From Anolis carolinensis (Eukaryota), in contig NC_085842.1 in NCBI RefSeq assembly GCF_035594765.1, positions 8,927,256-8,991,255 on the forward strand: a stretch of 64,000 nt of DNA, written 5' to 3'. How positions within the stretch are numbered: the stretch's first letter is position 1; every line of letters begins with the position of its first letter. The notes under the pieces were generated by a model that was given only the letters and a program-made list of their open reading frames with translations, was not told where the DNA came from and made no database searches. A program made the translations under genes and the position numbers. This document shows, one piece after another, positions 1 through 64,000 of the stretch.

Positions 1-11190: not shown

Positions 11191-11315
11191 AGCCCATTGG
11201 GGGCGAAGGGGGAACAATAATCATCATTTATTTATTTCGGGTCAAAAGCATTGCATGATAATACGTTTAAAACTGATAAAATAGGGGGATCACAAGCAGC
11301 TAAATAGTTTTAGAC

Positions 11316-14300
11316 CAGTGATTCCCAAAGTGGGCGCTACCGCCCCCTGGTGGGCGCTGAAGCGATCCGGGGGGCGGTGATGGCACCTATTAAGACACAG
11401 GGGCGTGGCCAGGGGAGGGGTGTGGCTTCTTCCCAAGAGCCTGAGACAGGGCTGAGAATCTATACCTCTCCTGAGGCACTTGTTGGGACACAGAGGGCGG
11501 AGCTAGGGAAGGGGGCGGGGCCTCCTTCCAAGAGCCTGAGACAGGGCTGAGCCTCTATCCCTCTCCTGAGGCACTTGTTGGGACACAGAGGGCGGAGCTA
11601 GGAAAGGGGGCGGGGCCTCCTTCCAAGAGCCTGAGACAGGGCTGAGCCTCTATCCCTCTCCTGAGGCACTTGTTGGGACACAGAGGGCGGAGCTAGGAAA
11701 GGGGGCGGGGCCTCCTTCCAAGAGCCTGAGACAGGGCTGAGCCTCTATCCCTCTCCTGAGGCACTTGTTGGGACACAGAGGGCGGAGCTAGGAAAGGGGG
11801 CGGGGCCTCCTTCCAAGAGCCTGAGACAGGGCTGAGCCTCTATCCCTCTCCTGAGGCACTTGTTGGGACACAGAGGGCGGAGCTAGGGAAGGGGGCGGGG
11901 CCTCCTTCCAAGAGCCTGAGACAGGGCTGAGCCTCTATCCCTCTCCTGAGGCACTTGTTGGGACACAGAGGGCGGAGCTAGGGAAGGGGGCGGGGCCTCC
12001 TTCCAAGAGCCTGAGACAGGGCTGAGCCTCTATCCCTCTCCTGAGGCACTTGTTGGGACACAGAGGGCGGAGCTAGGGAAGGGGGCGGGGCCTCCTTCCA
12101 AGAGCCTGAGACAGGGCTGAGCCTCTATCCCTCTCCTGAGGCACTTGTTGGGACACAGAGGGCGGAGCTAGGAAAGGGGGCGGGGCCTCCTTCCAAGAGC
12201 CTGAGACAGGGCTGAGCCTCTATCCCTCTCCTGAGGCACTTGTTGGGACACAGAGGGCGGAGCTAGGAAAGGGGGCGGGGCCTCCTTCCAAGAGCCTGAG
12301 ACAGGGCTGAGCCTCTATCCCTCTCCTGAGGCACTTGTTGGGACACAGAGGGCGGAGCTAGGAAAGGGGGCGGGGCCTCCTTCCAAGAGCCTGAGACAGG
12401 GCTGAGCCTCTATCCCTCTCCTGAGGCACTTGTTGGGACACAGAGGGCGGAGCTAGGAAAGGGGGCGGGGCCTCCTTCCAAGAGCCTGAGACAGGGCTGA
12501 GCCTCTATCCCTCTCCTGAGGCACTTGTTGGGACACAGAGGGCGGAGCTAGGGAAGGGGGCGGGGCCTCCTTCCAAGAGCCTGAGACAGGGCTGAGCCTC
12601 TATCCCTCTCCTGAGGCACTTGTTGGGACACAGAGGGCGGAGCTAGGGAAGGGGGCGGGGCCTCCTTCCAAGAGCCTGAGACAGGGCTGAGCCTCTATCC
12701 CTCTCCTGAGGCACTTGTTGGGACACAGAGGGCGGAGCTAGGAAAGGGGGCGGGGCCTCCTTCCAAGAGCCTGAGACAGGGCTGAGCCTCTATCCCTCTC
12801 CTGAGGCACTTGTTGGGACACAGAGGGCGGAGCTAGGGAAGGGGGCGGGGCCTCCTTCCAAGAGCCTGAGACAGGGCTGAGCCTCTATCCCTCTCCTGAG
12901 GCACTTGTTGGGACACAGAGGGCGGAGCTAGGGAAGGGGGCGGGGCCTCCTTCCAAGAGCCTGAGACAGGGCTGAGCCTCTATCCCTCTCCTGAGGCACT
13001 TGTTGGGACACAGAGGGCGGAGCTAGGAAAGGGGGCGGGGCCTCCTTCCAAGAGCCTGAGACAGGGCTGAGCCTCTATCCCTCTCCTGAGGCACTTGTTG
13101 GGACACAGAGGGCGGAGCTAGGAAAGGGGGCGGGGCCTCCTTCCAAGAGCCTGAGACAGGGCTGAGCCTCTATCCCTCTCCTGAGGCACTTGTTGGGACA
13201 CAGAGGGCGGAGCTAGGAAAGGGGGCGGGGCCTCCTTCCAAGAGCCTGAGACAGGGCTGAGCCTCTATCCCTCTCCTGAGGCACTTGTTGGGACACAGAG
13301 GGCGGAGCTAGGGAAGGGGGCGGGGCCTCCTTCCAAGAGCCTGAGACAGGGCTGAGCCTCTATCCCTCTCCTGAGGCACTTGTTGGGACACAGAGGGCGG
13401 AGCTAGGAAAGGGGGCGGGGCCTCCTTCCAAGAGCCTGAGACAGGGCTGAGCCTCTATCCCTCTCCTGAGGCACTTGTTGGGACACAGAGGGCGGAGCTA
13501 GGAAAGGGGGCGGGGCCTCCTTCCAAGAGCCTGAGACAGGGCTGAGCCTCTATCCCTCTCCTGAGGCACTTGTTGGGACACAGAGGGCGGAGCTAGGGAA
13601 GGGGGCGGGGCCTCCTTCCAAGAGCCTGAGACAGGGCTGAGCCTCTATCCCTCTCCTGAGGCACTTGTTGGGACACAGAGGGCGGAGCTAGGGAAGGGGG
13701 CGGGGCCTCCTTCCAAGAGCCTGAGACAGGGCTGAGCCTCTATCCCTCTCCTGAGGCACTTGTTGGGACACAGAGGGCGGAGCTAGGAAAGGGGGCGGGG
13801 CCTCCTTCCAAGAGCCTGAGACAGGGCTGAGCCTCTATCCCTCTCCTGAGGCACTTGTTGGGACACAGAGGGCGGAGCTAGGGAAGGGGGCGGGGCCTCC
13901 TTCCAAGAGCCTGAGACAGGGCTGAGCCTCTATCCCTCTCCTGAGGCACTTGTTGGGACACAGAGGGCGGAGCTAGGGAAGGGGGCGGGGCCTCCTTCCA
14001 AGAGCCTGAGACAGGGCTGAGCCTCTATCCCTCTCCTGAGGCACTTGTTGGGACACAGAGGGCGGAGCTAGGGAAGGGGGCGGGGCCTCCTTCCAAGAGC
14101 CTGAGACAGGGCTGAGCCTCTATCCCTCTCCTGAGGCACTTGTTGGGACACAGAGGGCGGAGCTAGGGAAGGGGGCGGGGCCTCCTTCCAAGAGCCTGAG
14201 ACAGGGCTGAGCCTCTATCCCTCTCCTGAGGCACTTGTTGGGACACAGAGGGCGGAGCTAGGGAAGGGGGCGGGGCCTCCTTCCAAGAGCCTGAGACAGG

Positions 14301-15458
14301 GCTGAGCCTCTATCCCTCTCCTGAGGCACTTGTTGGGACACAGAGGGCGGAGCTAGGGAAGGGGGCGGGGCCTCCTTCCAAGAGCCTGAGACAGGGCTGA
14401 GCCTCTATCCCTCTCCTGAGGCACTTTTTGGGACACAGAGGGCGGAGCTAGGGAAGGGGGCGGGGCCTCCTTCCAAGAGCCTGAGACAGGGCTGAGCCTC
14501 TATCCCTCTCCTGAGGCACTTTTTGGGACACAGAGGGCGGAGCTAGGGAAGGGGGCGGGGCCTCCTTCCAAGAGCCTGAGACAGGGCTGAGCCTCTATAC
14601 CTCTCCTGAGGCACTTTTTGGGACACAGAGGGTGGAGCTAGGAAAGGGGGCGGGGCCTCCTTCCAAGAGCCTGAGACAGGGCTGATCCTCTATCCCTCTC
14701 CTGAGAGGCCTTTTAGGACTAAAGGGCGGGGCTAGGGGTGGGGGCGGGGCCTATTCCTAAGAGCACGAGACAGGGCTGAGCCTCTATCCCTCTCCTGAGA
14801 GGCCTTTTAGGACTAAAGGGCGGGGCTAGGGGTGGGGGCGGGGCCTATTCCTAAGAGCACGAGACAGGGCTGAGCCTCTATCCCTCTCCTGAGAGGCCTT
14901 TTAGGACTAAAGGGCGGGGCTAGGGGTGGGGGCGGGGCCTATTCCTAAGAGCACGAGACAGGGCTGAGCCTCTATCCCTCTCCTGAGAGGCCTTTTAGGA
15001 CTAAAGGGCGGGGCTAGGGGTGGGGGCGGGCCTCTTCCCAAGAGCGCGAGTCAGGGCTGAGCCTCTGTATACCTCCCCTGAGGTGCTTGTTAGAACACGG
15101 GGGCGGGGTAGAGAGGTTCAGCCCCATCAGGCACTTGGGAAGAGGCCCCGCCCCCTCCTCTAGCCCCACCCCCTGTGTCCTGGCAGGGACCGCAGGACAG
15201 GGATAGAAGCTCAGCCCTGCCTCAGAGCTCGTAACTCCGCCCATCCCGGTCCTGGCCGCCCGTTTGTGGCCCCGCCCACCTAGCCCTCCCCCTCCCCCTC
15301 CCAGCCCTGCATCTTGGACTAGGGGAGAGGCTCAGCCCCGCCCTCTTGAGCAGGAGCCACGCCCACCCCTCTAAGCCACGCCCCCTCCTTTCCAAGGGTC
15401 CCTGAGTAATATTTTTTCTGGAAAGGGGGTGGTAGGCCAAATAGTTTGGGAACCACTG
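11316..15458. mobile_element. Non-autonomous hAT element carrying an internal macrosatellite
   Basis: TIRs CAGTGATTCCCAAA / TTTGGGAACCACTG; perfect 8-bp TSD TTTTAGAC at 11308-11315 and 15459-15466. Confidence 0.92.
11400..15075 (+). repeat. 95-bp-unit tandem array (about 35 near-identical units, then about 4 units of a 94-bp variant)
   Basis: cctccttccaagagcctgagacagggctgag recurs at 11521, 11616, 11711 ... 14656; variant ctgagaggccttttaggactaaag recurs at 14701, 14795, 14889, 14983. Confidence 0.97.
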
Positions 15459-16257
15459 TTTTAGACCAAAAGCAGGCAACAGAAACTCCTCCTCCGTGCA
15501 CGAGGCAGGGCATTGTGGGCAAGCATACAGATGAGGAGTTGTTTGTTCTGCTCCACAGCCACACAAAGTGGAGGATTCCTCCAGGTCATGCCACCTTGCT
15601 AAGTTGTCTTTTGATCTGCCCACTTCCCTTCTGAGTCTGTTCAGTTGCCCATTCTTGGTTTGTCCCTAAAGGCAGACCCTCATGGGCTGGGGGGGGGGGG
15701 GTTCCAGTTGGGATTGCCTGGTTTAGCTGCCCAGAGAGATACTCTTGCTGTTGCTGGGGGCACATTGAGAGGAGCGGTGGTTCTCTTGAAGCTTTCCCTT
15801 GATTTGCGTCTACTGGGCGGAGGCTGGACATCCTGTGATTATTCTGCATGTTTTGTCAATGCTATGTTCACCTGCTCCACGTGCCAGATAGGACAGGCAC
15901 ACTCAGCAGTTGGGCAAGACAAGGCCAGGAATGATGTTCTTACTAATTTTGTAAACCCCAAACCCATCTGCCCCCAGGCCCCTCCCCTTCATGAGGCCAC
16001 AGCTGTCCCGTTCAACCTTTAGACCCGGCCTCTTCAACCTAGTGTTTGAGCCCCAACTCCCAGAACCCTACACAGCTTGTCCAATAGTCAGGACATCTGG
16101 GAACTGAAGTCCCAAACACCTGGGGAACAGCAGGGTGAAGAGGCCTGCTTTAGAGGAAGAGAATACCTCTTGGCCTCAAGTCCCGAGAAACATGGCCTCT
16201 GGTGAGGGGGATGCTGGGAGTTGCAGTCCAAACACCTGATCAGCCCAAGCTACAGGA

Positions 16258-17050
16258 ATGGTGTTCTTACTAGACATCAAGGGAACCACTGACCGCAGAG
16301 GCAAACTGATGAAGAAGCACAACCTACAAACTATCTACAGACCCACAAAGAAAAAACAACAAATGCTACGGTCAGCGAAGGACAAGAAGGATCCTCTCTC
16401 CTCTGCAGGAGTCTACCGGATACTATGCAGCTGTGGACAAGTCTACATAGGGACCACCACAAGCAGCAGCATTGCCCAAACAAGAGTCAAAGAACATGAA
16501 AGGCACTGCAGACTCATTCAAGCAGAGAAATCAGCCAAAGCAGAGCATTTGATGAACCAGCCTGGACACAGGATATTATTTAAGAACACAAAAATGCTGG
16601 ACCATTCTAACAACTATCATGTCAGACGACACAGAGAAGCCATTGAAATCCACAAGCATGTGGACAACTTCAACAGAAAGGAAGAAACCATGAAAATGAA
16701 CAAAATCTGGCTACCAGTATTAAAAAACTCAAAAATCAGAACAGTAGATGGGAACCAACACTCTGAGGGCAGAGGACAGCTAATGACTGAACAAAGGATG
16801 CCCCCAGGCAAGAGACAAAACACCTCCAATGCTAATGAGGGTGATTAACTGAAACATTAATGCTGGCTCCCAGTGACAAAGGACTCTTGCCACACCCTGG
16901 ACTCGACACAGATATATATATTCTTTCCTTTCCTTGCCCAGTTTCTCCATACCTCACAACCTCTGAGGATGCCTGCCATAGATGTGGGCGAAACGTCAGG
17001 AGAGAATGCTTCTGGAACATGGCCACACAGCCCGAAAGACATACAACAAC
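16258..17050 (+). mobile_element. Penelope-like element 3' portion (GIY-YIG endonuclease and terminal repeat)
   Basis: GVYRILCSCGQVYIGTT...RVKEHERH in ORF 16258-16848; hammerhead-bearing terminal sequence follows. Confidence 0.92.
16960..17000 (+). ncRNA. Minimal type I hammerhead ribozyme (Penelope-associated)
   Basis: CCT-CTGAGGA-T-GCCTGC(catagat)GTGGGC-GAAAC-GTC-AGG: intact core, stem II, loopless stem III, GUC cleavage triplet. Confidence 0.85.
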
Positions 17051-17077
17051 CCCGCCCCGCCCCCCTCCGGGAGTGGG

Positions 17078-17141
17078 CCAATCAGGCGCAGCGCCCCAGC
17101 CGCGTCATCAGTCTCCGGGGAAGGCGGCCCCCAAAGGCTCC
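17078..17141 (-). promoter_or_regulatory. Inverted MHC class II S-X-Y module
   Basis: Minus strand GGAGCCTTTG...CCTTCCCCGGAGACTGATGACGC-16nt-CTGATTGG; followed by GC boxes at 17050-17066. Confidence 0.8.
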
Positions 17142-17216
17142 CCGACGGAGCGATGGCCTTGCAAAGGAGGGGACCCCCCCCACCCCCCCACCCCCCCACC
17201 CCCCGGCTGGCTGGCT

Positions 17217-17280
17217 GGCTCCCTGGGAAGAAAGTCTCCCCGGCAACAGGCGGGTCATCGCGGGGCGTTTTTCCCATTGG
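17217..17280 (+). promoter_or_regulatory. Proximal S-X-Y promoter of the MHC class II alpha gene
   Basis: GGCTCCCT...CCCGGCAACAGGCGGGTCATC-16nt-ATTGG, 83 nt upstream of the ATG; same layout and spacing as the HLA-DRA X1/X2/Y boxes as recalled. Confidence 0.85.
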
Positions 17281-17363
17281 GTGGGCACCCGAGGGAAGGG
17301 AGGGGCGGGGCTCCGGGCTGCTCCTCCGAGGCGCCCCCTTGAGGCAGAGCAGAGCAGAGCGAG

Positions 17364-17436
17364 ATGGCGATCCTGGCGGGGCTCCCCCTCCCCCCCTCCT
17401 CCTCCTCTCGGGACCCCCCCCCTGCCGCTACGGAAG
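17364..17436 (+). CDS. MHC class II alpha exon 1 (signal peptide)
   Basis: ATG GCG ATC CTG (MAIL..), 73 nt, ends AAG|GTAAGC in phase 1; the hydrophobic LLLLS core lies in a shifted frame between two C homopolymers. Confidence 0.75.
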
Positions 17437-17755
17437 GTAAGCCAAGGAAAGGGGGGGGGGTCCTCGTGTTGGTTTTAATCCCTGGGCTGCACTAGTCTCT
17501 TGTGTCATCAAAGCCTGGCTGCTTCCTGCCTGGGGGAATCCTTTGTTGGGAGGTGTTAGCTGGCCCTGGTTGTTTCCTGTCTGGAAACGGCTCTTCCTCG
17601 TTCTCTCATTTGGACTTTATTTTTCTAGGTTGTTTTGTTTTGTTTGAAAGACACAGATTGGATGACTATGTCTTTTGTGGGCAAATTTGGCGTGATTTGG
17701 TTCAGTGGTGTTGTTGTTTACCCGGTCCTACAAACGCACATTACATTTTCATATA

Positions 17756-18126
17756 CAGTAGAGTCTCACTTATCCAACATAAACGGGCCGGCAGAACGTT
17801 GGATAAGCGAATATGTTGGATAATAAGGAGAGATTAAGAAAAAAGCCTATTAAACATCAAAATAGGTTATGATTTTACAAATTTGTTTATTTATTTATTT
17901 ATTTACAGCATTTATATTCCGCCCTTAAGCACCAAAACACCAATTAAGCACCAAAACATCGTGTTATACAACAAATTTGACAGAAAAAGTAGTTCAATAC
18001 GCAGTAATGCTACGTAGCAATTACTGTATTCACGAATTTAGCACCAAAATATCACAATGCTTTGAAAACATTGACTACAAAAATGCGTTGGATAATCCAG
18101 AACGTTGGATAAGTGAGACTCTACTG
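17756..18126. mobile_element. pogo/Tigger-like MITE (complete)
   Basis: TA-CAGTAGAGTCTCACTTATCCAA ... TTGGATAAGTGAGACTCTACTG-TA. Confidence 0.92.
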
Positions 18127-18320
18127 TATATAGATTCCACGTTTTAACTTTTTAATTGTTATTGTACTGCTATTGTATTGTTTGATTTGATTTTAATGTG
18201 TTTATTTGGATGTTTTTACCTTGTTTCTATTTGTTTTCGGGCTTGGCCTGTGTTAGCCACCCCAAGTACATGCAGGGAGATAGAGGCGGGATAGAAAAAC
18301 AAAGTTATTATTATTATTAT

Positions 18321-21166
18321 CAACACAACGACGTTGTATGGCACAGCAAACAAGATCGATATGCTGGATTTCATATCACAAAATCACAAGTCGAACACTT
18401 CCCAAGTGTCTAGGACTGTGTGATGTATTTTCAGATGATGTGTGCAGATCCCAGTAGGGTGGCCTTTTGCAGTTGGCAGATCGTGATTTTGTCAATGTCT
18501 ATTGTTTCCAAATGCCGGCTGAGATCTTTTGGCACGGCACCCAGTGTGCCCATCACCACTGGGACCACCTGCACTGGTTTCTGCCAGAGTCTTTGAAGTT
18601 CAGTCTTGAGGTCCTGATAGCGGCTGAGTTTTTCCTGTTGTTTTTCGTCAATGCGACTGTCACCTGGGATGGCAACATCAATGATCCAAACCTTTTTCTT
18701 TTCCACAACTGTGATGTCTGGTGTGTTGTGTTCCAGAACTTTGTCAGTCTGGATTCGGAAGTCCCACAGTATCTTTGCGTGCTCATTTTCCAATACTTTT
18801 GCAGGTTTGTGATCCCACCAGTTCTTTGCTGCTGGCAGGTGGTACTTGAGGCATAAGTTCCAATGAATCATTTGGGCCACCTAGTTGTGCCTCTGTTTGT
18901 AGTCTGTCTGTGCGATTTTCTTACAGCAGCTGAGGATATGATCCATGGTTTCGTCGGTTTCCTTGCACAGTCTGCATTTTGGGTCATCAGCTGATTTTTC
19001 AATCTTGGCCTTAATTGCATTTGTTCTGATGTCTTGCTCCTGGGCTGCGAGGATCAGGCCTTCTGTCTCCTTCTTCAGGGTCCCATTCGTGAGCCAGAGC
19101 CAGGTCTTCTCCTTATCAGCTTTTCCTTCAATTTTGTCAAGGAACTTTCCATGCAGTGTTTTGTTGTGCCAGCTGTCAGCTCTAGTTTGTAGTGCGGTTT
19201 TCTTGTACTGGTTTTTTGTCTGCTGTGTTTTGGGGAGTTTCTGATTTTTGACTTCAATCAAAGCAGGTTCTTCACTTTGCTTGACATATTCTGCCAGGGC
19301 ATGTTCTTCTTCTTTGACTGCTTGTTTGACTTGCAAGAGTCCTCTGCCCCCTGATCTTCTAGGCAGATACAGCCGGTCAACATCACTGCGAGGGTGCAGT
19401 GAATGATGAATGGTCATGAGTTTTCTTGTTTTTCTGTCCAAATTGTCCAGTTCCACCTGTGTCCAATTTATAATGCCAGCAGTATATCTTATGACAGGTA
19501 TGGCCCAGGTGTTTATGGCCTTGATGGTGTTGCCTCCATTGAGCTTGCTTTTGAGAATTTTTCTGACCCTTTGTGTGTATTCTTTGCTGACCACAGTTTT
19601 CACATGTTCATGCTTGATGTTGTCCAGCTGTAGTATGCCCAGATATTTATAGGCCTCTGGCTGGTGACACTTTATTGTTTGGCCATTGGGCATATTGATG
19701 CCCTCACTTTCAATGATTTTTCCCTTCTTCAATGCCACTGTCGAACATTTGTCCAAACCAAACTCCATGTTGATATCAGTGCTAAAAATTCGGACAGTGT
19801 TGGTCAGAGACTGGATTTCAGTTTCCGTTTTCCCATATAGCTTCAGGTCATCCATGTACATCAAATGTGAAATTTTGTGAGAATTCTTAGATATTTGATA
19901 GCCGAGATTTGTTTTTTGTAAGATTGTTGACAGAGGGATCATGGCAATAATGAAAAGCAGAGGGGACAATGAATCTCCCTGGAAAATTCCTCTCCTGATG
20001 TTGACAAGTCCATAGCTTTCATTTCCAACAAACAGTTCAGTTTTCCAGTGCTCCATCATGTTTTCAATGAAGGTGCCAACTGTTTTACAAATCCCGATGG
20101 CGTCCACTTGATGATCCAGCTGTGTGGGAGTGAGTCAAAGGCCTTTTTGTAGTCAATCCACGTCATGTGAAGATTAGCTTTTCGGCTCTTACAGTTCTCC
20201 AGGATCATTTTGTCAATCAATAACTGGTCTTTTGTGCCCCTGCTTTTCCGTTTGTTGCCTTTCTGTTCATCTGGCAAGATGTTTTTTTCTTCAAGATAGT
20301 CTTGAATTCTGTCAGCTATGATGCCAGTCAGTAGTTTAAACATAGTGGGCAGACACGTTATTGGCCTGTAGTTTCCTGGTGCTGCTCCTTTTGTTGGATC
20401 CTTTTGTATCAGGTATGTTCTTCCAGTTGTTAGCCATTCACTGATACTTCCTTTCTGCAGCATCTCATTGAATTGTTGGGCCATTTTTCCATGTAAACTA
20501 ATCAGATGTTTGAGCCAAAATCCATGAAGTTGATCACTACCAGGCGATGTCCAGTTCTTGACTTTTTGCACTCGTTTGCTGATCATTTCAGTTGTTATTT
20601 CCATCAGTTCCATTTTATTCTGTGAGAATTTTCCTTCAAACTCCTTTATCCACCCAGCGTTTTTGTTGTAGTTCTTATTATTTTCCCAAAGCTCTTTCCA
20701 GAACTTTGTTGTTGCAGTTTTCTCTGGCTTTATGGTTACTGTGTCTGTTGTTTGGTTCAGACTCTGGTAGAACCGTCTTTGGTCTGATTGAAACAGTTGA
20801 TTTTGTCTGTACTGGATGATTCTGGCTTCATACCTTTCAATTTTTCTGGCTGTTGCTGTAATTTGTTCTTTCACGATTTCCAAAGCTTCTTCAATTTTTC
20901 TGGTGTTCAACCAGTACTTTCGGATCAGGTATTGCTTGATTTTGTCATTCTTCAGTTTCCTCTCTTTCATATTTTTCAGGTTACTTGCATCTGATCTAAG
21001 TTTTTTGGTTTTCAACTCTAGCCTGACCTTCCACTTTGGTTTTCCAGTCGATTTTCTTTGGGGCTGCCTTGGTTGTAGGAGCCCAAGTTCTTCTGTTACT
21101 ATCACTGCTGCACTGTAGGCAAACTGGTTTGTTTGTTCAATTGATGTTATTTGGACAGTGGAGAGG
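18321..21166 (-). mobile_element. R4/Dong LINE, 5'-truncated, in MHC intron 1
   Basis: WIDYKKAFD, RGIFQGDSLSP, YMDD, CCHC and REL endonuclease over ORFs 20056-21105, 18881-20107 and 18431-18880; one frameshift near 20105 and one TAG at 18881; flanked by (TTA)n. Confidence 0.95.
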
Positions 21167-21364
21167 GTTAAATTATTATTATTAATTTAAACTGCCCTGG
21201 CTTAGCCATGCGGTCTCCACCATTTCTTAAGGCTCTCTTCTGCTTTTCCTTTCTCCTTGGGAGGATGCCCATGTTGCCTCTTTCTAGGCAAAATGTAGCT
21301 GCATGAACTTTTTAAACCTTTTATCTTTCTTAAAAGATTAGATTTAGTAAGCTAATTACCTCCA

Positions 21365-21670
21365 AGTCACCGGTAGTGCAGTGGATTAAACTGCTGAGCT
21401 GCTGAACTTGCTAACAGAAAGGTCAGTGGTTCGAATCTGGGGAGCAGGGTGAGCTCCTGCTGTTAACCCCAGCTTCTGCCAGCCTAGCAGTTCGGAAACA
21501 TGCAGATGTGAGTAGATCAATAGGTACTGCTCCGGCGGGAAGGTAACGGCACTCCATGCTGGTGACATGGACCTTGGAGGCGTCTCTGGACAACACTGGC
21601 TCTTTGGCTTAGAAATGGAGATGAGCCCCAACCCCCAGACTTCATGTCAGGGGAAAACCTTGACCTTCTT
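21365..21670 (+). mobile_element. Sauria SINE
   Basis: tRNA-derived head with B box GGTTCGAATC (21428), body aacatgcagatgtgagtagatcaataggtac, tail ggggaaaaccttgacctt. Confidence 0.85.
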
Positions 21671-21694
21671 CACTTCACTTCACTTCACTTCACT

Positions 21695-22270
21695 TTATTT
21701 CTTAATTAGTCGCTCTCCACCAGAATGCTCCGAGCGACTTACAATTTAAAATATCATTCCACTATATAAAAAACATGCATCATAAAAACATTCAACATAA
21801 AAACATTCGACATAAAAACATTCAACAGTGACTATTTGGACTAAATTAGATCTGATTTACTTAAATGCACAACCAAACAGCCAAGTCTTGAGCGCTTTGA
21901 CAAAAGGTCGCAACTCCGACATTCCTCTAATACATGGAGGCCATGAGTTCCACAGAATTGGAGCATCGGCCGAAAAGGCTCCACGCCTTGTAGCTTCCAG
22001 GTGTACCTCCCTAGGGCCCGGTACGTATAGGAGATTTTCCTGGGAGGATCAAGGTGACCACTGATGGGAAAAAGGAATGAGGCGGTCCCTAAGATACAAT
22101 GGTCCTTGGCCATTTCGAGCTCTAAATGTCAGGATCAGTATCTTGTAAGAGATCCGATGTTCTGTTGGTAGCCAATGCAGTTGTTTGAGAATCGATGTAA
22201 TATGGGATCTTATAGATGATCCCGCTAGCAGCCTAGCCGCCGCATTTTGGACCATTCGGATCTTCTGGGT
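21695..22270 (-). mobile_element. L2 3' fragment (older family)
   Basis: VQNAAARLL...HITSILKQLHWLP motif. Confidence 0.85.
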
Positions 22271-22719
22271 TTTGTCTTGACCTTCGTTAGCCCCAAGACA
22301 TTTCCTAGAGTCCTGACCCTGCAATCCTAAGACATCCTAAGGAATGGAAGCTTATCCCAGCTCATTACACATAGGTTTCTGCTGGTTCTGAAGTTTACTT
22401 CTGCTATATTTATGGTGGAATCACCCCAGCTGAGGGTTACTTTGAGCCTGACAGCTCAGATCCTTCAACACTGGGCTCCCCAGTCTCCACGGAAGGAGAG
22501 GGAAGGAGGGAGCCTGGGCACCCGGCTGGGCATGCAGAAAGAAAGGCAGCCCAATGAGAAGGNNNNNNNNNNNNNNNNNNNNNNNNNNNNNNNNNNNNNN
22601 NNNNNNNNNNNNNNNNNNNNNNNNNNNNNNNNNNNNNNNNNNNNNNNNNNNNNNNNNNNNNNNNNNNNNNNNNNNNNNNNNNNNNNNNNNNNNNNNNNNN
22701 NNNNNNNNNNNNNNNNNNN

Positions 22720-22977
22720 ACGTGCAGCTGGCCTTCTTCCAGGAGAGCTTCCCAGCAGGGACCGAGGTGGAGAGAGACGCGGGCGAGGGTCTGCAGGAGT
22801 TCGAGGGTGAGGCCGTCTTCCACGTGGACTGGGCCCAGAGGACCACCTCCTGGCGCCTCCCCGACTTCAGCACCTTCACCACTTTCCAGACAGCCGTGGC
22901 CCTGGGCAGCCTCTCCGTGGTCAAGCACAACCTGGAGTTCTTCATGGCGCACAGCAACCGGACGCGTGCCCAGAACG
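22720..22977 (+). CDS. MHC class II alpha exon 2 (alpha1 peptide-binding domain); 5' end hidden in a gap
   Basis: VQLAFFQES...EFEGEAVFHVDWAQRTTSWRLPDFSTFTTFQTAVALGSLSVVKHNLEFFMAHSNRTRAQN, with the class II alpha FHVD and WRLPxF motifs and an NRT sequon; donor G|GTACCC in phase 1. Confidence 0.93.
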
Positions 22978-23113
22978 GTACCCCTACCCCTCCCTTTGGC
23001 CAGAGTGAGGGTCCCCATCACCCAAGCCGGCCCTGACTGGGGGCAGGGCAGAGGCAACTGGTCCCGCTGAAGAGCTGGGGGAGCGGGGATGTGTTTAATA
23101 TGTAAATACTACA

Positions 23114-23927
23114 TGTTCTGTCACGCGCTGGGCCTGTAGCTATTGTCTTTGTAAAGGACGTATACTTTATGCCCAGCAGGAAGCCAGGGTGCCTCAAAGA
23201 GAGGTTCTTGGGGATTTTCCTGAAAAGGATAGTCCTTTGAGTCTTTAATACGATAACAAAGTCTTTATTATTGAACAAATAATAAATCTTCAAGGAGTCA
23301 AATAACACTTCAAGGTTTCCTAAATAAACTGTTGGCCTTTTCAGTCTTGTCCCCAGGGGACAGACAATTGGCTTTGGATAATTGTGCTTTCTCTATGAGA
23401 AGAAAATCCCCTTATAACCTCTCCCAGGCTGTCTATTATATGGGCCTGGCTGATGTGGGACCCACTACCGATTCCAAATGCGTCTGGGTATCGAGTGGAC
23501 CTACCAACCAAGGCTTGCAGATGTTTCAGCTGGGGTTCTGTGGATCTGTGGTGCTGTTCCCTCTCCGAGGTTTCTTTGGAAACTTTAGGGCTGTTTCCCT
23601 CAGGAGCTGTGAGGCTGAGGGGCTGTGAGCTCTTAGCCAGAACCTTTGGGACCTTTCCCCTGGAAGTTCTGTTTCTGATTCCTCGGACATTCTATATCCC
23701 CGGATGTTCTTGAGATATGAAGCTTTTCTATGGGACGAGCTGGTCTACGTCCTATAGCTTAGCTTCCTTAAGTGAGACTGAGTTAAAAATGGCTCCTTCC
23801 CTCCCAGAGCCCTGAACAAGGGGCGGAACCAAACTTAATGATGATGGACAGGCGGCCTGCCCTATGACTGCAAATATTAGCAGAAAGAAAATAAAGTTGG
23901 AGCTTCTGGTACAGCCGTACCAGCACA
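23114..23927 (-). mobile_element. Probable solo LTR
   Basis: TGTTCTG...CAGCACA imperfect inverted ends and a minus-strand AATAAA at about 23264; no TSD recognised. Confidence 0.4.
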
Positions 23928-24029
23928 CTTAATATTGACCAAAGACAAACTAACCCGTTTGGAGAAGTTTAGCCTTCCTTTTCAGCAGAACATTAGCAGA
24001 GCAAACAACGCAGATTGTTTTTTTCCCCG

Positions 24030-24245
24030 TGTCAGGAGCAACTTGAGATGGACAAGACGGAAAGTGTCCAGAGAAGGGCCACCAAAGTGGTCAAAGGTTT
24101 GGAAACCAAAGCCTCTGAAGAGTGTCTGAAGGAGCTGAGGATGTTTAGTTTGGACATGAGAGCCAGGTTTCACTCTCTGGAAGGATGTCCCATTGGGAGG
24201 AAGGATCAATCTAGTGTTTTGATGCTCCATGTAAACATTAGGAAC
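24030..24245 (+). mobile_element. Old CR1 fragment
   Basis: [15 protein letters not shown]...LKELRMFSL. Confidence 0.75.
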
Positions 24246-24590
24246 GAACAGAAGACCGAAGTGGGGATCAAAGGGAGCCCCTCTCTTTTATAACCTTTAA
24301 CTTCAAAGGGTAGTGTACATGGCCAACAGCATGACTGCCTTTCTAGAAGACCCCCAAAGCCCCATGCAAATGTTAATTGAGGGAACCATCAAACTAACAG
24401 GAAGGAAGTGAGGTAAAGACACAAACATGGAGACAAGCCACTTTAAATGCCTGCAAGATGGTTAGTTTCCCAAGAGGATGCACCGCTCCACCATCTGAAC
24501 ACCCGGGAGGAAAACGAGCCCCCTGAAACCCTACAAGAAAGCGAAATCTCTTGGCGTGTTTATGTTACAATGTTAAGGTCTCTCTAACCT

Positions 24591-24723
24591 CAGCATGGGC
24601 ACACTTTGCCCCTCCGGGTGTTTTGGACTTCAACTCCCACAATTCCTAACAGCCGGTAGGCTGTTAGGAATTGTGGGAGTTGGAGTCCAAAACACCCGGA
24701 GGGCCAAAGTGTGCCCATGCCTG
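24591..24723. mobile_element. Palindromic (foldback) MITE
   Basis: Near-perfect inverted repeat of about 63 bp around a short loop at about 24655. Confidence 0.85.
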
Positions 24724-24769
24724 TTCCAAACATTTGGCCAGAGAAGAAAAAGCTCATCTGCTTGAATTA

Positions 24770-24917
24770 CCGTATTTACTAGAGCCTAATGCACCTCCAT
24801 TTTCAAAACCCTGAAACTCAAAAAGGTATTTAACATATTACGCGCACCTAATGCACACCCTATTTTTTGAAGGTAATTTAATCAAAAAAGGTGAGCATTA
24901 GAATGGAGTAAATACGG
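24770..24917. mobile_element. Tc2/pogo-type MITE
   Basis: TA-CCGTATTTACT ... AGTAAATACGG-TA. Confidence 0.8.
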
Positions 24918-24991
24918 TAATTTTGACCCAAATTAACATAACACCAGCAGAGTGAGAAAAAAGACAACACAGCGGAAGTGAGCTGATGGTA

Positions 24992-26002
24992 CAGTAGAGT
25001 CTCACTTATCCAAGCTAAACGGGCCGGCAGAAGCTTGGATAAGCGAATATCTTGGATAATAAGGAGGGATTAAGGAAAAGCCTATTAAACATCAAATTAG
25101 GTTATGATTTTACAAATTAAGCACCAAAACATCATGTTAGACAACAAATTTGACAGAAAAAGCAGTTCAATATGCAGTAATGTTATGTTGTAATTACTGT
25201 ATTTATGAATTTAGCACCAAAATATCACGATATATTGAAAACATTGACTACAAAAATGGCTTGGATAATCTAGAGCAGGGGTCCCCAAACTAAGGCCCGG
25301 GGGCCGGATGCGGCCCTCCGAGGTCATTTACCTAGCCCCCACCCTCAGTTTTATAATATAATATATTGTATATACATATAATGTTAATAATAATATTATG
25401 ATGTAATACAATATAACACTAAAAATAATACCATATAATAATATTAATTACATATTCTATATTACATATAATATTACTAATAATATTACAGTATAGTGGT
25501 ATAGTTCAATATAGTAATATATAATGTTAATATTGTGCTATGCTAATAATATAATATATTGTATGTACATATAATTTGTAAGCCACTCTGAGTCCCCTTT
25601 GGGGTGAGAAGGGTGTGATACAAATGTAGTAAATAAATGCAGTAAATAAATAATAAATAAATTTTAGACTTAGGCTCACCCAAAGTCTGAAATGACTTGA
25701 AGACACACAACAACAACAACAACAACCCTAATTAACTTGACTATCTCATTGGCCAGAAGCAGGACCACACTTCCCATTGAAATCCTGATAAATGTATGTT
25801 GGTTAAAATTGTTTTTATTTTTAAATATTGTATTGTTCTTTCATTGTTGTTGTTTTTGCACTACAAATAAGACATATGCAGTGTGCATCGGAATTCGTTT
25901 GTATTTTTTTCAAATGATAATCCGGCCCCTCTACAGTCTGAAGGATTGTGGACCGGCCCTCGGCTTAAAAAGTTTGAGGACCCCTGATCTAGAGGCTTGG
26001 AT
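24992..26002. mobile_element. pogo/Tigger-like MITE lacking its right TIR, with a nested hAT MITE (25276-25986)
   Basis: Left TIR at 24992; hAT TIRs CAGGGGTCCCCAAACT / AGTTTGAGGACCCCTG with TSD ATCTAGAG (25268-25275, 25987-25994); host MITE resumes GCTTGGAT and then breaks into MHC coding sequence. Confidence 0.9.
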
Positions 26003-26162
26003 GAGGTGGTCTCTGAGGGGGTGGAGGAGACGAGCTTCCTCCCAAATGCAGACAACACCTTCCACAAATTCTCCTACCTGCCCTTCGTCCCAGCAGACAG
26101 GGATCTCTACACCTGCCGAGTGGAGCACTGGGGGCTTGAAGGGCCCCTGACCCAGACCTGGG
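26003..26162 (+). pseudogene. MHC class II alpha exon 3 (alpha2 C1-set Ig domain), 3' half only
   Basis: [53 protein letters not shown], donor G|GTAAGT in phase 1; first Ig cysteine and conserved Trp absent. Confidence 0.92.
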
Positions 26163-27293
26163 GTAAGTCAAAGAATCCTAGAGCTGGAAGAGACCTCATG
26201 GGCCATCCAGTCCAACCCCCTGCCAAGAAGCAGGAAATCACAATCATGTGTGGGTGTGATTCAAAAAACCATCAGCTCCGCACCACCCTGATTTATTGGT
26301 GATCCAGGCCTCTCACCAATACATCCTCAGTCAGACTGCTTGCCGTTTGGAAAAGCAGCACCGACAAACGACACCTCAGTCGTTAATCAGCTGCATATAT
26401 ACAACTATTTACAAGTTACTGAGTCCACAGCTCATAGGACTCATGCTCTCTCCTTGCCAATCAGCAAAGCACACACACGCTGCCGCTAGCAGCACATTCC
26501 ACAGCAGAATGATGAACGTCCTCTCAGACCAGAAGTCACGACCTATTGGCTCGGCAGGCTATCACTCAAACTTAAATTAAGTTAACACTTAAATTGCTGG
26601 AACACATGTCCGGTATACACAGTTGCAAACAGTAAAAAACACTTGATTCATCATTTCACTCTTACCCCCAAAAATGCACCAACAATTCAAAGCACCCCTA
26701 ACAGATGGCCATCCAGCCTCCAAGGAAGGAGCCTCCACCACACTCCCTCCGGGGCAAAGAGTTCCACTGCTCCCTTTCAGCAGTATCCAGTCCCCTCCTT
26801 CCTTATGTTTAGAATTAGAGATCAAGATTCTGAAAGCCCCTCTGGTCTGAGACTGAGATGATATTAGGTCCACCGGCATTATTACTATAGTTGTTCTGCG
26901 TGGTCTAGCCGTGGCGTCAGGGAGACACTCCCCTTTCAGTTTTAGAAAGTATTCGGATTCATTTGTATTTTAAAGTTTTGCTTAAGGTGTAGGAAATTCT
27001 ATTTTTGGATATTATTTTTAGAGCAGGACAAGGAAAAGGTAGCCTGTGGTGTGAACACAGGTCTGACCCCAACAGAGAGGGAAAATGAAGAATACCATTT
27101 ATTGGCAATTTCCATCCTCAAACACCCAAAACTTGGGGGAAATATTTTCCCAACCACATAAGAACTCCAACCTAGTCTCCTCACCCCCAATATATTGTTT
27201 TTTACTCTTTAGAAAAAAGTTTAAAACCTGACTCTTCCAGTGCGCCTTTGAATAGTCAGTCCCCACAACAAACCCTACCTAAGGGAAAATCAC

Positions 27294-27350
<57 letters not shown>

Positions 27351-28800
27351 CTTTATTTATACCCCGCCACCATCTCCCCAATGGGGACTCGGGGCGGCTT
27401 ACGTGGGGCCATGCCCAGAACAATACAATATAACAAAATATAATAGAACAACAAATCATAGCATATTAAACAACACAATCAAAGAATATATACACTACAT
27501 TAAACAAGATCAAAGAACAATAAAACCAAGGGCGGGCCACATGAACACTAGATTAAAACTCGAGGTGAGAAAGGAAGTAGGAGTAAAAACCACAGAGGAC
27601 AGGATCATAAAGTGGCGGTGCGATCTGGAGGACAAATATTGAAGGAGAGCAGCAAAAGGGATGTATGTAGTGATTACTCTCCAAAGGCACAACGGAAGAG
27701 CCATGTTTTCAGGTCTTTCTTAAAGGCTGCTAGTGTGGGGGCTTGCCTAATCTCACCGGGCAGTGAGTTCCACAATCGGGGGGCCACAGCAGAGAAGGCC
27801 CTCTCCCTTGTTCCCAGTTCCTGGCAGTGGTGACAGGAGAGCTTCCCCTGACGATCGAAGGGATCGGGCAGGTTTATGATAGGAGATACGGTCACGAAGG
27901 TAGGTGGGTCCCAAACCATTTAGGGCTTTATATGTGATGGTATACACCTTGAATTGGGACCGGAAAATAAACGGCAGCCAGTGGAGCTCCTTGAACAAGG
28001 GAGTGGATCTCTCCCTGTAACTCGCCCCAATTATTAGTCTGGCCGCCGACCGCTGGACCAGTTGTAATTTCCGGGCCGTCTTCAAGGGAAGCCCCTGTCC
28101 AGCTCCCTGCGGAGGTCATCCACCAAGGCGACCAAAGCCGTCTCAGTACTGTGCCCAGGCCTGAAGCCAGACTGCGAGCGGTCCAGAAAATCAGTGTCAT
28201 CGAGGAACTCCTGGAGCTGCGTGGCAACCACCCGCTCCAGAACCTTGCCCAGAAACGGGAGGTTGGAGATTGGTCTGTAGCTGTTACATACAGATGGGTC
28301 CAGGGGGGTCTTTTTAAATAGCGGTTTTACCACCGCCTGCTTAAAGCAGGATGGAACTGACCCCTGACCCAAGGAGGCATTTATAATAGCCACAAACCAA
28401 TCCAACAACCCATCTTTGGCCAGCTTAACCAGCCAAGAAGGACAAGGATCCAGAGCGCAAGTGGTCGCCCTCACAGACCCAAGAATCCCCTCCACGTCAT
28501 CAGGAAGAACAAGCCGGAAAGAATCCCACAAAATCGGACAGACAGGTACCTCGGTTACCTCCGCTGGAACTACAGTTAAGCTGGAGTCCAACTCATGGCG
28601 TATCTGAGCAACTTTGCATGCAAAATGGTGCGCGAAATCGCTGCATCTAGTTGCCAAGTCATCAGGAAGCCCCTGGGTCTCAGAGGGATGCAGGAGCTCC
28701 CCAACAACTCATAGAATCATAGAATCATAGAATAGTAGAGTTGGAAGAGACCTCATAGGCCATCTAGTCCAACCCCCCGCTAAGAAGCAGGAAATCGCAT

Positions 28801-31536
28801 TCAAAGCACCCCCGACAGATGGCCATCCAGCCTCTGCTTAAAAGCCTCCAAAGAAGGAGCCTCCACCACGGCCCGGGGGAGAGAGTTCCACTGCCGAACA
28901 GCCCTCACAGTGAGGAAGTTCTTCCTGATGTTCAGGTGGAATCTCCTTTCCTGTAGTTTGAAGCCATTGTTCCGTGTCCTAGTCTGCAGGGCAGCAGAAA
29001 ATAAGCTTGCTCCCTCCTCCCTATGACTTCCCCTCACATATTTGTACATGGCTATCATGTCTCCTCTCAGCCTTCTCTTCTGCAGGCTAAACATGCCCAG
29101 CTCTTTAAGCCTCTCCTCATAGGGCTTGTTCTCCAGACCCTTAATCATTTTAGTTGCCCTCCTCTGGACGCTTTCCAGCTTGTCAGCATCTCCCTTCATC
29201 TGCGGTGCCCAAAACTGGACACAGTATTCCAGGTGTGGTCTGACCAAGGCAGAATAGAGGGGGAGCATGACTTCCCTGGATCTAGACGTTATTCCCCTAT
29301 TGATGCAGGCCAAAATCCCATTGGCTTTTTTAGGTGCCGCATCACATTGTAGGCTCATGTTTAACTTGTTGTCCACGAGGACTCCAAGATCTTTTTCGCA
29401 CACACTGCTGTCAAGCCAGGCGTCCCCCATTCTGTATCTTTGATTTCCATTTTTTCTGCCGAAGTGAAGTATCTTGCATTTGTCCCTGTTGAACTTCATT
29501 TTGTTAGTTTCGGCCCATCTCTCTAGTCTGTCAAGATCGTTTTGAATTCTGCTCCTGTCTTCTGGAGTGTTAGCTATCCCTCCGAGTTTGGTGTCATCTG
29601 CAAACTTGATGATCGTGCCTTCTAACCCTTCGTCTAAGTCGTTAATAAAGATGTTGAACAGAACCGGGCCCAGGACGGAGCCCTGCGGCACTCCACTTGT
29701 CACTTCTTTCCATGATGAAGACGACGCATTGGTGAGCACCCTTTGGGTTCGTTCGCTTAGCCAATTACAGATCCACCTAACCGTAGTTTTGTCTAGCCCA
29801 CATTTTACTAGTTTGTTTGCCAGAAGGTCGTGGGGGACTTTGTCGAAGGCCTTACTGAAATCTAGATATGCTACATCCACGGCATTCCCTGTATCGACCC
29901 AACTCGTAACTCTATCGAAAAAAGAGATCAGATTAGTCTGGCATGACTTGTTTTTGGTAAATCCGTGTTGACTATTAGCAATGACCGCATTTGTTTCTAA
30001 GTGTTTGCAGACCACTTCCTTAATGATCTTTTCCAGAATCTTGCCTGGTATTGATGTGAGGCTGACCGGACGGTAATTGTTTGGGTCGTTCTTTTTTCCC
30101 TTCTTGAAGATAGGGACCACATTCGCCCTCCTCCAATCTGCTGGGACTTCTCCTGTTCTCCAAGAACTCTCGAAGATGATTGCCAGTGGTTCTGAAATAA
30201 CTTCCGCTAGTTCCTTCAATACTCTTGGATGTAGCTGATCTGGCCCTGGGGACTTGAATTCGTTTAGAGTGGCCAGGTGTTCCTGGACAACTTGTTTCCC
30301 TATTTGGGGTTGGATTTCCCCCAATCCTTCGTCCATTCCATGTTGCTGAGGTTGAAGATGGCTTTCTTTTTGTGAGAAGACCGAGGCAAAGAAGGCATTA
30401 AGCAGTTCTGCCTTTTCCCTATCCCCTGTCACCATCACCCCATCTACTCCTTGCAGTGGCCCTATCGCCTCCTTTTTCTTCCTTTTTCTACCAACATAAG
30501 CAAAAAAACCTTTTTTGTTGTTTTTTATGTCCCTGGCAAGCCTGAGCTCATTTTGCGCTTTAGCCTTGCGAACCTTTTCCCTACAGGAGTTGGCTATACG
30601 TTTGAATTCTTCTTTGGTGATTTCTCCCCTTTTCCACTTCTTGTGCATGTCACTTTTGAGCTTTAGCTCAGTTAGAAGTTCTTTGGACATCCATTCTGGC
30701 TTCTTTGCACTTGTCTTATTTTTCTTCTTTGTTGGCACTGTTTGCATTTGCGCCTTGAGTATTTCACTTTTGAAAAACTCCCATCCATCCTTAACTCCCT
30801 TGTTTTTTAATATCGGCGTCCATGGAATGCCGCTCAGTAATTCCTTCATTTTTTGGAAGTCAGCTCTCTTAAAGTCCAGAATGCGTGTTTGACTTGTCTT
30901 AGTTTCAGCATTCCTTTGTATTGCAAACTGCAGGAGCACATGGTCACTTGCCCCTAAGGATCCAACCACTTCAACTGTATTGATCAGGTCTTCCACATTT
31001 GTTAAGATTAGATCAAGAGTTGCTGATCCCCTTGTTGCCTCTTCTACCTTCTGGACCATAAAATTATCTGCAAGGCAAGTGAGGAATTTGTTGGACTTTG
31101 TACTCTTGGCTGAGTTTGTTTTCCAGCAGATATCGGGATAATTGAAATCGCCCATGACTACTATATCTCTTCTTTGTGCCTGTTTGGTCAGCTGTTGACA
31201 GAAGGCTTCATCAAGTCCTTCATCCTGACTCGGAGGTCTGTAGTAGACACCCACAACAAGATCTTTTTGAGTCCCGGTTCCCTTGATTCTTATCCAGATG
31301 CTTTCAAGCTGGTTTCCCGGATTACAGTCTTGCATTTCTTCTGCAACGTAACTGTTTTTGACATATAAAGCTACTCCCCCTCCTCTCCCCTTTGTTCTAT
31401 TTCTGTGAAAGAGGTTATAGCCCTCAATGGTTAAATTCCAGTGATGGGAGTCATCCCACCAGGTTTCAGTGATGCCTATGACATCGTATGTGTGGTGCTG
31501 TGCTAGGAGTTGGAGTTCGTCTTGCTTATTTCCCAT
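28801..31536 (-). CDS. CR1 ORF2 (APE endonuclease and reverse transcriptase)
   Basis: 911 aa open; [35 protein letters not shown]. Confidence 0.95.
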
Positions 31537-31727
31537 GCTCTGAGCATTAGTGTAAAGACATGTAAGCCCCTGTGACCTCCCCTCGAACTGTTTATTTGGG
31601 ATTATTGTGCTCTCTGTACTTGGTCCTTGCTGTGTTTGTGCAGCCCTCCGTTTAGCCTTACGGCGGTTCCCTGTGGTCGTGGGTAATATAGTGTTCGCCA
31701 GGCTGTTGTTCCCCTCCCCCAGTGGAT

Positions 31728-32990
31728 TTAGTTTAAAGTGCGCCTGATGAGGTTTGTGAGTCTGTGTGCAAAAAGATGTTTTCCTACTTGTGTGAGATGC
31801 ACCCCATCGCTTGCCAGTAGTCCATCCTCTTGGAAGAGTAGACCATGGTCAAGGAAGCCAAAATGCTCCTCTTGACACCATTTTCTGAGCCAGTTATTGA
31901 CCTGTACTATTTTTCCGGCCCTTGTAGAGCCATGTCCTACAACGGGGAGGAGGGATGAAAAGATCACATGTACATTATACAGTTTTAGCTTTGTTCCCAG
32001 AGCTCGAAAATCATTTGTGATCTTTTGAAAAGTATGCCTAGCGGTGTCATTGGTACCTACATGAATCAACATAAGGTGGGGAGGGTGATGGGGCTTTAGG
32101 AGCCTGCTGAGCCTCTGAGTGATATGGTGTATTTTTGCCCCCGGGAGGCAGCATGTTTCTCGAGCCATCCCATCCGGTCTGGAAATGATGGCTTCCGTTC
32201 CTCTAAGGAGGGAGTCACCTACTACCAAGACCTGTTTCCTTTGAGGATTGACAGGGTCCCTTTTGTGCAAGACAGTGTGTATGTCCCCTGAAGAGTGTTC
32301 CTGTTGAAGTGAATCATGTAGGTGTAAAGTGTTGTCCTCCTCCTCAACATCCCCAGTGCATTCATCAATGACAATCCATTGAGATACATCCGAGAGCCCA
32401 TTACTCTCCCAAGGATGTTCCTGTTGCTCCTGGTCTATGATTGGGGATGGAGCATTTGCATGATTACATAAGTGTGACTGTGGTGATGCACTGTCCCCGT
32501 CAGGGCTATCCCCTGCGCATTGATCCAGGATGGTCCACTGAGTGGTATCTAAGAAACTGTGGTCCTCCACAAGATGTGTTTCCTGATTGTATGTTAATGA
32601 TGTAAGAATTTCAAATCTGTTGTGTAAATGCAGCTGAGCAGAGGAGTTCTGCGGAGGCTGCCTGGTCCTGCGTCTCCTTCTATGGGTGACCTCCTTCCAA
32701 GCCTGAGGGTTGTCTACCTTTGAGTTGATCTCCCCATAAGGTTCCTGATCATGGTCTTGGTGGTGTTGGTGTGATGCAGGCTGCTGATCTACAGCAGCGT
32801 GTTGTGCAGTGTCCAAGAAGAGCTCGAGTGCCTGAATGTCCTTAAGGGTCTTAATACGGTGCTCGAGCTGTTGGATCCTCTGCTCCATCAGAGTCATCTG
32901 TTTGCATTTGGAGCAGATGTAGTTGTCTAGTTTTTGTGTGAAAAAGCGGAACATGCCACAGCTGGTGCATGTGATGGGAATGTTTTGCTT
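31728..32990 (-). CDS. CR1 ORF1 (zinc finger, coiled coil, SGNH esterase)
   Basis: CTSC...CSKC, heptad segment [32 protein letters not shown]; extreme 5' end truncated. Confidence 0.9.
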
Positions 32991-34764
32991 TTGTAACTCG
33001 GAACAACTTCGATGGCCTGTTGGCCGCAGACGCTATGCGGGCAGTCGTGAAAGCTTTCCTGGCTGCTCGCAAAGCCACGGAGTAAGCCCTAATAGCGGCT
33101 TTAGCCCGTGCTTGGTCAGACACATCCTGAGATTTCCTCCAGATGCACTCTAGTCCCCTCCTCGCACGCTTCATCACAGCCAGCTCCTCAGTGAACCAAG
33201 GAGTCGACGTGACTCTACGCAGCGAGAGGGGACGTTCGGGAGCAATCGTGTCAAGTGCCCTTGTCAGCTCACTATTATAGTGCTCAGCCAGGACATCGAC
33301 AGGATCTCCAGTCTCCAGAACAGGAAGATCCCCAAGAGACTTCAGGAGTCCATCCGGATCCATCAGCCTCCTGGGGCGGACCATCTTAGTGGGTCCACCA
33401 CCCCTGCCGAGGTTAGAAGACACGGCGAAACTTAAACAGATCAGATGATGGTCAGACCATGACAATGGAAGAATATTTTGCTCTTCCACTCTGACTGTCC
33501 CACCGTCCACAATAAAGACAAGGTCCAGCATGTGTCCCGCCTGATGTGTAGGCCCAGATATAACTTGAGTCAGCCCCATGGTCGTCATGGCAACCATGAA
33601 ATCCTGAGCTGCACCTGTCAATGTGGTCTCGGCATGGATGTTAAAGTCTCCCAAAACTATGAGTTGTTGGGAGACCAGGGCCGAATTGGAGACCACTTCT
33701 GCTAGCTCAGACAGAGAGACTGCTGGGTCGCGGGGTGGACGGTACACCAGCAGAATCCCCAAGCTGTCTCGGGCTCCCACCTTCAGGAAGACACACTCGA
33801 ACCTTGAAGATTGCGGAACGGCGCATCTGATCAGGGCAATGGACTGCCGAAAGATCACTGCGACTCCTCCTCCCCGCCCCCCAGCCCTGGCCTGCTGATG
33901 CACCCCGAAACCTGGTGGGCACAACTGGGTGAGATTCACCCCACCCAGCTCGTCCAACCACGTCTCGGTGATGCATGCCAGATCCGCCCCCTCATCCAGG
34001 ATCAAATCCTGAATGACAGCTGTCTTACCGTTGACGGATCTGGCGTTCAAAAGCAGAACCTTAAGACCAGGGGGTCTGTCATGGAGACTACCACACCTAG
34101 GGTCGCAAGAACCCGTTGCGCTTCTCCCTGGGCAGCAAGTGACCGATCTTCCTCCTCCCCCACACCACCTCGATGGTGCCCCACCCGTGTGACCCCTCTT
34201 TCCCCTGGTGGATTGGCTGATTGAGGTTGCCTTCTGAAGGGGTTAGTCAGCTGTCCAAAGATGGAGAGCCTCCAAATGTACTTGTTTGTCTAGGGAAAGA
34301 GCCCATCTCCACTGGTCGGAGAGAAAAGGAATCATCTGACATGGAGTCATCTGACGTGGAAAGGGGACTGAACAAGGGGACTGTGGGCAGGATTGCACTT
34401 TATTCTGCTCCTTTGTGGGAAATAACTTGACTTCTTACCCACTCCAAATCTCTCTGAGAACACTTTAGCACTTTGTCCATTCACGCTCCCTACTGGTATT
34501 ACAATACATATCTTTGCACTTTGCACCCACCCACCCCCATTTTATTCACTTTGCCATTAAATGGTGGGCTTTGTATTTTGTCATTTTATTATTGCACTAT
34601 ATTGCGTTATTGTGGTTTTAATGTGTTTTTATTGTTTGAAGATGCTGTCTATACATGTATTTTATTTTACTTATTGTTTGTTTTTTGGGCTTGGCCCTGT
34701 GTTAGCCGCCCCGAGTCCCTGTGGGGAGATGGAGGCAGGATAGAAAAATAAATTATTATTATTT

Positions 34765-35232
34765 ATTCTAACAACTATCATGTCAGACTACACAGAGAAG
34801 CCATTGAAATCCACAAGCATGTGGACAACTTCAACAGAAAGGAAGAAACCATGAAAATGAACAAAATCTGGCTACCAGTATTACAAAACTCCAAAATCAA
34901 AACAGTAGATGGGAACCAACACAATGAGGACTTGACTGAACAAAGGATGCCCCCAGGCAAGGGACAAAACATTTCCAGTGCCAATTAGGGTGATTAACTG
35001 AAACATTAATGCTGGCTCCCAGTGACAAAGAACTCTTGCCACACCTTGGACTCTACACAGATATATATTCTTTCCTTTCCTGACTTAGTTTATCCATACC
35101 TCACAACCTCTGAGGATGCCTGCCATAGATGTGGGCGAAACGTCAGGAGAGAATGCTTCTGGAACATGGCCACACAGCCCGAAAGACATACAACAACCCT
35201 GTGATTCTGGCCATGAAAGCCTTCGACAACAT
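34765..35232 (+). mobile_element. Penelope 3' fragment with intact hammerhead (35107-35147), following an L2 tail
   Basis: Matches 16605-17050; cctctgaggatgcctgccatagatgtgggcgaaacgtcagg. Confidence 0.88.
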
Positions 35233-35255
35233 ATTATTTATTATTATTTATTATT

Positions 35256-35401
35256 ATGACACAGCAAACAAGACAGATATGCTGGATTTCGTATCACAAA
35301 ATCACAAGTCGAACACTTCCCAAGTGTCTAGGACTGTGTGATGTATTTTCGGATGATGCGTGCAGATCCCAGTCGGGTGGCCTTTTGCAGTTGGCAGATC
35401 G
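35256..35401 (-). mobile_element. Short R4/Dong 3' end in (TTA)n
   Basis: Reverse complement of 1640-1779; (tta)n on both sides. Confidence 0.88.
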
Positions 35402-35933
35402 TTATTATTATTATTATTATCATTATTATTATTATATTGCTTTAATGTGCCTTCAAGTTATATCTGTAAATAATCACACCACTTTTGTGTTCAGAAGCTG
35501 CCATTTCCAGCTCACTTTACCTTCGTCACCAGGCCGCTGCCTAGAGAACAACAGCAGCAAAAAAGGGAAAGAACTTTGTGGAAACGTATCTGATTTTTCC
35601 ATGCCAAGGAAAAGGTTTTGCCTAGTGTAGGTTTGGGTGGAGTGCAGCCTGCTTCACGAGACCCTTATTTGACGGATAAACTCTGTCTGGCCAGGAAGGG
35701 AGGGATGTGCTGAGTGAGGAAAAGGCAAAAACAACCAGCATTGTCCTTTAACTTGATATTTAGTCTTAAACACACAGTAACTTTCTGATAGCACAGGCCT
35801 ACTAGCACAGATGAGTTGAACAATAAACTTATTCTGACTACAAGTCGGGGGTCCAGGGATTGGGTGGGAGGGAGGGAGAGGTACAGGGACTTTGGTCCTT
35901 TCCCCGACCCACCTTATCCTGTCCCACCCCCAG

Positions 35934-36101
35934 AGTCCAAGGGGCCTTCCCGGGCCCTTCCCGGAGACGGCTGAGAACGTGCTCTGCAGCCTGGGCCTGG
36001 CCATCGGCATCCTGGGCATCATCGTGGGCACCGTCCTCTTCTTCAAGGCCATGAGGATGACCTACCGCAACAGCCGTGGAGGACAAAGTGGTGGCCTGTG
36101 A
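35934..36101 (+). CDS. MHC class II alpha exon 4 (connecting peptide, TM, cytoplasmic tail)
   Basis: PETAENVLCSLGLAIGILGIIVGTVLFFKAMR..., the class II alpha TM signature; acceptor cccacccccAG| at 35933; one base out of frame with exon 3. Confidence 0.92.
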   Translation, partial: SPRGLPGPFPETAENVLCSLGLAIGILGIIVGTVLFFKAMRMTYRNSRGGQSGGL

Positions 36102-36310
36102 GTCCAGTCTGTTCCAATTCAGGAACCTGGCTGAGCTGAGAAGCAATGGGCTAGACAAGGGGCAACTGCGGACCCCTAGGCAAAGTTGCCATGGAGGGAG
36201 AGGGCGGGGGCCAGTTTTGTAGAAAATGTTCTTTGCTGGTCACCATCAATTGAGCTGGACATGTAGATGGGCTTCTCCGGCTGTGCTTTGTATATAGCTG
36301 TAATTACTGC

Positions 36311-36316
36311 AATAAA
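36311..36316 (+). terminator. Polyadenylation signal of the MHC class II alpha gene
   Basis: AATAAA 210 nt after the stop, followed by a GT-rich tract at 36349-36368. Confidence 0.7.
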
Positions 36317-37129
36317 AGATAAGAACTGCCAGGTTCGGCTGACAGCTGCGTGTGTATGTATGTTTGTGCATCTAAGCAGATTGCTAGATCACCGACGGAG
36401 GGAAAATTGAGACGGGAAGGTGAATAAGTCTCAATTTAACCCTCACACTGACAGAGGCAAGGATGCTTTCCTCAGGACGAAGATTGGAGTCCTGGAGTCA
36501 ATCCTGACCTTGAGTCACACCAGGATCCCACCTGCTCCAGGGATGCTTCAGTGAATCTGTACTCCAAATGTGAGTCCCTGTTGACCTGAATGCAGAAATG
36601 CTGAAGCCCTCACAGTGATACGAGTGCGTGGATCTTGCTCAGCCCTGCTCCTCAGGCCTTCCATCCTCAGGGAATCTGCCGAGAGATAGAGAAGCTCCTT
36701 TCCCAGCAGCTGCCTCTGCAACCTCCTCTCCGGACTGCTGCTCTCACCATCGATCCCAAGGCCAGCTTCTCTGCCACCATCAGCCACAAGAGCCCCCATT
36801 TGCTCTCTCCTGACTCCCCCATGGAACCCACTGGAGAGTCAAATCAAGGAGACCGGATGCAACCGCCTCAGTGCTCCTCCAGTATCCATCCCTTTGAATG
36901 TATTCCAGCATCAGCCACAGGAGCAAATATATGTGACGGCTGAGATTGGTTGTTGTGTGCCTTCAAGTTGTGTCCAGCTCAGGTGCAGAGCTTTGCCCTT
37001 GCCTTCCTCTGAGAGGGTGTGATTTGCCCAGGGTCGCCTGATGGGCTTCCATGGCTGAATGGGGTCTAAACCCTGTTCTCCAGAGTCCTAGTCCAGCACT
37101 CCAGTGCCCATTAATATCTCCCTCTAGGC

Positions 37130-37494
37130 CCGTAGTTCTGAACCTGTGGGCCGTGACAACAAAGATCCAGTCCGTGAACCTCCTTCCTCTTTATTTATTT
37201 ATTTTATTAATTTTTTTCGTTCCTTTCCACTGAGCTGACCATTGCATTGGATGGACCACATCAGCTCTAGATTATTAAATATGGTTTTCTGTGGTTGAGC
37301 AGATGGCGACTACTGGATGGCCTATGTTCTGTATCAGAAACTAGAGCTGATGTGGTCTGTCCAATGCAATTTTTTTGAATCAGCACCCCAAATAACCAAA
37401 CTGAATCCAAAGTTGACCAAAAACTGTTTTTGTAACCCTTTTGGTACTAATGTTGGAGAGGGGTCCCCGGTCAAAAAAAGGTTGGGAACCTCTG
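37130..37494. mobile_element. hAT-type MITE
   Basis: Same internal sequence as the 46983/52252 element; flanks CTCTAGGC / CTCTAGGT. Confidence 0.7.
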
Positions 37495-37506
37495 CTCTAG
37501 GTCTTC

Positions 37507-37915
37507 ATAGAATCCTAGACTCCTAGAGATGGAAGAGACCTCGTGGGCCATCCAGTCCAACCCCCTTCTGCCAAGAAACAGGAAAATCACATTCAAAGTC
37601 CCCCATCTCCTCTACAGATGCCATCCAGCCTCTGTTTAGAAGCCTCCAAAGAGGGAGCCTCAACCACACTCTGGGGCAGAGAGTTCCACTGCTGAACAGC
37701 AATCCCTCAGAGTTAGGAAGTTCTTCTAATGTTCTGGTCTAATCTCCTTTCCTGTAGTTTGAAGCCCTGGTTCCATTGCGTCCTGGTCTCCAGGGCAGAA
37801 GAAGACAAGCCTGCTCCTTCCTCCCTATGCCTCTCCCTCACGTATTTATCCCTGGTCCTCCTCGTGTCTCCTCTCCGCCTTCTCTTCTGCAGGCTCAACA
37901 GGCCCAGCTCTTTGG
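37507..37915 (-). mobile_element. CR1 3' fragment
   Basis: KELGLLSLQKRR...GFKLQERR plus tail. Confidence 0.85.
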
Positions 37916-38223
37916 GAGAGAGCCTTTTCCCGTTCTGCGTCTCCCTGAGGGAACTCTCCTCTAACATTGCTTCAGCCAGAAGGAGACACCCATCTTATCT
38001 GGTGAAGCTAGAATTGCACAGAGACCCTAAAATCTCTATTTGGGGGAAAGAGGTCTTGCCTTCTATTACTCTTCCAGAGCAATTTTGCAAAATCCTAACT
38101 GTATTTGAAATAAAACTTACATACTGAAGCTGAATCTTAAAATGAGCTTTAATAGCACACATATCCTTTATACTGCTTTAAATCCATTAGATTGCTTTTA
38201 CTGTGCACAACCCTGAGTCCTCT

Positions 38224-38585
38224 TGTGATGTCTTACTGGGTTCCTAAACCCTACTTATTATATAGCTTATGTATTACCTCATAGCTTATGTACTTACCTT
38301 ATGTACTTACCATATAGTTATTATACCTCATAGCCTTGTACTTACCACATAGTTATTATAGTTTGGATAGTATACCTCATAGTGAAGTACTTACCTTATA
38401 GTTCACCTCATATTTCTAATACAGTAAAAGGTTTATTTCCCGTGTTCAATAAATATATTTTTGGTTATCTTTAATCAGCTTCTAGACTGTTTACTTTGGG
38501 GTTTGAGGTATAATTAAAGGGTAAACCGAACGCCGCTTGGGTAGCCAGACCTAGAGAGAGCCATTTCCCCCAGCGTGCCTTCACA
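38224..38585 (+). mobile_element. Possible solo LTR with internal short tandem repeats
   Basis: TGTGA...TCACA ends, AATAAA at 38448, repeated catagcttatgtacttac; no TSD recognised. Confidence 0.35.
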
Positions 38586-38989
38586 ATAGTGTTAAAATGC
38601 ATATGTAGTTAGATTCATCCGCTGACGCCTTTCACGTACGCCTCGATTCAAGCCATATCACCTCAGATACTTATTCCTTGAACGCTTGAGCACACAGCCA
38701 CGTCTTCACTGCTTTCCTAAAACTTAGGAGTGTTGGGGCTTGTCAAATACTACTGGGGAGAGCATTCCACAAACGGGAAGCCACTACCAAGAAGGCCCTG
38801 TCCCTCGTTCACACCAGACGAGCCTGCGAGGCAAGTGAGACCAAGAGCAGAGCCTCCCCAGATGATCTCAACAACCTAGTTCGTTCATAGGAGGAGATAC
38901 GTTCGGACAAGTAGTTTGGGCCAGACGAGGCCCCTCTGCCGGCCCCTCCTAGGGAGACCTAAATATTTAATTTAGCCTAGGGTTCGTAA

Positions 38990-41000
38990 AAAAATACTTA
39001 TAGTTCCAAATCGGTCTCCTGCAATAGTTAATCTGAGTACCCAGATTAAAGGTGGCGCTGTTTAACGCCAGGTCTGTCAACCTATTCAGGACATGCAGAC
39101 CTGGCGTGTATAACGGAGACCTGGTTGGACGAGGCTGGAGGGGTTAATCTTACCCAGCTCTGCCCACCAGGCTACTCCGTGTAGCACCAACCGAGATCTG
39201 GAGGGTGGGAAGGTGGGGTCGCAATGGTCTATAGGGATTCCATCTCCCTGACCAGGCGCCCATCCTGCAGTCAACCATGTTTGAATGTGTCCACCTGAGG
39301 GTAGGAGACCAGGACAGATTACGGATTATGGTAATGTACTATCCACCCCGCTGCACTACAGTTTCCCTGCCTGAGCTAGCCGGGGTGGTCTCGGGCCTGG
39401 CATTGGAGTCCCAGCGGCTCATAGTGCTGGGGGACATCAAGGTCCATGCCAAGACCAACCTCTGAGGAGCAGCTCAGGACTTCATGGCCTCCATGGCAAC
39501 CATGGGGCTGTCCCAATTACCCCGTTTCCCCGAAAATAAGTAGTAGAAGTTTTGTTGAATTGCTAAATATAAGGCTTCCCCCGAAAGTAAGACCTAGCAA
39601 AGTTTTTGTTTGGAAGCTGCCCAGCGCCTGCCAAACAGAACACCAGAGCATTCAGGATTGGTAAATGTACATACCAGTTGTACATGGAAATAATGGTAGT
39701 AACAAGAAATTCTTGATAGGATTCAGTTTGTCTGGTTATGCTGGTTTGTGATGACAACTACTGCACAGTATATAATAAATGTTCATTTTTTTGTTCAACA
39801 ATAAATGTGAAATCTTCTTCATGGAAAAATGAGACATCCCCTGAAAATAAGACCTAGCACATCTTTGGCAGCAAAAATTAATATAAGACACTGTCTTATT
39901 TTCGGGGAAACACGGTAGTAACAGGCTCTACCCACAGAAGTGGACACACATTGGATCTGGTTTTCTGCCAAGGATGGGAGGAAGGTGGCGGTGTGGAGGA
40001 GCTGACCATCGCTCTGTTACCATGGACCAGCCATCACCTGATCAGATTTAAGGCTTACTGCGCACCTCCCCCCAACCTCTGTGGCGGTGGAGGACCTATT
40101 AAAATGGTCTGTCCCAGGAGGCTTATGGATCCAGAAGGATTCCTGATAGCTTTGAGGAATTTCCCGCCACCGCGATAGGTGATTCTGTCGATGCTCTGGC
40201 CTCATTCTGGATAGGGGAGATGACTAGGGCAATAGACACGATTGCTCTGTAACGTCCCCCTCTCGAGTAACCGAGCTAAACCAGTTCCTTGGTTCACCGA
40301 GGAGCTGGCAGCGATGAAGCAAAAGAAGAGGGAACTAGAGTGTGTGTGGCGTCTAGAGCATAGCGAGTCAGACCCAACACGGCTATGGACCTATCTAAGG
40401 ACACATGCCGCAGCAATAGAAGCCGCAAAGAAAGCTTACTTTGCGGTCAATATTGCATCCGCAAAGAACCGTCTGGAGGAGCTGTTTCGTGTTGTCAGAG
40501 GGTTGTTGAATCCCACCACTCAAGGTGGGATCCCCGACAACTCGGCAGCCCGCTGTGAAGCACTTGCTCAGTTCTTTGCGGACATAGTTCTGATTCGCTT
40601 CGGCTTTGATGCCACATTGACGGCAGTCTCTGAGGATGTAACACGAGCACCTGCTTATCTAGTTTTTATGGATTCATTTCAATTGGTTGAGCTCAAGGAC
40701 ATGGACAAGATCCTTAGAGAGGCGAGTCCAACCACATGAATCCTAGACCCCTACCCATCCTGGCTGGTGAGAGAAGCCAGAGGGGGATTGGCCGAGTGGG
40801 TGAAGGTGGTGGCATATTTCCAGCGAGCCACAAAATAGCTGTGATCAAACCGCTGTTGAAAAAGCCATCCCTGGACCCCACTCAATTTGTCAACTTTCAG
40901 CCAATTTCCAATCTCCCCTTTTTGGGCAAGGTCGTGGAACATGTGGTTGCCTTGCAACTCCAGGGATTCTTGGTAGACACCGATTTTCTAGATCTGGGAC
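38990..41000 (+). mobile_element. Degenerate L2 ORF2 (APE to pre-RT) with a nested Tc2-type MITE (39520-39915)
   Basis: ITETWLDE, LIVLGD, PWFTEEL, QPISNLPFLGK across broken frames; MITE TIRs ..TTTCCCCGAAAATAAG / CTTATTTTCGGGGAAA.. with TA flanks. Confidence 0.85.
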
Positions 41001-41694
41001 TTCATCATCTTTCCAAAAATTACTTTTCCTAATTAAGGTCAAGACATGTGCTCCACCTGTCCCTCTTTTCCACAAAGGCCAAGGCCCAGTGCTTTGCAAG
41101 CCCAGTCTTCCTCCTGATGGAGGCCAGGCCTTGGGTCTCAGTCGGGATCCCCTCCCAGGCACAGAGGGCAGTTTTGGGGTGTCCAGATGCCCTGCCAGTG
41201 CCTCTCCCTTCTTCTCATCCTTCCCCAGCGAGGGGAGGGTTCCTTCTGCTGCCACTCAGCCCATTCATGTTTGATGGAACAAGAGACTCGGGAAGAAAGA
41301 GAAGTACGTTTTAGTGTGGGAGGAATGGGAAGCCAATGAAAGGGAAAGGATTCCAAGACTCTCTCTGGATGACCCCAAAGAGGCTGGAGAGCGACCTGCG
41401 GAGGATGCTCTGGCTGGTGACGCCGCTTGGAGCAGAATGGGGCTGGACTCCACGACCCACGGGATCAGTGGTTTCATGGCTGAAGAACACACCTCTCCTC
41501 CTCCTCCCAGTCAGTTTGGCTTGTCTGCTGATGGGCTCATCATCATCAGACCATGCAGGAACAAACCACCAAAGCACCCCCAACAGAAGACCATGCTGTT
41601 TCTGCTTACAAACCTTTAGATGAGACTCTTATGGACTCCCAGTAGGAGCATACTCCACTACTGAACTGCTCTTACCTTCAGGAAATTCTTTCTA

Positions 41695-42270
41695 TTGTTT
41701 ATTTATTTATTTATTTATTTTTCAAACTTATATGCCGCCACTCCCCTAGGGCTCGGGGCGGCTTACAAGAACCGGCTAAAACAACAATTTAAAAACATCT
41801 TTAAACCATCTTTAAAAAAACATCTTAAAAACATCCTAAAAGCACCTTTTAAAACATCAATAACAGAACTCAAAAGCCTGCCGAAACAAGTGCGTCTTAC
41901 ATGCCCTGCGGAAGGCCAACAAGTCCCGCAGGGCACGGACTTCAGGTGGCAAGGTGTTCCAGAGAGATGGCGCCACTACTGAAAAGGCTCTGCGTCTAGT
42001 TGCAGTTAGACACAAGGTCTTAAAACTGGGGACTTCCAACAGGTCTTGGTCCTCAGAACGGAGGGATCTCTGGGGTTTGTAGGGGGTGAGGTGGTCCCTC
42101 AGGTACATCGGCCCTAGACCATGCAAGGCCTTAAAGGTAAGCACCATCACTTTGAAAGTGATCCGGTGCTCAATTGGTAGCCAGTGCAGCTGACGTAAGA
42201 TTGGTGTTATGTGGCATCTCATTGGGACTCCCGCAAGGAGCCGGGCAGCTGCATTTTGCACCAAGTTTAG
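41695..42270 (-). mobile_element. L2 3' fragment
   Basis: LVQNAAARLL...HITPILRQLHWLP...RAFSVVAPSLWNTLP; (TAAA)n tail. Confidence 0.88.
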
Positions 42271-43741
42271 GTGAGGCCTGCACAACTGGTCATTGTTAGC
42301 AAGGGAAGGAAGGAAAGGAGAAGCAGAGTAAAACACACACACAACACCCCTGCTAGACAGGCAGGTGAATTCAGTCCTCTTGCGGCCTCCTCCAGCTACG
42401 CAATGGGACAGACTGTCTCCTAGGCAAGGAGTTGATCCCAACCCCCAAAACAGTGCAGAGTCCTGGTCACAGTTTCACAGCCTCTGGCCTTGTAAAGTAG
42501 CTCATCTCTCTGAATAAACACTCTTGAGTTCTGACTTTCATCCAAAGTCCTTGGAGGTTTTATTCTTGATTCAGTTGCTACTCATAATTATTTACAGGTT
42601 TTCTCTTAATATACAAAGATACTCACAAACACAAGAAGAACTTCACACAACAAGGATGGCGATGGATTACACATGCCGACAATTAGGGCAAGGCCTCTAA
42701 CCAATGGCAGACAGGAAGTCACATGGCAGAGAAGGAAGGGCACATGGAAGCCACCCCCAATCTTCCTTCCGGAGGACAGGAAACGACTCGGGTGTCCCTC
42801 TAGGATCATCTTCTCTGTTTCCTTAACCATTTGGAGTACTGAGCTGTGAACACAAGTCTATTCAGAACTGTATCGTTACACACTGGAGATACGTATAATG
42901 CATTCCTATCTATTCCACCTTTTTCTACCCGACAGTCAGGGGATCCTATAAACCCAAAAGACATTGGGTGCCCTACTCCTCCCTCCCTGCCGAGGGAGAA
43001 GACCTTCCTTCTTTTTTCCAAGCTAAACATACCCAGCTGTCTCAGCCTTTCCCTACATCCCGTCTCTGGAAATATTCTAGCTTGTCAATATCCGTCTTGT
43101 CTCCCTCAATGGACTGTCACCCTGCCGTGGTGAGGGGGCTTGCGTGTTCCAATGAACCTGTGGGCACAACCTCAAGTTAAACATGAGCCAACAATGTGAT
43201 GTGGCCGCTTAAAAGGCCAATGGGATTTTGGCCTGCATAAACAGGAGTCTAGATCCAGAGAAATCAATTGCAATTGAATGCAATTTCCTGCTTCTTGGCA
43301 GGGGGTTGGACTGGATGGCCCACGAGGTCTCTTCCAACTCTAGGATTCTATGAGATCTTAGCTTCTGCTCATTTCAGATTTTTCACACATCATCCCAGAA
43401 TGGGATGCTTGGATGCTTTTCTTGATGAGGAGGAGGAAGTCAGGCTATCTTCTTCCAAATTGGCTGCAGTACTAAGATGGGACCGGCCCTCAGCAGCAGT
43501 TGACTAATGTCACACAAATTGCTGTCCATGAAAGATGGAGCACAAGGTGATGGCCTTCTTTGTCTTTGTCCACCTGCATAGGGATACAGTCCTTGTTTGG
43601 GGAAATGTAAAGGTTCTTTCAGGAAAACTAGGAAACTCAAAGGCAGGTTTCTTCCACTAGCCATATCTAAGTTTTTTGATGTCTAGTGCAAGCTGAATTT
43701 TTCCTGAAGCTCATTCTATATCCCATGCATTCTTGTGGCTT

Positions 43742-44899
43742 CTATTCTGTGTGGGTCCCTTGATGGGAACATAGATGCCCACTCTGACCGAAGCTCTCTC
43801 CACATTCCATGCATTTATAGGGTTTCTCCCCTGCATGGGTCCTTTGATGGGAACGCAGATGTCCACTCCGACCGAATCTCTTTCCACATTCCATGCACTG
43901 AAATGGCTTCTCTCCTGTGTGGATCCTTTGATGGGTAAGGAGATACCGACTGTGGCTGAAGCTCTTTCCACATTCCATGCATTCATACGGCTTCTCCCCC
44001 GTGTGGGTTCTTTGATGGCAACGCAGGTCTCCACTGTGAACAAAGCTCTTTCCACATTCTGTACATTGAAATGGCTTCTCTCCTGTGTGGGTCCTTTGAT
44101 GGGCAAGGAGATATCCATTCCGACTAAAGCTCTCTCCACATTCCATGCATTTATGGGGTTTCTCCCCTGTGTGGGTTCTTTCATGGGAACGGAGGTGTCC
44201 ACTCTGATTGAAGCTCTCTCCACATTCCATGCATTTATATGGCCTCTCTCCTGTGTGGATCCTTTGATGGGACTGCAGGTCCCCATTCTGACTGAAGCTC
44301 TTTCCACAATCCGTGCATTCATACGGCTTCTCCCCTGTGTGGGTCCTCTGATGAACATGCAGTTTGTCACTCTGACTGAAGCTCTTTCCACATTCCATGC
44401 ATTCATACGGCTTCTCCCCTGTGTGGGTCCTTTGATGGGAACGTAGACTACCACTGTGAATGTAGCTCTTTCCACATTCCATACATTGAAACGGCTTCTC
44501 TCCTGTGTGGGTCCTTTGATGGGTAAGGAGATATCCACTCCGACTGAAGCTCTTTCCACATTCCATGCATTGATATGGCTTCTCCCCTGTGTGCGTCCTT
44601 TGATGGGACTGCAGGTCCCCACTCTGACCAAACCTCTTTCCACATTCCGTGCATTCATACGGCTTCTCCCCTGTGTGGGTCCTCTGATGAACATGCAGTT
44701 TGTCAATCCGACTGAAGCTCTTTCCACATTCCATGCATTGATATGGCTTCTCCCCAGTGTGAGTCCGTTCATGCTTAACAAGAGAACTTCTCCCACTGAA
44801 ACTTTTACCACATATCATACACGTCTCTACCTTCTCCCCTGCCTGTGGTCTCAGATCGCAATGTAAATCATTTTCCATTCTTTTACATTTATGATTCAT
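43742..44899 (-). CDS. C2H2 (Kruppel-type) zinc-finger protein, 13 tandem fingers, 385 aa
   Basis: 13 CxxC-x12-HxxxH units with TGEKP linkers; exon acceptor tttcttctctttttctggcAG| at 45172; no KRAB or SCAN domain seen. Confidence 0.93.
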   Translation of the reverse strand: MNHKCKRMENDLHCDLRPQAGEKVETCMICGKSFSGRSSLVKHERTHTGEKPYQCMECGKSFSRIDKLHVHQRTHTGEKPYECTECGKRFGQSGDLQSHQRTHTGEKPYQCMECGKSFSRSGYLLTHQRTHTGEKPFQCMECGKSYIHSGSLRSHQRTHTGEKPYECMECGKSFSQSDKLHVHQRTHTGEKPYECTDCGKSFSQNGDLQSHQRIHTGERPYKCMECGESFNQSGHLRSHERTHTGEKPHKCMECGESFSRNGYLLAHQRTHTGEKPFQCTECGKSFVHSGDLRCHQRTHTGEKPYECMECGKSFSHSRYLLTHQRIHTGEKPFQCMECGKRFGRSGHLRSHQRTHAGEKPYKCMECGESFGQSGHLCSHQGTHTE

Positions 44900-45710
44900 A
44901 TACGATAGAAGCTCACAGATATGAACTGAACAGCACAGGATTTCCTCTTCTCAGTCTTTGTATTGCTGTAGTCTTCTGGACTCTTTCCCCTCTTTTTACA
45001 GCACAATCTTTCCTTTCCCCCTTGGTTACACAGGTATATAACCTGAAATATAGTTTCTCTTTATTTCTTGTTCTTGTCAGTGCCGTGTACCTTCAAGTCA
45101 TTTTAGACTTAGGGCATCCCTAGGACAAAGCTCTCACAAGATGTTCTTCACAAGACTTGTTCAGAGACTACCTGCCAGAAAAAGAGAAGAAAGTCTCATC
45201 AGGGGTTGACTAGGGAAAGATCTGATTGGACATGAAGAACAACAGCCTAGTGCTGTAGAGCACAGCCTGCCACGTCTCTATGGAGCTCTTGCCAGCCATG
45301 TGTCTCCTTCTCCTCTCAGACTGAGAGGAGAGCCAAGGCAGAGACATGTAGCTGCTGAGAGATCCTTGGAGCACTTGTCAGCTGCGTGTCTCCTTCTCAA
45401 CCTGAGGACGTGGTCGGCCACCATGTCCCAGGCTTAGAGAAAGACATGGCTGCCCAGGATTCTCCCCGTGCACCAACCACCCCCCCTTGAGCCAACTGCC
45501 CTTGGTCTCCACCTCCCTCCCAGACTGCCTTGCCCCGTCACCCCCCAACCCTATATGCGGCCCCCATGGAGAAATGTCTGTCCATGCCTGGCCTAACTTT
45601 TCCAAAGCTTGAGAGATTTTCCACTGAGTGGGTTTTTGAGCCTCCTCTTCCTCCCTTCCTTTCTCTTCAAGTCCTTCTGCACTCCTCCCGGCCCCGGTCT
45701 CAGAAAGGGC

Positions 45711-45787
45711 TTCCCTTCCTTCCTTCCTTCCTTCCTTCCTTCCTTCCTTCCTTCCTTCCTTCCTTCCTTCCTTCCTTCCTTCCTTCC
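45711..45787. repeat. (TTCC)n microsatellite
   Basis: Direct inspection. Confidence 0.95.
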
Positions 45788-45970
45788 CCACCCTGCCTTT
45801 GCTCATGAATGGGGAGTAGTGGATGTGTTGTGCGCGCCTTCCAAAGCTTTGCTTGTTTATAATGGTATTTTAATTATTATTTAATTAATTATTAATTATT
45901 TTGGGGTGCTTAGCTAGTGCTTTTGGTGCACAAAGGTAGAAGGGAGTTGGACTAAATGGCTCTTCCAACC

Positions 45971-46015
<45 letters not shown>

Positions 46016-46117
46016 GACAGAAGTACACAGTATAACACAGCAAACAAGAAATATATGCTGGATTCCATATCACAAAATCACAAGTTGAACACTTCCCAAG
46101 AGTTTAGGACTGTGTGA

Positions 46118-46120
<3 letters not shown>
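46016..46120 (-). mobile_element. Very short R4/Dong 3' end in (TTA)n
   Basis: cacagcaaacaag...tcacaaaatcacaagttgaacacttcccaag, with long (tta)n on both sides. Confidence 0.8.
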
Positions 46121-46162
<42 letters not shown>

Positions 46163-46982
46163 GAACATTGAGGCTGGGTGGCTATCTGTTGTGGGTGCTT
46201 TGCTTGTGCTTTTGTTGCACAAAGTAGAAGCGAGTTGGACTAAATGGCCCACGGGGTCTCTTCCAACCCTCTTTATTATTTTTATTCTGATTATGATTAA
46301 CATTGAGGCTGTATTTATTCCCATTTGTTTTTTTTTAACTTCAAAATAAGAGATGTGCAGTGTGCATAGGAATTTGTTCATAGTTCTTTTTTTTTCAACT
46401 TTCGTCCAGCCCTCCAACGGTCTGAGGGACCGTGATCTGGCCCCCTGTTCAAAAGGTTTGGGGTCCTCTGTTTTAAACTATTCTTATTAGTGGTTAATGA
46501 GTTGTATTTTATAGTTAAAAAATTGCTAAGAAGAAAGGTGTGATAATGCACAAAATAAATAATATATCAAAGTGAATAAAAAGAAGCAGTACTTCATTGT
46601 TGGCTGCATTGGACTATGGGATGACCTAGCGGAAGAAACCCGATCGCTAAATCAGCTGTCAATGACAGAACTCTCTTCCAGCAGGCTTGCCCAGATGATT
46701 TTAAAATGTGAATTTTAAATTTATTTTGCTAGTACTGGTGTTTTAATCTTTTGTTCTGCATATTTTAATATATGTAATATATGTAGATTGTTCCACTCTA
46801 AGCTGTGAAGGGAAGCAGGTCACAAATACAATTATTATTATTATTATTACTATTAAAATGGTTATCTCATCTAATATCATAAGATCTCTGGGTAGTTTAT
46901 TATCAAATCAGTTTAAGTCACTGAACGATTTAAAAGTTGAATAATTTAAAAGTTACAGCAGCCCAAAACCATGCATCTATAA

Positions 46983-47228
46983 CAGTGGTTCCCAACCTGT
47001 GGGCCATGGCCCACTGATGGGCCGCAAGATCTAAAAGGTCTGCCGCTCTAGATTATTAAATATGGTTTTCTGTGGGTGAGCAGATGGGGAATACTGGATG
47101 CCATATGTTCTGTATCAGAAACTAGAGCTGATGTGGTCTATCAATGCAATTTTCTGGATCAGCACCCCAAATAACCAAACTAAAGTTGACCAAAAACTGA
47201 TTCGTAACCCTTTTGGTACAACAACAAC

Positions 47229-47279
<51 letters not shown>

Positions 47280-60712: not shown

Positions 60713-61106
60713 TGTCAGGGTGCAATAAAGAACAGCATCCTCAAAGCTGGTCTTCTCGCAACCTGACTACAAGAGGACAGAGGAAGGAGACCATTTGGCG
60801 GGATAGGCTGATTTATGACAGGGTCTGGTCTTCAAACGTGGGAAAGGACAAAAGGAAAGGGAGGTGTGGATGGAGAAGGAGGAGGGGGGAGGCAACAACC
60901 CCATATACTGAGGGGAAAAGCGGAAGAGGGTCAGTAAAAGCTATTGCAGTCATCTTGGCAAGGCGGATTCAATAAAGTTTTCCATTGCGACCAACGGTGT
61001 GAGCCTATTTCTTGGGTCCCACACCTTCCAGGAACGGACATTAAGCTTTTACTCCCTTTTTTTTTTTCCGGCTCATCCCGTGAGGAAAGGTCTCTCCGGT
61101 GAGAGC

Positions 61107-62477
61107 ATGAACCCTGATGGAGGAGAAACCATGAAGGAATTCCTCTTCCTGGTAGAAGAACAGGCGAACCCTCGAGGTGCAGAGGAGTTGAGAGAGGAAA
61201 GAAACCCATCGCCCGCGTTGAGCGAAGGGGGGACAGACCCCTCGGACCCGTCGTGGAAGCCGCTGACCTCCACCCAGTTACCCGCAGGCAGGGGAGTGAC
61301 GGTGAGACGGAAGATCCAGATGGGAGGCGATTGGCAGCGAGACGGAGAGGGAGCCCCGGAGATGAGAAGGATGGAGAGGAGATTAGATGCGATGGAGGAA
61401 ATGTTTGAAACTTTCTCTCGACAGATGAATCTGATGCAGCGGCAGGTAAACGAGTCCTGGAGGGCGACAGTCGAGCAACGGGAGCAGAGGAGAGAGCTGC
61501 CCGGGAGAGGCACTGAACCCCGTCCCTTTGCCGGGGAGGGTCCACAGGACTATGAGGACGAGATGCCTCAGCAGGGCACATCAGTTTTCCCCACGGGCCT
61601 GTCGGGAAGGAGCCAAATGCCTGGGAAGGGAGAATTTCGGGTGAAGTTCAACGGGGACCCCAAACAGCTGTCTTATTTCATTACAAACGTAAGACACTTC
61701 ATGGAGGATTTTGGGGACCAATTCCCTTCAGAAAGCGCAAAAATCCACACGGTGGGGGCAAACTTGAAAGAAGCAGCTGCAGACTGGCTAATGCAGATGT
61801 ATGATACTGGTGCCCGGGAGCTAGCCTGCCTGGAGGATTTCCTAAGAGCCCTCCGTGAGAGATTCGAAGACCCTTTGGCAGAGGAGAGGGCGAAGGCCCA
61901 ACTCAAAAGGATATACCAGGGAGGAAGGACAGTGTCAGAATACGCCCTGGAATTTAAAGCCACAGCGGGGAAGATTAGGGACTGGTCCGACACCACCAAA
62001 CTGGAATATTTCAGGGCTGGTTTACGCTCTGAGGTGCTCGAGTGGGCTTTACACAGAGGAAATCCAAGAGACTTGGAGGACTGGATTTTGCTGGCGGGGC
62101 GCGTGGAGGTGGACCAACAGCAAATCTCTCGTCGTCCAAGGGAGAGCGACAGAATCAAACCCCCGACAGCAGCAACACGCCGCTTCTCCCCTCGTCGTGG
62201 AAGGTCGACCAGCAGGGAGAGGAGAGCAGGGAGGGGGGCCTGCTTCGCTTGCGGGCGCGAGGGACATCGAGCGGCAGAGTGTCCGAAAGGGACAGGCGTG
62301 GAGACAAAAGGAGAGAGGCTTCACAGCCAGAAGCTGCCCCACCAGAACTCCAAACTAGCAAAAGGGAAAGCTGCCATGGCAACGGAAACGGCTTTAGCCC
62401 CAGGGCAGCTTCAGGCAGAAGAGATGGAGGAAGCGGAGGACCTGGAGTTACCGGGAAACGACCGGGATCTGTTTTGA
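61107..62477 (+). CDS. gag: Gypsy Gag (capsid plus CCHC knuckle)
   Basis: KFNGDP...AADW...QGGRTVSEYALEF...FRAGL; CFACGREGHRAAEC. Confidence 0.9.
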   Translation: MNPDGGETMKEFLFLVEEQANPRGAEELREERNPSPALSEGGTDPSDPSWKPLTSTQLPAGRGVTVRRKIQMGGDWQRDGEGAPEMRRMERRLDAMEEMFETFSRQMNLMQRQVNESWRATVEQREQRRELPGRGTEPRPFAGEGPQDYEDEMPQQGTSVFPTGLSGRSQMPGKGEFRVKFNGDPKQLSYFITNVRHFMEDFGDQFPSESAKIHTVGANLKEAAADWLMQMYDTGARELACLEDFLRALRERFEDPLAEERAKAQLKRIYQGGRTVSEYALEFKATAGKIRDWSDTTKLEYFRAGLRSEVLEWALHRGNPRDLEDWILLAGRVEVDQQQISRRPRESDRIKPPTAATRRFSPRRGRSTSRERRAGRGACFACGREGHRAAECPKGTGVETKGERLHSQKLPHQNSKLAKGKAAMATETALAPGQLQAEEMEEAEDLELPGNDRDLF

Positions 62478-64000
62478 ACGCCCGGAAACAGATCGAACCA
62501 CCAGAGGGCGAAGGGGGTGAGTTGAGAAGAGTAAATTGTGACATTGTGAGAGTCAGAGTGAGGCTGTTGAACCCAGAGACAGGGATTCAGGTAGAGGCAG
62601 ATGCTATGTTGGACTGTGGGTGCACGAGATGCCTAATTACTCCCGAACTAGCAAACAGGTTGGGGGTGGAGCCAAACCCACTAAAGACACCAGTAGTCTT
62701 CGCACAATTGGATGGAACCCCAGCATACGGAGTCCCAGTAACAGAAAAAACAGGGTTTTTAAGAATGACTATGGGTTCTCATGCTGAGACATTGCAATTT
62801 GTGATTTCAACAATGGCACATCAGCCAGTCATTTTGGGCGTTCCTTGGCTGAGATGGCAAAACCCTCAGATTGACTGGAAAAGGGAGACATTTACTTTCT
62901 GGGATGGAAATTGCAATTTTGAGAGTACCCCGAAAGACATAGAGGTACTGGAGCCAGAGTGTGACCAGTTGCCCCCTCATAGGAAGTGCAATTGAAATAG
63001 ACCCCAATGCCAAACTACCTAAGCCAAAACTCTATGCAATGTCGGAACCAGAGAAAAGGGCACTCAGAGAATTTATTGACAAAAATATAGAGAGAGGCTT
63101 CATCGAGCCATCTCAGTCCCCCATGGCAGCTCCAGTATTTTTCAGGCCAAAAGCAGACGGCCTAAGATTGGTCGTGGATTATAGAGGTCTTAACGCAATA
63201 TCCACCACAAACCAATACCCACTTCCCCTAATGTCAGAGATGTTGCAATCAGTAGCAGACCCCTCGAGACCGTGGACGGATATAGCTATGGACTTTGTGG
63301 TAGACCTGCCCAACAGCAACGGTTTCAACACAATCTGGACTATAATTGACCTGTTCTCCAAACAAGCTCACTTCGTGGCCCTTAAGAGACTTCCAACGGC
63401 ACCCGAGTTGGCCAAATTGTTTCTGCAACACGTGTTCCGCCTGCACGGGTGTCCCAAGCGGATCATAAGTGACAGGGGCTCTCAGTTCACATCGAGGTTT
63501 TGGAAGTCTTTCCTGGGTATTTTAGGAACTGAAAGGGCCCTGAGCACAGCCTTCCATCCAGAAACAGACGGAGCCACCGAACGGGTTCAGAAGACCCTTC
63601 AGCAGTTCCTCCGTTGCTACAGCACGTACCAGCAAGATCAATGGTCCTCGATGCTACCACTTGCCGAATATTGCATTAACAATTCGGATCACGCGTCCAC
63701 TGGGGTCTCTCCGTTTAAAGTTGTGAACGGCAGAGATTTTCCGCCATTCCCCGCACTGCAAAAGGAGTTGCCTTCTGACGAGAAGCCAGGGAATTGGGGC
63801 GAGAAGATCGCTGCCGCTTGGCCTTCGGTTCAGGAGGCCTTGCGCACCGCCAAAGTGGATTACAAGAAATATGCAGATAGAAAGAGAACAGCACCACCGG
63901 ACTACAAAGTGGGGGAGTTAGTGTACTTGTCGACAAAGCACCTGAAATCCACACAACCATCCCGGAAGCTGAGCCCACGATATGTTGGTCCCTTTCCCAT
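62453..64000 (+). pseudogene. pol: Gypsy pol: protease, RT N-terminus fused to integrase core
   Basis: AMLDCGCT and ILGVPWL (protease); frameshift at about 62990; RLVVDYRGLN..YPLP joined at about 63245 to PWTDIAMDF..ISDRGSQF..ETDGATER..YVGPF. Confidence 0.88.

Follow-up and report, generated by a model that had tools for sequence, protein, structure and literature searches.

A likely relic divergent promoter of a decayed MHC class II alpha/beta gene pair in Anolis carolinensis

The alpha and beta chains of MHC class II molecules must be made together. In mammals, RFX, CREB and NF-Y bind cooperatively to the X1, X2 and Y boxes and CIITA is recruited, with tight spacing between the boxes (PMC2278383, PMC4381081). 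Head-to-head class II pairs are already known, as is the conservation of S-X-Y outside placentals, opossum modules lying within 273 bp of the start (PMC1351924). The locus described here lies in a stretch of 64,000 nt of Anolis carolinensis DNA (the window; contig NC_085842.1) and carries two such modules back to back, the forward one in front of a class II alpha gene and the reverse one facing repeat-like DNA. Did the reverse module once serve a beta gene? An earlier note on the sequence had proposed as much, tracing the arrangement to an alpha/beta pair driven from about 200 bp of shared promoter.

Two opposed S-X-Y modules and a broken alpha gene

The modules and the sequence adjoining them are as follows.

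17050..17066, minus strand: GC boxes following the reverse Y box, truncated by a repeat
17078..17141, minus strand: reverse S-X1-X2-Y module (S 17141-17135, X1/X2 17119-17102, Y 17085-17078)
17142..17216, no strand: spacer of 75 bp separating the two S boxes and containing a C-rich run (17175-17204)
17217..17280, plus strand: forward S-X1-X2-Y module, the alpha-gene promoter (S 17217-17224, X1 17239-17252, Y 17273-17280)

Judged by the patterns used, both modules carry X1, X2 and Y in the correct order on one strand. In the reverse module the S-like box GGAGCCT (17141-17135) has no mismatches and lies 15 nt from X1; X1 itself, CCCGGAGACTGATG (17119-17106), also matches the X1 pattern used without mismatch, is overlapped by the X2 box TGACGC and is followed by the Y box CTGATTGG (17085-17078). 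The forward module has a weak S-like box (17217-17224; two mismatches to the S pattern used) 14 nt from X1, the X1 box CCCGGCAACAGGCG (17239-17252; two mismatches to the X1 pattern) and the Y box CCCATTGG (17273-17280), and stands 84 nt upstream of the alpha ATG. Together the two fit within 203 bp, facing apart. The X1-Y spacer is 23 nt in each, which is the HLA-DRA value. In its anatomy the earlier note was accurate: complete X-Y modules are present on both strands where it had placed them, each with the claimed 23 nt from the end of X1 to ATTGG, the separation it gave as about 75 bp is exactly that between the S boxes, and the GC boxes (17050-17066) abut, as it had said, a repeat end, at about 17052. 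It overlooked the broken state of the alpha gene and the four further X-Y modules at 10483-10815.

A search for X1 with at most two mismatches, exactly 23 nt and ATTGG returned two matches in the window, both of them these modules, as against a mean of 0.05 and a maximum of 1 expected by chance from 100 dinucleotide shuffles of 1-kb blocks, the X1 pattern having been drawn up after the sequence had been seen. Widening the spacer to 20-28 nt gave seven matches, compared with a mean of 0.54 (maximum 4) in shuffles; of the five additional ones, four make up the cluster at 10483-10815, and the seventh match, at 2038-2083 with two mismatches and a spacer of 27, is within chance.

In box order, orientation and equal X-Y spacing the arrangement resembles the mammalian S(W)-X1-X2-Y promoter. 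It differs in having two predicted modules in 203 bp that face apart, in the weakness of the forward S box and in the broken state of the attached genes. The TAP1/LMP2 (PSMB9) promoter also serves two divergent MHC genes from one short region, described as shared (PMC2191963), whereas the anole has a full module for each direction. Because an S-X-Y module clears nucleosomes across 200-300 bp in mammals (PMC2677874), two modules within 203 bp would be likely to share one open region.

The gene to the right belongs to the MHC class II alpha genes of Anolis carolinensis and spans 18.7 kb of the window.

17364..17436, plus strand: alpha exon 1 (ATG 17364, donor GT 17437)
22720..22977, plus strand: alpha exon 2 (alpha-1 domain), open; Pfam MHC_II_alpha, E 5.9e-16
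26003..26162, plus strand: alpha exon 3, 3' half only; tblastn with intact anole alpha chains begins at 26003
35934..36316, plus strand: alpha exon 4 in its natural acceptor frame; AATAAA at 36311

Exons 2 and 3 contain no stop codons, and exon 2 is 99-100% identical to A. carolinensis models. The exon 3 remnant covers only positions 40-86 of the 86 of the C1-set domain; its 5' half, with the first Ig cysteine, was found nowhere in the window by tblastn or Pfam, and repeats abut the remnant. Read from its natural acceptor, exon 4 is frameshifted and terminates ahead of the transmembrane helix. Three upstream AGs in a purine-rich context could rescue the frame of exon 4 and would leave exon 3 unrescued. 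In exon 1 no hydrophobic leader core is encoded in the ATG frame, which could be a homopolymer error. Neither a complete alpha-2 Ig domain nor an in-frame transmembrane exon was thus found in this gene; green anole has two other coding alpha genes on record (XP_062825535 and XP_062829208).

Contigs from other sequencing runs bear on both modules and gene. One from run X2 covers 17030-17293, and so joins the two modules in an independent data set. Across four runs the modules show few differences, whereas exon 1 carries deletions (17305-17452) that differ between contigs of different runs: an X16 contig skips all of 17305-17452, that is, the whole of exon 1, and contigs from X11, X16 and X17 are shorter over the start-codon region and lack the start codon. 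Some of these deletions may be assembly artefacts, since the stretches are low-complexity. No splicing is seen where the X11 and X17 contigs, guessed to be RNA, pass over the modules, the repeat junction or intron 1; they may be DNA and are therefore uninformative on transcription, and contigs from the sequencing runs are unstranded.

A tree built from 12 lizard alpha chains places the window gene outside the other seven anole chains (support 83); its identity is 68-71% with six of these and 60% with the remaining one. In view of this position and these identities, no orthologue is established for it.

Repeats, a putative beta last exon and a tandem array

Leftwards from the reverse module comes repeat-like DNA only, namely a Penelope-like copy, short repeat fragments and a split LINE-like 3' end, an assignment that partly rests on presumed repeat families. 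Beyond it lie a putative exon and a tandem array.

16255..17052, plus strand: Penelope-like repeat adjoining the reverse arm (left end approximate)
11229..16010, minus strand: LINE-like 3' fragment, split by a 4.1-kb element
10995..11166, minus strand: putative beta last exon (acceptor AG 11166-11165, exon 11164-10995, AATAAA at 11000)
10483..10815, minus strand: four tandem X1-X2-Y units, a putative 3' enhancer cluster (spacers 26/25/26/26)
10815-10771, 10709-10666, 10633-10589 and 10527-10483, minus strand: the array units

The first repeat starts about 25 nt beyond the reverse Y box and has another copy at 34765-35199, to which it is 92% identical. It is presumably Penelope-like, and the fragment at 11229..16010 presumably LINE-like; Pfam gave no match for the open reading frame of the Penelope-like copy. 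The idea that the shortened repeat end is a deletion scar was dropped: other copies stop within about 35 nt of the same place and, because they end at nearly the same base, the end at 17052 is on its own no sign of a deletion. The ends of the 4.1-kb insert (11316-15458) are short and inverted, and 8-bp duplications of the target site stand at 11308 and 15459. Inside it lie a GC-box minisatellite of 39 units of 95 bp (11394-15106; 76 GC-box hexamers) and an inverted unit at 15112-15230. Rfam returned no matches in 9900-18000.

Beta exons 2-4 (beta-1, beta-2 and transmembrane) were not found by Pfam, six-frame tblastn and profile search. The Pfam scan took 140 of the 148 minus-strand stop-free frames of at least 28 aa left of the alpha gene, leaving out eight low-complexity frames and the minisatellite frames; both positive controls matched, and no MHC_II_beta or C1-set domain was found in the 140. 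An Ig_6 match (E 0.038) was below the cut-off and taken as noise. Six-frame tblastn with 119 beta chains, together with a profile of 86, had the alpha-2 remnant as its sole class II match, the other low-E tblastn matches being those of one protein's N-terminus to LINE DNA. The 119 fetched proteins include no squamate beta chain, and the 86 full-length chains come from crocodilians, turtles, tuatara and a few mammals, again with no squamate. Accession order as a stand-in for gene order was abandoned, since no anole beta chain had been retrieved. A 24-nt microexon resembling beta exon 5 was not found in the window either. No intact beta gene diverging from the alpha gene was thus found here and, because exons 2-4 and an exon-5-like microexon were not found, we file the locus as a relic rather than a working pair.

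As to class II coding sequence near the reverse module on its own side, there is only the putative last exon, about 6 kb away on the minus strand. Of the 86 full-length beta chains, 75 have the C-terminus G-L-L-x, a tail encoded by a short phase-1 last exon. At 11164 an acceptor with 19 pyrimidines in 20 positions leads into a phase-1 frame, x-V-G-L-V-E-stop (stop 11147-11145), followed by about 145 nt that are unique in the window. Of the 177 strong acceptors on both strands, only those at this site, which has two adjacent AGs, are followed by G[LM][LVMI]x-stop; 0.065 were expected. The exon has six codons and fits G-L-L-x-stop at two fixed residues only; because the motif was loosened after the site had been seen, the match is suggestive, not proof. 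We regard 11164-10995 as likely to be the last exon of a beta gene.

The array follows the putative beta poly(A) signal at a distance of 170-500 nt, on the same strand; its four units lie within 333 bp and have no clear S box. It is CpG-rich (observed/expected 0.88). Between units the X1X2 boxes are 90% alike and ATTGG, on which the units were selected, 100%, as against 61% for spacers and 52-55% for flanks, which is the pattern expected under selection on the boxes. Human motifs under CIITA regulation are 46-50 bp long, those of class II promoters 47-49 bp (PMC2278383, PMC4381081), so that the spacers of the array, longer by two or three nucleotides, are at or just past the edge. The array is likely a cluster of enhancers; its position, off any known start site, fits a distal element of the S'-Y' type. 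Extra X-Y modules off a working start site are also seen at the HLA-DRA S'-Y' and the intergenic CIITA sites of the DR/DQ super-enhancer (PMC2677874, PMC4381081); those are single modules kilobases apart, whereas in the anole one module lies 75 bp from the promoter and the tandem of four, whose spacers are longer, takes up 333 bp. As a candidate enhancer cluster the array deserves study of its own.

Head-to-head pairs in relatives and look-alikes in green anole

In Supplementary Table 9 of Card et al. 2022 (PMC9679377), the congener A. sagrei has on scaffold_2 a IIa gene, ANOSAGT006752, at 307295684-307304545 on the minus strand and a full-length IIb gene, ANOSAGT006753, at 307304610-307313915 on the plus strand. 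The two are head-to-head, with 5' ends at 307304545 and 307304610 and models 65 bp apart; these annotated ends are inexact, because 65 bp is too short for two modules. ANOSAGT006752 is separated from ANOSAGT006751 by 1.07 kb. The genes of a second pair, 5.15 kb from each other, have the same orientation, and its IIb seems to be the copy that lacks exon 2; for two IIa genes no IIb partner is listed (PMC9679377). The class II set of A. sagrei is alpha-rich, the same table listing four IIa and two IIb genes, with about six alpha chains in protein records. Class II pairs are head-to-head in crested ibis and Oriental stork as well (PMC4172706, PMC5314415, PMC4302302); tuatara has no obvious alpha/beta pairing (PMC4502378). 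Intact pairs of this kind therefore exist in A. sagrei, ibis and stork, their orthology to the window locus not being established. In the ancestral state of our locus alpha and beta would likewise have faced away from a common intergenic region; unlike those pairs, the presumed pair in the window has decayed. The comparison is one of gene orientation, the partial source texts giving no promoter anatomy: the word 'promoter' does not occur in the main text of PMC9679377 and PMC5314415 and occurs once in that of PMC4172706.

Look-alikes of the reverse module, 84 nt long with 12-13 differences, occur in other green anole contigs from two of the four runs. One of them (X16 record 8) extends 218 nt past the GC boxes, in sequence unlike that of the window, with 30 letters of the extension visible. 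Both (X11 record 3 and X16 record 8) hit repeat or transposon ends right behind the S box, at 17150. Forward look-alikes are of two kinds, and one of them carries 181 nt of upstream sequence with no reverse-module match among the matches listed. Because look-alikes meet repeat ends or show no paired module among the matches listed, the compact back-to-back form may survive in green anole at this locus only. Compactness is probably not required, as the look-alikes seem to have been split by transposons. The repeat end at 17150 is a different one in each of the two reverse look-alikes, and elements may have inserted preferentially into open chromatin between the modules.

Of the earlier note's broader proposal, the ancestral alpha/beta pair gains from the A. 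sagrei coordinates, the ibis and stork pairs and the likely beta last exon on the minus strand. Its compactness of about 200 bp is present at this locus; as a conserved feature it finds no support, given look-alikes that run into transposon ends and a second A. sagrei pair 5.15 kb apart. Nor does the sharing of one promoter, each direction having an S-X-Y of its own.

Origin of the reverse module

We consider it probable that the locus is the relic divergent promoter of a decayed head-to-head alpha/beta pair in which each gene had its own S-X-Y module, the beta gene having been deleted save for its promoter and the putative last exon. The reverse module would then likely be the promoter of the lost beta gene, the deletion would have taken beta exons 1-5, and the locus is now probably a dead copy, inert. 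By analogy with mammals, RFX would in the intact state have occupied X1, CREB X2 and NF-Y Y, with CIITA recruited at each module. Alpha transcription would have started rightwards and beta transcription leftwards, probably from one short nucleosome-free region common to both modules, and the two chains would have been induced together. Later, beta exons 1-5 would have been deleted and the alpha gene would have decayed, leaving the promoter behind.

In support of this reading, the modules are far above chance, opposed and equal in their 23-nt spacer. The two A. sagrei pairs have the orientation it requires. A beta-like terminal exon appears to lie on the correct strand and side, with nothing but repeat-like DNA separating it from the module, the decayed alpha partner fits a dying pair, and beyond the GC boxes one reverse look-alike goes on for 218 nt in other sequence. 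Against it, the window alpha gene is not a clear orthologue of any A. sagrei gene and solitary IIa genes exist in that species; the putative exon has six codons with two fixed residues, and tuatara shows no obvious pairing; reverse look-alikes end at transposons at 17150, and one forward look-alike has no reverse module among the matches listed.

The reverse module might instead never have been beta's and have served alpha as a second, upstream S-Y enhancer. HLA-DRA has such an S'-Y', in inverted orientation, at a distance of 2.3 kb; the anole one would be much closer, and the array would then be a further distal enhancer. There is precedent in that the HLA-DRA distal S'-Y' is bound by RFX and CIITA (PMC2677874), and such a role would agree with the failure to find beta exons 1-5, the solitary IIa genes of A. 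sagrei and an array with the same X type away from known start sites. We nevertheless think it unlikely: a congener has IIa and IIb head-to-head with 65 bp between them, on the matching strand there is what resembles a beta last exon, together with a poly(A) signal, and GC boxes follow the reverse Y box, with a look-alike running on into other sequence.

A divergent promoter of the same origin could also have been retained after both genes died, its modules still acting as CIITA enhancers on class II or other genes nearby. The lack of mismatches in the reverse X1 and Y to the patterns used would agree with this, as would the few module differences among four runs as against the exon 1 deletions, and array motifs kept at 90-100% where spacers (61%) were not. 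The open frames of alpha exons 2 and 3 point the other way, since decay may be too recent for the motifs to have eroded, and the array spacer is 2-3 nt off a promoter spacing that is tightly constrained in mammals; retention thus seems to us quite improbable. That an intact beta gene, past the left window edge or in unread stretches and with transposon-swollen introns, is still transcribed from the reverse promoter deserves hardly any credence: an alpha gene of 18.7 kb implies that introns can be long, the window contains 2659 unread bases and in 2022 full-length green anole IIB was known from RNA only, but the repeat about 25 nt past the Y box leaves no space for exon 1, neither the 140 minus-strand frames nor six-frame tblastn or the profile gave a beta domain where the alpha-2 remnant was detected, and the putative last exon is already reached at 11164.

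Returning to the relic divergent promoter, a bolder extension is conceivable, which we put forward tentatively. Anole class II pairs could be run by a switch a few hundred bases long: two cross-activating, back-to-back CIITA enhanceosomes would tie alpha to beta output, with the four-unit X-Y cluster 3' of beta acting as a compact locus control region, perhaps outliving its genes. The literature search, whose coverage takes in few subscription journals and leaves out the 2003-2004 work on distal S'-Y' enhancers, found no description of back-to-back S-X-Y pairs or of a reptile tandem X-Y array; the partial texts of PMC5437515, PMC6155461, PMC10845735, PMC12619710, PMC2192314 and PMC4374748 hold nothing on paired modules. 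A natural 200-bp piece with both promoters is a ready dual-reporter substrate for mutual help between modules, and the array offers a test of how strict CIITA spacing is outside mammals. The locus may also be a record of the birth and death of a class II pair, in which the promoter outlasts the gene, and it raises the question of whether the single distal S'-Y' enhancers of mammals are leftovers of lost partner genes. This value is tempered by the pairs and S-X-Y conservation being known and the copy being probably dead.

The wider neighbourhood of the alpha gene holds four further features.

28801-33032, minus strand: near-intact LINE in alpha intron 3, presumably CR1-like, with open frames of 434 and 1015 aa
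43742-44950, minus strand: about 13 C2H2 zinc fingers in an array that lies downstream of the alpha gene and faces it
60912-62995, plus strand: Ty3/gypsy-type gag and protease frames (Pfam), overlapping in different frames
3275-3940 and 55775-56450: a composite repeat-plus-flank block present twice, 52 kb apart, with GATA microsatellites after each

The last two blocks look like a local segmental duplication that brackets the locus.
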